A DNA stretch of 64,000 nt from the NCBI GenBank assembly GCA_963758495.1, contig CAVWVI010000003.1, forward strand, positions 1,280,001-1,344,000, given 5' to 3'. The notes beneath the pieces are model-generated. The model searched no databases. It was not told where the DNA came from and saw only the letters and a program-made list of their open reading frames with translations. A program made the translations under genes and the position numbers. The DNA comes from Oligoflexia bacterium. GTDB lineage: Bacteria; Bdellovibrionota; UBA1018. Each line of letters begins with the position of its first letter. Position 1 is the first letter of the stretch. Positions 1 to 64,000 of the stretch are shown in pieces.

Positions 1-401
1 ACCAACAAAAGTGTGACATTTCCAATTCCTGGCCTCAATGAAATCAAGTAGAGAATGACGGCAAATAAAATCGCACCCACAAACGCTGTCCCCGCCACTC
101 CTACAACCATCCACTGGAGACCGAGGGAAATACCCAGCACCGCACCTAAAGCCGATCCAGATGAAATCCCCAAAGTATAAGGCTCACACAGTGGATTTGA
201 GAAAAGGGTCTGCAAAGAAGCGCCTGCAACCGAAAGCCCGACTCCTAAAGCTGACGCTAAAAGCGTTCTTGGAAATCTAATCTGAAAGATCAACTCCGAG
301 TCCGCGTCATGAACTACCCCTAATCTAAGGGCTAAGAAAAAAGCCCCAACCCACAAGAAAACACCTCCAGCGTAAATTTTAAAAAGTTTATTTTTTCCCA
401 T
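1..401 (-). CDS. btuC: FecCD/BtuC-family ABC transporter permease (5' part; runs off window)
   Basis: Manual translation from ATG 401: MGKNKLFKIYAGGVFLWVGAFFLALRLG...IRFPRTLLA...LQTLFSNPLCEPYTLGISSG, containing the RxPR and NPLxxPxxLGISSG motifs; overlaps the end of the binding-protein gene. Confidence 0.85.
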   Translation of the reverse strand, partial: MGKNKLFKIYAGGVFLWVGAFFLALRLGVVHDADSELIFQIRFPRTLLASALGVGLSVAGASLQTLFSNPLCEPYTLGISSGSALGAVLGISLGLQWMVVGVAGTAFVGAILFAVILYLISLRPGIGNVTLLL

Positions 402-1371
402 AGATTGTTTGCTCCAAAAGGGACAACCCTTCCAAAATTCGTAATGAGGGACGCAGAAGCGCATCGCTTTTTAGCACATGAACTCGGTGATTTTTCACTG
501 CCTTCAATTGAGGAAACTGGGACCAGTTTGCCGCCATCTCTTGAAACGGCCTTATATTATCCCCCAAGGCAATAAGAATAATCACATCTGGATTCCGGTG
601 TAAAATATCTTCCAAAGAAGGCCGCGGGTAAGGAGCCTCTAAATCTTGATAAAGATTAGCAGCCCCAACCGTCAGGAGCGCCGAGTGTAGAAAAGATTTT
701 TTACCTACTACAATCACGGGATCATCTTGAATTTGAAGCAGTACTTTCAGAGGAGCATGAGAGTTTGCTCTGGCACGGATTCGATCCAAACCTCTTGTGA
801 GCTGAGAAACCATTTGATTTCCGACATCAGAAAAACCTAGAGCAAGAGAAACTAAATGAATTGAGTCTTGCACTTCCTGAAAGTCACTCGTGGCTACCGT
901 AACGACCGAGATGCCCATCTCTCTCAAGTGACTCACCTGATCCTGAGGGTTTTCATCTAAGGTTGCAAGAACAAGGTCCGGCTTAAGTGAAATCACTTTC
1001 TCGAAATTAAAAGAATGAGAAGGCCCTAGATTGGGTACCTTTTTTAACCCAGGGGGATAATCGGTAGATTCACTGACACCTATAATTCTATTTAAATCAT
1101 TTCCCAACACATCTGCTGCAAGCTCAGCGAGGGAAGGCGTCAATGTCACCACTCTCTGAGGGTGATCCACCACCTGAATTTTACTTTTCGTAGCATCAAC
1201 GATTTCACGAGCCTGACTGATCGAACCAAAACAAAGAAAATTACAAAGACAAATACAAAGACAAATACAAAAATAGAAAAAGATCTCTATTCTCAATAAT
1301 TTTTTAATAGAAAGGCTTTTCTGTATTTTCCAATAATGCATCAATATTGACCTCATGTCGAATGAGCACAA
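388..1371 (-). CDS. btuF: Cobalamin/iron-chelate ABC substrate-binding protein (true start probably downstream of 1371)
   Basis: PQRVVTLTPSLAE, EKVISLKPDLVL, LEDILHRNPDVII, AVKNHRV, RPSLR: periplasmic binding protein class III motifs. Confidence 0.8.
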   Translation of the reverse strand: MCSFDMRSILMHYWKIQKSLSIKKLLRIEIFFYFCICLCICLCNFLCFGSISQAREIVDATKSKIQVVDHPQRVVTLTPSLAELAADVLGNDLNRIIGVSESTDYPPGLKKVPNLGPSHSFNFEKVISLKPDLVLATLDENPQDQVSHLREMGISVVTVATSDFQEVQDSIHLVSLALGFSDVGNQMVSQLTRGLDRIRARANSHAPLKVLLQIQDDPVIVVGKKSFLHSALLTVGAANLYQDLEAPYPRPSLEDILHRNPDVIILIALGDNIRPFQEMAANWSQFPQLKAVKNHRVHVLKSDALLRPSLRILEGLSLLEQTIYGKK

Positions 1372-1939
1372 GAAATAACATCGCCACGCCTATCCAAAGA
1401 TGAACCCCTATTGGATTCCAAATCAGACAAGCAATCGCCGCTACCAGTAATCCAGAAATACTGGCAAGCGAAACAATTCGTTTATGAATAAATGCTAAAA
1501 CAAACCCAATCACCCCCGCCAATGCGGCAATGGGGGAAAGAATCAAAATGACTCCAAAGGCAGTCGCAACGCCCTTGCCTCCTTTAAAGTTGAGCCAGGG
1601 AGAATAACAATGACCCAGCATCACTAAAAGTCCAGTAGCCCATTGAAGTGAAGGCGTAATGTCCAGACTCGTAAATTCGACGACCCCTCCAAAAAGTAAG
1701 GTTAAAAATTGAACACCCAAAGAAGTCACCAAGAAAACCGCCAATGAGCCTTTTCCTACATCTAAAAGAAAGGTTACAAAACCAGCCGGCCAAAATCCAA
1801 TGACCCGAGATACATTAGTTGCTCCTATGTTACCACTTCCTCTTTGGTCCAAGTTTTTAACTTTAAAAATTCGCGCCACCAAGAGACCAAACGGGATGGA
1901 TCCGAGGAAAAAGGCAAAACTGAACAGATAGACTGTCAC
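1304..1939 (-). CDS. plsY: Glycerol-3-phosphate acyltransferase
   Basis: GSIPFG, GSGNIGATNVSR, LDVGKG, GHCYSPWLNFKGGKGVAT, RHEVNI. Confidence 0.95.
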   Translation of the reverse strand: MTVYLFSFAFFLGSIPFGLLVARIFKVKNLDQRGSGNIGATNVSRVIGFWPAGFVTFLLDVGKGSLAVFLVTSLGVQFLTLLFGGVVEFTSLDITPSLQWATGLLVMLGHCYSPWLNFKGGKGVATAFGVILILSPIAALAGVIGFVLAFIHKRIVSLASISGLLVAAIACLIWNPIGVHLWIGVAMLFLVLIRHEVNIDALLENTEKPFY

Positions 1940-2772
1940 GCGCTACTCACCCCTTTATCATCCTTTATATTTTGGGCCTTTATATTTTGCATCGATTGAT
2001 CTTTATTTTCAACTTGCTTCAGTCGTAAAAACAAGGCGATTGCTGCACCTATAAAGATAAAAATACAGATAAATTGACTGGTAGACAAAACATCATCAAT
2101 AACAAATCCTCGAATTAAATCTCCTCGAAAAACTTCAATCACACTTCGTATAATCGGATAAATCAATAAATAAGTAAGAGCCACTTGGCCATCAAACAAC
2201 TTACGACGAAACACCACCAAAAGGCCTAAAAAAAGCAAAAATAGCGAACCCGATTCATACAATTGCGTAGGGTGAAGGGGTATCCCTTGAAATTGCCGTT
2301 CCACTAGCTCTGAATACAAACGAACGCCAAAAGAAGTTCCTGTCGGTTTTCCATAACAGCAACCCGCTGCTAAGCAACCTAAGCGACCAAACGCATGAGC
2401 AATGACTAGCCCCGGAGTCAAAACGTCGAGTACTTTCCAAACAGGTAATTTATGTTTGCGGACATACCAAATCACAAATGGAATAGTCGCGATCGGCCCC
2501 CCCAGGAATACGAGCCCACCTTCCCAAATTCGGAAGATATCTAACGGATCATTTGCAAAGGAATTCCAACGCGTAATGACGTAGAGGATTCGAGCCCCTA
2601 AGAATCCCACTAAGAGACTCCAAAAAGTTAAATCGAGTACTTTTTCAACATCAAGTTTTGTTCGAATAGATAGCCGCTTAATCACTGAAAGGGCAATTAA
2701 AAACCCCGTCGCAATCAAGAACCCGTAAGTATGAATTGGAATTGGCCCTATTTTAAGAAGTAAAGGATGCAT
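1936..2772 (-). CDS. lgt: Prolipoprotein diacylglyceryl transferase
   Basis: GARILYV, IWEGGLVFLGG, GRLGC..GCCYG, HPTQLYE, EVFRGD. Confidence 0.95.
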   Translation of the reverse strand: MHPLLLKIGPIPIHTYGFLIATGFLIALSVIKRLSIRTKLDVEKVLDLTFWSLLVGFLGARILYVITRWNSFANDPLDIFRIWEGGLVFLGGPIATIPFVIWYVRKHKLPVWKVLDVLTPGLVIAHAFGRLGCLAAGCCYGKPTGTSFGVRLYSELVERQFQGIPLHPTQLYESGSLFLLFLGLLVVFRRKLFDGQVALTYLLIYPIIRSVIEVFRGDLIRGFVIDDVLSTSQFICIFIFIGAAIALFLRLKQVENKDQSMQNIKAQNIKDDKGVSSA

Positions 2773-3286
2773 GAACTTGATGTCCCTTTTGAGTAAATAG
2801 ATCCAACATGATTAAACCCACTCCCACACAAATTGCGGAATCCGCTATATTAAATGCGGGGAAATGGTATCCCCACTTCCAATGAAAATCGAGAAAATCA
2901 ATCACAAATCCTAATGTCAATCGATCATATAGATTTCCAATGGCTCCCGCAATCACAAGAGAAAGCGCCGTTGCAAGTTTCTTATCCTGATCTGGAACCT
3001 TCTGAAAAACATAAATAATCGAAAATAAAGCGACTATAGGAACCACAATAAAGAAGGGGACTCGAAACTTTGGATCCGCCTGGGCTAAGAGTCCAAAAGC
3101 CGCCCCTTTATTCTGAACGTAAGTTAAATTGAAAAAATCTAATACTACCGGAAGACTTTCACCTAATTTAAATCGATCTAGAATCCAAGCTTTAGTCAAT
3201 TGATCAAAAAGAATGACTGAGCCGGTAACAATCAATAAAATGACGTACTTGTTTATTGTAGTCGACTTTTTTAACGCTCGTTTCAT
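2753..3286 (-). CDS. lspA: Lipoprotein signal peptidase II
   Basis: DQLTK, NKGAAFG, GAIGNLYDR, VIDFLD, FNIADSAI; GGAGGGA RBS before ATG 3286. Confidence 0.95.
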   Translation of the reverse strand: MKRALKKSTTINKYVILLIVTGSVILFDQLTKAWILDRFKLGESLPVVLDFFNLTYVQNKGAAFGLLAQADPKFRVPFFIVVPIVALFSIIYVFQKVPDQDKKLATALSLVIAGAIGNLYDRLTLGFVIDFLDFHWKWGYHFPAFNIADSAICVGVGLIMLDLFTQKGHQVHASFTS

Positions 3287-3325
3287 GAAACTCCCTCCAC
3301 ACATCTATGACACAGATCTAAGTAG

Positions 3326-4009
3326 TTATCGACCGCGAATAGATTGATTAGTTGTTGTTCGTAAAATAACCGGTGAGCGGCAACGCCCACAATAGGGATC
3401 CCTTTGTTGAATATCTTGGCATGCTACTAAAAGACTTCCTGATTCTTGAAGTTCAGCAATGATTGGCCCATCCGATTGAAGTTCGACAGGTGCACCATGA
3501 ACTACACTCGTTCCGACACCGAGTGTACCCAGTGTACCCCATGTGCCCATTGGACAATGATCTCCAACACTCATCAGGAGCTTTTTCGGCAAGAAAGGAT
3601 GTTGAACAGACTGTCGATCTAACCTCTCTGCGTTAAATATCAGGAGAGGTTCAGATAATTTTTCAAAGCCTGCGATTTTTTCTATCGCTTCTTGAAATGG
3701 CTGTCCCAAAATCCAGATTTCATTCCCATCCAAAGTAGGAATGAGAATGGCGATGTATTGCATTCGTGAGCTCAACGTAATGCCAAGAGTTTCAGAGAGA
3801 ATCCCAGGCGTCTTTGTCCAAACTAAAATACTCGTTCGAACAGCGCCTGCATTTAATGCAACATTTTTCAACTCAGAAAACTCCGCTAAGGCCTCCCGCG
3901 TTAAATCAAACTTCACATAAATGGATAGACTGTTTTTTTCCTCATACCGAATCTCCGCATCGGGAAGAACAGTGACACAGTGGGCACACCAAAACTTATT
4001 TTCATTCAT
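3326..4009 (-). CDS. Stand-alone, degenerate IleRS CP1 (editing) domain protein
   Basis: WCAHCVTVLPDAEIRY..SIYVKF, WTKTP, HPF, GTSVVHGAP, YCGRCRSPVILR match the CP1 insertion of IleRS; no HIGH, KMSKS or anticodon domain; lies directly upstream of lspA, where ileS usually is. Confidence 0.75.
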   Translation of the reverse strand: MNENKFWCAHCVTVLPDAEIRYEEKNSLSIYVKFDLTREALAEFSELKNVALNAGAVRTSILVWTKTPGILSETLGITLSSRMQYIAILIPTLDGNEIWILGQPFQEAIEKIAGFEKLSEPLLIFNAERLDRQSVQHPFLPKKLLMSVGDHCPMGTWGTLGTLGVGTSVVHGAPVELQSDGPIIAELQESGSLLVACQDIQQRDPYCGRCRSPVILRTTTNQSIRGR

Positions 4010-4044
4010 CTTCTAAATATATATCGCAGATGAATGACGTTTGC

Positions 4045-4989
4045 TCAAGAACACTGATTGATATGTGTAATGTTATGAAAATAACAACCCCTCGGCAACT
4101 TACATTCAGGTAACGCACTGCTTCCGCCAGCCGAAGGTGTTGAAGGCATTCCTGAAGGAGTCGCTGATGGATGTATCACGGGAAGCGGAGATGGCACTGA
4201 GGACGGTAGAGTTGTTATCGGCACCATTGAAGGAACGGACGAAGGTAATGACTCAGGAGATAAGGCCCATGAAACTTCGGATCTTCTAAGCGGTAAGGAA
4301 GGAGACGGAGAAGGAGACGGAATTGGAGACAAAGATGGCGACGGAGATAAAGTTGGAGTTGGAGTTGAATCTGGGGTTGAAGTTGAGGTTGGAGTTGAAG
4401 AAGAACCCGGATAGGGAGTGCGAGAAGGGTATGGAAAAGGAGCAATCACTGACTGATAAGGTTGTCCAAGCCACCACACTGTCTCTACGTGAATCTTTGC
4501 TTTATCCCGATCTGTACAATCAATTTTTCCCCAGAGATTCCCGGTCAAGGGAGTCGCACAATTGAGAGTCCCTGAGCCATCATTTTTCAACTTAGCCATT
4601 CCAGCATCAATGATCAGATAAAAGCTTCCATCAGGCATCACTTCCCACGTATTTGCTGCACCAGAATGCGGAGTAATCCCTCGTATATCTAAAGTCTTCT
4701 TTTTACAATCCGCCTGCAAGACCAGAGGCTGCAATGGCTCGACGAGTTCAACTGAAGGTAATCCTATTGGACAACTCCAAAGCTCCAATGGAACCTCATG
4801 GGGAGCAGAAAATGATCCATATGGACACTGGCTGCCAAATTGAGCAGAACCCACTACAGTTGTCATACCTGGGGAAAATTCCATGGGAGGATTACTAGAA
4901 ATAGGCAAGGAAGAATCCAAATCCCCCCTACCACAGCCACAAATACCGATCAAAAGCGCCAGGATCGCCAGCCATGTTCTCACATTCAT
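4045..4989 (-). CDS. Putative lipoprotein with Cys-rich domain and long Pro/Ser/Thr-rich tract
   Basis: Signal peptide ending LIGIC-G-C; low-complexity tract STPTSTSTPDSTPTPTLSPSPS...; paired cysteines. Confidence 0.6.
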   Translation of the reverse strand: MNVRTWLAILALLIGICGCGRGDLDSSLPISSNPPMEFSPGMTTVVGSAQFGSQCPYGSFSAPHEVPLELWSCPIGLPSVELVEPLQPLVLQADCKKKTLDIRGITPHSGAANTWEVMPDGSFYLIIDAGMAKLKNDGSGTLNCATPLTGNLWGKIDCTDRDKAKIHVETVWWLGQPYQSVIAPFPYPSRTPYPGSSSTPTSTSTPDSTPTPTLSPSPSLSPIPSPSPSPSLPLRRSEVSWALSPESLPSSVPSMVPITTLPSSVPSPLPVIHPSATPSGMPSTPSAGGSSALPECKLPRGCYFHNITHINQCS

Positions 4990-5409
4990 GAAAACGGCAA
5001 TTGCAATTCAAAAGCCAACCAGCCATGTGCTCAACGCGTGATGTTCTCAGACCTATGCACCGTGGACTTGATTCATTAAAAATAATGCAATTAAAGTTAA
5101 AACAATCAACGTCACCGGAATGATAATCCCCGCTGGGAACCCCTCCTTTTTTTTTGCCATCTATCCCCCTGCTCTGAAGTGTCTGCGCAAGATGTGCCAT
5201 AAACTCAGATTCAAGCATTCGTCCAAAAATAGCCAATATAAAGGATAACTTTAAGATAAATATATAATATATACTATTAATAGAGCGCGCCTGGGGCCAA
5301 ATCGAATCCAGTTCTTTTGAGCAAAATGGACCTGATACTTCACCTATCTCGCATTCTTCCTAACAAGTGAAAAATAACCCTCAAGGTGCCCCACCTTCAC
5401 TGCCTTTCT

Positions 5410-7060
5410 TCACTCATTCGGTATTTGACTGAGAAGGTGCCGAGCTTCCTCCATTTTGCCCAACTGTTTATAGGACCATGCAGCGTTAAAGTAGATTTCC
5501 TTAAATTGAGCGCCCGCCTGAATACCCAAAAGAAACTCATTGAGAGCATTCGAATGTGCGCCTCGTCTTGAATAATAGTTTCCCAAGTTATTATGAGCCT
5601 CTGCATAGCTCGGATTCAACTCAATGGCTTTTTTGTAATCAGTTGCGGCGTCCTCAAACTGACTCAGATGCTCTGCCACCAATCCCAAATTATAATAAGC
5701 CTTATCTAAATCTGGACGAGCATCTCTGGCTTTTTGAAACTCACCCAACGCCAATGGCCAATCGCCTCTCTCAAAATAAACCCTTCCTAAATTATTATGA
5801 GCCATGGCAGTTCCAGGATACTTCTCTAAAACATCTTTCCATAAACTCTCACCATCCGCCCACACCAGCGATCTCTCAGAAGTGAAAAGACCCTGCGTAC
5901 AAACCAGAATTACGATAAAAAATAAGAAAACAGGAGCCAAATACCCTTTATACCCTTTTTTGCTTTTTAAGAACTGATGCGCAGTACCCACTACGAAAAA
6001 CAGTAAACCAATACTAGAAAGATAAAGATACCTGTCATTAAAAATAGAATATTCTCCAAATGGAATTATTTTTAAAACGGGGACCAAAGCAAGAACGAAA
6101 AACATCATTCCAAATGTCGCACCTTTCGAACGCAAACCCGGAGTAATGCAATACACAAAGAGGAGCAATCCGAGGATCAACACCGGAATATACATATGAT
6201 TAGATAAATGAATCAGCCGAATATCATAATAAGCCGACAACTTCAGAGGATAGACAAATTGATAAAGGTAAAACACAAGACCCTTTGCCGCCCAGATTCC
6301 CCTTCTCAATAAAGATAAGCTGAAAATTTCGGGTGGATGAAGCAAATGATTTGAATAACCTTGAGCAGTGAATAACCCCATCCCGAGAGATAGAATAAAA
6401 AATGGAACCTTCTCCAGAACCATGCGAGTTGTGATCTTTCGTTTTTCAAGCTGATCTAATGCAAAAAACAAAACAGGAAGTACAACGGCAATGGATTTAG
6501 AAAGAAGCGTTAAAACGAACACGACCCAAACGACACAATAACTTTTCCAACTCAATGAAACACGAATGTACCGAATATAGGCCAAAAGAGTGAGTAAGAA
6601 AAAAAAGAGTAGAGACTGTATAATTACGTGCAGCAACCCAGGATACCGCTTCCACATGCACAGGGTGCGTCAAAAAAAGTAACGCGATCAAAAGTGCAAT
6701 GATGCGATTTCCATCCCACAACTTCACACAAAGGCTAACCACTAATATTGAATTGATGACATGCAAAATAAGACTCGTTAGATGAAAAACGAATGGGCTT
6801 CCACCTCCTAATTGATAATCCAAACTGAGACTAAATAAGGTCAAAGGATAATAATTACTGACTAATACAGTATTGAGAATTCTCTTAAGATCAAAATGCT
6901 GGATCGCAGCATTCCCTAGAAAAATCGAATCATCCCAATTCGTAAAGCCGTTCCCCAGGCTTTTCCCGTAAATACAAAATGCAAGGAGAGTGAGCCAGAA
7001 TAGGATAAGAACAGTTTGAAGATTTTTATTTTTTAAAATTTCCAGCTTCTTATAATTCAC
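5410..7060 (-). pseudogene. TMTC-like GT-C glycosyltransferase with C-terminal TPRs, split by a frameshift in a T8 run
   Basis: ORF 6497-7060 has FTNWDD, YYPLT, FHLTSLILH, HPVHVEAVSWVAAR; ORF 5410-6657 has LLSK, EKVPF, DRYLYL, W...SLW and TPRs; removing one T from the run at 6599-6606 joins them (VSTLFFLLTLLAY). Confidence 0.8.
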
Positions 7061-8385
7061 TGATCTAGTTTAGCAAGTAATCGAGGAATGTGTTTAATCA
7101 AATAAAAAGGCACTGAAAGAATATTTCCATCTAATGATAAAGGTGCAGCAGAAATTTTTAACCCCATGGGGGCTTTTTTTTCCTCCATAAACTTGTGAAG
7201 TGATTTAAGGTGACCTCCTTTTCCAGACTTAACCTCAATTGGCATAATACGAGATCCCACTTGAACTACATAATCAACTTCTGCTGAGCTATTCTTCTTT
7301 TCTCGTTTCCAGAAATAAAGATGAGGGGTCTCGTAGCAGTCTTGATATGCAAGTAACTCTTGTCCTACCACTTGCTCGGCCAGCGCTCCTGAACGAATTT
7401 GTAAAATATCTTCTTCCCATGGCATCTGTGGATTCACTTTCCCCGCAGCTTGTAACAAACCGACATCTAGAAATAGAAGCTTAAATTTTTTCTCATCAAC
7501 TTGAGATTGCAGCGGAATACCTGAAGCATTTGTTTCAAAAATGCAGTGAACTAGCCCAGACCATGTGAGCTGTTGAAGTGCTACTTTAAGCTCACGAGAA
7601 CGAGCTTCAGGATCAATTTCAACATACTTGAAGTGCTGCCCTACGACTCCAGGAGCTTTCTCGAAAAAGCGCTGAAGGTATTTATGCTGTGCCTTGGTGG
7701 AATACTTTCCGAAATCACTTTGATAGGATTGCAAGAGTGCTTGATGAATTCGATAAGACTCTAAAAACGTTTTACTTTCCACAAAAGCTTTTACAGCCGC
7801 CGGCATTCCCCCCACAAGGAGATATTGTTTGAATAGAATCAATATATGTTCATGAAGCCCACTCTCGAACTGGTCTGATAAAGTAATTTTAGATAAATAC
7901 TCTATTATTTTATTTTCCCCCAATGCGTCTAAGAACTCTTGAAATGAGAGAGGTTTTAAATAAATGAATTGAACCCTACCTACCGGAAAGGAGAACTTTT
8001 CTTCCTGCAATGTAAACTCTAAAAGTGAACCTGCGCCTATCACATGAAGCTGCGGAAGCTTTTCTTTGAAATAGCGTAATGACAGCAAAGCTTTTGGACA
8101 TTCTTGAATTTCATCAAAAAACAACAAACATTCACCTGGGCGAATACTCCTATTCGTCAAGATTTCAAGAGTTGAAATAATTTTAAAAGGATCCAGAGCC
8201 TCAAAGGCCCTACCCAAAGAAGGCTGAAGCTCAAAATTAAGAGTGATCACCGACTTAAAATGTTCACTGCCAAAGTTTTCAACAAGATAGCTCTTACCCA
8301 CCTGCCTGGCACCTCGAAGAATAAGAGGGAGGCGTTCCGCTTGGTTTTTCCACTGAATCAGGACGTCTTGTAATTCACGTTTCAT
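7057..8385 (-). CDS. AAA+ ATPase (AAA_14) with DUF4143 and C-terminal PD-(D/E)xK-like nuclease motif
   Basis: Walker A GARQVGKS, Walker B FFDEIQ, GGMP, EVDYV...PIEVKSG; likely start MKRELQ at 8385. Confidence 0.85.
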   Translation of the reverse strand: MKRELQDVLIQWKNQAERLPLILRGARQVGKSYLVENFGSEHFKSVITLNFELQPSLGRAFEALDPFKIISTLEILTNRSIRPGECLLFFDEIQECPKALLSLRYFKEKLPQLHVIGAGSLLEFTLQEEKFSFPVGRVQFIYLKPLSFQEFLDALGENKIIEYLSKITLSDQFESGLHEHILILFKQYLLVGGMPAAVKAFVESKTFLESYRIHQALLQSYQSDFGKYSTKAQHKYLQRFFEKAPGVVGQHFKYVEIDPEARSRELKVALQQLTWSGLVHCIFETNASGIPLQSQVDEKKFKLLFLDVGLLQAAGKVNPQMPWEEDILQIRSGALAEQVVGQELLAYQDCYETPHLYFWKREKKNSSAEVDYVVQVGSRIMPIEVKSGKGGHLKSLHKFMEEKKAPMGLKISAAPLSLDGNILSVPFYLIKHIPRLLAKLDQ

Positions 8386-8386
8386 A

Positions 8387-8462
8387 TTACCTTGGATAAT
8401 AACCAAATAATGGACATTATCCAAGGTAATTATATCCATTATTTGGTTATTATCCAAGGTAA
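8387..8462. repeat. Perfect 28-bp inverted repeat with a third partial copy in the loop
   Basis: TTACCTTGGATAATAACCAAATAATGGA (8387-8414) is the reverse complement of 8435-8462; ATTATCCAAGGTAA also occurs at 8416-8429. Confidence 0.9.
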
Positions 8463-8650
8463 GTTACAATTCTGGACTAAAATGCATAGGAGTAAAGAAT
8501 GCAGGACTCAGTGCCCAAACTACAATCAAGCTCAACTCTGGGCACTTTGAGAGCAGTAATGGTGGAGCTTGATTGCAGTCTGGGTCGTACTGAATCAAAG
8601 ATAGGGACTTGTGACAGCGGGGGACGGGATCTTTACGCTGCCACAAGTCC

Positions 8651-9988
8651 CTATCCTTTTGTTATCGTCTCAATCATCCCCCGCAAACTCACCTGGCCAG
8701 TATAGTTTCCAAAGAGAATTCTTCCAGGCTGAGAACACCATCCGCTTTTTGCCATCTCCCATGCCGTCATCAACTTTTCGCCGTACTGAGGTATTGCTTG
8801 TTGCCATTGATGAATCACACAACCATCCACGGTGCCCCGTAGCCCAAAAAGAAAGCGTAGCTCCGTCTCGATGACTTCCTGAATACGGCTTTCTTCAGAG
8901 TGAAACACTTCCACATGCGCAGCTCCACCCAACATGACCGTCATTGAAACAAATTCATCCTCATTTAAGACACGATCTACAAAAGCACTCGAATTAAAGA
9001 GAACCCCCAGACAACTACGTCCTTCCTTTTCAGGAATCAGGACACCCACACCTTGAGGAACGCGTGCCAATTTGTCTTTTTTCACAAAAACACTGGCGCA
9101 GACCAATGACGTATAAGGAACCTCCTGTAACGCACGAGACAGCTTATGATCATGCCCTTCTAGTAACCCCCCCGCAACACCTGCCGGAACAGTCAGAATG
9201 ATATTCCCGGCTACGGGCAGTTCCTTTACAGGCATTCCAGTCACTAATCGGTCTCCCAATCTTTCACGCAGTCTCTTCTCCAAATGATGAACGAGATCCT
9301 CCATACCGTTCTTCGGAGCCATCATGACGGGTTTTGTATTCCCATCCTGATTGTGAACTTTCTTCCACATTTTTTTTCCAAAATTTTTCCACTGATTTTT
9401 CCAGTGATTTCTATGGATTAATTTTGACAATTGATAACTCAAGAAAGAATGTCCACGCGGCACGACTAACGATGGAAAAGCAGCGCCTATTGAAATTTCC
9501 AGGGGATCCGCTCCGTAGATCCCATGGATCATAGGATTAAATAAATAATCCAGTGAAGCCTGACCCAAATACCTTTTTACCCACTGACTCACACTCAATT
9601 TCTCTGGCTCGGTTTTCGAATCCGCTAAAACAAAGTAAGCACGAGTGAACGCCTCAATCACTTCGCTCGCCCGAAGAGGAAAGCGTTTCATTTTTCCATT
9701 TCTTAAAATAAAGCGCGCCTTTGAATCACGTCGGATTCCGACTAATTCAACTCCCAGCTCATCACAAAAACGACGTACCTTTTCGGTCACTAAAATCGAA
9801 TGCGCCGCTCTTTCCGCTATCCCCCACGGGGTTCGCTCAGTTCGGATCAAACCCCCCAAAGTAGTTTCCGATTCAATCAACCGAACATGATACCCTTTTT
9901 TATCAAGCTTATATGCAATCAGTAGCCCGGCGATTCCGCCTCCTACTACTGTCACATCTCGTTGATTTAAATTGAGCGTTCCAATCAT
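8651..9988 (-). CDS. hemY: Protoporphyrinogen/coproporphyrinogen oxidase (HemY family)
   Basis: VVGGGIAGL FAD motif, GGLIRT, GIYG, GVLFNSSAF, AIPQY; last gene of the hem operon. Confidence 0.85.
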   Translation of the reverse strand: MIGTLNLNQRDVTVVGGGIAGLLIAYKLDKKGYHVRLIESETTLGGLIRTERTPWGIAERAAHSILVTEKVRRFCDELGVELVGIRRDSKARFILRNGKMKRFPLRASEVIEAFTRAYFVLADSKTEPEKLSVSQWVKRYLGQASLDYLFNPMIHGIYGADPLEISIGAAFPSLVVPRGHSFLSYQLSKLIHRNHWKNQWKNFGKKMWKKVHNQDGNTKPVMMAPKNGMEDLVHHLEKRLRERLGDRLVTGMPVKELPVAGNIILTVPAGVAGGLLEGHDHKLSRALQEVPYTSLVCASVFVKKDKLARVPQGVGVLIPEKEGRSCLGVLFNSSAFVDRVLNEDEFVSMTVMLGGAAHVEVFHSEESRIQEVIETELRFLFGLRGTVDGCVIHQWQQAIPQYGEKLMTAWEMAKSGWCSQPGRILFGNYTGQVSLRGMIETITKG

Positions 9989-9990
9989 TT

Positions 9991-11370
9991 TTAAACCGTT
10001 CGACTAAACAGTTCCGTCGTAGGTGCCTTTTGAATTAAACGTGCATCAAAGGCCATACAAATATTTCTTAAAAAAACCCGCCCCTTTTCAGTGATTTGAC
10101 AAGAATTCGATGACAATTGAACCAAACCATCCGCTTCGAGTTCTTTCAATCGCCCTGGAACAGTCGCCAAATGAGGTGTATCCAACTCAGCCGAACTCCA
10201 TTCTGTTTGCATCCGTGTCATTAAATTTAAAATATGTCGTCGGAGAATTCGATCTTCATCAGTTAAAATATGCCCTCTATGAATAGGAATTTCACCCTTT
10301 TCAACTCTGGCCTGGTAAGTCTCAACGAGTTTTTCATTTTGCGCAAAGGCGCTCCAAGAATCTCCTATGGCAGAAACTCCCAAACCAATCAGAGGAGAAA
10401 CCTGCTTTGCAGTGTAACCCATAAAGTTTCGATGCAATGATTCATTCAAAGCCGATTTCCAAAGAGTATCCGATTCAAGTGCAAAATGATCCATCCCTAT
10501 TTCGTGATATCCCACCTCTTCAAGCATCTTCCGACCCAGCTCATAAAGCGCTCGTTTGTCATCTCCAGACGGCAAATCAGCTTCCGTAAACCGACGCTGA
10601 CCCGGCTTGATCCAAGGCACATGGGCGTACCCATAGAAAGCGATACGATCAGGGCGATGCTTTCGAACGACCTCCACTGTATTCGCCACACTCTGCAAAG
10701 TTTGATAGGGCAATCCATAAATCAAATCATAATTGATACTGGTATAACCCATCTCCCTCGCCGCTTGTGTCACCCTCAAAACTTCTTCTTCGGATTGAAC
10801 TCGATGAACAATCTCCTGAACCTTAGGATCAAAATCCTGAATTCCCAAGCTCAACCGCTTAAATCCTCTTTTATAGAGCGCCAGTAAATGCTCTGGCTGC
10901 GTGACTCTGGGGTCCGCCTCTACAGAAAACTCTGCTGTTTGCGTGACCTCGGCAGCAGATAAGATGCCGTCAACTAACTCCTCCAATTCAGATGGACTTA
11001 AAAAAGTCGGGGTGCCTCCTCCTAAATGGATCTCTCCTATTGTGATTTTTGGTGTGATTTTTCGATTGAGCCGAGCTAAATAAAGTGCCCACTCTTTCAA
11101 TACACTAGAAATGTAGGACTTAGCGACACTATGATTCCGAGTGATGCGAGTATTACATCCACAGTACGTGCAAAGACTTTGACAATAAGGGATATGAATA
11201 TACAGTGCGGCTCCAATCCCCCGCTTTTCACTTTCATCTAACGCCTGAGCAATACTTTCCAGCCACTCTTCTTCGGTAGGAGTAACAGCCCAATAAGGCA
11301 CTGTAGGATAGCTCGTATAACGAGGTCCTGGAATATTATATTTCTTAAGTAAAGACGAAGAAACTTTCAT
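9991..11370 (-). CDS. hemN: Oxygen-independent coproporphyrinogen III oxidase
   Basis: GPRYTSYPT, YIHIPYCQSLCTYCGC radical-SAM motif, GGGTPT, IGMDHFA, LHRNFMGY. Confidence 0.95.
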   Translation of the reverse strand: MKVSSSLLKKYNIPGPRYTSYPTVPYWAVTPTEEEWLESIAQALDESEKRGIGAALYIHIPYCQSLCTYCGCNTRITRNHSVAKSYISSVLKEWALYLARLNRKITPKITIGEIHLGGGTPTFLSPSELEELVDGILSAAEVTQTAEFSVEADPRVTQPEHLLALYKRGFKRLSLGIQDFDPKVQEIVHRVQSEEEVLRVTQAAREMGYTSINYDLIYGLPYQTLQSVANTVEVVRKHRPDRIAFYGYAHVPWIKPGQRRFTEADLPSGDDKRALYELGRKMLEEVGYHEIGMDHFALESDTLWKSALNESLHRNFMGYTAKQVSPLIGLGVSAIGDSWSAFAQNEKLVETYQARVEKGEIPIHRGHILTDEDRILRRHILNLMTRMQTEWSSAELDTPHLATVPGRLKELEADGLVQLSSNSCQITEKGRVFLRNICMAFDARLIQKAPTTELFSRTV

Positions 11371-12416
11371 TTTACAACCCCTGAAAACATTTGTTTCTGA
11401 AGTCTTAAAAAAAGCCGTACATTAGCCTCTGGAGTTTTAGGTAATACACCGTGACCTAATCCACAGATCCAGCCACGTCTCTTCTCCGCTGGTAATTGTT
11501 TGACCGCCCCAAAAACTCTCTTCAAGCGAAGCTCCAACTCAACCGGATCCAGAAAGAGCCATTGAGGATCTATATTCCCTTGAATTGCCCAAGTACCACC
11601 CCAGTCCGATAAAACCTGCGCTAAATCGTGATGCCAATCCACACCTAACCCTTGAATGGGTAACCCTTTCAAGCTCTCCCAATGTTCAGGCCCAGTCCTT
11701 TTAGAATAATAAATAACAGGGGTAGCGGGACAACTCTCTTTAAACTGACGCAACACTATCTCCAAATAAGGAACCACTGTTTTTTTGTAGATAGAAGAAT
11801 CAAACTCCCCCGCACAAGTGTCCATGACTGCAATCACGTCAGCACCTGCATTGGTTTGTAGAACCATATTCTCAACTAAAAGATCCACAAGCTTTTCAAA
11901 AAAACCATTCCATCTTCCGTCATGAAGTCCCTGACGAGCGGAACTGAGATCTCCCTTATGACTTCCTTCAACCGCGTAACAAAATAAAGTTAATGGACCA
12001 CCTACAAATCCTAAAAGACCTTTATCCTGCGGCAATTCCTTTCTAATTAACTCCAAAGCTCGTGCTTGAAACGAAAGCGATTCGACCAGCGAACGCCCCC
12101 CCTTCAAACGCTTGAGATCCGATACGTCTCGAAGATGCCAGTCCAACTGAGGACCCTCTTCATACTTAAGCCCCATCCCCATGGCTTCCAGTGGAAAAAG
12201 TAAATCTGAAAACAAAATTGCGGCATCAAAATTAAAATCTCGAATCGGTCCCATCGTTGCTTCACAAGCGATTTCCGGGATTTTACAAAGATCTATAAAT
12301 GAAGAACTTTTTCTCAATCTCTGATAATGCGAATGATAACGCCCCGCTTGACGCATAAACCAAACGGGTGGCCTTAAATCATTTTGCTTCAAAATCGCTT
12401 TAGTAAATAAACTCAT
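11367..12416 (-). CDS. hemE: Uroporphyrinogen decarboxylase
   Basis: PVWFMRQAGRY, DAAILFSD, QGNIDP, GLGHGVLP. Confidence 0.95.
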   Translation of the reverse strand: MSLFTKAILKQNDLRPPVWFMRQAGRYHSHYQRLRKSSSFIDLCKIPEIACEATMGPIRDFNFDAAILFSDLLFPLEAMGMGLKYEEGPQLDWHLRDVSDLKRLKGGRSLVESLSFQARALELIRKELPQDKGLLGFVGGPLTLFCYAVEGSHKGDLSSARQGLHDGRWNGFFEKLVDLLVENMVLQTNAGADVIAVMDTCAGEFDSSIYKKTVVPYLEIVLRQFKESCPATPVIYYSKRTGPEHWESLKGLPIQGLGVDWHHDLAQVLSDWGGTWAIQGNIDPQWLFLDPVELELRLKRVFGAVKQLPAEKRRGWICGLGHGVLPKTPEANVRLFLRLQKQMFSGVVK

Positions 12417-13117
12417 AATAATTGGTACCCTATCCCCCGCACACTTTTAATGATTTCAGGACTATCTGGATTCACTTCAACTAATCGCCTCAATCGCATA
12501 ATAAAATTATCTACGGTTCTGGGAGTTGGAAACTCATCTTCAGACCATACATGGTTGAGGATATCATCGCGACTGACGACACAACCCCTTCTTTCGACAA
12601 GAAGTTTTAATAAAGATGCTTCTTTATGAGTCAATGGATGGACTTCACCGTGCACTTCTGCTTCGAACCTCTGAAAATGAATTTTCGCTCTTCCTACAAT
12701 CACACTCGAATTTTCATCTTCACTATTGCCTGCTAAATATTTTGCTCGCTTGAGTCCATTACGTACTCTTAAAATCAATTCTTTCAGATGAAAGGGCTTC
12801 ACTACATAATCCTCTGCCCCCAACTCTAGACCCCGAATTCGATCTTCTGGAGTGCCAAATGCCGTGAGAAAAATAACTGCTGTACCGGGTTGTCTTTCTC
12901 TCAAAAAACTAGCCACTTCAAAACCGGATCCATCTGGTAATCCGACATCAAGAAGAGCCAAGCCAAAACTGCGCTGAGAAATTTCCAATTGTGCTGCTGC
13001 AACGGAGGACACCCAAACTACCTCAAACCCTTCTTTTTCGAGACGCTCAACAAGGGTTAAGCCTACATTTTTTTCATCCTCTAGAAGAAGAAGCCTTGAA
13101 GAATAGCGATCAACCAT
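12413..13117 (-). CDS. OmpR/PhoB-family response regulator (in frame with the upstream kinase in this sequence)
   Basis: LLLEDE, LLDVGLPDGSG, GAEDYVVKPF, winged helix RTVDNFIMRLR, SVRGIGY; own RBS AAGGAGGGG before ATG 13117. Confidence 0.9.
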   Translation of the reverse strand: MVDRYSSRLLLLEDEKNVGLTLVERLEKEGFEVVWVSSVAAAQLEISQRSFGLALLDVGLPDGSGFEVASFLRERQPGTAVIFLTAFGTPEDRIRGLELGAEDYVVKPFHLKELILRVRNGLKRAKYLAGNSEDENSSVIVGRAKIHFQRFEAEVHGEVHPLTHKEASLLKLLVERRGCVVSRDDILNHVWSEDEFPTPRTVDNFIMRLRRLVEVNPDSPEIIKSVRGIGYQLL

Positions 13118-14137
13118 GAAGCATCCCCTCCTTAAAACAGAGTGAAACTTCAAAGCCTGAGGGATTATACCGGAAGGATTATTACCGGAAGGATTATTAC
13201 TTGAGGGATTATTACCTAAGGCATTACTACAAGAAGAATAGTGAACCCACCCTCCCATTCTTTTCATCAATACTTTTACTAAATAGAGCCCCACTCCTGT
13301 GCCAGAAGAAGACACTCCCTTTTGAAAAATCTTGCCCAGCTTTTTCTCATCCCCTAAAAATCCTTGTCCATCATCCTTCAATACAAGGATGATGGTTTTG
13401 TCCTTGAAAACAGACGTAATGGAAATGATCACCTTTTCGCGTTTCGCATGTCTCACAGAATTTTCTAAGAGGTTTTTAAATATCACTTTTAAAGCTGTGG
13501 GATCCGCCTCAATGATCGCATCGTCAATCTTAGACTGACATTCTACTTTTTCCCGATAATCAGCAGCCCAAGATTTCAAAAATCGATCTAACCAAGGCTT
13601 GACCTCTATTTGTTGTATATAAACAGGTCCGCCGCCCTCCACTCTCGCCAATTCTAAAGTTCTTTCAACTTGCGCCTCTAAGCGAATGCTATCTTCCATA
13701 AGTCGATGCACGAGCTTTTTCTGAGAAGCATCCTCTAAAAGATTATCGGCAATGGATTCAGCTTGAAGACGAATGCTGGTAAGTGGCGTTCTGAGTTCAT
13801 GAGTCACTGATGCAAAAAATGCTTGCAGCCCACGTGCCCGTTTTACATCTCTCCAATAAAGCCAAAACAAAAGAGCGGTACTCGCTAAAAGCAGACTAAA
13901 AAAAGTAGCAGACTCCCAGAAAAGCATTCGCTGAGTTCGATGCCAATAATTTTCTGTCAGGTTTTTAGCCCAACCTTGACTTTGTTCTAGCTCGGCAATT
14001 CTTCCCGCTTGTCTTAATAAAAGGCGCCACCACCAACCCCCAAGAAGGCACACTACCCCTAGCCACACAAAATGGGCTCCGAGCATCACTCGGAGGCGAC
14101 GATCAGCGGTTGATTTAGTATTGATTTTTTGTGTCAT
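13110..14137 (-). CDS. Membrane sensor histidine kinase; its natural stop at 13110-13112 is bypassed by a 1-nt-short repeat unit
   Basis: Two TM helices, THELRTPL H-box, NLLENS, DDGQGF, GTGVGL; the terminal strand GFEVSLCF lies in the shifted frame. Confidence 0.85.
13158..13216. repeat. 15-bp tandem repeat x4 (last unit 14 bp)
   Basis: Minus strand GGTAATAATCCCTCA AGTAATAATCCTTCC GGTAATAATCCTTCC GGTATAATCCCTCA. Confidence 0.9.
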
Positions 14138-15462
14138 CGAGGTAATTTTTGGATCGCCTTCGCCATTGCATGGATGAACTTTTCATTTTGTTTTTCATGA
14201 TGAGCCGTTGAAAGAAAAGAAACTTCATAAGCACTCGGAGCCAGATAAACCCCCTCATGCAAAAGAGTATGAAAAATTTTTGAATACTTTTCTTTGTGAC
14301 CCACGGGAGTTTCGCAAGGAGTTCTCACCCAACCATCCGCTGTTTTAACTTCGCCTATTAAAATCCAAAAAAGGGACGAAAACCTTTGTACGCGAGTAGG
14401 CAACCCGGCTTTTCGTGCTACCTCTTCTAAAGAATCAGCGAGTTCATTTGTACTTCTCTCCAGTGCGGCGTAAGGTTTTTCATGCTTCAATTTTTTCAAG
14501 GTCGCAATCCCTGCAGCCATAGCCACCGGATTAGCACTCAAAGTCCCCGCCTGATAGACGGGACCTAGGGGCGCTACCCAATCCATCAAATCCGCACGTC
14601 CGCCATAAGCTCCGACCGGAAAGCCTCCGCCAATAATTTTGCCATAAGTGACAAGATCCGGTCGTATCCCAGTTCGTTCTGCCATGCCACCAAACGCGAC
14701 ACGAAACCCCGTAATGACTTCATCGAAAATCACTAGACTTCCCGCAGCGCGTGCTAATTGAGTCATTTTATGTAAAAACTCATCCGTTTGGACTAGTAAT
14801 CCATTATTTGCAGGCACGGGCTCCACAATCACCGCAGCGATTTCGCTTCCATGAAGTTGAAATACTTTTTCAAGTTGCGCTAAATCATTCAATGACACCA
14901 CAATCGTTTCAGAAGCCACATTCGTAGAGACCCCTGCACTATCTGGAGACGCCATTTCAGCCAACCCTGACCCCGCTCGAACCAACATCGAGTCTACATG
15001 ACCATGATAACATCCATCAAATTTAAGAATCTTATTCCGACCGGTTGCCGCGCGTGCAACCCGAAGAGCCGCCATGACTGCTTCGGTACCTGAATTGACA
15101 AAGCGAATTTTCTGTACCCATGGCAAGGCTCCCGTAATGATTTCAGCTAACTCGAGCGAATAGGGTTCTGCCGTTCCATAAGACCAGCCCCGTTTCAAGG
15201 CTTTTTGAACCGCTTCGAAAATCTCTGGATTCTGATGTCCAAAAATCAAAGGCCCCCAAGACATACAATAATCCAGGTAACGATTCCCATCCACATCCTC
15301 AAGCTCAACTCCTGTTGCAGATTGGATAAATCTCGGAGTTCCACCTACTCCACGAAAAGCCCTCACAGGAGAATGAACTCCTCCTGGAGTCATTTGTTTT
15401 GATTTTTCGAATAAGGATTCTGACAATTGAGTCAATTGCTGAGTAGGTTGTGGAACACTCAT
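14134..15462 (-). CDS. hemL: Glutamate-1-semialdehyde 2,1-aminomutase
   Basis: PGGVHSPVRAF, VNSGTEA, YHGH, FDEVITGFR, GKIIGGG, YQAGTLSANP. Confidence 0.95.
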   Translation of the reverse strand: MSVPQPTQQLTQLSESLFEKSKQMTPGGVHSPVRAFRGVGGTPRFIQSATGVELEDVDGNRYLDYCMSWGPLIFGHQNPEIFEAVQKALKRGWSYGTAEPYSLELAEIITGALPWVQKIRFVNSGTEAVMAALRVARAATGRNKILKFDGCYHGHVDSMLVRAGSGLAEMASPDSAGVSTNVASETIVVSLNDLAQLEKVFQLHGSEIAAVIVEPVPANNGLLVQTDEFLHKMTQLARAAGSLVIFDEVITGFRVAFGGMAERTGIRPDLVTYGKIIGGGFPVGAYGGRADLMDWVAPLGPVYQAGTLSANPVAMAAGIATLKKLKHEKPYAALERSTNELADSLEEVARKAGLPTRVQRFSSLFWILIGEVKTADGWVRTPCETPVGHKEKYSKIFHTLLHEGVYLAPSAYEVSFLSTAHHEKQNEKFIHAMAKAIQKLPR

Positions 15463-16451
15463 GAGTTTCTCCCTAAATATTGACGCGCATACCTCGCGCC
15501 ATAAGTAATAATCATAGACGCACCGGCACGAACAAAAGCTGTCCAAGCCTCCACATGCGCAGCAGGTGCGTTAATAAGGCCGTTTTGAGCAAGAACTTCA
15601 ATGGCTGCAAACTCGCCACTCACCTCATAAACAGCCCAAGGTTTTTGAATTTCAGTAGAAAGTTTGGAAAGAATATCTAAATAAGGAAGTCCTGGCTTGA
15701 CCATAAGAATGTCCGCCCCTTCTTCCACATCCCGAAGTGAACTTTGAAGTGCATCGCGAGGGGATGCTGGATCGAGCTGATAAGTCGCTCGATCTTTCAA
15801 ACTACTTTCTCCCTTAGGGGCCGAATCAGCCGCCACTCTAAAAGGTCCATAAAATTTTGAATGAAATTTTGCAGAATAGCTCATAATCAAAACTGAATCG
15901 AGACCCGCACGATCGAGTTCTTTTCGAATCGCCCCGACTCTTCCGTCCATCATATCGCTCGGAGCCACGCAATCCACCCCTGCCTGTGCATAGGCTAGCC
16001 CTTGTTTTGCAAGTTCTTCCACCGTAGAAGCATTATCCACATGATCCAATTCGGCAGAGAGAATCCCACACTGGCCATGAGTTGTAGCGGAACAAAGGCA
16101 GACATCCGCGGCTAAAAAAATGTCCTTCCCAAATCTCTTACGAATCGATTGAATTTGATTCGCAGTAAATCCAGGATTAAAATCTTTTGCTCTTTTCTCT
16201 CCAGGTACACCAAAGAGAATAAATTTCTTTACCCCCGCTTCAAGATCACTCTCAATCGTTTTAAGAATAGATTCTGAAGTTTCTCGAAAGGTGCCCGTGA
16301 TACCGGGAACTGCCTCACGCACTCCCAAGCCCTCGACCACAAAGAGAGGCTGAATGAGTTGATCTACTGAAACTCGATATTCCTGCACTAACTCTCGAAT
16401 ATTTGAATTTTGGCGCAACCGTCTTAAATTCATTAAGTAATTTTTAGCCAT
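15459..16451 (-). CDS. hemB: Porphobilinogen synthase
   Basis: RRLR, DVCLC..T.HGQCG, APSDMMDGR, YSAKF.S.FYGPFR, MVKPG. Confidence 0.95.
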   Translation of the reverse strand: MAKNYLMNLRRLRQNSNIRELVQEYRVSVDQLIQPLFVVEGLGVREAVPGITGTFRETSESILKTIESDLEAGVKKFILFGVPGEKRAKDFNPGFTANQIQSIRKRFGKDIFLAADVCLCSATTHGQCGILSAELDHVDNASTVEELAKQGLAYAQAGVDCVAPSDMMDGRVGAIRKELDRAGLDSVLIMSYSAKFHSKFYGPFRVAADSAPKGESSLKDRATYQLDPASPRDALQSSLRDVEEGADILMVKPGLPYLDILSKLSTEIQKPWAVYEVSGEFAAIEVLAQNGLINAPAAHVEAWTAFVRAGASMIITYGARYARQYLGRNS

Positions 16452-18043
16452 TTTCTCCATTCCTCTACTGACGGAAAAACTTCTGGTTCCACTCCAGCCT
16501 CACGCAAGTGGGCCACCGTCTTACCCGGCCCGCAGGCCTGCCGACTCATGGGTTGTATGTATTCTTTTAACTCATCAAACTGGGTTCCGCTGCTCCAAAA
16601 TACGTGAGTAGCCTCTTTGAGCGCGGATTTCGCGGCTTCTCCATAATTCAGTCTATCATTCACACTAGAATGAGGTCCATAATCAGAGTTTACTTTGTAA
16701 GTCGCTATCGCCCGAAATCCTTTTGACACCCAGTCTTCCAAAGCATCTGAATGAGTCAAAATAATCCAATCTTTCAATGCAGACAGTCCAAGTGATGCTT
16801 CTCTCAGGGTAGGCTCCAAATGCTCAAACCCTAACCCTTCCGCACAGCCTTCAACCCAAACCCCTTGATCAGCCAGCCGAAACCAACTCGGTGTTCCAGA
16901 AGTCCAAACTCGGGCATTTTGAATCTGATGGATGCCATTTTTCCCTAAAGCACGCGAATGTGCGACAAATACGGCCTTATTTTCTAGATTCAGGTTCACT
17001 TCAAAGGGAGTACTCCCCTTTGGTCTCCCCTTTGCCCTCCAGCTGCTTCCATCCCAAGCGCGAATCCCACTCAAGGAAGAAAAACTTAAAACCGGAGCTT
17101 GCCAAGTAACCTCGCTCACCCGATTTCCATCTGGCTTAACTCCTTGAATAAAAAGCACTTCCCCTAAATATTCCGTTTGAATAGAAGTAGCACCAAATCG
17201 TTGATGACACCCCCCTCCCCAATCCGCCAGTAATTGACGTTCCGACGTCACTTGCCGAGCAGTCTGCTCATTGTGAAGCCGACTCAGTATATTTTTAACT
17301 TTTTCATCGTTCGCTCGACATTCAATTGCCAAAGCGCCTTGAGCGGGCGCAGAGGGGCACTCTTTCAAGGGCAAAACCATCCAACGAACCCCCTGAAGTA
17401 ACCGACTCATCTCCTTCTGACCCATAGGGTCATTCCAAAGTCGAATCAGGCCGGCGAACGCCAAAACTACACCATCTAAATATTTCTCAGAATCCACAGA
17501 CTCATGAACTCGACTTAAACGTGTATTTACATTGCCACGGATTTCTTTGAATTCAAACTGAGGCCTTCCCAAGTCGGTGGCCTCAATATTAAATTGCACC
17601 CTTGGAAAAGCTCGCTCTAGAAATCCTGGAATATTTTCAATTCGACGAGGTGAAGATGTGCCAATTTTTAAGGACTTCCCTGACCGAGCATTGTGAAGTG
17701 CCTGAGGACCAAATAAAATGACATCCCGTGGATTTTCCCGCTTGGGTATTGCTCCACAAATCAATGCAGAGGGTCGCTCGAGACTCAAATCCTTCATCGA
17801 ATGCACGGTAAAATCAACTTCACCTGCTGCTAATGCTTGATCAATTTCAGCGACAAAAAACTCTTTTCCTTGAATGCTTTGAAGAGGAACATCCAAAATT
17901 CGATCGCCTCGAGTTTCGATTCCCTGAAGCTCGACACACACTCCCGGATTTAATCTCTCCACCTCTCGTGCTACCCAGCTACTTTGGGCCCATGCCAAAA
18001 GTGATCTACGAGTTCCCAACTTAAGTATTATTGATGTCATCAT
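16433..18043 (-). CDS. hemC: Hydroxymethylbilane synthase fused to a C-terminal HemD-like region
   Basis: GTRRSLLA, VHSMKDL, GTSSPRR, IRGNVNTRL, PAQGALAIE, GGGC; ~210 extra residues with GCAEGLG, TY, CGPGKT resembling uroporphyrinogen III synthase. Confidence 0.85.
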   Translation of the reverse strand: MMTSIILKLGTRRSLLAWAQSSWVAREVERLNPGVCVELQGIETRGDRILDVPLQSIQGKEFFVAEIDQALAAGEVDFTVHSMKDLSLERPSALICGAIPKRENPRDVILFGPQALHNARSGKSLKIGTSSPRRIENIPGFLERAFPRVQFNIEATDLGRPQFEFKEIRGNVNTRLSRVHESVDSEKYLDGVVLAFAGLIRLWNDPMGQKEMSRLLQGVRWMVLPLKECPSAPAQGALAIECRANDEKVKNILSRLHNEQTARQVTSERQLLADWGGGCHQRFGATSIQTEYLGEVLFIQGVKPDGNRVSEVTWQAPVLSFSSLSGIRAWDGSSWRAKGRPKGSTPFEVNLNLENKAVFVAHSRALGKNGIHQIQNARVWTSGTPSWFRLADQGVWVEGCAEGLGFEHLEPTLREASLGLSALKDWIILTHSDALEDWVSKGFRAIATYKVNSDYGPHSSVNDRLNYGEAAKSALKEATHVFWSSGTQFDELKEYIQPMSRQACGPGKTVAHLREAGVEPEVFPSVEEWRKWLKIT

Positions 18044-18044
18044 T

Positions 18045-18105
18045 TTAAAACCTGCGTTAAATCTACGTTAAAATCTACGTTAAAACCTGCATTAAAACCT
18101 GTGTT
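18045..18105. repeat. Intergenic 12-bp tandem repeat x5 between hemA and hemC
   Basis: ttaaaacctgcg ttaaatctacg ttaaaatctacg ttaaaacctgca ttaaaacctgtg. Confidence 0.85.
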
Positions 18106-18123
18106 TTATAGTATTATATAGTA

Positions 18124-19101
18124 TTACGCAAAACAGGCTAAGTCTTCCCAGCCATGCGATATAGAAAGTGACGCTCCTAATGAGCGCAATTTAGATCTCT
18201 CATCACAAGCACGTTCGGCATAGCCAATCTGCACCGAACGAACATTTCCTAAAGAATTTTGAAGTTTAAAAAGATCATTCAAACAGTAAAACTGAGGTAA
18301 TTGACTCCAGTTTCCACAATGCTTTTTCATTCCACCTAGATGAATGACAAGACGATTTCCAGATCGACTTTTTATTTGGCCTTTTCGAAACCATTCTATC
18401 CTCTCTGGATCCTGAACAGCGTCAAAGGGAATGCAAACGACTACGTGGGCGGCCGTTTCCCAAGCTTTCATTTCTTCTTCCCGGCTCCTGATTTTTTTCA
18501 CGGCTAGAGGAGAGCGCTTTAAAAGCTGATTATGGAAGTCAGATAAATGTGCTGCATTTCGATTGGAAAGCCAAAGTTCATAATCTTCCAACAAGAGAGG
18601 CCCAATGGATTGAGCAATTTGCCCTGCACCGACAATCAGAATCGGTCCATCCAAAGATCCTTTTTGATCTTTAATCAGTCTTCTGATTAAAGTTCCATAA
18701 GACGAACCGCCGAGATTTTGTAAATATCGATTTCGAATTTCTTTGGTGTCTTCAAAAAGCTTTTGAATCCAAAAATTTAACTCAGAAACTTTAGACTTCT
18801 CTGCAGACTCCGCCTTACGCCAAGCCTCCTTTACCTGTCCAAAAACATCAGTTTCCCCGAGTACTTCGCTTTCAAGACCTGTGGCCAGTCTCAACAAAAA
18901 GCGATACGCATCATGACCTTGATAATAGATCGAACCAGGGGTCTCAATTGGACAGCTTTTGAAGTGCTCTGAACTTGAAATCCAAAGCAATCTTTGACAG
19001 GTCTCTAAGCAAAACACGCCCTCAATCCCTTCTGCAAAAGCAGGTAGGCATTGGGTACGATTCTTAGCTAGATGTAGAACTCGGAGATCCTCAAGCTGCA
19101 T
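18124..19101 (-). CDS. hemA: Glutamyl-tRNA reductase (short, divergent form)
   Basis: ETCQR catalytic Cys, GLES.VLGETDVFGQVKEA, IVGAGQI NADPH motif; first gene of the hem operon. Confidence 0.8.
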   Translation of the reverse strand: MQLEDLRVLHLAKNRTQCLPAFAEGIEGVFCLETCQRLLWISSSEHFKSCPIETPGSIYYQGHDAYRFLLRLATGLESEVLGETDVFGQVKEAWRKAESAEKSKVSELNFWIQKLFEDTKEIRNRYLQNLGGSSYGTLIRRLIKDQKGSLDGPILIVGAGQIAQSIGPLLLEDYELWLSNRNAAHLSDFHNQLLKRSPLAVKKIRSREEEMKAWETAAHVVVCIPFDAVQDPERIEWFRKGQIKSRSGNRLVIHLGGMKKHCGNWSQLPQFYCLNDLFKLQNSLGNVRSVQIGYAERACDERSKLRSLGASLSISHGWEDLACFA

Positions 19102-19170
19102 CCCATGACTATACTTGAAACCCAGCTTAAGAATGTCATGGGATTGTCACAGAAATGTCGCAAATTGTGG
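19100..19170. promoter_or_regulatory. Candidate OmpR/PhoB-type direct-repeat box plus a 10-bp inverted repeat over the hemA start
   Basis: TGTCAT 19134, TGTCAC 19145, TGTCGC 19156 (11-bp period); ATCCCATGAC 19100-19109 / GTCATGGGAT 19135-19144. Confidence 0.5.
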
Positions 19171-19183
19171 TAAGTGACTCCAA

Positions 19184-19933
19184 ATGAGCACTCAAACTGA
19201 AAACCCCACTCTCATCTTTTGTGATGGGGCTAGTTCTGGAAATCCAGGTCCAGGGGGATGGGGAGCCATTATCGCCACCCCCGAAGGAAAAATTACTGAG
19301 CTTGGGGGCCGCGAAGTCCCGACGACAAATAATCGAATGGAGCTTACCGGCGCTATCCGAGCCCTTGAGGTCACAAAAGAAATTAAAAACCAGGAAAACA
19401 AAAGTCGGATAGAAATCTACACGGATTCAACCTACGTCATTCGGGGAATTACACAATGGATTTGGGGTTGGCGAAAACGCAACTGGATCACTGCTGAGGG
19501 TAAAGAAGTCGCCAACACTGACCTATGGAAAAAACTCTCCCTCGCTATTCAAGGACAAGAAATTGAATGGAAATACGTCCGTGGCCATACGGGAGTTCCC
19601 GGAAATGAAAGAACAGATCAAATTGCCGTAGCCTTTTCTCAAGGAAAATTTATCCAACTCTATAGGGGTCCTTTACTTCAATACGAATTTCCGATTTATG
19701 ACCTCCCTGACACTACCGATCTTCCAGAAATGAAGCCTAAGCAAACTCCTTCCAAACCTTATTCATATCTAAGCTATGTTGACAATATTCCCATGCGCCA
19801 CTCAACTTGGCGAGAATGCGAAGGACGTGTCAAGGGGCGTCCAGGAGCAAAATTTAAAAAAGCGATGACCCCCGAAGACGAAGTCAAAATACTAAAATCA
19901 TGGGGATTAGAGCCAAAAAAGCTTCTAGATTGA
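19184..19933 (+). CDS. rnhA: Ribonuclease HI with C-terminal hybrid-binding (viroplasmin-like) domain
   Basis: DGASSGNPGPGGWG, TTNNRMEL, TDSTYV, VRGHTGVPGNERTD; C-terminal TWRECEGRVKG..GAKFKK. Confidence 0.9.
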   Translation: MSTQTENPTLIFCDGASSGNPGPGGWGAIIATPEGKITELGGREVPTTNNRMELTGAIRALEVTKEIKNQENKSRIEIYTDSTYVIRGITQWIWGWRKRNWITAEGKEVANTDLWKKLSLAIQGQEIEWKYVRGHTGVPGNERTDQIAVAFSQGKFIQLYRGPLLQYEFPIYDLPDTTDLPEMKPKQTPSKPYSYLSYVDNIPMRHSTWRECEGRVKGRPGAKFKKAMTPEDEVKILKSWGLEPKKLLD

Positions 19934-20006
19934 CTAGTCTCCTTATTAATTTGGTGTTAATAATGCATAGACAACTCGCAGTCAATGTCCTAGGAGGAAG
20001 GAAATC

Positions 20007-20333
20007 ATGAGTAAAAAACTCTATGTTGGTAATTTACCGTTTACAACCACAGATCAAGATTTAAATGAAATTTTCACTCAGGCAGGCGAAGTCGCCTCGG
20101 CTAAAGTCATCATGGATCGTGACTCAGGTCGATCCAAAGGTTTTGGTTTTGTTGAGATGAATTCCGCTTCTGATGCTCTCAATGCAATTTCGCAATTTAA
20201 CGGTGCTCAGCTCAATGGTCGGCCGTTAACTGTCAACGAAGCTCGTCCCATGACTCCCCGAGATTCTAATGCCGGTGGGTACGGTAATAGCCGTAACAAT
20301 GAACGTAACAATGAACGTAACAACCGTTGGTAA
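20007..20333 (+). CDS. RRM RNA-binding protein
   Basis: RNP2 LYVGNL, RNP1 KGFGFVEM; RBS AGGAGG; C-terminal RNNE repeats from a 12-bp tandem repeat (20292-20323). Confidence 0.95.
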   Translation: MSKKLYVGNLPFTTTDQDLNEIFTQAGEVASAKVIMDRDSGRSKGFGFVEMNSASDALNAISQFNGAQLNGRPLTVNEARPMTPRDSNAGGYGNSRNNERNNERNNRW

Positions 20334-20339
20334 AATACC

Positions 20340-20603
20340 TTGTCACGCGAAGATTTAGCTCAAGTCGATGGAGTCATTTTGGATGTCTTAGCAGGGGGTA
20401 ACTTCACCGTTCAACTTCCCAACGGACAAACTATTTCCGCTAAACTTTCTGGCAGAATGAGAAAATTCCATATCCGCGTTATCCTTGGAGATCGGGTCAC
20501 CGTAGGCGTTAGCCCTTACGATCCAACGCATGGACTCATTTTACACCGCCATAAAGCCGGTAGCAGTCCGCCATCGCAGGGGTTTGGCTCGGCTGCGCAT
20601 TAA
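20340..20603 (+). CDS. infA: Translation initiation factor IF-1
   Basis: SGRMRKFHIRVILGDRVTV.VSPYD..HGLI; TTG start. Confidence 0.9.
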   Translation: MSREDLAQVDGVILDVLAGGNFTVQLPNGQTISAKLSGRMRKFHIRVILGDRVTVGVSPYDPTHGLILHRHKAGSSPPSQGFGSAAH

Positions 20604-20647
20604 TCAGCAAAGTTTAATTCTTTATTCTTAATATTTCATATAATAAT

Positions 20648-20712
20648 CCACATATTTAGCTACTGTTGAATAAGTCATTCAATATAGCCAAATATGTGGT
20701 TTTTTTATTTTT
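20648..20712 (+). terminator. Long hairpin followed by a T-tract downstream of infA
   Basis: CCACATATTTAGCTA...TAGCCAAATATGTGG with inner TTGAAT/ATTCAA, then TTTTTTT. Confidence 0.65.
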
Positions 20713-20748
20713 ACTTTTTCTTTTGAATAAATTTTAAATTAGCAGTTA

Positions 20749-21054
20749 TTAACCTGCCTTTTTTGCATGAGTACTTCGACTCAGTTTCCTGATCTGCAAT
20801 CTACGATCAAGAGCATCACTGACGAGTGTTTTGATAACCGCTTGCCGACTAACATTAAGCCTTCGCGCTTCTGCGTCTAATTCTGAAAGCATTTCAGTAG
20901 TAAAATCCACGTTAACCCGCTGAATATCTTCTCTTGGAACCCCTGGCCTCATTTCCCATTTTTCACTAAAGAATCGCGTTATATCTTCACCTCTGTCAGC
21001 CATTTCAGCAATTTCATCTGGTGTTGGTACTTTTTTCTTACCGCTCTTCTTCAT
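20749..21054 (-). CDS. CopG/RHH antitoxin (BrnA-like)
   Basis: DRGEDITRFF, QRVNVDF...LDAEARRLNVSRQAVIK; overlaps the stop of the toxin remnant. Confidence 0.8.
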   Translation of the reverse strand: MKKSGKKKVPTPDEIAEMADRGEDITRFFSEKWEMRPGVPREDIQRVNVDFTTEMLSELDAEARRLNVSRQAVIKTLVSDALDRRLQIRKLSRSTHAKKAG

Positions 21055-21164
21055 AAATTTTCCTTTCCACCAAAGTAGACTTCCAAAGAGTTACTAAATG
21101 GTATAATACTCACCTTCAATGTCAGTTCGAACTTCAAAAATAACAGAGTAGAGATTAGATTTTG
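21038..21164 (-). pseudogene. BrnT-like toxin, 3' half
   Basis: AKSNLYSVIFEVRTDIEGEYY / frameshift near 21100 / HLVTLWKSTLVERKIYEEER*. Confidence 0.75.
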
Positions 21165-21400
21165 CCGCTCTTCTTAATCTATACAAATCTGGATACGATC
21201 GAGTTTAGATTAAGACGTCTGGTTTAACCAGCACATTGAATTTCTTGGGGTTGCGATTGAACGCATCCACTGGCCCGCGAGACGTGAATCCCACTACCGT
21301 GGAACCGCCAAGCCCATCTCTGAGTGGGCTGGAGAATTTTTTCTTTCTCCACTTTCTCCCAGAGTTGGCCCGAGCAAGGCACCTGTAATATTTTTATTTC
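21165..21400 (-). ncRNA. Predicted TnpB omegaRNA/reRNA scaffold region (5' boundary uncertain)
   Basis: Position at tnpB 3' end and right end; hairpins GCCCA..TGGGC and perfect 10-bp IR TCTTAATCTA/TAGATTAAGA (21172-21181, 21206-21215); inferred from known TnpB architecture. Confidence 0.5.
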
Positions 21401-22326
21401 CTGAGCAACTTTTTTAAACCCATTCATGGCGGCATTCTCATCCCTGATGTGATGAGTTTTACATTGGCCACATTGCCATTGTCTCACCGAAGGGTCTTGA
21501 GTCGGGCCTGTGGGGTGATCACATTGGGAACAGGTTTTTGTGCTCTTAGCTTCATCCCACTCAAAGTAGTTCTTCCCTTCACGGGTACAAACCCAGCTCA
21601 AAGTTTGCTTGAACTTCCCAATTTGACTTTGGTTATTCATAGAGCGCCTCATTCCAGTGGAGATCCCTCCCCCACGAGGAGTGTAGTCGCCTACTGCAAT
21701 AAAATCATAGCGTTTCACCAGAGCATTGGAGATTGCATAGAGGGCTGACTTAATCTTTTCTCGTTTCACCCGATACAACTCATCCAAGTATTTTTGAAAG
21801 AACTTCCATCTTCGGGATGGTCGCGTCATCTTACTTCCATCTTCTCTTTTTATTAAAACTGAGTTTTTATTACATCGATCTCTCCTTGCTTTAATTTCAT
21901 CTATTCTTTGATCCAAAGACTTTACGAACCAAAGATTTTCAATTTCGACCCCATTGGCTTCCGTATCAATGAGATATCCTAGATTTTTATGGTTGGGATC
22001 TATGACTGCTACTGAGTTTATTTCGGCAATCGGAGCAGGCATTGTTTTATTGATGCTCAGGTAGCTGACGAACAAGCCCCTTCTTTTTTAATTCGAATGC
22101 CAGTGAATGAAAGAAGCTTTCGAATCGAGAGTAACTTTTCTTTGGATTTTTCTTTTTTCTTCTGTGCCTTCATTCTTTTATGCTCTTTTTCCGCATGAAG
22201 AAGTTGATCCGCTACGGACTCAGGCATCTCTTGAATCTCGATCCTATGCTTCAGGGGGCCTTCCTTGTTTTCACCTAACGATAAATCTAAGTACCATTGA
22301 TGGTTCACTCGCTTGATGCTGTACCC
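21224..22326 (-). CDS. tnpB: TnpB RNA-guided nuclease, exon 2 (1-nt frameshift at G4 run 22077-22080)
   Basis: GYSIKRVNHQWYLDLSLG..., RuvC-I VIDPN, RuvC-II IAVGDY, WDEAKSTKTCSQC, CGQC, RuvC-III RDENAAMN. Confidence 0.85.
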
Positions 22327-24739
22327 GTCGAGTAAGAGGGATGTATTGCTACATCCCCCTCCTCTCAGAACCGTACGTGATACTTATCGCATCATACGGC
22401 TCAAGCAGATTGCTCACTTCTTTTAAAGTTATCTTTAGTTTCTTTAAGGTTCTGTCGGCGATGTTTGTTTCTGAGTTGCTGACAGTCGTAGTGCATGAGG
22501 TAACGGTTCTCAGCTAGTGGAGAGCCTCCAACTTTAGGACGAATAATTGGATATTCAAGAAGCCCTTCTCCGTTCAGTAAATCATTCCCACATTCTGGGC
22601 AGCGGAATTCCTGCCTTTTTGCGAGGATTTTCTGCTGTGGTTTGAGGTTCTTGATGTCTTTTCGTTTCCGTGATTCCCAATATGATTTTAGGCTCGGATC
22701 GTCAGGAGAAGAGCTTCCTTTGACCAACGTATGACGTTCAATAGGAAACCAATTGAATCGTAACATGTAGGCTCCGGTTTCTTTATCCCCGAATACCCAT
22801 TTATCGTTACGCTTTTCATTGAATTTCCCCCAGTATCTATTGCGCATCCATCGCATTGATTTATTGGGGTGTCGATATTTTACATATCGCATTTCCCGTT
22901 TGAACATCCAATTATCCATCTTACCGAAGATACGTTTTGCACAACTGGTTCTGAAGTAATTAGCCCACCCACGAATGATAGAGTTGAATTTTCCTATTAT
23001 CTCAATGGGAGAGTTCCCTTTCATTGAAAGCCATTTATCCTTCAGGTTCTTGCGAAGCTTCATTATGGATGCTTTGCTAGGCTTGATGATCAATTTCTTT
23101 CCAGATCGAGATGAACGAGGTGTGCTATATTGTCGGACATTGAAACCTAGAAAATCAAATCCTTCGGAGATGTGGACTATTCGTGTCTTTTCCTCCGAGA
23201 ATTGAAGTCCTCTTGGTCTTAACCAGTTATCGAGGATCTTACGTGATTTTTCAGCTTCTTCTTTGGATTCACAGAGCACGACTAAATCATCCGCGTATAT
23301 GATCACATCCCTTTTGGGCGAGCCATATTCTACGAATTTGTTATATCTCTGTGAATACCTTTGTTCCTTCAACGCATCTCCGATGCCGTGCAGGGCTATA
23401 TTTAATAATAATGGACTAATGACCCCTCCTTGTGGTGTCCCACTTTCAGTAGGGTTCCATTCCCCATCTTCCATGTATCCTGCTTTTAACCATTGTTTTA
23501 TCAATTCTCTTCCGGGAAATCCCGCAATGGTTTTCAGAAGAAATTCATGATTTATTTCATTAAATGCTCCCTTGAGATCGGCGTCTAAGATCCATTCTCT
23601 TTTGCCTTTACTTGGACGTACGTATCCAAATATTTTCTCTATAGCATCATGACAGCCCCGTCCTGGTCGAAATCCGTAGCATGATCCTTCGAATTTAGCC
23701 TCCCAGTATGGTTCAAGTGCATTCTTGACCATAGCTTGAAGAGAGCGATCGAGAATCACCGGAATTCCTAACGGATGGGGTTGCTTGTTTGCTTTTGGGA
23801 TATATACTCTTCTAGTTGGTTTAGCCTTCCAGAGAGTGTATTCTGATAGAGTATTCAGCAGTTGTCCTCTTTCAAAAGAGTCTTTTGCTACCACCTTATC
23901 GATTCCAGGTGTTTTCTTTCCAGAATTAATTTGCGTTACTCTCCTTACGCTTATAGCGCTGTTGGAGCGTGATCGCAGCATTAGTTTCTGTAGAGATCGT
24001 ACCTTTTTTAGATCTCCTGCTTGAGAAGCCCGAAAGATCCGGTGTCTTAGATTTCTTACAATTCGATTGGCCTCATCCCACTGGATAGATTCCCATTCAA
24101 TTTGTTCTTTGGTTACATTTGCTTGTCTTTTAACTCGCATCTAACTTTTCCCATAAGATTTAGAAACTTCACACCTTACTTTGGACAATCCACCAGACCC
24201 ACGTTAGCTCCCTTTTCAGGGCGGGTATTTTTTTTTCCCTATCTACCGAGTTATGTATTTCTCTTACCTTTCGGTTGGTAGCATTTGCTTCTTAGGTCCT
24301 CCTGTCCCCCAATGAGAATTAGATCTTTCTTGCGATCGACTTACCGAGTTATCTCGGACTCATTTGGGATTCCACGTTCCGCACATATGAGATTCGATAG
24401 GGTTGGGTTTCTTCTGTACTGCGGGAGCTTTGGTGTCTGTGCGCCTTCGCTAACAAGAAGGCTTTCATTTTGGGCTTCTCAACCCCTGCTCCATTTCAAT
24501 CGTCTTTAATTAGCCATCTTCCGATTGTTCGAATTATCGCAGCTTCATCGAAGATTTATTTGCATTAACCCTTTCTATCTTCCTCTAATCTGGTCTCCTA
24601 TTATGGTTATAGGGTCCTTAGACATTACTTCTCGCTTAGAACCCCACTGTTACCAGTGGCGCTCCGGGAAGTGAGGATATACCTAGACACTGGTATAGAG
24701 GCGTTAACCTCACTCATGGTGAGCGACCTCGTGTCGCAC
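22327..24739 (-). mobile_element. Group II intron (2413 nt), probably IIB/chloroplast-like class
   Basis: 5' GTGCG at 24739; domain V GAGCCGTATGATGCGATAAGTATCACGTACGGTTC 22402-22368; domain VI with bulged A at 22333; 3' end ACTCGAC; removal rejoins tnpB in frame. Confidence 0.92.
22401..24140 (-). CDS. ltrA: Group II intron reverse transcriptase/maturase with degenerate HNH domain
   Basis: NSGKKTPGID, PLGIP..DR, SCYGFRPGRGCHDA, GTPQGGVISPLL.NI, YADD, GFDFLGF, GWANYF; C-terminal CPEC. Confidence 0.95.
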   Translation of the reverse strand: MRVKRQANVTKEQIEWESIQWDEANRIVRNLRHRIFRASQAGDLKKVRSLQKLMLRSRSNSAISVRRVTQINSGKKTPGIDKVVAKDSFERGQLLNTLSEYTLWKAKPTRRVYIPKANKQPHPLGIPVILDRSLQAMVKNALEPYWEAKFEGSCYGFRPGRGCHDAIEKIFGYVRPSKGKREWILDADLKGAFNEINHEFLLKTIAGFPGRELIKQWLKAGYMEDGEWNPTESGTPQGGVISPLLLNIALHGIGDALKEQRYSQRYNKFVEYGSPKRDVIIYADDLVVLCESKEEAEKSRKILDNWLRPRGLQFSEEKTRIVHISEGFDFLGFNVRQYSTPRSSRSGKKLIIKPSKASIMKLRKNLKDKWLSMKGNSPIEIIGKFNSIIRGWANYFRTSCAKRIFGKMDNWMFKREMRYVKYRHPNKSMRWMRNRYWGKFNEKRNDKWVFGDKETGAYMLRFNWFPIERHTLVKGSSSPDDPSLKSYWESRKRKDIKNLKPQQKILAKRQEFRCPECGNDLLNGEGLLEYPIIRPKVGGSPLAENRYLMHYDCQQLRNKHRRQNLKETKDNFKRSEQSA

Positions 24740-25141
24740 GTTTGCATATTCATCATATTCCAAAGAAAAGAACTTTTTCTTGGACGAGCGAAACTTCGGC
24801 CACCCTACATTTTGTTGCTGATTCTTCGGAAGCTTACGATTTTTTTGAAATCGTTGAATCGATCGAGATAGTCTTAAAGCTGCATTTTTTAAGGGCGCAC
24901 AATGAGAGGTTAGTAAAAAAGGGTGTTCTTTCTTTAGACCAGGTACCAAATTTCTAAGTCCACGTTTCGTGTAAACCGTTTGCGATGCCTCAGAAGAACC
25001 TGTGAGCTTAAACGCTTCTTTCTCCTGATTGGCTCGTTCCAGAAGACGATTGTAAAGCCAATTGCAGATCCTTGACTGACCCTCCAAGGAGTACTCCTGC
25101 TCGGGAGTGAGGTTCAGGGGAATTTTAACCGCAAGCTTCAT
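24740..25141 (-). CDS. tnpB: TnpB exon 1 (134 aa)
   Basis: N-terminal HTH CNWLYNRLL, LKNAALRL..SIQRF, GWPKFRS; ends ...EYDEYAN at the intron boundary. Confidence 0.85.
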
Positions 25142-25745
25142 CAGCAGCCTCTTTCAATGCTTGTACAATTTTTTTATTCTTGTGGCTTCTGGCTCCATAG
25201 AGTCTCGCCGAAAAAACTGTGATGATCTCAAGCACGTCTTGGGCCAACTCTTCTTCAAACGAAAGTTCACTGCTCGCATTCATGATCACTACTTCAGTTT
25301 GAAACTGCTCACAAAGAGAAAATACAAGCTCAGATCCGAATCGTAAAAGGCGATCTTTGTGGGTCAATACAAGCCGATCGACTTCTCCTGAACAGATCTT
25401 TTTCATCAAAAGTCTGAGGTTCTTTTTTTGGAAGTTGAGTCCAGATCCCAGATCACTCAATACTTCATACTGCCAACCTCGAGCTGAACAAAACGACTCA
25501 AGCAATTGAATCTGGCGCTTCAAATCCGAAGTCTGATCTCGACCCGATACACGAGCATAACCAATTGTGCGACGAGCATCCTTCAAAATAGGTCCTGTCG
25601 ATCGAGTTCCAAAGGAAGTTAAATCATATCTTCGATGTCCTCCTGGAGTGCGTTCAGACTGAATTTTTCCGTCCGCTTCCCATCTACGAAGAGTCTCAAT
25701 AGTCACACCTAAAGCCTTAGCTGCTTGGTTTATACTGACTCGCAT
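25125..25745 (-). CDS. tnpA: IS607 serine-recombinase transposase
   Basis: MerR-like HTH (AAKALGVTIETLRRWE, RTPGGHRRY), YARVS catalytic Ser, DLGSGLN, KDRLLRFG, FSARLYG. Confidence 0.95.
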   Translation of the reverse strand: MRVSINQAAKALGVTIETLRRWEADGKIQSERTPGGHRRYDLTSFGTRSTGPILKDARRTIGYARVSGRDQTSDLKRQIQLLESFCSARGWQYEVLSDLGSGLNFQKKNLRLLMKKICSGEVDRLVLTHKDRLLRFGSELVFSLCEQFQTEVVIMNASSELSFEEELAQDVLEIITVFSARLYGARSHKNKKIVQALKEAADEACG

Positions 25746-25815
25746 GATTTCATTGCATTACTTATTTTTATAGATTTGTCTAGATAAGACTATATTTTTT
25801 GATGCTGTTTTATAA

Positions 25816-25963
25816 CCCTTCCTATAGCAATGAATTGCTCTGGATCATCTGAACGATAGTTGACGCAATGAGGACCATAGAAAAGCTCCTTCACTTCCTC
25901 AAATCCGATACCTCGTGTTCTTCGGACTAATTCACTTTTTACCATATCAAATTTAAACCGCAC
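25816..25963 (-). pseudogene. BrnT-like toxin, 5' half
   Basis: GTG start: MRFKFDMVKSELVRRTRGIGFEEVKELFYGPHCVNYRSDDPEQFIAIGR, ending at the IS607 left end. Confidence 0.75.
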
Positions 25964-26039
25964 ACAAAAATGGTATAACAGATATACTATAATTGCAACG
26001 CCCAGAGCTGATGACTCATTCTCATAAAAACTTGTCCTA

Positions 26040-26641
26040 CCGACATCGAGGCCATACCTGGGGCACTCCGAGCGACTTAATGGAGGGGCTTATTTTGGCT
26101 GGTGAGACACTTACGAGAGCCTTCTTTGCAATAAAACGGAACCACAATCCGTCTACCCATGGAGGAGGTGCCTCGTTTTGTTCCGCTTTGGAGTTTGGGG
26201 TAGTGAGATGTGAGGTGTGGTGATACCAGGGGATATTTATTATTTATATTAAGTTTAGTATGCGCTCTTTTAGATAACTTCTCCTATGAGTTGCCTAAAA
26301 CCTGAAATAAAGAAGTGACCTACCGGCTAGTTGGTCAGTTTATTTCACATTCCAAGAAAAATATCGTTGAAGCACTTTGTGCGCGTTCCGCAGGCAAAAA
26401 GAAATATTGTTTATAGAAGGAATGAGACTGGAAAGCCTTACAACACCCCATAACTCACTGCCACTACTTCCAATAACGCACCTCTCCACTTTCTCCATAG
26501 AAAAACAAAACGAGCCCCCCTTGGCAAGCCGGATTGCGGTCCCGTTTTATTGCAAAGAAGGCTCTCGTAAGTGTCTCACCAGCCAAAATAAGCCCCTCCA
26601 TTAAGTCGCTCGGAGTGCTTCAGTATGACCTCGACGTCGGA
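26040..26641. repeat. Large inverted repeat, ~140-bp arms with a perfect 77-bp core
   Basis: 26063-26139 is the exact reverse complement of 26542-26618; diverged similarity continues on both sides. Confidence 0.9.
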
Positions 26642-26699
26642 AACGGTCGCACTGGATTGGATTCTAACTTGAATGCGGCGCGGCCGTACTTCTACCTCG

Positions 26700-26945
26700 T
26701 TTAGGTGCATCCAGAGATTCAAGCCATGAAACAAAATCGGGCTGAAGTCTGTCCCGAAAATACGACTCCACCAGACCGCTCCAGCCCAGACTGTATAGGT
26801 CATAGGGATGTAAAGGTGCGCGCATAGGGCTGGGTCCAAAACTCCAAAATTGACTGCCCTGAAAGTCGAAGAAAATGGGGGTTTTCTAAAAGTAGTTCAG
26901 AAATTCATAAGTTAAAGTTTGGCCATAAAGCGCGCATACCATAGC
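26700..26945 (-). pseudogene. Fragment of a TMTC-like glycosyltransferase N-terminus
   Basis: Across frameshifts: ALYGQTLTYEFLNY / LLENPHF...FWTQPYA / HLYIPMTYTVW...PILFHGLNLWMHL, parallel to the ORF at 6497-7060. Confidence 0.6.
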
Positions 26946-26961
26946 TGATAGCAACTCACAT

Positions 26962-27336
26962 TTATTTTTTTAGACTCGGACAATACCCAGGTCGAGGTCC
27001 GATCTTTGGAAATGACCGGCAAACTTCCGGTCTTTTTTCATAAACAGTACAGCGTCGATTTTTATCTAAATAAATGCAATCTCGGCCAGCCCTCTGCTCA
27101 AGAACAAAGAGCTGTGACTTGGCTTGAAATGCTTGGATAATTCCTTCTCGCATCAATCGTCTGGCTACTTTTTTTAAGGATTCTGCAGCCTCATCTTCAG
27201 TAATCAGCTCCAAACGCATCAGATCTCGGGCACTGACCTCCACGGGGAGGGTACAGCAACCCGACCAACAGCCCTCACACATCCCTTTTTTATACTTAAG
27301 CCAAGTTGAAGGCTCCTGAATTTGCACATGCTCCAT
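26962..27336 (-). CDS. YkgJ-family cysteine-cluster protein
   Basis: CEGCWSGCC, CIYLD..RRCTVYEKRPEVCR.FP. Confidence 0.85.
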   Translation of the reverse strand: MEHVQIQEPSTWLKYKKGMCEGCWSGCCTLPVEVSARDLMRLELITEDEAAESLKKVARRLMREGIIQAFQAKSQLFVLEQRAGRDCIYLDKNRRCTVYEKRPEVCRSFPKIGPRPGYCPSLKK

Positions 27337-27357
27337 GTAAGTAATTCCTTGCAGTAC

Positions 27358-28347
27358 TTATTTAGCAGAAGCGGGTTCGTAAATCTGCTCAAAAAGAGCC
27401 CGAGTAAATGCTCGTCTATCATTCTCACTTGCCCCACAGAACACTCCACTTGATGTCAGTTCTATATGATCTGCCTGAACAATTCCCAAATCGACTCCAA
27501 ATTCCTCTAATTCGGGTTTGAATTTTTGTGCATCAGACAATAAAAGTCCGTCGTTTTTTTGCCCTGTCGAATCGAGATTAATACCGAATATTTTCCATAA
27601 TATCCGCACTCCAATACTCAATTCTCCCTTTTCCTTATAGCTCCTTAAATAAAAGATTTTATCGGAAATTTCCTTTTGCTTTTGCGCAACGACTTCATCT
27701 CCCAGGCTTCCAAATTCTTGTTTTAAATAAAATTTAAACTCTTGAAAAGCCTTTTCAAACCGCTGCTGAGAAGCAGCTTCTTTCATTTCTTTTACTGAAT
27801 CACCCCAAAATTTCATGGTCATCGTCGACATAAAGTTCTTGTGCGGTTCAGATAAAAACGCACAGCCCCCAATGGGGGCCTGAATCAGCACTACACGGTC
27901 TACAATATTCTTTAAAATCAAGTCAGAATGTTTCAAAATCAAATAAAGAACTGCCGCTCCCCCTTTACTATGCGCCACTAGAACCAAAGGTTGACTTGTT
28001 TCTTCACTTATTTCGAGTATTTTTTTATAAAGACATTCTGCGCTTTTATTTTCAGAATACCAAGAGGAAGGCCCATAATAAGTGGCTTTCATTCCCAACT
28101 CACTTTCAACTGTCTCTTGACTTGTTTTATAGTAAACTGAATAAAAGTAATTAAATTCATTTCCAAACCCTGAAATAAAGAGGACCTGTCTCTCTTTTAA
28201 GGTATGGAGAACTTCTTCCCTCATCCCACTCATCGGACTAACCTTCTCTAGCTCCCATCTTTTAGCAAACTCATCTTGAGCGCATACCCACTGGGGTGAG
28301 AACCAAAAACTCAATACAAACAACAAGTAGAGCCACACCGCTTTCAT
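27358..28347 (-). CDS. Secreted alpha/beta hydrolase (lipase-like)
   Basis: Signal peptide, AHSKGG nucleophile elbow, NDGLL, ADH. Confidence 0.7.
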   Translation of the reverse strand: MKAVWLYLLFVLSFWFSPQWVCAQDEFAKRWELEKVSPMSGMREEVLHTLKERQVLFISGFGNEFNYFYSVYYKTSQETVESELGMKATYYGPSSWYSENKSAECLYKKILEISEETSQPLVLVAHSKGGAAVLYLILKHSDLILKNIVDRVVLIQAPIGGCAFLSEPHKNFMSTMTMKFWGDSVKEMKEAASQQRFEKAFQEFKFYLKQEFGSLGDEVVAQKQKEISDKIFYLRSYKEKGELSIGVRILWKIFGINLDSTGQKNDGLLLSDAQKFKPELEEFGVDLGIVQADHIELTSSGVFCGASENDRRAFTRALFEQIYEPASAK

Positions 28348-28436
28348 CGTGGATGGAGCATTTATGCGACCTGCCAAAAAAGTGCAAACAAAATGTGAGT
28401 CTTGACACTTTGTCTTAGACAAGACAAAAAGAGAGC

Positions 28437-29510
28437 ATGACAAAATTTGATCCCAATGCTGCAGCTTCAGAAGAGTCCGGTATCTTCGGCTTACCTTTTA
28501 CCGAAGATGAATCCGCACTTGTTTTCCTACCTGTTCCTTGGGAAGCCACAACTTCTTACGGGGGAGGAACTTCCTCTGGACCTTCCGCGATTTTTGAAGC
28601 AAGCAAACAAGTTGATCTTTATGACCTAGACGTTCTTCGACCTTATGAGCCTGGATTATTTATGATTCCAGAATCACAAAAACTAAAGGATTGGAACGAG
28701 ATTGCAAAACGCCATGCTCAACAAGTCATCGAAGTGGGTGGACTCATCGGCGAAAGCAAGGATCTGCAAAAGGATCTTGAGATTGTCAATGACTGGAGCA
28801 ACGAACTCAATCAGTATGTGTACAAAGAAACAAAACGACTTCTCCAAGCCGAAAAGTTAATTGGAATTATCGGAGGCGATCACTCGGTTCCTTTTGGTGC
28901 TCTTCAAGCAATTGCCGAAAAGCATACTTCTTTTGGAATTCTTCATTTTGATGCACATTCTGATACCCGACGTGCGTATGAGGGCTTCACCTTTTCCCAT
29001 GCCTCCATTATGTATAACGTTTTGGAAAATATTCCAGCCGTGAAAAAATTAGTTCAAGTGGGCATTCGAGACATCAGCGAAGATGAGGTCAACTACACAC
29101 TCAAACAAAAAGACAGAATGAGCGTTTTCTACGATCGTGATTTAGCTCGAAGAAAAATGAAAGGCACAAGCTGGAGCACCCTTTCAGAAGAGATTGTTTC
29201 AACCCTCCCTGAACTTGTGTGGGTTTCATTTGACATTGACGGCCTTGATCCTCGCTTTTGCCCCCATACAGGAACGCCGGTTCCGGGTGGACTCGATTTC
29301 CATGAAGCAAATTATCTGCTCTCTACTTTAGTGAAATCTGGTAAAAAAATTATTGGATTTGATTTGAATGAGGTTGCCCCCAATCTGGAAAATACGAATG
29401 ACGAATGGGATGCGAATGTAGGAGCACGATTGCTTTATAAACTCTCCAGCTGGACTCTTGCGAGTCAAGGAAAGGCTCAATTGCAGCAGGATGTCCATCC
29501 TACTCCCTAA
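28437..29510 (+). CDS. speB: Agmatinase/arginase-family ureohydrolase
   Basis: GGDHS, HFDAHSD, SFDIDGLDP, TGTPVPGG, DLNEVAP. Confidence 0.85.
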   Translation: MTKFDPNAAASEESGIFGLPFTEDESALVFLPVPWEATTSYGGGTSSGPSAIFEASKQVDLYDLDVLRPYEPGLFMIPESQKLKDWNEIAKRHAQQVIEVGGLIGESKDLQKDLEIVNDWSNELNQYVYKETKRLLQAEKLIGIIGGDHSVPFGALQAIAEKHTSFGILHFDAHSDTRRAYEGFTFSHASIMYNVLENIPAVKKLVQVGIRDISEDEVNYTLKQKDRMSVFYDRDLARRKMKGTSWSTLSEEIVSTLPELVWVSFDIDGLDPRFCPHTGTPVPGGLDFHEANYLLSTLVKSGKKIIGFDLNEVAPNLENTNDEWDANVGARLLYKLSSWTLASQGKAQLQQDVHPTP

Positions 29511-29671
29511 AGATCTTAGGGGTCTTTCATCTAAGATTTCAATAAGTTATGTCTATTTTGCATTGTCGTAAAGGTCCTTACCAGAATGCCTGGCATTTTG
29601 CCTAATGACCCTTATCCTACAAGAAAAAGGAGTTGATTTAATCTGTGATTGGTATTACTATTAGTATTACT

Positions 29672-29911
29672 ATGAAGTACTCAAAAATAGCCATATCAGT
29701 TCCTACAGAGCTATTAATTAAAGTAGACCGCCTCGTCAAAGAGAGTCGGTTCCCTAGCCGTAGCTTCGCTATTCAACAAGCGATTGAAGACGAATTAAAA
29801 CATCTTGACCGTACAAGTCTTGCCTATGCATGTAGTCAATTAAATCTAAAAGAAGAGCAAAGTATGGCGGAAGAGGGAAGCGAGGATCTTACAGAGTGGC
29901 CAGAATACTAA
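29672..29911 (+). CDS. RHH antitoxin (MazE/CopG-like)
   Basis: KIAISVP.ELL..VD, SRS..IQ.AI; C-terminal EWPEY; overlaps the toxin start. Confidence 0.8.
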   Translation: MKYSKIAISVPTELLIKVDRLVKESRFPSRSFAIQQAIEDELKHLDRTSLAYACSQLNLKEEQSMAEEGSEDLTEWPEY

Positions 29912-30234
29912 GGGGCGATGTTTATTGGGCTGACCTCGATCCTACACGTGGCAATGAGCAGCAGGGAAAAAGACCTATACTCATTTTAAGCCAAGATATC
30001 TTTAATGAGAGATCAGGAACAGTCATTGCTGTTGCCCTCACTAGCCAACCCCAGAGAGCACCATTCCCCCTCACATTAGAGCTTTCAAATCCAAAGCTAC
30101 CTAAAAAATCTTGGGTTAAGATTAGCCAAATTAGACCGCTCTCTACAGAAAGGCTCATAAAAAAGATTTGCCGCCTGACTCCAGAAGAACTTTCTCAAAT
30201 ACTAGAAGGCCTAAACGAGATTATTGGAGGCTAA
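29896..30234 (+). CDS. mazF: PemK/MazF endoribonuclease toxin
   Basis: RGDVYWADLDPTRGNEQQGKRPILILS..FN, SQIR. Confidence 0.9.
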   Translation: MARILRGDVYWADLDPTRGNEQQGKRPILILSQDIFNERSGTVIAVALTSQPQRAPFPLTLELSNPKLPKKSWVKISQIRPLSTERLIKKICRLTPEELSQILEGLNEIIGG

Positions 30235-30240
30235 AAATCG

Positions 30241-31860
30241 TTACTCCGCACGCATGAACGGATAGCGATAATTCACGGGTGGCACAAATGTTTCTTTGAT
30301 GGAACGTGGTGACAGCCAGCGATAAAGATTCAGCGCACTTCCTGCTTTATCATTTGTGCCAGAGGCACGCCCCCCACCAAAGGGCTGTTGCCCCACCACC
30401 GCGCCTGTAGGTTTATCATTGATGTAAAAATTTCCAGCCGCATGTCTTAATTTAAAACTCAGTTCGCTTATGACTGAACGATCTCGAGCAAAAATCGCCC
30501 CCGTAAGCGCATAAGTGGTCGATTGATCACAGAGCGCCAGAGTTTCTTCTAGTTTTGATTCATCATAAATATAGACTGAAAGTACGGGTCCAAAAATTTC
30601 TTCCACCATACTTTTATAGTGAGGTTGTTTGGCAACAATGACGGTCGGCTCAATAAAGTAACCCACTTTTCCATGTGCATTGCCCCCCGCAATAATTTGC
30701 GCCTGAGAATCATTCTTTGCATGCTCTAAATAACTCGATATTTTCTTAAATGATCGCTCATCAATGACAGCATTCACGAAGTTTCTAAAATCACGTACAT
30801 CCCCCATGGATAAAGAGGAAATATCAGCAAGCATTTTCTCTTGCACACGACTCCATAAGCTCTTCGGAATATAAGCACGAGAAGCTGCCGAGCACTTCTG
30901 TCCTTGGTATTCAAACGCTCCTCTGACCAGTGCCGTAGCGAGAGCTTCAGGATCTGCTGAGGCGTGAGCAAAAACAAAATCCTTCCCGCCCGTCTCTCCT
31001 ACCAGTCGCGGATAGGTCCGATACCGAGAAATATTTTCGCCTACCGATCGCCAAATTGTTTGAAAGGCCCCAGTTGAACCTGTGAAATGCACTCCCGCCA
31101 AATCCTTCATAGGAAGAAAGGTTTTTCCAGCAAGGGGGCCGTCGGCAGGAATAAAATTAATCACGCCATCTGGCAACCCAGCCTCACGAAAAATCTGCAT
31201 CGTATAATAAGCTGACAAAACTTGTGTATCAGAAGGTTTCCAAATAACAGTATTTCCCAGCAATGCTGGAGCTGCAGGCAAATTACCTGCAATGGCTGTA
31301 AAATTAAAAGGAGTAATAGCCAATACAAATCCTTCTAATGGGCGATAATCAGTCCTATTCCAAATACCGGATGAGGATGTGGGTTGAGATTTGAGAATTT
31401 CTTGATAAAAATAAGCATTTAATCTTAGAAAATCAATCAGCTCACAAGCAGAATCAATTTCAGCTTGATAGACATTCTTGGATTGTCCGAGCATCGTAGC
31501 GGCATTGATAATATTTCGATAAGGACCTGCAATTAAATCAGCGGCTTTTAAGAAAATCGAAGCACGATCTTGCCAATCCATCGCTTCCCACTTTGGCTTT
31601 GCTTGAAGAGCTGCTTGCACAGCTAACTCCATCTCCGACGATCCTGCCAAGTGAAATTCTGCTAACACGTGTTTGTATTCATGAGGCATGACCACAGTGC
31701 GCTTGTTTTGAGTCCACACTTCACGCCCACCCATAATACATGGAATACTGACTTGAGAATGGGCCATTCGATCTAATTGATGCTTTAACTCCTCGCGCTC
31801 ACTGGAACCAGGATGATAGGATCGCGTAACCTCATTACTTGGACGTTCTAATGGAAACAT
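30241..31860 (-). CDS. pruA: 1-pyrroline-5-carboxylate dehydrogenase
   Basis: PFNFTAIAGNL, FTGST, GETGGKDF, EYQGQKCSA, EEIFGPV, NDKPTGAVVGQQPFGG. Confidence 0.92.
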   Translation of the reverse strand: MFPLERPSNEVTRSYHPGSSEREELKHQLDRMAHSQVSIPCIMGGREVWTQNKRTVVMPHEYKHVLAEFHLAGSSEMELAVQAALQAKPKWEAMDWQDRASIFLKAADLIAGPYRNIINAATMLGQSKNVYQAEIDSACELIDFLRLNAYFYQEILKSQPTSSSGIWNRTDYRPLEGFVLAITPFNFTAIAGNLPAAPALLGNTVIWKPSDTQVLSAYYTMQIFREAGLPDGVINFIPADGPLAGKTFLPMKDLAGVHFTGSTGAFQTIWRSVGENISRYRTYPRLVGETGGKDFVFAHASADPEALATALVRGAFEYQGQKCSAASRAYIPKSLWSRVQEKMLADISSLSMGDVRDFRNFVNAVIDERSFKKISSYLEHAKNDSQAQIIAGGNAHGKVGYFIEPTVIVAKQPHYKSMVEEIFGPVLSVYIYDESKLEETLALCDQSTTYALTGAIFARDRSVISELSFKLRHAAGNFYINDKPTGAVVGQQPFGGGRASGTNDKAGSALNLYRWLSPRSIKETFVPPVNYRYPFMRAE

Positions 31861-31941
31861 TTAATTTGATTAGCATAAAACAACCGGGACGAAAGCGAAA
31901 AAAAAGGGGGGGAAAGCTTCGCCCCGGAAGTTAGGCAAAGA

Positions 31942-32703
31942 CTATCTCACCATTCTTTGCCAGTAGGTGCCCACAGCGGAACGTGCATTCACACACTGAT
32001 CACTACTTAAGGCAGTTGAATTGTCATAAATAATAGGGTCCATTAAATCATAAGTGTTACCTATATGAAGTAAACTCATATAATGTCCGAGTTCATGTGC
32101 AATTATATTTGGAAATACGCCCACAGAGCCTTCTAGCACGGCACCGAGAGGATAGTCTCCCGGCAAGCTAGTCCAAGCATTCGCCCCGGTGTTGCCAAGT
32201 GTTCCATATCGATTCCAACGCCCTGTTGTCACGACGAGTATTTTCGATTCATCGGCAAAACTCTCTCTAATAGCACTCAATTCGCTATCATTTGCAGGAC
32301 TATACTCCAAGCCATAGGCAGTCGGATCCACTGCTTGATATTCATCAATCTGAAATCCAATATTACATTGCGCCCAGAGTTTGTTTATAGTTTTGACGTT
32401 ATTCAGAGCCTCGTCTTTGGTAACAACAGGTTGCCCACTCGAGTCTTTGTATACGACGTATTTTAACCCTAAACAGAAAAACGTTGGATCATCACTCTGG
32501 CACGAAGAGCCCTTCGAAGTTTTTACTTCCAAATCGACTGTTGGAGTTAATGCCGAAATTGAAGCTTGCGCTTTTCCTGGTTGAGATTCCAACTGATTAC
32601 AGCCCATTTGCAAAACGCAACACATCAAAGAAATAAAAACTATTCTTACTTGATTCACCACTAAGATCTCCTCCTTGAATTTAGCTAAAAACATCTGCTT
32701 CAA
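31942..32703 (-). CDS. Metzincin-type zinc metalloprotease, probable lipoprotein
   Basis: HELGHYMSLLH, Met-turn LMDP, lipobox-like QMGC. Confidence 0.75.
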   Translation of the reverse strand: MKQMFLAKFKEEILVVNQVRIVFISLMCCVLQMGCNQLESQPGKAQASISALTPTVDLEVKTSKGSSCQSDDPTFFCLGLKYVVYKDSSGQPVVTKDEALNNVKTINKLWAQCNIGFQIDEYQAVDPTAYGLEYSPANDSELSAIRESFADESKILVVTTGRWNRYGTLGNTGANAWTSLPGDYPLGAVLEGSVGVFPNIIAHELGHYMSLLHIGNTYDLMDPIIYDNSTALSSDQCVNARSAVGTYWQRMVR

Positions 32704-32852
32704 ATCATTTCAAAGCAGATTATTCCAATTCCAAATGTACTTAGCTACAACCTTCGCACGCTAGCCGAAGTTCGACTTTCACTTCAAGAGGAATCTAATG
32801 GAATTATTTTTTATTTTATATTTAAGCTGTCTGCTAAAGTAGCCAATTAAAC

Positions 32853-34529
32853 TTATTTTTTTAAGGATTTAATAAGTAAAACTACTAAAAACATACAAGC
32901 TCCAGAAAAATACACTACGGAGGCCAGTGGGTAATTACCAAAACTCTGAAGTGAAGTTTGATTAAGAGCAATGCTGCTCGCAACGAAGAGCCCAGAAATT
33001 AAAATACTCAGACTGAGTCTGCGCCCATTCATATCTAATTGAGTTCGTATTTCTTGAAAATCAGGCGACTTTATTTCAAAAGCAAAGTCGTTGCTATTAA
33101 ATTTTCGAAACATCCATCTGATTTGTCGGGGTAATATTTTAAATAGTGCCGCGACATCTTTTGTCACCCATAAGATTTCTTTACTTAATCGTTGTGCTGA
33201 ATACTGATTTTTGACTAGATCTTTTATCAAATCCTGACCCATCGCGAGTAAATCAAATTCCGAATCTAAGGTTCGACCCATCCCTTCAATTGTCAAAATT
33301 GCCTTAAAAACGAGCATCCAATCGCCAGGGACTTTAATATTAAACTGAGTCGCAATTTTAGTGGCCTCAATCAAAATCTTGCCTACATTAAGGTCTGCTA
33401 GAGATAGCCCAATGTAGGGTGAAAGGCTATTGCGAACTTCACGCTGAAACCCATCAAAATCGATAAATGAAGCTGATGCCCCTAATTCTGCATATTCGTA
33501 ACAGAGATTTTCATAATCTTCCGAAATAAGAGACACAACCATACTGGCAAGTTGATCACGCGATTTTTGAGATAGCCTACCTACAATTCCAAAATCTATA
33601 ATCCCAAGGCGATTCCCAGGCAGAATAAATAAATTTCCACCATGTAAATCGCCATGAAAAAGCCCATCAACCATCACACCTTTAAAAAAGGCTTTAGCAC
33701 CAATCTCAACAATTCTTTTACGATCTATTCCTGCGGCGTCTAGAGCCTTGAGATCATTAACTCTGACACCTACTAGCTTTTCAAGAGTCAGAATTTTATG
33801 TGTTGAAAGCTCCTTGTACACACGCGGTATAACAACATCCGGTACAACTGCCATATTTTCAGCAATTTTTGCCATATTATTGGCTTCGACCACATAGTCC
33901 AGCTCGAACGATAGGGTTCTAAAAAACTCGTTAACAATAGTTGTAGGACCTATGATCCTACTCTCGGGCACATATTTCTCCAAAAGGCCCGCCAAAAATG
34001 CCAGCAACGAAACATCGGTTTCAATAATTTTTTGAATTTCAGGGCGTTGAACTTTGACCACTACATCTTCACCCGTCAGCAACTTCGCCACATGGACTTG
34101 CCCAATGCTCGCGGCTGCCAAAGAGTGAGGATCAAAAAATGAATAGGCATCTTCAATTTTTTTATTGAGCTCTTGTTCAACCGTTGCTCGAACAATATCA
34201 AAGGGAAGAGGATGAACTGAATCTTGAAGCTGAATAAATTCATCAATGAACGCTTCTGGTAAAAGATCTGAACGTGTAGATAAAAGTTGTCCCAATTTTA
34301 CAAAAGTGGGACCTAACTCTTCGAATGATAATCGCAATCGCTCCGGTATGGTTTTATCTCCATGCTGCTCCGCATACGCCGCCAAGCTCGCCGGCAAAAA
34401 TTTGCCCAAACTCATTCGATCTACAATATCTGCAAAACCATGCCGAGATAATACTGCAATAATATGACGTAGCCTCTGAACATTCTTAACTGCTTGCCCG
34501 AGTTGCCTACCTGTCCGAATCCATTTCAT
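32853..34529 (-). CDS. ubiB: AarF/UbiB (ABC1) family kinase
   Basis: LGPTFVKLGQ, AAASIGQVH, VVKVQRP, FHGDLHGGN, DFGIVG. Confidence 0.85.
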   Translation of the reverse strand: MKWIRTGRQLGQAVKNVQRLRHIIAVLSRHGFADIVDRMSLGKFLPASLAAYAEQHGDKTIPERLRLSFEELGPTFVKLGQLLSTRSDLLPEAFIDEFIQLQDSVHPLPFDIVRATVEQELNKKIEDAYSFFDPHSLAAASIGQVHVAKLLTGEDVVVKVQRPEIQKIIETDVSLLAFLAGLLEKYVPESRIIGPTTIVNEFFRTLSFELDYVVEANNMAKIAENMAVVPDVVIPRVYKELSTHKILTLEKLVGVRVNDLKALDAAGIDRKRIVEIGAKAFFKGVMVDGLFHGDLHGGNLFILPGNRLGIIDFGIVGRLSQKSRDQLASMVVSLISEDYENLCYEYAELGASASFIDFDGFQREVRNSLSPYIGLSLADLNVGKILIEATKIATQFNIKVPGDWMLVFKAILTIEGMGRTLDSEFDLLAMGQDLIKDLVKNQYSAQRLSKEILWVTKDVAALFKILPRQIRWMFRKFNSNDFAFEIKSPDFQEIRTQLDMNGRRLSLSILISGLFVASSIALNQTSLQSFGNYPLASVVYFSGACMFLVVLLIKSLKK

Positions 34530-34537
34530 AATTTAGC

Positions 34538-36547
34538 CTATTTAATGAGTCCAAAATCAATTTGTCTACGATCTAAATCAGCACGAATTACTTTTACTTG
34601 GACAGTATCTCCAATTTTAAAAGTTCGCCTTTTTCTACGGCCGTAAAAAACCATTCGTTCTTCATTAAATTCATAAAAATCATCCGTCATAGAATCCACA
34701 GAAACCATCCCTTCCACAAAAGGGGTTTGAAGCTGCACAAAAAACCCGCTATCTATCATTCCAACTACCTTAGCCTCAAACTCATCGCCCAATCGCTGAA
34801 TCATAGCCCTCACTTGTTTGACTTTGATTGATTCTCTTTCTGCATCTGCCGCTAATCGTTCTCGATAACTGCAATGTTCACAAATTTCAGCAAGCTCTTT
34901 TTCTAATTTTCCTCTCGCATGATCTTGAATAGTGCGATTTTTCTTACCTTGCGCTCTCAAAGCCATTTTGATTAAGCGATGAACGACCAAGTCTGGATAT
35001 CTTCGAATAGGGCTAGTAAAGTGCGTATAAGCTTCAGAAGCCAAACCAAAGTGAATGCCATGAGTCGAACTATACACCGCTTGTTTCATCGATCGGAGTA
35101 ATGACATATTTAAAAGCGATTGAGCAGGATGTCCTTCCAACTTCCGAATCAACTCAGCGATTACTTTTGGCGATTCTAATCGCTCTAAAAAGACCTGGAC
35201 TCCTACGGTAGCTGCCAAAGCTTGAAATTTCTCCAATGACTGAAGAGAAGGCTCTTCATGAACACGATAAACAAATGGCCAAGCTCTCTCCATCATCCAG
35301 ACCGTGACTGCTTCATTCGCAGCAATCATAAACTCTTCAATCAGGCGATGAGTCCCTATTCGAGCACGATTCAGTATTGAGATCACCTCTCCCGTTGGCT
35401 CTACTTTCACTTCAGCTTCGGGTAACTCAAAATCAATGGATCCTCTTTTCATTCGCATTTTACGCATCGCTTCAAATAGTTGAAAATGCGCTGAAAAGCT
35501 CCAATTTGGGTCGCCTTGATGTTGCTCCCATTCCGATTGAATTTCATTATAAGTAGCACGTCTTTTACTTTCAATGACCGCTTCTATAATACGAGTACTG
35601 AGACGTTTTCCATTTTGATCAAATTTCATTTCAGCTACAAGGGCCAGTCGCGGCTCATGAGGCCGTAAACTACAAAGATTCTCAGAAAGGGCTCGAGGAA
35701 GCATATGGAACGCACGTTCTGGAAAATAAACACTGGTCCCTTTTGAACGAGCTTCTTGATCTAATTGACTTCCCTCTTTAACGTAATGAGATACATCAGC
35801 TATTGCTACCCAGAGGATATAACCCGTTTTGGATTTCTCGACAAAAATGGCATCATCAAAATCCCGCGCCGTTTCACCATCGATTGTAATAAATGGAATT
35901 TCTCGCAAATCTTTACGGTTTTCCAAGTCTTTACCAGGAATCTCCAAACGATGTCGTTCAGCTTCCTGTTCAACACTCTTTGAATGCCCCTCGCTCAAAC
36001 TATATTCGGCAGAAATCATAGCAACATCTGCGCAAGGAGGTAAATCTTGCCCATAAACGTCTAAAATTTCACCTGTTACCGAATATGGCCCCTCATTATG
36101 AAACTGCAGTTTGACACGAACCCAGTCATTGGGGTTCACAGCTTGTAAAACTTTAGGGACGTAGATTTCCTCACGTGCTCGCTTTCTTTCATAGACTACA
36201 AATCCAGCTCGCGTATTTCTACTGTTAAAAGGAGAAAACCGACCTACTACTTCCCGAAAACGATGCTCAATGACTTTCACTCCTTGCACTCGACCAGAAG
36301 AAGTGAGCTGTACTTCTACACGATCACCATGGAAGAGTCCTTCAGCCTCTCGTGGCGAAATAAAGGCATCTTGAATTTTTTTATTTTCAAAAATTAGAAA
36401 GGCGAAACCTTTTCGGTTTTTATCGACAGTCGCCTTAAGTGGGGCAATATCATATTTTCTTGATTTGCCGTCTTTGGCCCTGCCTGCCTTTGATTTTCGA
36501 GCGCGAGTGTGAGATTTTAATGGTCTAGAGTGCTTTTTAGAAGTCAT
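34538..36547 (-). CDS. rnr: Ribonuclease R
   Basis: TIDGETARDFDDA, IEEFMIAAN, YTHFTSPIRRYPDL, C-terminal S1 domain. Confidence 0.92.
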   Translation of the reverse strand: MTSKKHSRPLKSHTRARKSKAGRAKDGKSRKYDIAPLKATVDKNRKGFAFLIFENKKIQDAFISPREAEGLFHGDRVEVQLTSSGRVQGVKVIEHRFREVVGRFSPFNSRNTRAGFVVYERKRAREEIYVPKVLQAVNPNDWVRVKLQFHNEGPYSVTGEILDVYGQDLPPCADVAMISAEYSLSEGHSKSVEQEAERHRLEIPGKDLENRKDLREIPFITIDGETARDFDDAIFVEKSKTGYILWVAIADVSHYVKEGSQLDQEARSKGTSVYFPERAFHMLPRALSENLCSLRPHEPRLALVAEMKFDQNGKRLSTRIIEAVIESKRRATYNEIQSEWEQHQGDPNWSFSAHFQLFEAMRKMRMKRGSIDFELPEAEVKVEPTGEVISILNRARIGTHRLIEEFMIAANEAVTVWMMERAWPFVYRVHEEPSLQSLEKFQALAATVGVQVFLERLESPKVIAELIRKLEGHPAQSLLNMSLLRSMKQAVYSSTHGIHFGLASEAYTHFTSPIRRYPDLVVHRLIKMALRAQGKKNRTIQDHARGKLEKELAEICEHCSYRERLAADAERESIKVKQVRAMIQRLGDEFEAKVVGMIDSGFFVQLQTPFVEGMVSVDSMTDDFYEFNEERMVFYGRRKRRTFKIGDTVQVKVIRADLDRRQIDFGLIK

Positions 36548-36645
36548 TTGAAGCAATCTTAACCTAATCTGAGTTTTGACACACATCTTTTCAAGAAACC
36601 TAGGAAGTTCTGATATAAAATCAGTAAACAACAAAGGAGAAACGG

Positions 36646-37314
36646 GTGAAAAGGATTTTCGGGGGTACTGAGACTAGAATAGTTAACTATATAGAATCCG
36701 TCTTTCAACCTGAAGATAGGGTTCTCAAAGAGGTACGAGAACGAATGGAACGCCAGGGACTCCCTAGCATTCAAGTTGGCCGAATGGACGGTTTACACTT
36801 GGAAATTCTTACTCGATCGTCAGGCGCTAAAAAGGCTGTTGAAATTGGAACCTTGGGCGGCTATTCAGGCATCAGCATCGCCCGTGGGTTAGGTCCACAT
36901 GGAAAACTATACACCTTTGAACTTGAACAAACTCATGCTGAGTTTGCACGAGAATCCTTTCAAAAGGCAGAAGTTTCAGATCAAATTGACATTTGGGTGG
37001 GCCCAGCTCTCGATAATCTAAATAAAATCAATCCCCACGGACCATTCGACTTGGTCTTTATTGATGCAGACAAAGTCAATTACCCCTATTATTTAAACTG
37101 GGCGGCGGATCATCTGCGGGTAGGTGGCATCGTTTTGGGAGATAATACGTTTGGATGGGGAATGATTGCAGATAGTGAATTTGAAACAGCTGATGAAGAA
37201 GCTGCCATCAAAGGGTTACGAGAATTTAACCTCATGGCATCGCAAGGCGGGCGGTTTCGTTCTACAATTATACCTACAGGCGAAGGACTTACCCTGGGTG
37301 TAAAAATAAAATAA
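36646..37314 (+). CDS. SAM-dependent O-methyltransferase
   Basis: VEIGTLGGYS, FDLVFIDADK, GDN. Confidence 0.9.
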   Translation: MKRIFGGTETRIVNYIESVFQPEDRVLKEVRERMERQGLPSIQVGRMDGLHLEILTRSSGAKKAVEIGTLGGYSGISIARGLGPHGKLYTFELEQTHAEFARESFQKAEVSDQIDIWVGPALDNLNKINPHGPFDLVFIDADKVNYPYYLNWAADHLRVGGIVLGDNTFGWGMIADSEFETADEEAAIKGLREFNLMASQGGRFRSTIIPTGEGLTLGVKIK

Positions 37315-37359
37315 GAAAGCTATATAAGAACAAAGCGCAAAACGAAGCGAAGAACCCAT

Positions 37360-37764
37360 ATGGATAATACAGAAAAAGATCATCAGATTTTAGTCGTAGA
37401 TGATGACCACGCGATTCGAGAAACTCTCATCGAAGTACTTAAGCTGGAAGGATATCTCCCTACAGGAGCCGCTCATGGAAAAGAAGGACTTCAATACTTA
37501 CAGACTACAAGACCTTGCATAATTTTACTTGATTGGATGATGCCTATTATGAGCGGCGAGGAATTTATGATTTATAAAAATTCAGATCAGTCGTTAGCGA
37601 GTATTCCTGTCATCGTCATTTCTGCTGCTGGAAATATCGAGCGAAAAGCAAATGTGGGCGGTATCGCCGCATTTATTAACAAACCCCTTCATCTGAATGA
37701 GCTCTTCGATAAAATACAAAAATACTGTGACTGCCGTACTCATCCAACTCAGTCGAACCTCTAA
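37360..37764 (+). CDS. Single-domain response regulator
   Basis: ILVVDDD, LLDWMMP, ISA, KP. Confidence 0.9.
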   Translation: MDNTEKDHQILVVDDDHAIRETLIEVLKLEGYLPTGAAHGKEGLQYLQTTRPCIILLDWMMPIMSGEEFMIYKNSDQSLASIPVIVISAAGNIERKANVGGIAAFINKPLHLNELFDKIQKYCDCRTHPTQSNL

Positions 37765-37827
37765 ACCGAAACTCTAAAAGATCATTTCTCTTGGCGCCTC
37801 TGTTGCAGGCTCTATGATGAAAGGAAA

Positions 37828-38442
37828 ATGATCATGGACACTCTAATTAATACGCATCGGAATAGCCCTGCCGGTAGCGAACACCCCACTGTTTATTCAT
37901 GGGAATGGCCTATCGGCATAGGAATTTTCTTAATCATATTAGGAATAGTTGCATTAGCCGCTCCAATCGCGACCTCGGTTGCACTGGCTTGGTTAGTCGG
38001 CGTACTTTTCATTTCAAGTGGAATCGCACAGCTTATTCATGCATTTCGTTGTGCTAGAGAAAGGGGTACTACAGGTAGGTTTTTACTTTCTGCACTGTCA
38101 ATCGCAGCAGGAATTGTCATTATGAGGAATCCATTTTTGGGAACCATAGGAATCACTATGGTTTTAGCTTTTTACTTATTAGTGGGAGCTGTTGGCAAAT
38201 GGTTCCTTGCTTCAGATATGCGCCCTGCCAAAGGGTGGGGATTGCTCTTTGTCAGTTCGATGATTTCTCTCGTGCTCGGAATTCTTCTTATCGTGACTCT
38301 TCCAGCCACTTCACTGATCGTTCCTGGAATTTTCTTAGGAGTGGATTTTATATTTTATGGCTCCTCACTGATCACCTTTGCATTCATTGCGCGAAAAGCA
38401 ATGCATCGATTGACAGAATTTGAGCAGCGCCGGGCGGCATAA
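37828..38442 (+). CDS. HdeD/DUF308 membrane protein
   Basis: Six hydrophobic segments with the GI..IILGI.AL..P and GI.QL pattern. Confidence 0.75.
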   Translation: MIMDTLINTHRNSPAGSEHPTVYSWEWPIGIGIFLIILGIVALAAPIATSVALAWLVGVLFISSGIAQLIHAFRCARERGTTGRFLLSALSIAAGIVIMRNPFLGTIGITMVLAFYLLVGAVGKWFLASDMRPAKGWGLLFVSSMISLVLGILLIVTLPATSLIVPGIFLGVDFIFYGSSLITFAFIARKAMHRLTEFEQRRAA

Positions 38443-38457
38443 CGTAGCTTGCATATA

Positions 38458-38542
38458 TGGTGCGGGCAAAAGGACTTGAACCTTCACACCTTTCGGCATA
38501 CGACCCTGAATCGTACGTGTCTACCAATTCCACCATGCCCGC
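38458..38542 (-). tRNA. tRNA-Leu(CAG)
   Basis: GCGGGCA..TGCCCGC acceptor stem, TGGTAGAC D-loop, anticodon arm TACGA-TTCAGGG-TCGTA, long variable arm, GGTTCAAGTCC, CCA end. Confidence 0.95.
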
Positions 38543-38718
38543 AATTTCATGTGAATGGATAGTGCACACCTATATCTTAGTTTAAGAAAATTGAACAGAT
38601 AGTATCTGGCAATTGAAATAGGCTAACAATACCTTAATACCCGATTTAGTTACTAAAGATTACAAAAGTTCGTATGCCTATGAATAAGGGTCTCTTCATT
38701 TAAGAAAGACTCACGCAA

Positions 38719-39209
38719 TTAGGGGTATGTGATTGAGGCGGTGATGGTACCTGTGTACGTTTGATTAACCACATTAGCTGCAATAGCGGGTCTCGTCGCA
38801 CCTATGTGAAAGGTGAGACTACCCGCGTTACTCAATGTATTGGTTCTATCCCCTGACAGCCCTACATCGGATGTCGCGCTACCAACGACCATCGTAGTAA
38901 CACCATCAGCACCGGTCAATGTATACGTATCAGAAAACGTGATCGTGACTGCATGGTTGGGTCACCTACTGCAATAAATTCAGCAGATGCTGCATCCGAC
39001 GGATTCACTGTAAATGCAGATGCCCCTTGAGCAACATCTGCAAACGAAATGTCTCTATCTGAAGCCATCGTTAAGGAAGCGAGGACTCTTTGTGAACAAT
39101 TAGCAGACGCGTTCGCAGAACTATTACCAGCAGGAACAGCATAACTATTCGCTGATGATAGTGACAATACAATTCCTGATACAACTAAAATTCTACATAA
39201 ATTCTTCAT
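38719..39209 (-). pseudogene. DUF4402-like pilin/fimbrial subunit, second copy, 1-nt deletion near 38957
   Basis: 491 nt versus 492 nt for the paralog; ORFs 38916-39209 and 38719-38919 are its two halves. Confidence 0.85.
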
Positions 39210-39581
39210 ATGATTGACACAACGCCTCTCGAAAGTTTATAAATACCTGATTTAATCACTAAAGTTTACAAACTTCCCGACCGATATAAATTATGAAGGC
39301 AGAAGTTATAAAGGCTGAAGTAACTGGGATTTCATCCTGGAACCGCCTCTCCATAAAACATACGGAGAGACGGTGACCCCAGGGAAATGAGTAAAAGCTG
39401 ACTTCCCGTATTTTTAAGCCTCAAGTGTCCTCAAGTAAGGAGATATAAGGCATGGTTCAAATGATTTTTATTATGAGCGAGGGAGAGAAGGGGGACACAC
39501 CCTCCTTTTCAGCAGTGTGTCCCATCCTTAGTTCGTCTCCCTATGAGTGAGGGTCTCTTTATTTAAGAAAGACTCACGCAA

Positions 39582-40073
39582 TTAGGGATATGTGATTGAG
39601 GTTGTGATGGTACCTGTGTACGTTTGATTAACCATGTTACTTGCAATAGCTGGTCTCGTCGCACCTATGTGAAAGGTGAGATGGCCCGTGTTGTCCAATG
39701 AATTGGTTGTAGCCCCTGACAACCCTACATCGGATGTCGTGCTAGCAAGAACCAACGTAGTAGTACCATCAGTACCGGTCAATGTATACGTATCAGGAAA
39801 CGTGACCGTGACAGCATGACTTGGCTCACCTATTGCGATAAATTCAGCAGATGCTGCATCCGACGGATTCACTGTAAAAGCAGATGCCCCTTGAGCAACA
39901 TCTGCAAATGACATGTCTCTGTCCGAAGTCATCGTTAAGGCAGCGAGGACTCTTTGCGAAGCATTAGCAGACGCGTTCGCAGAACTATTACCAGCAGGAA
40001 CAGCATAACTATTCGCTGATGATAGTGACAATACAATTCCTGATACAACTAAAATTCTACATACGTTCTTCAT
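39582..40073 (-). CDS. DUF4402-like pilin/fimbrial subunit
   Basis: Signal peptide; A.A...V...L......MSF, FHIGAT, YTGTI...ITY C-terminal beta-zipper pattern. Confidence 0.7.
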   Translation of the reverse strand: MKNVCRILVVSGIVLSLSSANSYAVPAGNSSANASANASQRVLAALTMTSDRDMSFADVAQGASAFTVNPSDAASAEFIAIGEPSHAVTVTFPDTYTLTGTDGTTTLVLASTTSDVGLSGATTNSLDNTGHLTFHIGATRPAIASNMVNQTYTGTITTSITYP

Positions 40074-40353
40074 ATTATAATTACTCCTGGGTTTAGTTTA
40101 TAACTCGTGATCAATCAGGATAAGACACCTCTCTTGTCATCATCACTAATCAACCCTGCTCATTTTTATTAATGAGCACTTATTCAGACTAATCGATGTA
40201 TTTTTAAATAGTAATTGTGTCCAAATGCACACGCCTTCATCTAACAGCGATAAAGCATGAATTCGAATACTTAGCAAAACTCAATAGAATTACTGTAGAA
40301 TCACTCAACCTAACAAACAGCACTTAAAAAGGGCCCTTTCTTTTGCTTTTCCT

Positions 40354-42975
40354 TTAACGGACAGTAAACTCATGTCCGGATTCTACTGTTCCTTCGGGTG
40401 GAATCAGAATACTTTGCTCTGCCGGTGCCACGACTTGTAAACCCAGCTTCTGCAATTGCTTAGATGAGAGTCTTAGAATATATTTTCCGGGTCTGATATC
40501 AGGCATAGAGAAAATACCATCCGTGCCAGATTTTACCTGGCTTACGATTTCGCCTTTTAAATTAATAAGTTCAACTTCTACTCCTCTTCTACCACTCGCT
40601 TGCGCTTTTCCATTTTGCTTCCATACAATCCCCTCAATCAGTCCAGTATAAATAACAGGAAAATCAAAATGAGTAACTATTCCTGGACGAGGAATGACTT
40701 TCAAGCCTTTTAGAGAGGATTTTAAAAAGGGGTCGTCAAAAGCATCTTCTGCAATTGTAAATTCTACCGGTTGATAGGGTGGAAGCTGAGGCAGAAATAA
40801 AGCACCTTTTTCATCTGTAAAGCCTGCTGTATTATTATTCTTCAGAATTTTAACTTTCGGCATAGGCTTATCTGTTGAATCAAATTGACCACTTAAGTTT
40901 TGATCAATAAAGGTACTCACAGAAACCGCTCCAAAATCTGCCATTGGCCTAGAATCCAAGTGCCAGTTTTCTTTATGCGGGTCTCTTGCTAAATTCAGGG
41001 TCAGTAAAAAATTGATGGAATTCTGTCCGTTACTTGCCCAAACAAGATTTGTACTCAACTTGACGTTCTGAAAGTCTCTCGTCAAAGTACCTGAAGCATC
41101 GTAATCATTTGTAGCAAGAAGCTGTCGAGTGGTAAGACCCAGAACATAGAGATCCTTATGGAAGGGAAGCTGAAGCTGCTCACTCAAAGTCTGGATACCC
41201 GTAAATCCGTATTGAATATCAAATTTAAGATACTTCCCAAAAAAAGAGTATTTCAGCTCCAATGTTCCTTGGTAACTGGATGTTGGAAAACCATTAGAAG
41301 CTTGATAATCATATTCCGCTTGATGCTGAAGAGAATAACTATTGAACTGACTCGATAGCTGGCTCTTGAACGCGTAATCTATTACTCCATTGAGGTGCAA
41401 ATCTCTCGTCAAATCCAGATTAATAGAGATCGAAGGCAATGTGGGAATCACAAAACCAAGCAGCCCTTCGAGTCTTTCAGTCAATTGCTCGTTATTTACA
41501 TTAAACGCTTCACTGGAGAAGTTATTGAGTAGCGTATAAGTCACACCTAGATTTACCCTATTCAAAGGAATCTGGGTATTGAGTTGAAAGCCTGTTCCAC
41601 CCTTACTATTATCATAGGCAGATACAGCACTCAAAAGAAGACGATCGACATATCCCGTTAATTTTAAATACGCATAAGAATCCGATGTACGATTCCCTTG
41701 AGTTGAGAGTTGATCGAGTGCTACTGCGGCAGTCATGTTTTTAAATATACTTTTCTCATATTGAAGGAGATATCCGATATTAGAATCCTTAGATTGCACA
41801 AGGGCTACTCGATAATCTTGCGTTCCAGGACGAATCAGAGAGGAGTCCACTTTATAAATTTGGTACTCATCTCGAAGCTGCCCTTGTGGACCATAAAAAC
41901 TCAAACGAAAGCGATTGATTCCATACTGGAGAGGAATACTAGTAAAGGTATAACGTAATGTTGAATCCGAACTTTGCTGCGCAATCAAGGTGTCATTTCG
42001 GTATAATTCTACTTGCCACCCAGGTGGGAGATCCCCCTGAAAATCTTGCTGTGAATATTTAGTGGGTGCGAGGAGTGGATAAGAAGAGGCATAGACCCCT
42101 GTTGTGAGCTTTGAAACACTAATTAAATCTAATGCAGGTAAAACAACATTAAAGAACTGATACTCATCCGCATGAAGCGGTCCTAATAGTTCACTATCCG
42201 GATCCTTCTTAGAAAAAGTCAACCGCCATGTTTCTATATTATAAGTTTCGGTAGAACCATAAAGAACGGAAGTCACGTCCACTCCTAATAATTGTCCAGC
42301 TACTTTGGTATTTGAGGCACCCACTTGTAAAGCTTTCGAGCCTTCATAAGTCAGCTGTTCATCTAAAAAAAAGCCATCTGCCACAACTGAGCGATTGGGA
42401 ACTAAAGGGTAGCCATGGTCTACTAACTCGCCCCCTTGTCCTATAAAGGCCCCTCGACGCAATCTATCTCTCCTGAGTTGAAACGGTAATTCTTCACGAG
42501 TGGTAAACACGATAGTAGACGTAGGCGAATTCACTGTGAATTTGATAGGGAACCATTGCTGAATTAAATTACTATTCACATAAATGTCGTCGTTATAGAC
42601 CACCACTTGGGAGCAATCAAATTTTTCAGTGGTCCCATCATGTTCTACTTTGCACTCGCTTAAGTTCAGATTAAATTTTCGTTTTTCAGAAATGACAAAG
42701 CCATTAGCCACCCCTAAGGTGGCAGAAACCTCTACTGCAATATCTAATTTTTCACATAAATCGCCCAAGGGCATTAACCACTGAAGATTGGGTAAAGGAT
42801 AAATCACAAAAGCTTCGCTCAGGACGGTCCGATCCCATGCTTGCAATTCCATAATTCGTTCCGTCATGGGATTGATATCAATACGAGCTTCCACCGAAAG
42901 CGAAAAGAGGAAAAGGGGCATTATGGAGGAAAAACACCGGAAAGCAAGGTTAAGAAAAGATTCTCTTGGCTTCAA
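40354..42975 (-). CDS. Atypical outer-membrane usher-like protein
   Basis: 873 aa with signal peptide; GWQVELYRND..G.N...L.FYGPQGQ plug-like motif; beta-rich barrel; C-terminal F.D.N..G..D and carboxypeptidase-regulatory-like domains. Confidence 0.7.
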   Translation of the reverse strand: MKPRESFLNLAFRCFSSIMPLFLFSLSVEARIDINPMTERIMELQAWDRTVLSEAFVIYPLPNLQWLMPLGDLCEKLDIAVEVSATLGVANGFVISEKRKFNLNLSECKVEHDGTTEKFDCSQVVVYNDDIYVNSNLIQQWFPIKFTVNSPTSTIVFTTREELPFQLRRDRLRRGAFIGQGGELVDHGYPLVPNRSVVADGFFLDEQLTYEGSKALQVGASNTKVAGQLLGVDVTSVLYGSTETYNIETWRLTFSKKDPDSELLGPLHADEYQFFNVVLPALDLISVSKLTTGVYASSYPLLAPTKYSQQDFQGDLPPGWQVELYRNDTLIAQQSSDSTLRYTFTSIPLQYGINRFRLSFYGPQGQLRDEYQIYKVDSSLIRPGTQDYRVALVQSKDSNIGYLLQYEKSIFKNMTAAVALDQLSTQGNRTSDSYAYLKLTGYVDRLLLSAVSAYDNSKGGTGFQLNTQIPLNRVNLGVTYTLLNNFSSEAFNVNNEQLTERLEGLLGFVIPTLPSISINLDLTRDLHLNGVIDYAFKSQLSSQFNSYSLQHQAEYDYQASNGFPTSSYQGTLELKYSFFGKYLKFDIQYGFTGIQTLSEQLQLPFHKDLYVLGLTTRQLLATNDYDASGTLTRDFQNVKLSTNLVWASNGQNSINFLLTLNLARDPHKENWHLDSRPMADFGAVSVSTFIDQNLSGQFDSTDKPMPKVKILKNNNTAGFTDEKGALFLPQLPPYQPVEFTIAEDAFDDPFLKSSLKGLKVIPRPGIVTHFDFPVIYTGLIEGIVWKQNGKAQASGRRGVEVELINLKGEIVSQVKSGTDGIFSMPDIRPGKYILRLSSKQLQKLGLQVVAPAEQSILIPPEGTVESGHEFTVR

Positions 42976-42990
42976 TGAATTAAAATTCCG

Positions 42991-43845
42991 TTATAAAATT
43001 GGAACAGTTATTTCCGCCATTTGACTTTCGCCTCCCCCTTCGCTTTCTTCTTTAGGTTCTGTATAAGTCAATCGAAGGGTTCCGTTTTTTAACTGCGTAT
43101 TTTTAGGAACCTCCAAAGGCATTCGAACTGACCGCTGATAATTATAATTGGAAATACCAATCAGTTTACCCAAAGGGATCGCTTCTTTACTCCCGAAGGG
43201 AGTAAAGAAAACATTAAACGTACCCCAGGGGTAGCCATTTCCTGAATTGGATAGATCTACTGTTATTTCTGGTTCGAGCTTCTCCGAATAAACTAACTTT
43301 AGATTTGAAAGGGAAACCTTGAATTCAATTTTACCATGTTTGACGACAATGGGAATAGCCACCGCGACTAGCGTAGTGATTGCAACTGCCACCTTTTTAC
43401 TGTCCTTTCCAGGCGTCGACGCAGCGTCAATCGGAGTATCCGCGGTGAGAGGTGCAAAATTTAAGTGAATCCTGTATTCACCCTCAGGCAGATCCTTGGG
43501 GAGATAACTGAGCACTTTGAACACCTGCAAGACCCCGGGTTGAAGGGTAATTTCTCGTGGCGAAAAATGAACTAGTTTTTCGGCGGATCGTTCCGAGGGG
43601 GCTGGGGTTTTTACCGCTTTCAACGTGCCATTAGGTAGCATACTGAAAAATACGGGTGTTATTTGATAAGTGGTGGTGGTTGTTCCAGTATGCGTCAATG
43701 TAAGTTGCGCTACACGATGTTTATCTGTTAAAACAACTCGAGTAGGAAAAACCTGAAGAGAAGCGAAGACTGACCTAGACAAAGGGGATCCTATACTCAG
43801 TAAAAGTAGGATCTGAATTCTAATGAACGCTTTTTTGTAAAACAT
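42991..43845 (-). CDS. PapD-like periplasmic pilus chaperone
   Basis: LQVFPTRVVL, FSPREITLQPG..Q, LPEGEYRIHL, IPIVV, N.GN. Confidence 0.8.
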   Translation of the reverse strand: MFYKKAFIRIQILLLLSIGSPLSRSVFASLQVFPTRVVLTDKHRVAQLTLTHTGTTTTTYQITPVFFSMLPNGTLKAVKTPAPSERSAEKLVHFSPREITLQPGVLQVFKVLSYLPKDLPEGEYRIHLNFAPLTADTPIDAASTPGKDSKKVAVAITTLVAVAIPIVVKHGKIEFKVSLSNLKLVYSEKLEPEITVDLSNSGNGYPWGTFNVFFTPFGSKEAIPLGKLIGISNYNYQRSVRMPLEVPKNTQLKNGTLRLTYTEPKEESEGGGESQMAEITVPIL

Positions 43846-44211
43846 GAAAACTCCTCCTGACTTGATCTCTCCTCAGCTTTCCCTGCTGAGCAATTTTTAC
43901 TTCTTCATTTGATACAAACAGTAAGACAAATCTTACATATATTTTTAATACTTTCATGTATTTTAAATACATTTTCTTTTAACCAAATCATTAGATCTGT
44001 ACTATTTTTAATAAGATATTATCCGTCACATTTTTGACAGTGACTTTAGACTGGCGCGTCAATTAAGACGTGCTAGATATTACATCTAGTATTTTGATGT
44101 TTTAATATTTATCATTATACACAATACACACACGCTATAGATCATGTGTTCACGAACGAGAACTACAGCCGCTGAAATTAAATAAAAATTAAGAACAAAA
44201 AAAGGACCGCT

Positions 44212-45585
44212 ATGAAACAGCCAAGGTTATCAAGGGCAAAATATTTTTTTCAACTGATTTTATTCACTGCCTTGAGTCATTCAAGTTCAGTCGCATACGC
44301 TGCAACTGCCGCCCAGATTATTTTTAGCACTCAACCAGGAGGAGGAGCTGCAGGATCTCCTTGGAAAACCCAACCCACGGTCACACTAAAGGATGCTCAT
44401 GGAAATACGATGACCGCAGACTACAGCACGAGGGTTACACTCTCTCTGAGTTCAGGATCAGGCGCCCTCAATGGACAGGTGACCAAAACGGTTACAAAAG
44501 GTGTGGTCGCTTTTTCTGGTTTAAGCATGGGTCTAAGTGGCTCAAAAAAACTCACGGCGACTTCTGGATTATTGACGGCAACGAGTCATTCTTTTTCGAT
44601 TAACCCTGGCTCGGCTTTTGAATTACATTTCACTACCCAACCTGGAACAGCTACTGCGGGATCTGCTTTGAGTACTCAACCTAGTATTGGGATCATGGAT
44701 AGCTATGGCAATACTGTGACTTCTGATTCCGCTACCCAGATTACACTTCTTCTAAACACCGGCAGTACAGGAACTCTCAATGGAACAACAGTACGAACAG
44801 TTTCTTCTGGTGTAGCGACTTTTTCGAAGCTGAGTATAGATTTGGCGGGTTCAAAATCTCTGTTAGCAAAATCTTCAAATTCCAGTTTAGGTTTCAGTAG
44901 TTCTAAAGTCTTTCAAATCACAACAAACCCATCTGCGATGCTTGCGTTTACAACCCAGCCACCTACCGGGCAAAGACCTGCAACTGTATGGACGACTTCC
45001 CCCGTAATTGCGATACAGGATGACAAAGGTAATACCATCACTTCTGATTCTACTACTCAGGTCACCCTTTCTCTCAGTTCTGGCCCAGGTACCCTCGGTG
45101 GAACCCTGATTCAGACCGCCTCCTCTGGCTTAGCCACGTTCCCTAACTTAAGCATCAATCAAGTTGGAATAAAACAGCTCACTGCCTCTTCCGGAAAATT
45201 AACTTCCGCATTAAGTAATTACTTCTCGATCGCAGAAGAAACCATAAGTGCTTCTACTTCAACTGTCAGTGCAAGTTCCAACTCCATCGTTGCCAATGGA
45301 ACAGAGACTGATACCATTACAGTCACTTTATTGAGTGCTCATCATAATCCGATCGTTGGACATACTGTCACTCTTTCATCAAGCCGAGGCTCCCTAGATA
45401 CCATTTCGACTCCGTCTGGAGTCAGCGACTCCAATGGAGTCGTTAGCTTCACAGTAAGCTCCTCCACCAAAAGCACAAGCCCGGTCACGTTTACCGCAAC
45501 AGACACTACCGCTTTAGTCCGACTCACTTCAGTTGCTCAAGTGAACTTTACACCCGAAGCTGGGATAAGGGTCACTCTCAATTGA
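44212..45585 (+). CDS. Secreted Ser/Thr-rich protein with three Ig-like repeats and an invasin Big_1-like domain
   Basis: Three repeats of F(S/T)TQP...QP...D..GN..T.D..T.VTL...G.L.G...GVA.F..LS; then S.V.AS...I.ANG...TITVTL, SD.NG...FTV.S. Confidence 0.75.
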   Translation: MKQPRLSRAKYFFQLILFTALSHSSSVAYAATAAQIIFSTQPGGGAAGSPWKTQPTVTLKDAHGNTMTADYSTRVTLSLSSGSGALNGQVTKTVTKGVVAFSGLSMGLSGSKKLTATSGLLTATSHSFSINPGSAFELHFTTQPGTATAGSALSTQPSIGIMDSYGNTVTSDSATQITLLLNTGSTGTLNGTTVRTVSSGVATFSKLSIDLAGSKSLLAKSSNSSLGFSSSKVFQITTNPSAMLAFTTQPPTGQRPATVWTTSPVIAIQDDKGNTITSDSTTQVTLSLSSGPGTLGGTLIQTASSGLATFPNLSINQVGIKQLTASSGKLTSALSNYFSIAEETISASTSTVSASSNSIVANGTETDTITVTLLSAHHNPIVGHTVTLSSSRGSLDTISTPSGVSDSNGVVSFTVSSSTKSTSPVTFTATDTTALVRLTSVAQVNFTPEAGIRVTLN

Positions 45586-45599
45586 CGCATTTGACAGAC

Positions 45600-45626
45600 G
45601 CATATGAATCATGCATACTCATATGC
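45600..45626. promoter_or_regulatory. Palindromic operator upstream of vapB
   Basis: GCATATGA-n11-TCATATGC immediately before ATG 45627. Confidence 0.5.
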
Positions 45627-45821
45627 ATGAGAACGACTCTTAATTTAAAAGAAAACCTACTTAAAAAAGCTCAAGAAATGACGGGCATTCATGAAAAGAC
45701 TGCCCTGATTCATCGCGGATTAGAACTTTTAGTTCAGAAAGAAGCTGCTAAAAGGCTAATTCAATTGGGCGGCTCAGATCCAGATGCAAAGGTTCCACTG
45801 AGAAAGAAGCGCCTCCTTTGA
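45627..45821 (+). CDS. vapB: VapB antitoxin
   Basis: MRTTLNL.E.LL.KAQE.TGI.EKTALI..GL...LGGSDP. Confidence 0.85.
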   Translation: MRTTLNLKENLLKKAQEMTGIHEKTALIHRGLELLVQKEAAKRLIQLGGSDPDAKVPLRKKRLL

Positions 45822-46180
45822 ATATCATTGTGGACACGTCAGTTTGGATTGATCATCTGAAAAAACCCATAAAAGAACTTTCCGCCTATTTGGAAGAAGA
45901 AAGAGTCCTTTCACATTCTTGGATTATCGGAGAACTCGCTACCGGACAAATACGCAATCGTAATACTTTTATTGGAAATTTAAAATTACTCCCTCGTGCT
46001 AAAGAAGCGACCGTAGAAGAATTGTTAGATATCATTGAGGAGAAAGATCTTTACGGACAAGGATTGAGTCTTACAGATATACAAATTTTGGTGTCAGCTC
46101 TCCTATCAGATGCAGGGATTTTCACTCGTGATCGAGCGATGATCTCGATATCAAAAACTCTCAGAATCAAAGCTTACTGA
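45818..46180 (+). CDS. vapC: VapC PIN-domain toxin
   Basis: IVDTSVWIDH, IGELA.G, D..IL, TRD. Confidence 0.88.
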   Translation: MNIIVDTSVWIDHLKKPIKELSAYLEEERVLSHSWIIGELATGQIRNRNTFIGNLKLLPRAKEATVEELLDIIEEKDLYGQGLSLTDIQILVSALLSDAGIFTRDRAMISISKTLRIKAY

Positions 46181-48189
46181 GAGTGATCGTGAACAGTTTT
46201 TCGAATCACTTCTAGGTCTGAATCAGGTTCATTCAGCTCTAAGTACTTTTTCCAATTCACAACCATCCCATGAATGGCTTCCGGTTCAAATGCGGAAAGC
46301 CGGAGATACGCATTCCCTAAGTTTTTGTAGAGGGTTGCAGGGGGGAATGGGTGTCGTTCTAATAAATTTTGTAGAATTCGAACAGAAGCATTCAGCGCCT
46401 TTGGATTTTCAGTCTGTATCCCATAGGATAGAAGTTTTCGACCTCTGCGATGCTCTGCTTCCCAGTATTCGTCCCTAATCGTAAGCTCCCAGGTGGTCAA
46501 CTCAGTTTTTGGCAATGAGTTAAAATCAATGCTCGCATTGAGCTGATCTGTATCACGCAAATACTTCTCTAAATCAAATGGGACATCTTTTGGAAAATAC
46601 CAATTTACCAAGCCATACGGCCAACTATCAAAAGCTTCAACCCATTTTTGATCTTCGATCTTATCAATATTGCAGACGAAGAGAGGAAATTTTATTTTGT
46701 TCGCGCTGAGGAACTCACTCAAAGTAAAACCACCGGTCCCACTATTCACATAACGATAATAGAGGCCAGGAAACTCCACATCAGAAAAATGATCTTTGAT
46801 CTGTTCCCTCATCCAGGGGTAAGACATTAGCACACGATCTATAATCCGAACATCGGTGCGGAAATTTTCGGACTCCTGCAGATAACGAGTGGTATTTGTA
46901 TAGATATCCCCACTGGATAGAAAAAGAGCATTGGGGGGTAGTGACTTTAAAATGAATTTCCCAAAATTATAAAACAGATAGCTACGATGTTGATCTTGTG
47001 ATTGGTAATGAAAAAGGATACCCAGCAGCACCCCCCCTAAAGAAACACCGCTCATCCAAAAATGAGGCAATCTTATTTTTTTTACTAAAAATGAAAACCC
47101 AATTCCAACCCAAATAAAGATAAACAGATTCCCCAACTGCCAGAAACGCTCATAAATTCCCGTATAAAAAGATTTTTCCACTGGAAAATTTGCGAGCGCA
47201 TGAAACACAATGAGATATAAAGTAAAACAAGAAAGGGTGAGACCTACAAAACCACGCATCCGTTCAGACCGAAGTCCCTGAACTATTCCATAAATTGCAA
47301 ACATAAATCCAAAATACAAAGTCTCTTTGGGAATCTGGAAAAAATAAAAACTCAATCCTTTGAAAAGATCCGTCTTTCCTTGTCCAAAACCAATGCTTCC
47401 CAGGCTGAATGAACCGTATTCCCTTCTCAGAATATGAGTGAAAAAACCACTCCAGCTCAGGAGATCACCCCACATGATTTTTGGATGCCGTAGTGCTGCT
47501 AGGGGGAGATAAAAGTAAAATAGGAGTCCAGCACAAAAACTGAGAAGGAACCTACCGAAAGTCTTTCTTTGAAGGAGATCTGAGTGCCCAATCCAAAGAA
47601 TCCACAGGACCATCGGTCCGCCCACAAATAAAATCGTGTGGTGATTGGAAAGACCTAGACCGAAAAATAAAACAGCTAAATAGGCATACCGCCGAATATT
47701 TGTTTGAGAATACCGAAGCGCCCAATAAATCATTATCGTACAGATTAAGTGATTCAACGGAAAGACCTCTGCTTGAACAGCGTAGGTCCAAACTAACGGT
47801 GAAAAAGCAAATAATCCTCCAGCCAAAAAGCCTGCCCAAGGATTTAAAGTGAGACTTGCAACGGTGAGAAGTAAGAAAATGGCTGCTCCAGTATCACATA
47901 CCGCAGACAGTAAGTTGACTCGCCACGCCGGACTCCCATAGGGTATCCAGGTAAAAGCCTTACCCAATAATGTAAACAATGGATAGCCAGGAGGATGAGC
48001 AATTCCTAATGTATGAGCCACTGCAATCAACTCCCCACTATCCCCCCCTGAAACATTGGGATAGAGGGTCATAATATAGACGCATAAAGTAAGCGCTCCC
48101 AAAACCCACGTCAGTTTTTTGACGAGAGGTCCATTTGGGCTCTGCTCAGATCTCAGCTCAACCTTGTTTTTCTGATATGATTTTCCCAC
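46174..48189 (-). CDS. DUF2723/TMEM260-like GT-C glycosyltransferase
   Basis: GGDSGEL, LGIAHPPGYPL, AEV, GLSNHHT, multiple TM helices, GD..Y.Q..E..R.DV. Confidence 0.85.
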   Translation of the reverse strand: MGKSYQKNKVELRSEQSPNGPLVKKLTWVLGALTLCVYIMTLYPNVSGGDSGELIAVAHTLGIAHPPGYPLFTLLGKAFTWIPYGSPAWRVNLLSAVCDTGAAIFLLLTVASLTLNPWAGFLAGGLFAFSPLVWTYAVQAEVFPLNHLICTIMIYWALRYSQTNIRRYAYLAVLFFGLGLSNHHTILFVGGPMVLWILWIGHSDLLQRKTFGRFLLSFCAGLLFYFYLPLAALRHPKIMWGDLLSWSGFFTHILRREYGSFSLGSIGFGQGKTDLFKGLSFYFFQIPKETLYFGFMFAIYGIVQGLRSERMRGFVGLTLSCFTLYLIVFHALANFPVEKSFYTGIYERFWQLGNLFIFIWVGIGFSFLVKKIRLPHFWMSGVSLGGVLLGILFHYQSQDQHRSYLFYNFGKFILKSLPPNALFLSSGDIYTNTTRYLQESENFRTDVRIIDRVLMSYPWMREQIKDHFSDVEFPGLYYRYVNSGTGGFTLSEFLSANKIKFPLFVCNIDKIEDQKWVEAFDSWPYGLVNWYFPKDVPFDLEKYLRDTDQLNASIDFNSLPKTELTTWELTIRDEYWEAEHRRGRKLLSYGIQTENPKALNASVRILQNLLERHPFPPATLYKNLGNAYLRLSAFEPEAIHGMVVNWKKYLELNEPDSDLEVIRKTVHDHSQ

Positions 48190-48265
48190 TTATTTATTCT
48201 ACTTACTTATTCTATTTATTTATTCTACTTATTTGGCCTACTTATTTGGCCCACTTATTTATTTC
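48186..48265. repeat. Low-complexity ACTTATT-based tandem repeats in a divergent promoter region
   Basis: ctacttatttggc x2 and several (t)tattcta/acttattt units. Confidence 0.6.
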
Positions 48266-48337
48266 TTTATGAATGATAAGCTACTTTTCTTTTATGACAA
48301 AGTACGGATAGAATTTCTAGCCTGGGAGATTAAATTC

Positions 48338-50842
48338 ATGAATAGCTTTAGGTTCCTTAGATCTCTGGCGAATGGCTTTTTTATTTTTTTCCTATGTACT
48401 CCTTCAGCATGGGCGAGCGTCGACGGAACCATCACGGGGAGCGTCACCGATTCCCAGGGTATAGCGATCGGCAACGCTCAAATAAAACTTTTCTCTGTTC
48501 AAGGCGCTCTTGTTAAAGAGGTAACGACTTCGACAACGGGAGAGTTTTTGATTTTTCCAGTTGTTTTTGGCGACTACCAAATCAAAGTGATGATGCCCGG
48601 ATTTGCACCCTTTCAAATCGATGTTCACGTCGCCTCGGGAGCAGCCACTCAATCGGATATTCAACTTTCGCCAGAAGCCTCAAATAAGGAAATGGTTCTA
48701 GAGGTCAAAGCGAAGCGGCGTGTGGTACAAACCACCTCCTCAAATAGTAGCCAAGAAGTCACTTCCAAAGAAATTGACACACTCCCTAGAGGAAGCAACA
48801 TCACCCTTCCCCATTTGCTAGCTGCGACTCTACCTGGTGTAATTGAAGGACCCTTTGGGCAAACCTTCATTAGGGGAAACCACGCCAATATTCAATATCA
48901 AATTGATGGCGTACAACTACCGGACTCGCAGACCAATGCTTTTGGGGATGCATTCACCCCTCGTAATATCGACCACATGGAAGTCATCACCGGCGGTGTC
49001 CCTGCAGAATACGGGAATCGCCTTGCCGCGGTGGTCAATATCGTTACAAAAACTGGCCCAGAAACGCCGACGGGTGAGGCAGAACTCAACTACGGTTCCT
49101 TCAACACTACGACTCCCTGGTTGGTCTATGGGGGATCAACCGCAGATGGATCACTTCATTACTTTTTGTCCGGGCAATACTCATCTACAGACCGCGGACT
49201 GGAAACCCCCGATCCAGCAAGTGATGGAGGGGCCTGTGGAATCAATTGCGCCAATCAAGGAAGTGGAGGAACGAACCCTGTTCACGACTCAAGCCAAGGA
49301 CACAATGAGTTCCTTAAACTAGACTGGATCGCCAACAACGACAACAAACTGACCTTCATTGCTTTTAATTCATACAAATTTTTCCAAACTCCCAATTATC
49401 CTTCGAATTTTCTTTATACTGATCCGTTCTTTCAATCTGGATTCACCGATCAGTTTGGAAATTCCAATGGACCAGGAGCGGCCCCTGTTTTCAATTGGAC
49501 TCCATCCACGACCAATGACTCACAGACTCAAGACGATGCCTATGTAGAACTGGTCTGGAAACGTACTTTGTCGGAACAATCGTTCTTGCAAACAGCGCTT
49601 TATTATAAATATTCGCTGGTCCAAGTGAGCAATGACCCGACCCATGATCTAGCAGCAGCGTCACTCATTCCCCTCGCCAACCCCTCTTCACTCTATGAAG
49701 ACCGGCATATTAACAACCTAGGATTGAAGGGTGATTTCACGGATCGTCTTGATGATAGAAATCTCTTAAAAGCCGGATACCAGCTTCAGAGCGCCTACGC
49801 CGTTGGCCCGGTCAACGTGACGAGCAGTACGAACACGAGCACGACATTCCCAGTCGATCCGGCATCGGTCTCATCCATTTCAAGCGCAGACAACTCGACT
49901 GCGCTCGGATTCACGGAGAGCCTCTACGTTCAGGACGACTTCAAGATTGCCAAACCACTGATCTTGAACGCCGGCATTCGTTTTGATGCAATCCAGTATC
50001 GGTTTTTAGGAACCAGCTTAGGAACCGTGACCGATTCAGAAAACCAGTTCCAACCACGAATCGGTCTCAATTACTTCATCGGAGAAACCACGAAGCTGCA
50101 TCTCTTTTATGGGAGGCTTTTCCAGCCCGCACCTTTGGAAAACCTGAGAGATACTTTTAACACCATCAACGGGGTCGCATCGAATTCGCTGAACTTCTAT
50201 GACATTAAAGCAGAAACGGATGATTTTTATGAAGCCGGAGTTGCCCAACAGATCGGAAATCAGGTTCTAGACCTGAACGTCTACTACAAGAACGCCACGA
50301 ATATGTTAGATGATACACAGCTTTTGAATACTTCACTCGCAGCGGCTTATAACTACGCTTCGGGATTCGCCACCGGTATTGAGCTTTCTATCAAGGGCAA
50401 AATAAATGACAACTGGAGTGACTATGCAAACTATGCTTATGAAATCGCACAAGGTGAGGGCGCAAGTGGGGGTTTGTTCGCTCTTCCACCCGGCACAGTG
50501 ATTCCGCAAGGATATCTATTTCTGGATCATGTCCAGGTTCACACAGCAAATGCTGGGATTACTTATTCCACCGATCATATTCGCTGGTCCACTCAGGGCC
50601 TGTTTGGCAGTGGCCTTCGCACTGGCCCGAATAATACACTCAGTTTACCATCGCACTTTTCGTTGGATAGTAGCATCGGATACAACTTCCATGGCGATAG
50701 CTGGCTCTCAAAAGCCAAACTCTCTTTTGACGTAGTTAATATCTTTAACAACGTCTATCCTCTCACGGTCGCCAACGGATTCAACGCATCCCATTACGCT
50801 GCCGGTCGGGAGTTCTTTGTTCGTTTGTCTAAGGAACTTTGA
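48338..50842 (+). CDS. TonB-dependent receptor with N-terminal carboxypeptidase-regulatory-like domain
   Basis: GTITGSVTD, plug IRG..YQIDGV..IDHMEVITGG.PAEYG...VVNIVTK, YVQD, LNAGIRFD, NIFN, GR.F. Confidence 0.9.
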   Translation: MNSFRFLRSLANGFFIFFLCTPSAWASVDGTITGSVTDSQGIAIGNAQIKLFSVQGALVKEVTTSTTGEFLIFPVVFGDYQIKVMMPGFAPFQIDVHVASGAATQSDIQLSPEASNKEMVLEVKAKRRVVQTTSSNSSQEVTSKEIDTLPRGSNITLPHLLAATLPGVIEGPFGQTFIRGNHANIQYQIDGVQLPDSQTNAFGDAFTPRNIDHMEVITGGVPAEYGNRLAAVVNIVTKTGPETPTGEAELNYGSFNTTTPWLVYGGSTADGSLHYFLSGQYSSTDRGLETPDPASDGGACGINCANQGSGGTNPVHDSSQGHNEFLKLDWIANNDNKLTFIAFNSYKFFQTPNYPSNFLYTDPFFQSGFTDQFGNSNGPGAAPVFNWTPSTTNDSQTQDDAYVELVWKRTLSEQSFLQTALYYKYSLVQVSNDPTHDLAAASLIPLANPSSLYEDRHINNLGLKGDFTDRLDDRNLLKAGYQLQSAYAVGPVNVTSSTNTSTTFPVDPASVSSISSADNSTALGFTESLYVQDDFKIAKPLILNAGIRFDAIQYRFLGTSLGTVTDSENQFQPRIGLNYFIGETTKLHLFYGRLFQPAPLENLRDTFNTINGVASNSLNFYDIKAETDDFYEAGVAQQIGNQVLDLNVYYKNATNMLDDTQLLNTSLAAAYNYASGFATGIELSIKGKINDNWSDYANYAYEIAQGEGASGGLFALPPGTVIPQGYLFLDHVQVHTANAGITYSTDHIRWSTQGLFGSGLRTGPNNTLSLPSHFSLDSSIGYNFHGDSWLSKAKLSFDVVNIFNNVYPLTVANGFNASHYAAGREFFVRLSKEL

Positions 50843-50887
50843 AGAATACTCATTTAAATAAAGGGGGTCTGCCTAATCCTAGGCCTT

Positions 50888-50926
50888 AATGGGTAATCAC
50901 TTGATAAATGGGTAATAAATGGGTAA
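50888..50926 (+). promoter_or_regulatory. AATGGGTAA x3 direct repeats upstream of the fic gene
   Basis: Copies at 50888, 50907 and 50918, just before ATG 50936. Confidence 0.5.
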
Positions 50927-50935
50927 CTTAAGTGC

Positions 50936-51976
50936 ATGCAGTCCTTTTATCCGAAATACGTTGACCAGATACTGTTTCATCCAAGTACGGCTTGGTATCT
51001 TTCTCAATGCGGCGAAGCATTAGGAATGCAAGAGCTTTGGAAAAAGGCCCGACCGGAAATCCTAAAGAGCTTGCGTGAATCAGCAATCGTGCAGAGCACT
51101 GAATCCTCGAATCGAATCGAAGGAGTAGAAGTAGAAAAATCACGCCTCATTCCTCTAATACTGGGAAACGCAAAGCCTCGAGATCGATCTGAAGAGGAAA
51201 TATCAGGCTATCGCAAGGCATTAACTTTCATTCATAGCAAACACTCAGAAATCGAAATCACTCCTTCGCTCATCCAAAAACTCCATGAATATGCGCAAGG
51301 AGGAATGATATCAGATGCAGGGCTATGGAAGTCACGGAACAACGAGATCATCGAGATATCACCTCAAGGTGATCGGAAAATTCGGCTTACACCTGTTTCT
51401 GCAATCGACACGCCTCAGGCAGTCGAACAGCTCTGCCTAGGATATAGAGAGGTCACCCAGAACTCAAAACTTCCTGTACTCATATCTGTTGCTAACTTCG
51501 TTTTTGACTTTCTCTGTATCCACCCGTTTCGTGATGGAAATGGAAGAGTTTCCCGTATTTTGACCTTACTACTCCTTTATCAAAACGGCTACGAGATAGG
51601 TAAATACATCAGTCTAGAGAAGCTCATTGAAGACAGCAAAAGCGACTATTACCGAGTTTTAGGAGAAAGCTCGCAGGGATGGCATACGCAAAGCCATAAC
51701 CTCTTACCTTGGTGGAATTACTTTCTCTCCATTCTAAAATCGGCCCATCAAGAACTCAAACAAAGAGTCGAACTTTCGACAGAAGGAGATAATAAGAGCA
51801 CTGTCCTTCGACAAACTATCCTTACCTTTCCTGCAGCTTTTAGCGTAGCAGAGATTCAAAATCTCCATCCCACCATAGGAAGAGAATTGATCAAAAAAGT
51901 ACTTTTTAAAATGCGAGATGAAAAGCGCATCTCCCCTGTTGGCAAAGGTCGGGCCGCGAAATGGAAAGTAATATGA
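50936..51976 (+). CDS. Fic-domain protein with C-terminal winged helix
   Basis: Canonical HPFRDGNGRVSR; N-terminal SNRIEG inhibitory-type motif; G.GR...W wing. Confidence 0.92.
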   Translation: MQSFYPKYVDQILFHPSTAWYLSQCGEALGMQELWKKARPEILKSLRESAIVQSTESSNRIEGVEVEKSRLIPLILGNAKPRDRSEEEISGYRKALTFIHSKHSEIEITPSLIQKLHEYAQGGMISDAGLWKSRNNEIIEISPQGDRKIRLTPVSAIDTPQAVEQLCLGYREVTQNSKLPVLISVANFVFDFLCIHPFRDGNGRVSRILTLLLLYQNGYEIGKYISLEKLIEDSKSDYYRVLGESSQGWHTQSHNLLPWWNYFLSILKSAHQELKQRVELSTEGDNKSTVLRQTILTFPAAFSVAEIQNLHPTIGRELIKKVLFKMRDEKRISPVGKGRAAKWKVI

Positions 51977-52015
51977 TCGATCAGCGATTAAAAGATCAAC
52001 AACCAGGAGAGTGAC

Positions 52016-52090
52016 GTCAACCACCCCGTCCTAAAAGGACGAGGCTTGCAGGAAACTAAAAGCCTAGGTTAACCAGAAGACTACTAGTTA
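52016..52090 (+). mobile_element. Isolated IS200/IS605 end / IscB omegaRNA (HEARO)-like 5' module
   Basis: GTCAACCACCCCGTCCTAAAAGGACGAGGCTTG...AAGCCTAGGTTAACCAGA: closing stem GTCAACC/GGTTAAC with two inner hairpins; no associated ORF. Confidence 0.6.
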
Positions 52091-52111
52091 TCGCCCATGC
52101 TGGGCGCACAA

Positions 52112-52145
52112 ATAAAAATGCCGTTTATCTTGATGATAAACGGCA
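52112..52145 (-). terminator. Intrinsic terminator after tRNA-Gln
   Basis: TGCCGTTTATC-n5-GATAAACGGCA perfect 11-bp stem, followed by TTTTT on the minus strand. Confidence 0.8.
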
Positions 52146-52159
52146 CTGATTCTAAGAAT

Positions 52160-52234
52160 TGGCTGGGGCGCTAGGATTCGAACCTAGGAATGGCGGAATC
52201 AAAATCCGCTAGCTTACCACTTGCCGACGCCCCA
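52160..52234 (-). tRNA. tRNA-Gln(TTG)
   Basis: TGGGGCG..CGCCCCA acceptor stem, anticodon arm GCGGA-TTTTGAT-TCCGC, GGTTCGAATCC, CCA end. Confidence 0.95.
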
Positions 52235-52330
52235 ATATATAATCATGCCTAACACAGAATGCGGAGAGCGGCAACGCAAGTCGTTAACAGAATGCACTTT
52301 AAAGCCACGCTCTACTCAAAAATAGAGCTA

Positions 52331-52651
52331 CTATACCTTATCAGGTTTGTCTACCACTGGTTGAGGCGCATGGACGACATGCTGGCCACCACTCCCCTTC
52401 TTGATTTCAGTCAGGTAAGCATCCAGAATGGTTTTCTCCATGGTTGCACGAGCTGCCTGATTAAGAGGATGAGCAATATCCTTAAAAGTCCCATCCTTAC
52501 GCCGTTTACTTGGCATCGCTACAAAAAGTCCCGCCGGACCACTAATGATCTTGAGATCACGCACGACGAAACAATTGTCCAACACGATGGTAATGTAGGC
52601 TTTTAGCTTTTCCTCTTCGACTAGAAAAACTTTCACCTCTGTAATATCCAT
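52331..52651 (-). CDS. spoVG: SpoVG family protein
   Basis: ITEVKV, LKA...I.LD.CFVV.DLKII.G..GLFVAMPS, FKDIAHP. Confidence 0.92.
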   Translation of the reverse strand: MDITEVKVFLVEEEKLKAYITIVLDNCFVVRDLKIISGPAGLFVAMPSKRRKDGTFKDIAHPLNQAARATMEKTILDAYLTEIKKGSGGQHVVHAPQPVVDKPDKV

Positions 52652-52767
52652 GGCCTGTCCCTCCATGTTGTAGGCCTCAATGAAGTGTACTTTTCTATTG
52701 TAGAAGAGAGTGTCGAAGATATCAAATAAGGTTCTTTAATATATTTGCTATATTACCCTTTCGGCCA

Positions 52768-55356
52768 TTATTTCCGAGTAAACTGAAATTCTCCATTAGA
52801 AATATCTACGCTAATCACGTTCCCATTGAGATACTTTCCTGAAAGAATTTCAATAGCTAGAGGATTCTGAATGTCTCTTTGAAAGATTCGCTTCATAGGA
52901 CGGGCTCCATAATCCCGGTCATAGCCTCGTTCAGCGAGTAATTTGAGGGCTGCTGAACTCAATTCGAGCTTAAGGCCTCTCTCTTTTAGTGCCTTATTCA
53001 ATTTATCGACATATTGTTCAATAATTTTAAATAATTGGCCTGGTTCTAAGTGAGAAAAAATGACGATTTCATCAATTCTGTTCAAAAATTCAGGACGAAA
53101 GTGTTGCCTGACTAACGCCATCACTCCTTGATCTCGCAGTTCCACGTTTTTCTCTTCCAGGATGTAAGCACTTCCAATATTGGAGGTCATTATAATGATC
53201 GTATTCGTAAAATCGATGGTTCTGCCCTGCCCATCTGTTGCTCGTCCATCATCTAAAATTTGAAGAAAGATATTAAAGACATCTGGATGAGCTTTTTCGA
53301 TCTCATCCAATAAGATAACAGCATAGGGACGCCGCCGTATGGCTTCAGTCAACGCCCCTCCTTCTTCATAACCCACATACCCAGGAGGAGAACCAATCAT
53401 GCGTGCTACTGAGTGCTTTTCCATGTATTCGCTCATATCCAAACGAACCATGGCCTGCTCGTCGTCAAAGAGAAATTCTGCAAGAGCTTTTGCCGTTTCA
53501 GTCTTGCCCACCCCTGTAGGGCCTAAAAAGAGAAACGAACCCATGGGACGATGCTTTTCTTGTAAGCCCATTCTTGAGCGGCGTACCGCATGAGCCACTG
53601 CAGATAGGGCCTTTTCCTGGCCTATCACCCGTTTACCTAACCGGTCTTCCATTTGAAGCAACTTCTGTTGTTCGCCCTCTAACATTCTTGCCACAGGAAT
53701 TCCTGTCCACCTCGCAACCACTTCTGCGATATCGTTCTCTGTAACCTCTTGCCTTAAGAGAGTCGCCTTTTTTGGATCCGTTTCCTTTTTCGATAACTCC
53801 TCAAGTTCCTTCTGAAGCGCAGGCAATTGCCCATAACGGAGTTCTGCTGCTTTTTCTAAGTCGCCTCTTCTTTCTGCATTTTCAGAATCCAGTTTGATAC
53901 GCTCCAATTTTTCTTTAACCTCTTTGACCGCATTGACTTCTTTCTTTTCCTTTTCCCATTGCGTACGGAGCTGAACACTTCTCTTTTTCAACCCATCAAG
54001 CTCCTTCTCTAGATTGCCAAGACGATTCTGAGACGCCGAATCCTTTTCCTTTTTCAAAGCTTGTTTTTCAACTTCCAAGCGTAGAATTCGCCTCTCCAGT
54101 TGGTCCACCTCTTCGGGACGAGAATCAATTTCCATTCTGAGCTTTGATGCGGCTTCGTCCACTAGATCAATGGCCTTGTCTGGCAAAAATCGATCTGCAA
54201 TATATCGATGAGAAAGAGTGGCCGCCGCCACCAACGCTGAATCTCGAATGGATACACCATGATGAAGTTCATAACGCTCTGCCAACCCTCTCAAGATACT
54301 GACAGTATCCTCAACTGTAGGTTCTTTTACGTATACAGGCTGAAATCGCCTTTCAAGCGCCGCATCTTTTTCGATATGCTTTTTATATTCATCGAGTGTG
54401 GTAGCACCAATGCACTTGAGTTCTCCTCTTGCCAAAGCGGGCTTAAGCATATTAGAAGCATCCATAGCGCCTTCCGCCGCTCCAGCACCCACTAAGGTAT
54501 GAAGTTCATCAATAAATAAAATAATCTCTCCCGCTGACTCCGTAACTTCCTTTAAGACGGCTTTAAGGCGCTCCTCAAATTCACCCCGAAATTTAGCTCC
54601 CGCAATCAATGCACCGAGATCTAAAACTAAGAGATGTTTCTTTTTAAGGGTTTCAGGTACATCGCCATGGATAATTCTCTGAGCTAATCCTTCGGCAATG
54701 GCTGTTTTGCCGACACCCGGTTCGCCAATCAACACCGGATTATTTTTAGTTCGACGAGAAAGGACTTGAACCACTCGCCGAATTTCTTCATCGCGTCCAA
54801 TCACGGGATCTAATTTCTGTTTCTCAGCTAAGGCTGTTAAATCACGACAATACTTTTCTAATACTCGATATTTTCCTTCTGGTTCTGGATCTGTAATTTT
54901 TGCACCCCCCCTGACTTTACTTAGAGCTGCTAATAAGGACTCTTTTTTTAAGCCACTTTCTGTAAGAATTTTTCCCGCATCTGTCCCTTTAAGGCGCGGA
55001 GAGAGAAGCGCCAAAAGAAAATGCTCCCCCGAAACATATTCATCTCCTAATTTTTTCGCCTCATCCTCTGCCAATACAAGTACTTGATTTAATGCCGGAG
55101 AAGAGTACACATCTCCTGCCCCTCCCGTCACTTGAGGTATTCGCCTTAAATCTTCTTCCAGTCTCTTTTTTAAGGAAACGACATTTGCATTTGCCAATTG
55201 CAAGAGATTTGGAATATGAGAATCACCCTCTTTTTCAAGATTTATTAATGAGTAAAGAAGATGTGCAGGTTGTAAACTTTGATGCTCTCTACGGATTGCT
55301 TCCGCCTGAGCTTGTTGTAATGCTTCCTGTGCGCTATGAGTAAATTTTGTTGCCAT
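52768..55356 (-). CDS. clpB: ATP-dependent chaperone ClpB
   Basis: Two AAA modules ([16 protein letters not shown]), middle coiled-coil domain, GYVGYEEGG. Confidence 0.97.
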
Positions 55357-55441
55357 AATGAATCTCCACACTCAAATATGAGGATGGAAATGCCTTAGTC
55401 AAACCGAAGTTTTTGACTCAGCCCTTAGCTTAAGCATCAAA

Positions 55442-56236
55442 ATGCCGCAGCCAAAATTTCCATATAAATTCTACTTTACTCAGCGTAAACTCATCTTGAT
55501 GATGTACAGAATTTGGACACTAGTTCGTTTCATTTACCTTGGAACTTGTGTATCAGCGCCATTTGTTCTTTTTGGATATTTTTCTTTTGGAATACCAGGG
55601 GCGGTGTTTGGTTTAGCAAGTGTCGTGATAGGTTTAACTACGATTGCCCTTAACTTGGAAAAAATCGTCTCAAGGGCACACCATGCCCATTCACTGATAC
55701 CCCCTGGGATCACGAGGTCACTTGAATTAGCTTCGCAGGGCCTCTGTAGTCAATTACCCATCATTCGAGTATTTGAGGACCCTACTCCAACCGCGCTTGT
55801 CGTTCGTTCTCTCGGAAAGCCTGGCACTCTCTTGTTAAGTCGAGGCTTGATCGTCCTGTTAAATGAGAAAGAGCTTCGCAATGTGATTCAAGTGGGTATT
55901 TTAAGACTTCAGACACCTGGAATCATTTTTTGTAGTTTTTGTTCCACCTTCTCCATGTGCCTATTAGCAATAGCACCGAAGCCTTGGGTTAAATTACTTT
56001 TTATGACCAAGAAGCCAACGTTGACTCAAGAAGGTCCCTTCAATCCTTTTTCAACACTCGTATTTTTGATCCTTTATCCAATAGCGCAGCTCCTTCAAAA
56101 ATGGGGAAGTGAAGCTTCAAAAAAAAGACCATTTGCTGCGGTGCAAAAACTTGAGCAAGCTATTTTATTTTGGGGCCACCGTCATAAGCCGGGCCTTTTT
56201 CCTTTATCCCTGATTGACCTCAACGGCTCACACTAA
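55442..56236 (+). CDS. HtpX/M48-like membrane protein lacking HExxH
   Basis: P.I.V.EDP.P.A..., LSRGL..LLNEKELR.VI, but QVGIL where AHELxH is expected. Confidence 0.55.
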   Translation: MPQPKFPYKFYFTQRKLILMMYRIWTLVRFIYLGTCVSAPFVLFGYFSFGIPGAVFGLASVVIGLTTIALNLEKIVSRAHHAHSLIPPGITRSLELASQGLCSQLPIIRVFEDPTPTALVVRSLGKPGTLLLSRGLIVLLNEKELRNVIQVGILRLQTPGIIFCSFCSTFSMCLLAIAPKPWVKLLFMTKKPTLTQEGPFNPFSTLVFLILYPIAQLLQKWGSEASKKRPFAAVQKLEQAILFWGHRHKPGLFPLSLIDLNGSH

Positions 56237-56283
56237 CATAGGTCCTTGTTTATCTTTCTAGATAAAGGTAAATCTTACTTGCC

Positions 56284-56562
56284 ATGCCAAAAACTACTGA
56301 CCTTCCCAAAATGGATCTAACGACATTCTTTTTATCAATATCTTCCGCTGCGTACATGGGCCTAGGATTAGTGCCCTCTCCCAATCAAGATCAACCTCAA
56401 GTCGATCTTGAATTAGCGCGACAAAATATTGACCTCCTTGAACTCATCTATGAGAAAACACGAGGGAACCGAACTCCGGAAGAAGATCGTCTTATCGAGC
56501 AGCTTTTGTTTGAAACAAGAATGAAATATATTGAAAAACAGCGGGAGCTGGGCTCAAAGTAA
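56284..56562 (+). CDS. DUF1844 family protein
   Basis: F.LSISSAA..GLG..P.P, DL.LARQ.IDLL...EKTRGN.T.EE. Confidence 0.8.
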   Translation: MPKTTDLPKMDLTTFFLSISSAAYMGLGLVPSPNQDQPQVDLELARQNIDLLELIYEKTRGNRTPEEDRLIEQLLFETRMKYIEKQRELGSK

Positions 56563-56591
56563 TTTAATGTACGAAGGGTAAGGATTTAACC

Positions 56592-58127
56592 ATGTTCAAG
56601 AAAAGACCAACTCATTTAATATCATTTTTATTCATTCTATCCAGCGGACTTTTGGTAATCAATTTGATCCCATCAAAAGCCACCCAAAGCTCAGTAGCCT
56701 TGGGGGCACCTGCCATGAGTGGGGCGGTAGATGCAAATGTGTACGTCAATTTATCTAAAAAATTACTTCCATCCGTTGTCAATATCTCTACAGTTTCAAC
56801 TGTAAAAAGCCCGTTCGTGCAAGGTAGTCCTGACGATATTTTAAGAAAATTCTTCGGTGATTTCTTTCGACAATACAATTCTGGCGAACGTGACGGAGAA
56901 GATGATGATAGCCCACAACTTCCCCCTCAAGGAAGGGGACAACGATTTCCCAAAGCGATGGCGTTGGGAACTGGATTCATTATTGATTCCTCGGGATTGA
57001 TTCTGACTAATAATCACGTTGTTGCTAATGCTGACGAAATCAAGATCTCCTTTACTGAGTCACGAGATGAGAAACCATCCGATGCAGAAGTCGTGGGACG
57101 TGATCCGGAAATTGATATTGCATTAATTAAAGTGAAGGCAAAAAAAGATTTGATTCCAGTAGCGTTAGGCGATTCAGACAATCTAGAAGTAGGTGAATAT
57201 GTCATGGCTGTTGGAAATCCATTTGGTCAGGGACATTCTGTCACTCATGGAATTATTTCCGCGAAAGGAAGAATAGCTCCCGATTTTCCTTTGGCAACTT
57301 ACTTACAAACAGATGCACCCATTAATCCTGGAAACTCAGGTGGACCTCTCGTTAATTTGAAAGGTGAAGTCATCGGCATTAATAACGCTATTGACCAAAG
57401 AGCCCAGGGAATTGGTTTTGCAATTCCAATTAGCTTAGTAAAGAAAGTTCTACCCCAGCTTCGAACGAAAGGCATCGTCGCTCGTGGTTACATTGGAGTT
57501 CTTGTAGAGACCCTCACTCCAGAATTGGCTAAGAAAATTGGCATTCCAAATGAAATGGACGGACCCATTGTGAGTCATGTTTATCCGGGTGAACCCGCTG
57601 ATAAAGCAGGGTTAAAGCCTTATGACGTCATCTTAGAATTCAACGGAAAACCAGTCCATTCAGGAAATGATTTGATCGCTGGGGTCACGGGCGTAAATGT
57701 AGGCGATGCTGCACCCATTAAAATCTCCCGTAACGGAAAAGAGAAACTCCTGACTATCAAAGTGGGCCAAAGACCCGGAGCGCAGCAATTTGCTGAGAAA
57801 GTAGAAAGCAAAAAGAAAAACAAAACAGCTCGTATCGAAACTGGAATGAGCCTTGAAGATCTTACCCCTCAAGTAGCGCAAGAATTAGGGCTATCTAATA
57901 AAATGACGGGTGTTGTTGTGAGTAATATCTCCTATGGAGGCCCTGCCGATAAAGCTGGCCTAGCCCGAGGAGATCTCATCCTTGAAGCGGACCGTAAATC
58001 TATTAAAAATGTGGATAGTTTTTATAACATCGTAAAAGAACAAAAAAGCTATTTGCTTCGCGTACGACGAACGGATCCTCAAGGCAATGAACTTTTTTCC
58101 GTGATTGTGTTGGATCTGAAGAGCTAA
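56592..58127 (+). CDS. degP: HtrA/DegP (Do) serine protease with two PDZ domains
   Basis: LTNNHV, DIAL, QTDAPINPGNSGGPL. Confidence 0.92.
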   Translation: MFKKRPTHLISFLFILSSGLLVINLIPSKATQSSVALGAPAMSGAVDANVYVNLSKKLLPSVVNISTVSTVKSPFVQGSPDDILRKFFGDFFRQYNSGERDGEDDDSPQLPPQGRGQRFPKAMALGTGFIIDSSGLILTNNHVVANADEIKISFTESRDEKPSDAEVVGRDPEIDIALIKVKAKKDLIPVALGDSDNLEVGEYVMAVGNPFGQGHSVTHGIISAKGRIAPDFPLATYLQTDAPINPGNSGGPLVNLKGEVIGINNAIDQRAQGIGFAIPISLVKKVLPQLRTKGIVARGYIGVLVETLTPELAKKIGIPNEMDGPIVSHVYPGEPADKAGLKPYDVILEFNGKPVHSGNDLIAGVTGVNVGDAAPIKISRNGKEKLLTIKVGQRPGAQQFAEKVESKKKNKTARIETGMSLEDLTPQVAQELGLSNKMTGVVVSNISYGGPADKAGLARGDLILEADRKSIKNVDSFYNIVKEQKSYLLRVRRTDPQGNELFSVIVLDLKS

Positions 58128-58153
58128 GTTGAATTGTGTGTAATTAAATTTGA

Positions 58154-58534
58154 ATGAAATGCTTCATTTTAGGCATATTTGCGTTTATAAGCGCTGCCCT
58201 TAACGGGGCAAGTACCTGGGCAGATTCTAACACCCCGCCCTGTACAATGCCCGTAGATGACAGTACGATTAGTATCAGAATTTTTGACAAATTAGCTCAT
58301 GATGAAAAACTGTTATCAATCCTGGGTCATCACGGTAGGTTAACGGGTATTTATGAAAAAACCTTCGGTTCCGAATATATTCTTACCCTAGGCGGTTTCT
58401 TAATTCTCGAAAATCAAAAATATCAAAATTGCCGAATCAATGCCAAAATAAAAATAATTTGGCCTCCTTGTACGATCGAAAATGAAGGTAAATTTGAGAT
58501 TATTGCTACTTTTGGGTTGCCGGAGTGCGCTTAG
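58154..58534 (+). CDS. Small secreted hypothetical protein
   Basis: Signal peptide ending TWA; four cysteines. Confidence 0.5.
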   Translation: MKCFILGIFAFISAALNGASTWADSNTPPCTMPVDDSTISIRIFDKLAHDEKLLSILGHHGRLTGIYEKTFGSEYILTLGGFLILENQKYQNCRINAKIKIIWPPCTIENEGKFEIIATFGLPECA

Positions 58535-58552
58535 GTCAAAAAAGAGGAAAAT

Positions 58553-59356
58553 ATGAACAATGGCCTCATTAAATTAAATGGAGATGGCGAAATTCTTTTC
58601 GATTCAGTAGAAAATGAATATCTCAAAATTAAAGATGTACGCCCTTATGTCGCTACAAATAATCCAGCAAATGATAGAGACAAAATAGAACAACAAAAGA
58701 TCTTCCTGAATCACCGAGAATCTTTTCTCAAGCCTAAATCAGCGAATATGCAAGCCGAGACTGTCAAAGTTTTAGGAGGAATAGGGATTGGACTCTATTT
58801 TAAAAATGAAAGTACGCCCTTCAAAAATGAAACTGCAGTATGATTTAGCCTGCTAGCGCCAAAAAAGCGTGGTGGTATTTCAGGTAATTGGCTGTACCTA
58901 ACTTCAACAAATAGTTCAGCCGTAGGCTGCGAAGCCTATGGGGCGTACTATTCAGACAATGACTTTTCATTAAACATTTTTGATTGGGCTGTTGCGAAAA
59001 AACTACAAAGTTCACCAAAAAATAAAGGACTACCTATCCCGGCGAGTCCATTTGTTGTCACGATTCCTTACGAAAATAAATTTTTGAAGGATCATGCCTT
59101 TATTACGAAGGTAGACAATTACGAAATTGAATCATACTTAATTACAAATCTGACCCGAAGAATTGAGGAAAACATCTGGGAAAATCAGGTTCTGTTACGT
59201 AATTTTCAAGAAAAAACTGAAGACTTGATTTGGAAATGGAGTTTTATATGGAACCCTATGGACAGTGAAAAATACCACGACTGGGGTCCGATATTTGAAA
59301 CATTTCAAGATAACTATGGAGATCTTAATCCCTTATTATCGATAGTGAGTGATTGA
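58553..59356 (+). pseudogene. Hypothetical protein interrupted by a single in-frame TGA (58841-58843)
   Basis: 80 open codons (FSLLAPKKRGG...WLYLTSTN..GCEAY..FDWA) link ORFs 58553-58843 and 59084-59356 in one frame; RBS AGAGGA. Confidence 0.75.
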
Positions 59357-59742
59357 AGCGATTTAAGATTCTCTGCCAGAGCATTAAACTCTCTCCCCCG
59401 AAGATAAGCACTGTCAATGCTAAGCTCCACTAAAGATTTTGGTAAGTTTGCTACGAGTTTAGGATCGAATTCTGCTCCAATAAGATTAAGCCTTTTTACG
59501 TTTTCAAAAATCCCACCCTTGCCAAAGTAATTATGAAAATCTTGATCCGTCAAATTTGTCCGATGTAGGTCTGCTTTAAAATTCTCATGAGAAGCAATAT
59601 CTCTCGCAATTTCTCTCAGCCTCTTATTTATTTGAGAAATCGTAATAATTTCTGCCGTTGCATTAACATCATCATGCGCTACAATACGCGAATAAATTTC
59701 ATGTAACATGTCGGTAGGAAGACTTTCAAAGTTATCATAGTT
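59314..59742 (-). pseudogene. F-box-like plus leucine-rich-repeat fragment
   Basis: FESLPTDMLHEIYSRI...ISQINKRLREIARD followed by VKRLNL, LVELSI, LQSLTI; 5' end abuts the direct repeat, 3' end collides with a convergent ORF. Confidence 0.55.
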
Positions 59743-60812
59743 GATTTTATGGAAGCTACAGAAAGTGTGGATACCAAAGCTTGGAGTAGGCGGTTTCTGT
59801 AGAGTCCATTCATTTAAAAAGCTGATGGGTAGTTGAAGAATTCTCTGAATGGTTTCATTGATTCCATTTTGGCAGAATTTTTGTACTACTCCTCCCTTCA
59901 TATGTGGAAACATTGGGTAGCTCGGGCACTATTTCCGCACGAGCCTTTTGGTGAATTTGAGTCTGCTTGTTGGTTTTGGAAGAAGCTGGGAGAGATTTTT
60001 CCTGAAATGATTTCAGCTGTACTTATGCCGAATCATCTTCATCTCATCTTGCCTCACGAAGTAGCTGCATGCAAAAGCATGGCTGGTCTTCTGGGTGCGA
60101 TGAGCGTTCGCTGTGGCCTGAAAAGCCTGTGGCAACCCCTACCGAATCCAACAGAAATTCCTAATTCCTTACACCTTCGTCGCCAAATTCGCTATCTTGC
60201 GCTTAATCCTTGCCGGAAAAACCTCTGTAGAGATCCACTTGAATGGTATTGGTCTACCTACAGAGAAGTGATGGGAGCTGCTGTTAACTCAATTCAAAGT
60301 GAGGAGAAATTGGCTGGAGTTTTGAATGATTGTCATAAGAATTTTGGAGTCCGATTTCACGGCTATGTGTCTGGAGATCCGTCGGTCAGCGTTACTGGTA
60401 CTCCTTTTCCAAAGCCCGCGTTACCTAAAAATTTTCCAGAAAAATCCATTGGTGAAATTCTGGCCGCTGCGGCAGGTGCTCTCAGGGTGAAGCCTTCTCA
60501 GGTTCGAGAAAGAGGTCAACTTCGTAATCTCTTTGTTCATCTTGCTTATCGACATGGATGGCGCCGTCCAATCTTTCTTGCTCACATTTGCGGTATTACG
60601 CCGGGCGCGGTGCATCAGATATTGTATAAAATTAGCCCAACGGGAATGAAGGCCGCCGATCTTTGCTTAGGGGATCTCAGGCTGCGGGGTGAGAGCGTAA
60701 TGGATTTTATGGAAGCTACAAAAAGTGTGGATACCAAAGCTTGGAGTAGGCGATTTCTGTAGAGTCCATCCATTTAAAAAGCTGATGGAGTAGTTGAAGA
60801 ATTCTCTGAATG
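59743..60812 (+). mobile_element. RAYT-like unit bounded by ~110-bp direct repeats
   Basis: 59743-59851 versus 60703-60812: three substitutions and one 1-nt indel; period 960 bp. Confidence 0.75.
59902..60762 (+). CDS. REP-associated tyrosine transposase (RAYT)-like HUH Y1 nuclease with C-terminal HTH
   Basis: VLMPNHLHL HUH motif, LWQ, RYLALNP catalytic Tyr, P.EWYWSTY. Confidence 0.8.
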   Translation: MWKHWVARALFPHEPFGEFESACWFWKKLGEIFPEMISAVLMPNHLHLILPHEVAACKSMAGLLGAMSVRCGLKSLWQPLPNPTEIPNSLHLRRQIRYLALNPCRKNLCRDPLEWYWSTYREVMGAAVNSIQSEEKLAGVLNDCHKNFGVRFHGYVSGDPSVSVTGTPFPKPALPKNFPEKSIGEILAAAAGALRVKPSQVRERGQLRNLFVHLAYRHGWRRPIFLAHICGITPGAVHQILYKISPTGMKAADLCLGDLRLRGESVMDFMEATKSVDTKAWSRRFL

Positions 60813-60930
60813 CTTTTACTCCGAACTTCAACGGATGCTAGATTTTCAGCGAAAGCGCTGAGTGTATCGGAACCCACTTCCCTCTGAGTTCGGGCCGCAG
60901 CGTGCTGTCTGAAATCCTAGTGAGTGTTTG

Positions 60931-60976
60931 CAATGAATTAATGAAGTCAATGAATTAAATGAATTCAATGAAGTCA
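60931..60976. repeat. ~9-bp tandem repeat AATGAA(G/T)T(C/A)
   Basis: caatgaatta atgaagtc aatgaatta aatgaattc aatgaagtca. Confidence 0.7.
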
Positions 60977-61021
60977 TTTCAATCCCTTAAAGTTCGTCGA
61001 CCACGTCACACTAGTTAAAAA

Positions 61022-62122
61022 TTAGCCCTTCTCGTGCCTTAATCCTGCCAAGAGTAACTTTAAGTCATCCGGACTAGTAGACGCCTTAAGCCCCTCAGCA
61101 GTAGAAACGATACCCTGCCTGATCAGTTTTTCAAGGGCTTGATTCCGCGATTGCATTTTATAATAACTCCCAGAGTTCGCGATCGCCTCTGAGATGCGAT
61201 CTAATTCATTACTCATCATATAAGACTCAATAGTCGGAGATTTAATCATGACTTCACAAGCCAATACGCGTCCAGCCCCATCTGCACGCATCAAAAGTTG
61301 CTGAGAAAGCACACCCACTAAATTATTAGCTAACTGCATCCTGACTTGGTTTTTCACGTCACTTGGAAAAACATCAATAATTCGATCAATACTGCTTCTC
61401 GCATCTCTCGTATGCAAAGTAGAGATCACTAAGTGTCCCGTTTCAGCCGCGGTGAGGGCGGCTTGGATCGTTTCTAAATCACGGATTTCCCCTATCATGA
61501 TGATGTCAGGATCCTGCCTGAGTCCCGATATAATAGCATCTTTCATATTGAGTGTGTCGGAACCCACTTCCCTCTGGGTAATCGAAGCCTTCCGATCTCG
61601 ATGCGTAAATTCAATCGGGTCCTCAATTGTCAAAATATGGACTTGCCTATTATTATTAATATATTGAACCATTGCGGCAAGAGTACTGGACTTGCCACTC
61701 CCAGTAGCCCCCGTAATTAAGATTAACCCTTGCGGTCGTAAGCAGATTTCTTTGATGACCTCTGGAACTCCAAGCTCATCTAAATTCGGAATTACAAATG
61801 GAATAAGTCGGATAGCCGCAGAGATTTGATTTTTTTGATAATACACATTACAACGAAATCTCCCGATCTCTTGGATCGCGAATGAAAAATCGATCTGCCG
61901 TTTCATTTCTAATTCCGCAGATTGCTTTTCTGTCAAAATATCTAAAATGATAGACTGAGACGCCGCTTGCGTGAACTCGGGCATTTTCGCAGAAAATAAT
62001 TTCCCATTAATTCGATAAAGAGGAGGACGACCAACTTTGAGATGCAAATCAGAAGCATTGTACTTTACGAGTGCTCTCGCTAAATACTTAATGTCTATTT
62101 TAGCATAATCAACCTGACTCAT
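61022..62122 (-). CDS. pilT: Type IV pilus retraction ATPase (PilT/PilU family)
   Basis: ASDLHL, RFRCN, GATGSGKS, TIEDPIE, QREVG.DT, LRQDPD, AETGHLV.STLH. Confidence 0.9.
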   Translation of the reverse strand: MSQVDYAKIDIKYLARALVKYNASDLHLKVGRPPLYRINGKLFSAKMPEFTQAASQSIILDILTEKQSAELEMKRQIDFSFAIQEIGRFRCNVYYQKNQISAAIRLIPFVIPNLDELGVPEVIKEICLRPQGLILITGATGSGKSSTLAAMVQYINNNRQVHILTIEDPIEFTHRDRKASITQREVGSDTLNMKDAIISGLRQDPDIIMIGEIRDLETIQAALTAAETGHLVISTLHTRDARSSIDRIIDVFPSDVKNQVRMQLANNLVGVLSQQLLMRADGAGRVLACEVMIKSPTIESYMMSNELDRISEAIANSGSYYKMQSRNQALEKLIRQGIVSTAEGLKASTSPDDLKLLLAGLRHEKG

Positions 62123-62784
62123 TTTTCCTCTGACTGTGATGCAGGTTTTGCACGTGGATGGGCCCAAGCAATCATCAATCGTAGCTCAATTGCTTTGGCA
62201 GCCATCTGACAAAGATAAGTCAAAAACTCGACATCCTTTGGACTGAAGTCAGCTTCACCTACTCGATTTAAAAGCTCTAATACGCAGTAAACTCTTCCAC
62301 GAATTAAAATCGGAATAGCGACTAAATTACGAGCCTCAAATCCCACTGCCTTTTCAATTGATTTCAAATGTATTTTATTTTCTGGAATATTAGCGACTAC
62401 TAATGGGCATCGTGATTCTAATACGTGCCCTACAATTCCTTGCCCCATGGGGATCTTAAATTGAGTAACTCGTTCTGAGGCACTTCCAACCACTGCCCGA
62501 AAGAAGACGAATTGATTGCGTTCATCTACTTCGAGAATAGAGCCGGCCTCGGATTTTATGACTCTTATTATAATTAAAAGTACTTCCCGGATGTAATCGT
62601 CATATTTACAATTCTTAGTCGCAAGGTTAAGAAGAGCTTCCACTGCGGCCAATTTTACAATGATGCTGCTATCTATAGAGTCCCCTTCAAAAAGAGGGTC
62701 TATCCCAGAATCGGCGGATAGCTCTAGGAGAGAGGTAGCTTCACTCAGTGAGGGTAAGTCTAGGGTATCTTCTTCATCTGACAA
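62119..62784 (-). CDS. GAF-domain protein
   Basis: EAGSIL, GQGIVGHV, RNLVAIPI, LELLNR, FSPKD. Confidence 0.8.
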   Translation of the reverse strand: MSDEEDTLDLPSLSEATSLLELSADSGIDPLFEGDSIDSSIIVKLAAVEALLNLATKNCKYDDYIREVLLIIIRVIKSEAGSILEVDERNQFVFFRAVVGSASERVTQFKIPMGQGIVGHVLESRCPLVVANIPENKIHLKSIEKAVGFEARNLVAIPILIRGRVYCVLELLNRVGEADFSPKDVEFLTYLCQMAAKAIELRLMIAWAHPRAKPASQSEEK

Positions 62785-62816
62785 AGATTGAGACTCCTTG
62801 AAATAGTATCGGCAAT

Positions 62817-63290
62817 ATGGGAGAATTACTTATGGCTGTGCGTGCGATTTTTAAATCAGTTTTTGCCAGCTGTCTTGTTGCCATTGCTTTATTTGCCCTA
62901 TGCCTTTTTGCAAGTTGTGGCGGGGTCGGTGTTGGCTTAGGCGGTGGTAGCACATCCGCCTTTAATGACCCCACTCCCTCCGGAACCCCTCTCTACCAGG
63001 GAACTTTTAGTGGGCAAAATGGGCAAACAGTCAGCGGAAATGCTCTTATTTTTCTATCCAATGGGGTCTACACTTTAACCCTTCAAGGATTATCCACTCC
63101 ATCAGAGAGTGGATTACAGATCCGAATGACTAGTAATCCCGCAAATAACCCCATCGCGCTCAGAGGGACTTCTGGAAATCAAAATTATACCTTAAGTATT
63201 ACGCCTCCGGCCTTTTTTTCAAATGTTAACATTTTCTCGACGCAGACGAACACTAACTATGGAGCAGCTATATTGCTCAAGAGTTCATAA
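62817..63290 (+). CDS. Lipoprotein, DM13-like domain
   Basis: Lipobox FASC; GTF.G..G..VSG.A, LRGTSGNQNY. Confidence 0.6.
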   Translation: MGELLMAVRAIFKSVFASCLVAIALFALCLFASCGGVGVGLGGGSTSAFNDPTPSGTPLYQGTFSGQNGQTVSGNALIFLSNGVYTLTLQGLSTPSESGLQIRMTSNPANNPIALRGTSGNQNYTLSITPPAFFSNVNIFSTQTNTNYGAAILLKSS

Positions 63291-63301
63291 ATAAAAATTT
63301 T

Positions 63302-64000
63302 TTAATAAAATCCTTTACTTCGAAGTACTTCAACAAAATCTCCGAGGTCTTTTTTCAAGTCCGGTGAGAGGTCCAAAAAGCGAATCCCCAATCCTGTTGA
63401 GTCCCCTATAGAAAGGGTAGGAACACCCTTACAGATCAAGCAAAGACTTCTAAAATTGAAAGTCATTTCTACTTTGCTCGCTTCAATCAATGAATCCAAA
63501 AATGTGTTATTCAATGCGTTATTCAGTGTACAAAATAGAAATACACCATCCCTATCAATGCGGCTAACATTTAAAGTAATTTCTTTTTCTCCTGCTTTTA
63601 ATTGGCATTTTAATCCAGGAATGGGCTTAGGAAGTCCCTGAAACCACGCTATCTGTGGATCAAAATAGGATCGTTCCATCTCCAGTTTTAACAAAACCAT
63701 TATCGCTGTTAAAAATATTGAAATAAATACAGTATAAAACCCTAAAAGGGGATAGTGCATTTGAATCGTAAACAAACCACTGACCCCTAACCATAACACT
63801 GAAATACCTAATAACAGTTTGAGTACCCATGCTTTTGCTGAAATCATCCAAATCATAATTGGAATAAAAATCATTCCCGATAGGATCGCCCAATACCCCA
63901 TACTTCGATAGGGCAATTTCCACCACGGCGCTCGAGAGACGATAATGACTTCCAGAACCACTAAAGGAATACAAAGAAGTAACAACGCGACAGCGAACTT
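63302..64000 (-). CDS. Membrane protein with C-terminal PilZ-like domain (start may lie outside the window)
   Basis: Four TM segments; RIDRDGVF and GLGIRF.DL PilZ-like strands. Confidence 0.55.
   Translation of the reverse strand, partial: KFAVALLLLCIPLVVLEVIIVSRAPWWKLPYRSMGYWAILSGMIFIPIMIWMISAKAWVLKLLLGISVLWLGVSGLFTIQMHYPLLGFYTVFISIFLTAIMVLLKLEMERSYFDPQIAWFQGLPKPIPGLKCQLKAGEKEITLNVSRIDRDGVFLFCTLNNALNNTFLDSLIEASKVEMTFNFRSLCLICKGVPTLSIGDSTGLGIRFLDLSPDLKKDLGDFVEVLRSKGFY

Follow-up and report, generated by a model that had tools for sequence, protein, structure and literature searches.

A group II intron within tnpB of an IS607-family element inserted in a BrnT-like toxin gene of an Oligoflexia bacterium

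Organization of the locus

Three genetic layers, all on the minus strand, are stacked between positions 20749 and 25963 of the window (the whole 64,000-nucleotide stretch of contig CAVWVI010000003.1 that was analyzed). Read at the base level, a brnT-like toxin gene contains an IS607-family element, which contains a group II intron in its tnpB gene (Table 1). The toxin frame opens with a GTG at 25963 and continues as far as ATA GGA AGG G at 25816, after which the element takes over with TTATAAAAC from 25815 onward. The right terminus of the element, AAGAGCGG, is reached at 21165, and the toxin frame picks up with CAAAATCTAATCTC at 21164. The two element junctions have GG alone in common. Such a three-level nest was proposed in the initial annotation, and every junction given there is present in the sequence, including the 4651-bp element, the 2413-nt intron and the shared GG.

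Table 1. Features of the nested locus (window coordinates)
Feature	Position	Strand	Basis
Antitoxin gene, 101 aa, ribbon-helix-helix type, intact	20749..21054	-	ORF; Pfam RHH_1 E 0.005, under cut-off
brnT-like toxin, 3' part	21038..21164	-	2-nt surplus in 21108-21101; ortholog alignment
Predicted omegaRNA guide, first 20 nt past right end	21145..21164	-	adjoins scaffold 3' end; published IS607 systems
Right end with omegaRNA-like scaffold, ends GAAGAGCGG	21165..21386	-	covariance model R1
IS607-family insertion sequence, 4651 bp	21165..25815	-	second copy: same right end, different flank
tnpB exon 2, broken in window copy	21224..22326	-	Pfam Cas12f1-like_TNB E 8e-15
Group II intron, 2413 nt, same orientation as tnpB	22327..24739	-	5' GTGCG; Rfam RF00029; domain V/VI fold
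Intron-encoded protein, 579 aa, reverse transcriptase and maturase	22401..24140	-	Pfam RVT_N, RVT_1, GIIM
tnpB exon 1, 134 codons	24740..25141	-	Pfam HTH_OrfB_IS605
tnpA, serine recombinase, N-terminal MerR-type HTH, intact	25125..25745	-	Pfam MerR, Resolvase
IS left end, TTATAAAACAGCATC	25790..25815	-	same 22-25 nt elsewhere in genome
brnT-like toxin, 5' part	25816..25963	-	GTG start, ends AGGG; Pfam BrnT_toxin E 5e-4, profile positions 1-50 of 77

The toxin-antitoxin pair

The N-terminal half of the toxin matches the Pfam BrnT_toxin model (PF04365) with 20.7 bits at positions 1-50 of 77, the cut-off being 34.5 bits. Four intact orthologs from related genomes score 28.3-35.1 bits over positions 1-77, with one of the four above the cut-off. 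When the window pieces were aligned to these orthologs, reading through the frame break with X, no gap was found at the IS junction and the identity was 52-61% over 90 positions. Four colinear orthologs that cover BrnT_toxin positions 1-77 speak against a chance resemblance in the joined frame, which was first annotated as BrnT-like.

A further small indel had been suspected in the toxin near position 21100. It proved to be a 2-nt surplus within TATTATAC (21108-21101), where the orthologs read YY-HLVTLW. The surplus sits in a TA repeat and is no homopolymer miscount. It creates a premature TAG at 21096-21094, 19 codons ahead of the original stop (TAA, 21040-21038), which overlaps the start of the antitoxin gene. 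Because this surplus would remain, excision of the IS would not restore the toxin. The earlier suggestion that excision would rebuild the toxin-antitoxin operon is not borne out, as the toxin frame would still be cut short by 19 codons. Orthologs of the antitoxin, with 54-67% identity, are found in five related genomes, each adjoining a BrnT-like gene, and the overlapping downstream ribbon-helix-helix gene is conserved jointly with the toxin in the relatives. Like BrnT/BrnA type II pairs, the locus has a toxin of about 90 aa with a BrnT_toxin domain, located upstream of and overlapping a ribbon-helix-helix antitoxin gene. Unlike them, the toxin match is divergent, the toxin is broken twice, and the antitoxin matches RHH_1 weakly, with no match to any BrnA model.

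The IS607-family element and its copies

TnpA contains a MerR domain at residues 4-40 (E 3e-13) and a Resolvase domain at residues 61-190 (E 2e-17). Its gene stops at 25125 and tnpB starts at 25141, so that tnpB lies downstream and overlaps it; of 78 related loci, 62 have a TnpA-like match followed by tnpB. The junctions read GG/TTATAAAAC on the left and AAGAGCGG/C on the right, and the two ends are unrelated in sequence, with neither inverted repeats nor target duplication. The MerR-HTH plus resolvase TnpA, the overlapping tnpB, the lack of inverted ends and the GG at both junctions all agree with the IS607 identity that had been given to the element. Two registers of the GG crossover are indistinguishable from the IS sequence alone; it is the toxin alignment that favors the register chosen earlier.

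Only two full copies of the element are present in the 3.66-Mb genome. The second (copy 2, G000:C3:6-4644) has a right end identical to that of the window copy, a different flank, and a left end interrupted by another IS. The left-end 22-25 nt also stands at the head of contig C5 and in three derivatives, each time preceded by GGG. Together with the window copy these are all the intact left ends observed, and GGG precedes every one of them. Derivatives carrying IS ends occupy several genome sites; the composite ones have ends of 25 nt plus 14 nt. The left end resembles that of a multi-copy relative; for eight copies in one relative, the flanks diverge directly after GAAGAGCGG and directly before GGGG-CTTGTAAC.

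Over 4.6 kb the two copies show only 5 base differences and one indel, which argues that the IS spread recently; positions 22279 and 22070 distinguish them. The tnpA gene is intact in both copies and its sole difference is synonymous. In tnpB, the window copy has lost a T at 22059 (CCTG instead of the CCTTG of copy 2), which creates ACC TGA, and carries a W to S substitution at 22070. The initial annotation was right that tnpB contains an extra indel, but had placed it at 22077-22080; comparison with copy 2 moves it to 22059. The AAAAAAG run at 22090-22084 might suggest a programmed -1 frameshift, but this was rejected as an explanation, for copy 2 has a plain 1-nt difference 25 nt downstream. 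In the intron-encoded protein, residue 122 is H in the window copy and R, a conserved residue of its motif, in copy 2. It had been suggested that the window copy may be decaying. Copy 2 has neither the tnpB frameshift nor the two damaging substitutions, and by this comparison of sequences the window copy is a decaying one.

tnpB and its product

Removal of the intron joins tnpB in frame through EYDEYAN/GYSIKR, exactly as first annotated. The exon 1 product shares 41-60% identity with the N-terminal region of TnpB from related loci. When copy 2 was spliced in silico, a 501-aa TnpB was obtained that is colinear with the uninterrupted 496-aa homolog P0003. The colinearity spans the junction and includes the conserved YDE..N/K-G-F/Y motif. 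Both the in-frame junction and the agreement of the copy 2 product with uninterrupted homologs support the placement of the intron inside tnpB.

The aspartates of RuvC-I (IDPNHKN) and RuvC-III (RDENAA) are invariant. The canonical position of the RuvC-II glutamate reads G or D, and an invariant E stands ahead of the zinc finger, in EWDE. TnpBs with a shifted glutamate have been described in the literature, and by analogy the EWDE glutamate may replace that of RuvC-II; nuclease activity would depend on this putative shift. The protein is distant from TnpBs of solved structure (E 1e-5 to ISDra2-type chains). TnpB of this type was found in none of 40 related genomes at E 1e-10, and its relatives came from other phyla. 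Because the type was not found in these 40 genomes, no near-identical intron-less copy of the IS was found.

The group II intron

The intron starts with GTGCGAC at 24739 and ends with ACTCGAC at 22327. Domains V-VI (22404-22327) match Rfam RF00029 with 59 bits, the gathering score being 40, and fold with a z of -7.5; the bulged A of domain VI lies 7 nt from the 3' end. A weak match to RF02012 lies at 24672-24629 within the intron. The intron-encoded protein has RVT_N, RVT_1 and GIIM, the reverse transcriptase/maturase expected in domain IV of a group II intron. No HNH domain was detected in it by Pfam, in which it differs from the genome's other intron of the same type. A simple EBS/IBS complementarity scan gave no match of at least 5 nt ending at the junction and no convincing EBS1/IBS1; the one 6-nt match lies 4 nt upstream of the junction. 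The intron may sit at an ectopic site and may splice poorly.

Group II introns have a known tendency to settle in mobile DNA, as described in PMC3522654. Like the IS-resident introns treated there (E.c.I1, E.c.I3, E.c.I4, E.c.I9 and c-Ha.de.I1), this intron lies in sense orientation in an IS gene and was moved along with the IS. It differs from them in its host gene, which is an accessory RNA-guided nuclease gene and not a transposase gene. A literature search, made outside the subscription journals, found no group II intron inside tnpB in print.

Right-end scaffold and predicted guide

We built a covariance model (R1) of the right end from 18 relatives, leaving the window out. R1 matches the window at 21386-21165 with 73.5 bits (E 3e-16) over all of its 205 positions, and the match ends exactly at the right end of the element. 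Only two matches were found in 74,755 bases, both ending at an IS right end. In the relatives, 92.6% of the cells are paired, compared to 42-50% with slid partners, and 31 of 51 pairs have changed on both sides, compared to 11-17 with slid partners. In a MAFFT alignment (A2), the window row forms 27 of the 51 pairs, but A2 is misaligned around a window-specific insertion; the test was therefore made with R1 in place of the A2 row. A permissive Rfam search of 21050-21700 returned no known omegaRNA family, only a chance miRNA-like match.

In the published IS607 TnpB systems ISXfa1 and CboIStron, the TAM is reported as GGG or TGGG and the self-site as CGG. The reports describe a TGGG TAM, a scaffold ending in UCGG and precise donor joints, as well as a guide of 17 nt in a system where GGG but not CGG serves as TAM. 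The right end of the window element reads GCGG, one position off the left-flank motif. The conserved structured scaffold that ends exactly at 21165, the GGG left flank and the CGG right end match these systems and agree with the guide and TAM logic put forward in the initial annotation. A guide drawn from the toxin flank is thus plausible by analogy, since the scaffold ends at the right end and the GGG/CGG ends are as in published IS607 TnpB systems. With up to 3 mismatches allowed, the genome contains the predicted guide sequence once.

The element shares with ISXfa1 and CboIStron (Clostridium botulinum) a serine-recombinase TnpA with an N-terminal HTH, an overlapping tnpB, and ends with neither inversion nor target duplication. 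It also shares, as far as the published accounts describe them, the GGG left flank, the CGG last bases of the right end and a structured RNA scaffold ending there. It differs in its TnpB of about 500 aa, in the splitting of tnpB by a group II intron, and in a predicted scaffold that matches no Rfam family. IStrons, which combine a group I intron with IS605 or IS607 elements, likewise carry a self-splicing intron and TnpB/omegaRNA in one element, and their nuclease function is reported to be coupled to RNA splicing (10.1101/2023.11.20.567912). In IStrons the group I intron extends over the entire IS, which it removes from the host transcript by splicing, and it overlaps the omegaRNA. In contrast, the intron described here belongs to group II and encodes a reverse transcriptase of its own. 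It interrupts the coding sequence of tnpB, 940 nt upstream of the scaffold, and is unable to remove the IS from the toxin mRNA.

Origin of the nest

We consider it highly probable that the nest is a record of successive insertions and not a designed system. The group II intron would have entered tnpB of the IS607-family element in sense orientation, ahead of the duplication of the element. This order is suggested because both copies carry the intron and differ by so few changes. TnpA would then have put one copy at a GGG site in the BrnT-type toxin gene by GG exchange, without target duplication. The window copy would afterward have gained its damage, namely the 1-nt deletion and the W to S change in tnpB and the R to H change in the intron reverse transcriptase, and the 2-nt surplus in the toxin gene would be a separate change.

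By comparison with published IS607 systems, the scaffold would be transcribed together with the adjoining toxin sequence as guide. TnpB would be made only from spliced mRNA and, for the window locus, from the other copy. After excision by TnpA, TnpB would cut the empty site (AGGG plus the guide match), and the IS would be restored by recombination. The occupied site would be spared because it reads GCGG.

A rather unlikely alternative is that all three layers are dead at this locus, with no working guide or nuclease, and that the anatomy records past events only. The lesions in the window tnpB and in the toxin frame, the change in a conserved motif of the intron protein, the failure of the complementarity scan to find clear EBS/IBS pairing and the presence of only two full IS copies are what a fossil would show. 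It would not be expected to have a tnpA intact in both copies, or both ends and a full scaffold in the window copy, and the copy 2 tnpB is open after in-silico splicing. The near identity of the copies, a sign of recent spread, and the derivatives with IS ends at several sites also speak against it.

We give little credence to the idea that the intron is a selected control element whose splicing efficiency gates nuclease production, similar to the balance between group I intron and guide RNA in IStrons. TnpB is indeed translatable only after splicing. The genome also has another tnpB, unrelated to this one, that is split by another, unrelated group II intron, and three of the six TNB-domain loci in the genome are intron-split. 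The two introns occupy different positions in tnpB, however, and the intron-protein gene was found in none of the 78 related IS607 loci. Among 51 related intron-protein loci (50 from metagenomes and locus L102), none has TnpA- or TnpB-like flanks, many of these contigs being only about 2.3 kb, barely longer than the intron. L102 is also the only close relative of the intron protein at E 1e-60 in 400 other sampled genomes of the phylum. The general habit of group II introns to settle in mobile DNA (PMC3522654) also speaks against a selected role. It is similarly improbable that group II introns preferentially colonize tnpB and gate the RNA-guided nuclease by splicing, with the window copy (intact ends and guide) and copy 2 (intact, spliceable tnpB) having to act together in trans to protect the toxin-gene insertion.

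An origin of the structure or its small indels in mis-joined repeats (the two IS copies or IS66-like copies) or in single-base errors is very improbable. In its favor, the assembly is in five contigs, one starting within the other IS copy, and the tnpB change peculiar to the window copy alters the length of a TT pair by 1 nt. Against it, the window copy has unique sequence on both sides, which together reads as a single gene in two colinear pieces, and its junctions coincide exactly with ends that other species conserve. The copies also differ by substitutions and so are not collapsed, and the toxin change, as noted, is no homopolymer miscount.

Significance

The nest, read as successive insertions, is an ordinary stacking of known kinds of mobile element and an unusually clean example of it. 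Each layer conforms to a known pattern, and no new mechanism is revealed. Three selfish elements with three mobility chemistries (retrohoming, serine recombination and RNA-guided homing) are stacked with every junction readable. The presence of a group II intron in tnpB is consistent with the known habit of these introns of living in mobile DNA, and the locus offers a ready means to ask whether transposon retention is limited by an intron within tnpB. The comparisons suggest that the GGG/CGG logic by which IS607 elements tell self from target would hold in a distant clade with its own conserved guide-RNA scaffold.

Structure of the nested locus

Reading of the minus strand from 26100 to 20700, with its ORFs listed, recovered every feature of the initial annotation, and the three-level nest (a BrnT-like toxin gene split by an IS607 element whose tnpB is split by a group II intron) is present base by base at the junctions proposed there. 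The block between the toxin halves is 4651 bp long, and GG is all that its two junctions have in common. Rfam assigns 22404-22327 to domains V-VI of a group II intron (score 59 bits, cut-off 40), and this segment folds (z -7.5) into domain V and domain VI, the latter with an A that bulges out 7 nt before the end. The Pfam search of the intron protein found no HNH domain.

Features of the nested toxin, IS607 and group II intron locus
Feature	Position	Strand	Description
Toxin gene, 5' part	25963-25816	-	GTG start; ends ...ATA GGA AGG G
IS left junction	25815 onward	-	begins TTATAAAACAGC...
TnpA of IS607 type	25745-25125	-	MerR-HTH and Resolvase (Pfam)
tnpB exon 1	25141-24740	-	HTH of IS605-type OrfB (Pfam)
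Group II intron	24739-22327	-	starts GTGCGAC, ends ...CTTACTCGAC; 2413 nt
Intron protein	24140-22401	-	RVT_N, RVT_1, GIIM (Pfam)
tnpB exon 2 part	22075-21224	-	Cas12f1-like TNB domain (Pfam)
IS right junction	21165 / 21164	-	element closes ...AAGAGCGG; CAAAATCTAATCTC... starts at 21164
Antitoxin, 101-aa ORF downstream		-	weak ribbon-helix-helix match (Pfam)

The split toxin gene

It is common for insertion sequences to land in toxin-antitoxin genes. The N-terminal half of the toxin matches positions 1-50 of 77 of the BrnT_toxin profile with E 5e-4 (Pfam), which falls short of the cut-off, as a partial sequence should. The antitoxin query gave matches in 14 of the 41 genomes searched, the window's own genome (G000) included, and in the best-matching loci a BrnT-like ORF lies directly upstream of the antitoxin. 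Four orthologs (loci L007, L008, L009 and L011) were aligned; L010, whose printed ORF was cut, and the more distant L012 and L013 were left out. All four match BrnT_toxin positions 1-77 with 28-35 bits, one of them over the cut-off. The window toxin, translated across the IS by script with an X at the second break, aligned with them without a gap at the IS junction and with 52-61% identity over 90 positions, the window reading ...AIGR|AKSNLYSV... against ...AIGWVNTHLYSV... in the orthologs. These alignments support the proposal that the joined frame is BrnT-like. They also support the GG register chosen at GGG, because the other register would drop one base and lose the ortholog match.

The further proposal, that excision rebuilds the toxin-antitoxin operon, was not sustained. 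A 2-nt surplus in TATTATAC (21108-21101) leads to a TAG at 21096-21094, while the orthologs read ...YY directly followed by HLVTLW. Thus, IS excision would not return the full toxin, which would still end early.

Ends of the element and its second copy

A second IS607 copy (copy 2) lies at G000:C3:6-4644, with the same right end as in the window and a different flank; its left end lies at the start of contig C5, with GGGG in front. A 1.72-kb IS66-family element sits 25 nt inside this left end with an 8-bp duplication, CAAAAAAT (G000:C3:1-5 / C5 start), and we attribute the contig break between C3 and C5 to its insertion. A free copy of the same element is found at C3:243584-245303. The exact 9-mer GAAGAGCGG occurs in 28 of 78 related loci from other species, and in a relative with 8 copies the flanks differ right after GAAGAGCGG and right before GGGG-CTTGTAACAG.

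Composite elements were found at four differing sites of G000 (C3:100871-102611, C4:964965-966706, C4:40207-40255 and C1:101733-101781). In each, an IS66-like element lies between 25 nt from the left end of IS607 and just 14 nt from its right end; the IS66-like part is in either orientation or is reduced to its inverted ends, which form a 28-nt hairpin. Three of the four have GGG in front of the left end, which is degenerate in the C1 composite, and all four end in GCGG. CboIStron excision is reported to need 40 and 60 bp, more than these ends provide (10.1101/2023.11.20.567912). Taken together, copy 2, these derivatives and the ends of the relatives indicate that the window element has the conserved ends of its IS clade, in agreement with the boundaries initially drawn. 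In one related copy (L095, from OY970364.1), about 1.1 kb of sequence at 2884-4001 interrupts the tnpB match, and in L057, from the same genome, the right-end motif is shifted by about 1.1 kb.

The tnpB gene

The window copy differs from copy 2 by 5 substitutions and one indel, a T absent at window 22059 (CCTTG in copy 2) that produces ACC TGA in the window; in copy 2 the frame is open for 386 codons at this region. The initial annotation was thus right that tnpB carries an indel, and the real site is about 20 nt downstream of the position it gave. Three of the 5 substitutions are synonymous. The other two alter residues at conserved positions, with the change on the window side in both cases: in TnpB a W has become S, and in the intron's reverse transcriptase (RT) an R in the RPLGIP-type motif has become H.

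Scripted splicing of copy 2 at the proposed junction gave a 501-aa protein, colinear throughout with P0003, a TnpB homolog of 496 aa without interruption, and with homologs of 463-486 aa, and the conserved YDE..(N/K)G(F/Y) motif straddles the splice junction. Intron removal therefore restores the tnpB frame in silico for copy 2, as had been proposed. As read from the two copies, TnpB cannot come from the window copy and would have to be made from copy 2, and then only after splicing. Copy 2 has a disrupted left end. Should the system still be functional, its action would be in trans.

In the TnpB of this clade (window 21227-22075), RuvC-I reads DPN, not DPG, and G-D (AVGDY) stands where the canonical RuvC-II glutamate would be. 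Just upstream of the zinc finger, EWDE contains an invariant E that may replace the canonical glutamate; this E resembles the C-terminally shifted glutamate published for Fanzor-like TnpBs.

Predicted guide RNA scaffold

The 220 nt at the right end of the element were aligned for 18 distinct relatives from 19 of the 28 loci with the end motif; the 9 loci left out were extra copies from the same two genomes and one with the motif inside an ORF. Of the 51 pairs in the consensus fold, 31 are changed on both sides, and 92.6% of cells are paired. Sliding the partners by 1-3 columns reduced this to 42-50%, and none of 500 shuffles matched the observed values. The window row fits 27 of the 51 pairs, a poor fit due, in our reading, to misalignment. 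With the window excluded from its construction, a covariance model matched at just two places across 74,755 bases, window 21386-21165 and the corresponding position of copy 2, each with 73.5 bits, E 3e-16, model positions 1-205 of 205 and an end at the last IS base. The clade, with strong covariation in its structured right-end RNA of about 205 nt and an invariant GAAGAGCGG, occurs in MAGs labelled Chlamydiae, Verrucomicrobiae, Acidobacteriota and others (L028-L073), and this RNA has no match in Rfam.

The predicted guide sequence is found once in the genome. Without the element, the site would read ...AGGG and then the sequence matching the guide; with the element in place it reads GCGG, as in IS607 systems; on these grounds we infer that the guide and the target-adjacent motif (TAM) were well assigned. 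The same self-versus-target logic has been described for CboIStron, whose TnpA targets TGGG, whose TnpB requires a TGGG TAM, whose scaffold ends UCGG and whose excision gives a precise donor joint that is cut by TnpB (10.1101/2023.11.20.567912), and for ISXfa1, which has a 17-nt guide and in which GGG is functional as a TAM but CGG is not (10.1101/2023.08.09.552727).

Origin of the intron and comparison with known systems

Among the 78 related IS loci, 62 have a TnpA-like match upstream and none has an intron-protein match, and their exon-1-like and exon-2-like parts are 150-570 nt apart, as compared to about 2.7 kb in the window. Hence the intron came late to the IS. Across a sample of 400 other genomes from the phylum, one has a close relative of the intron protein. 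TnpA- or TnpB-like flanks were found at none of the 51 loci with related intron proteins (50 metagenome loci and L102 from the phylum search), many of whose contigs are barely longer than the intron; judged from these 51 loci, the relatives of the intron do not sit in tnpB. A complementarity scan at the tnpB site revealed no clear case of EBS1/IBS1 pairing, so splicing may be inefficient.

At G000:C1 ~323600-327100 (L018 441-3900, minus strand), another tnpB, unrelated to the first, is interrupted by another group II intron, likewise unrelated. The protein of this intron shows 37% identity and carries an HNH domain, and there is an RF02012 match of 76.7 bits. The host gene of this intron is of IS605 type, adjoins a Y1 TnpA and is split in frame after codon 43 (...VWNYC|NDTSF...). 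Group II introns split three of the six TNB-domain loci of G000, both IS607 copies and the C1 element; a genome search with the intron protein gave no match at the other three (C1:309557, C1:317246 and C2:122109). Two more group II intron-type RT genes, 30% identical, are at G000:C4:23088-27212 (L019) and G000:C3:326479-330603 (L020). L019 has an RF02005 D1-D4 match and an internal stop in its RT copy, and a 137-aa ORF beside the intron (L019 3481-3894) may be the C-terminal part of a transposase.

Group II introns settle in mobile DNA, and several are reported to home into specific insertion sequences (PMC3522654). A search of open-access papers and bioRxiv preprints turned up no description of a tnpB interrupted by a group II intron. 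The closest conceptual relative is the IStron, whose group I intron, unlike the group II intron in tnpB, is described as covering the whole IS and competing with the guide RNA. We regard the nest as a further instance of nesting of kinds already known, and it is useful as a test bed.
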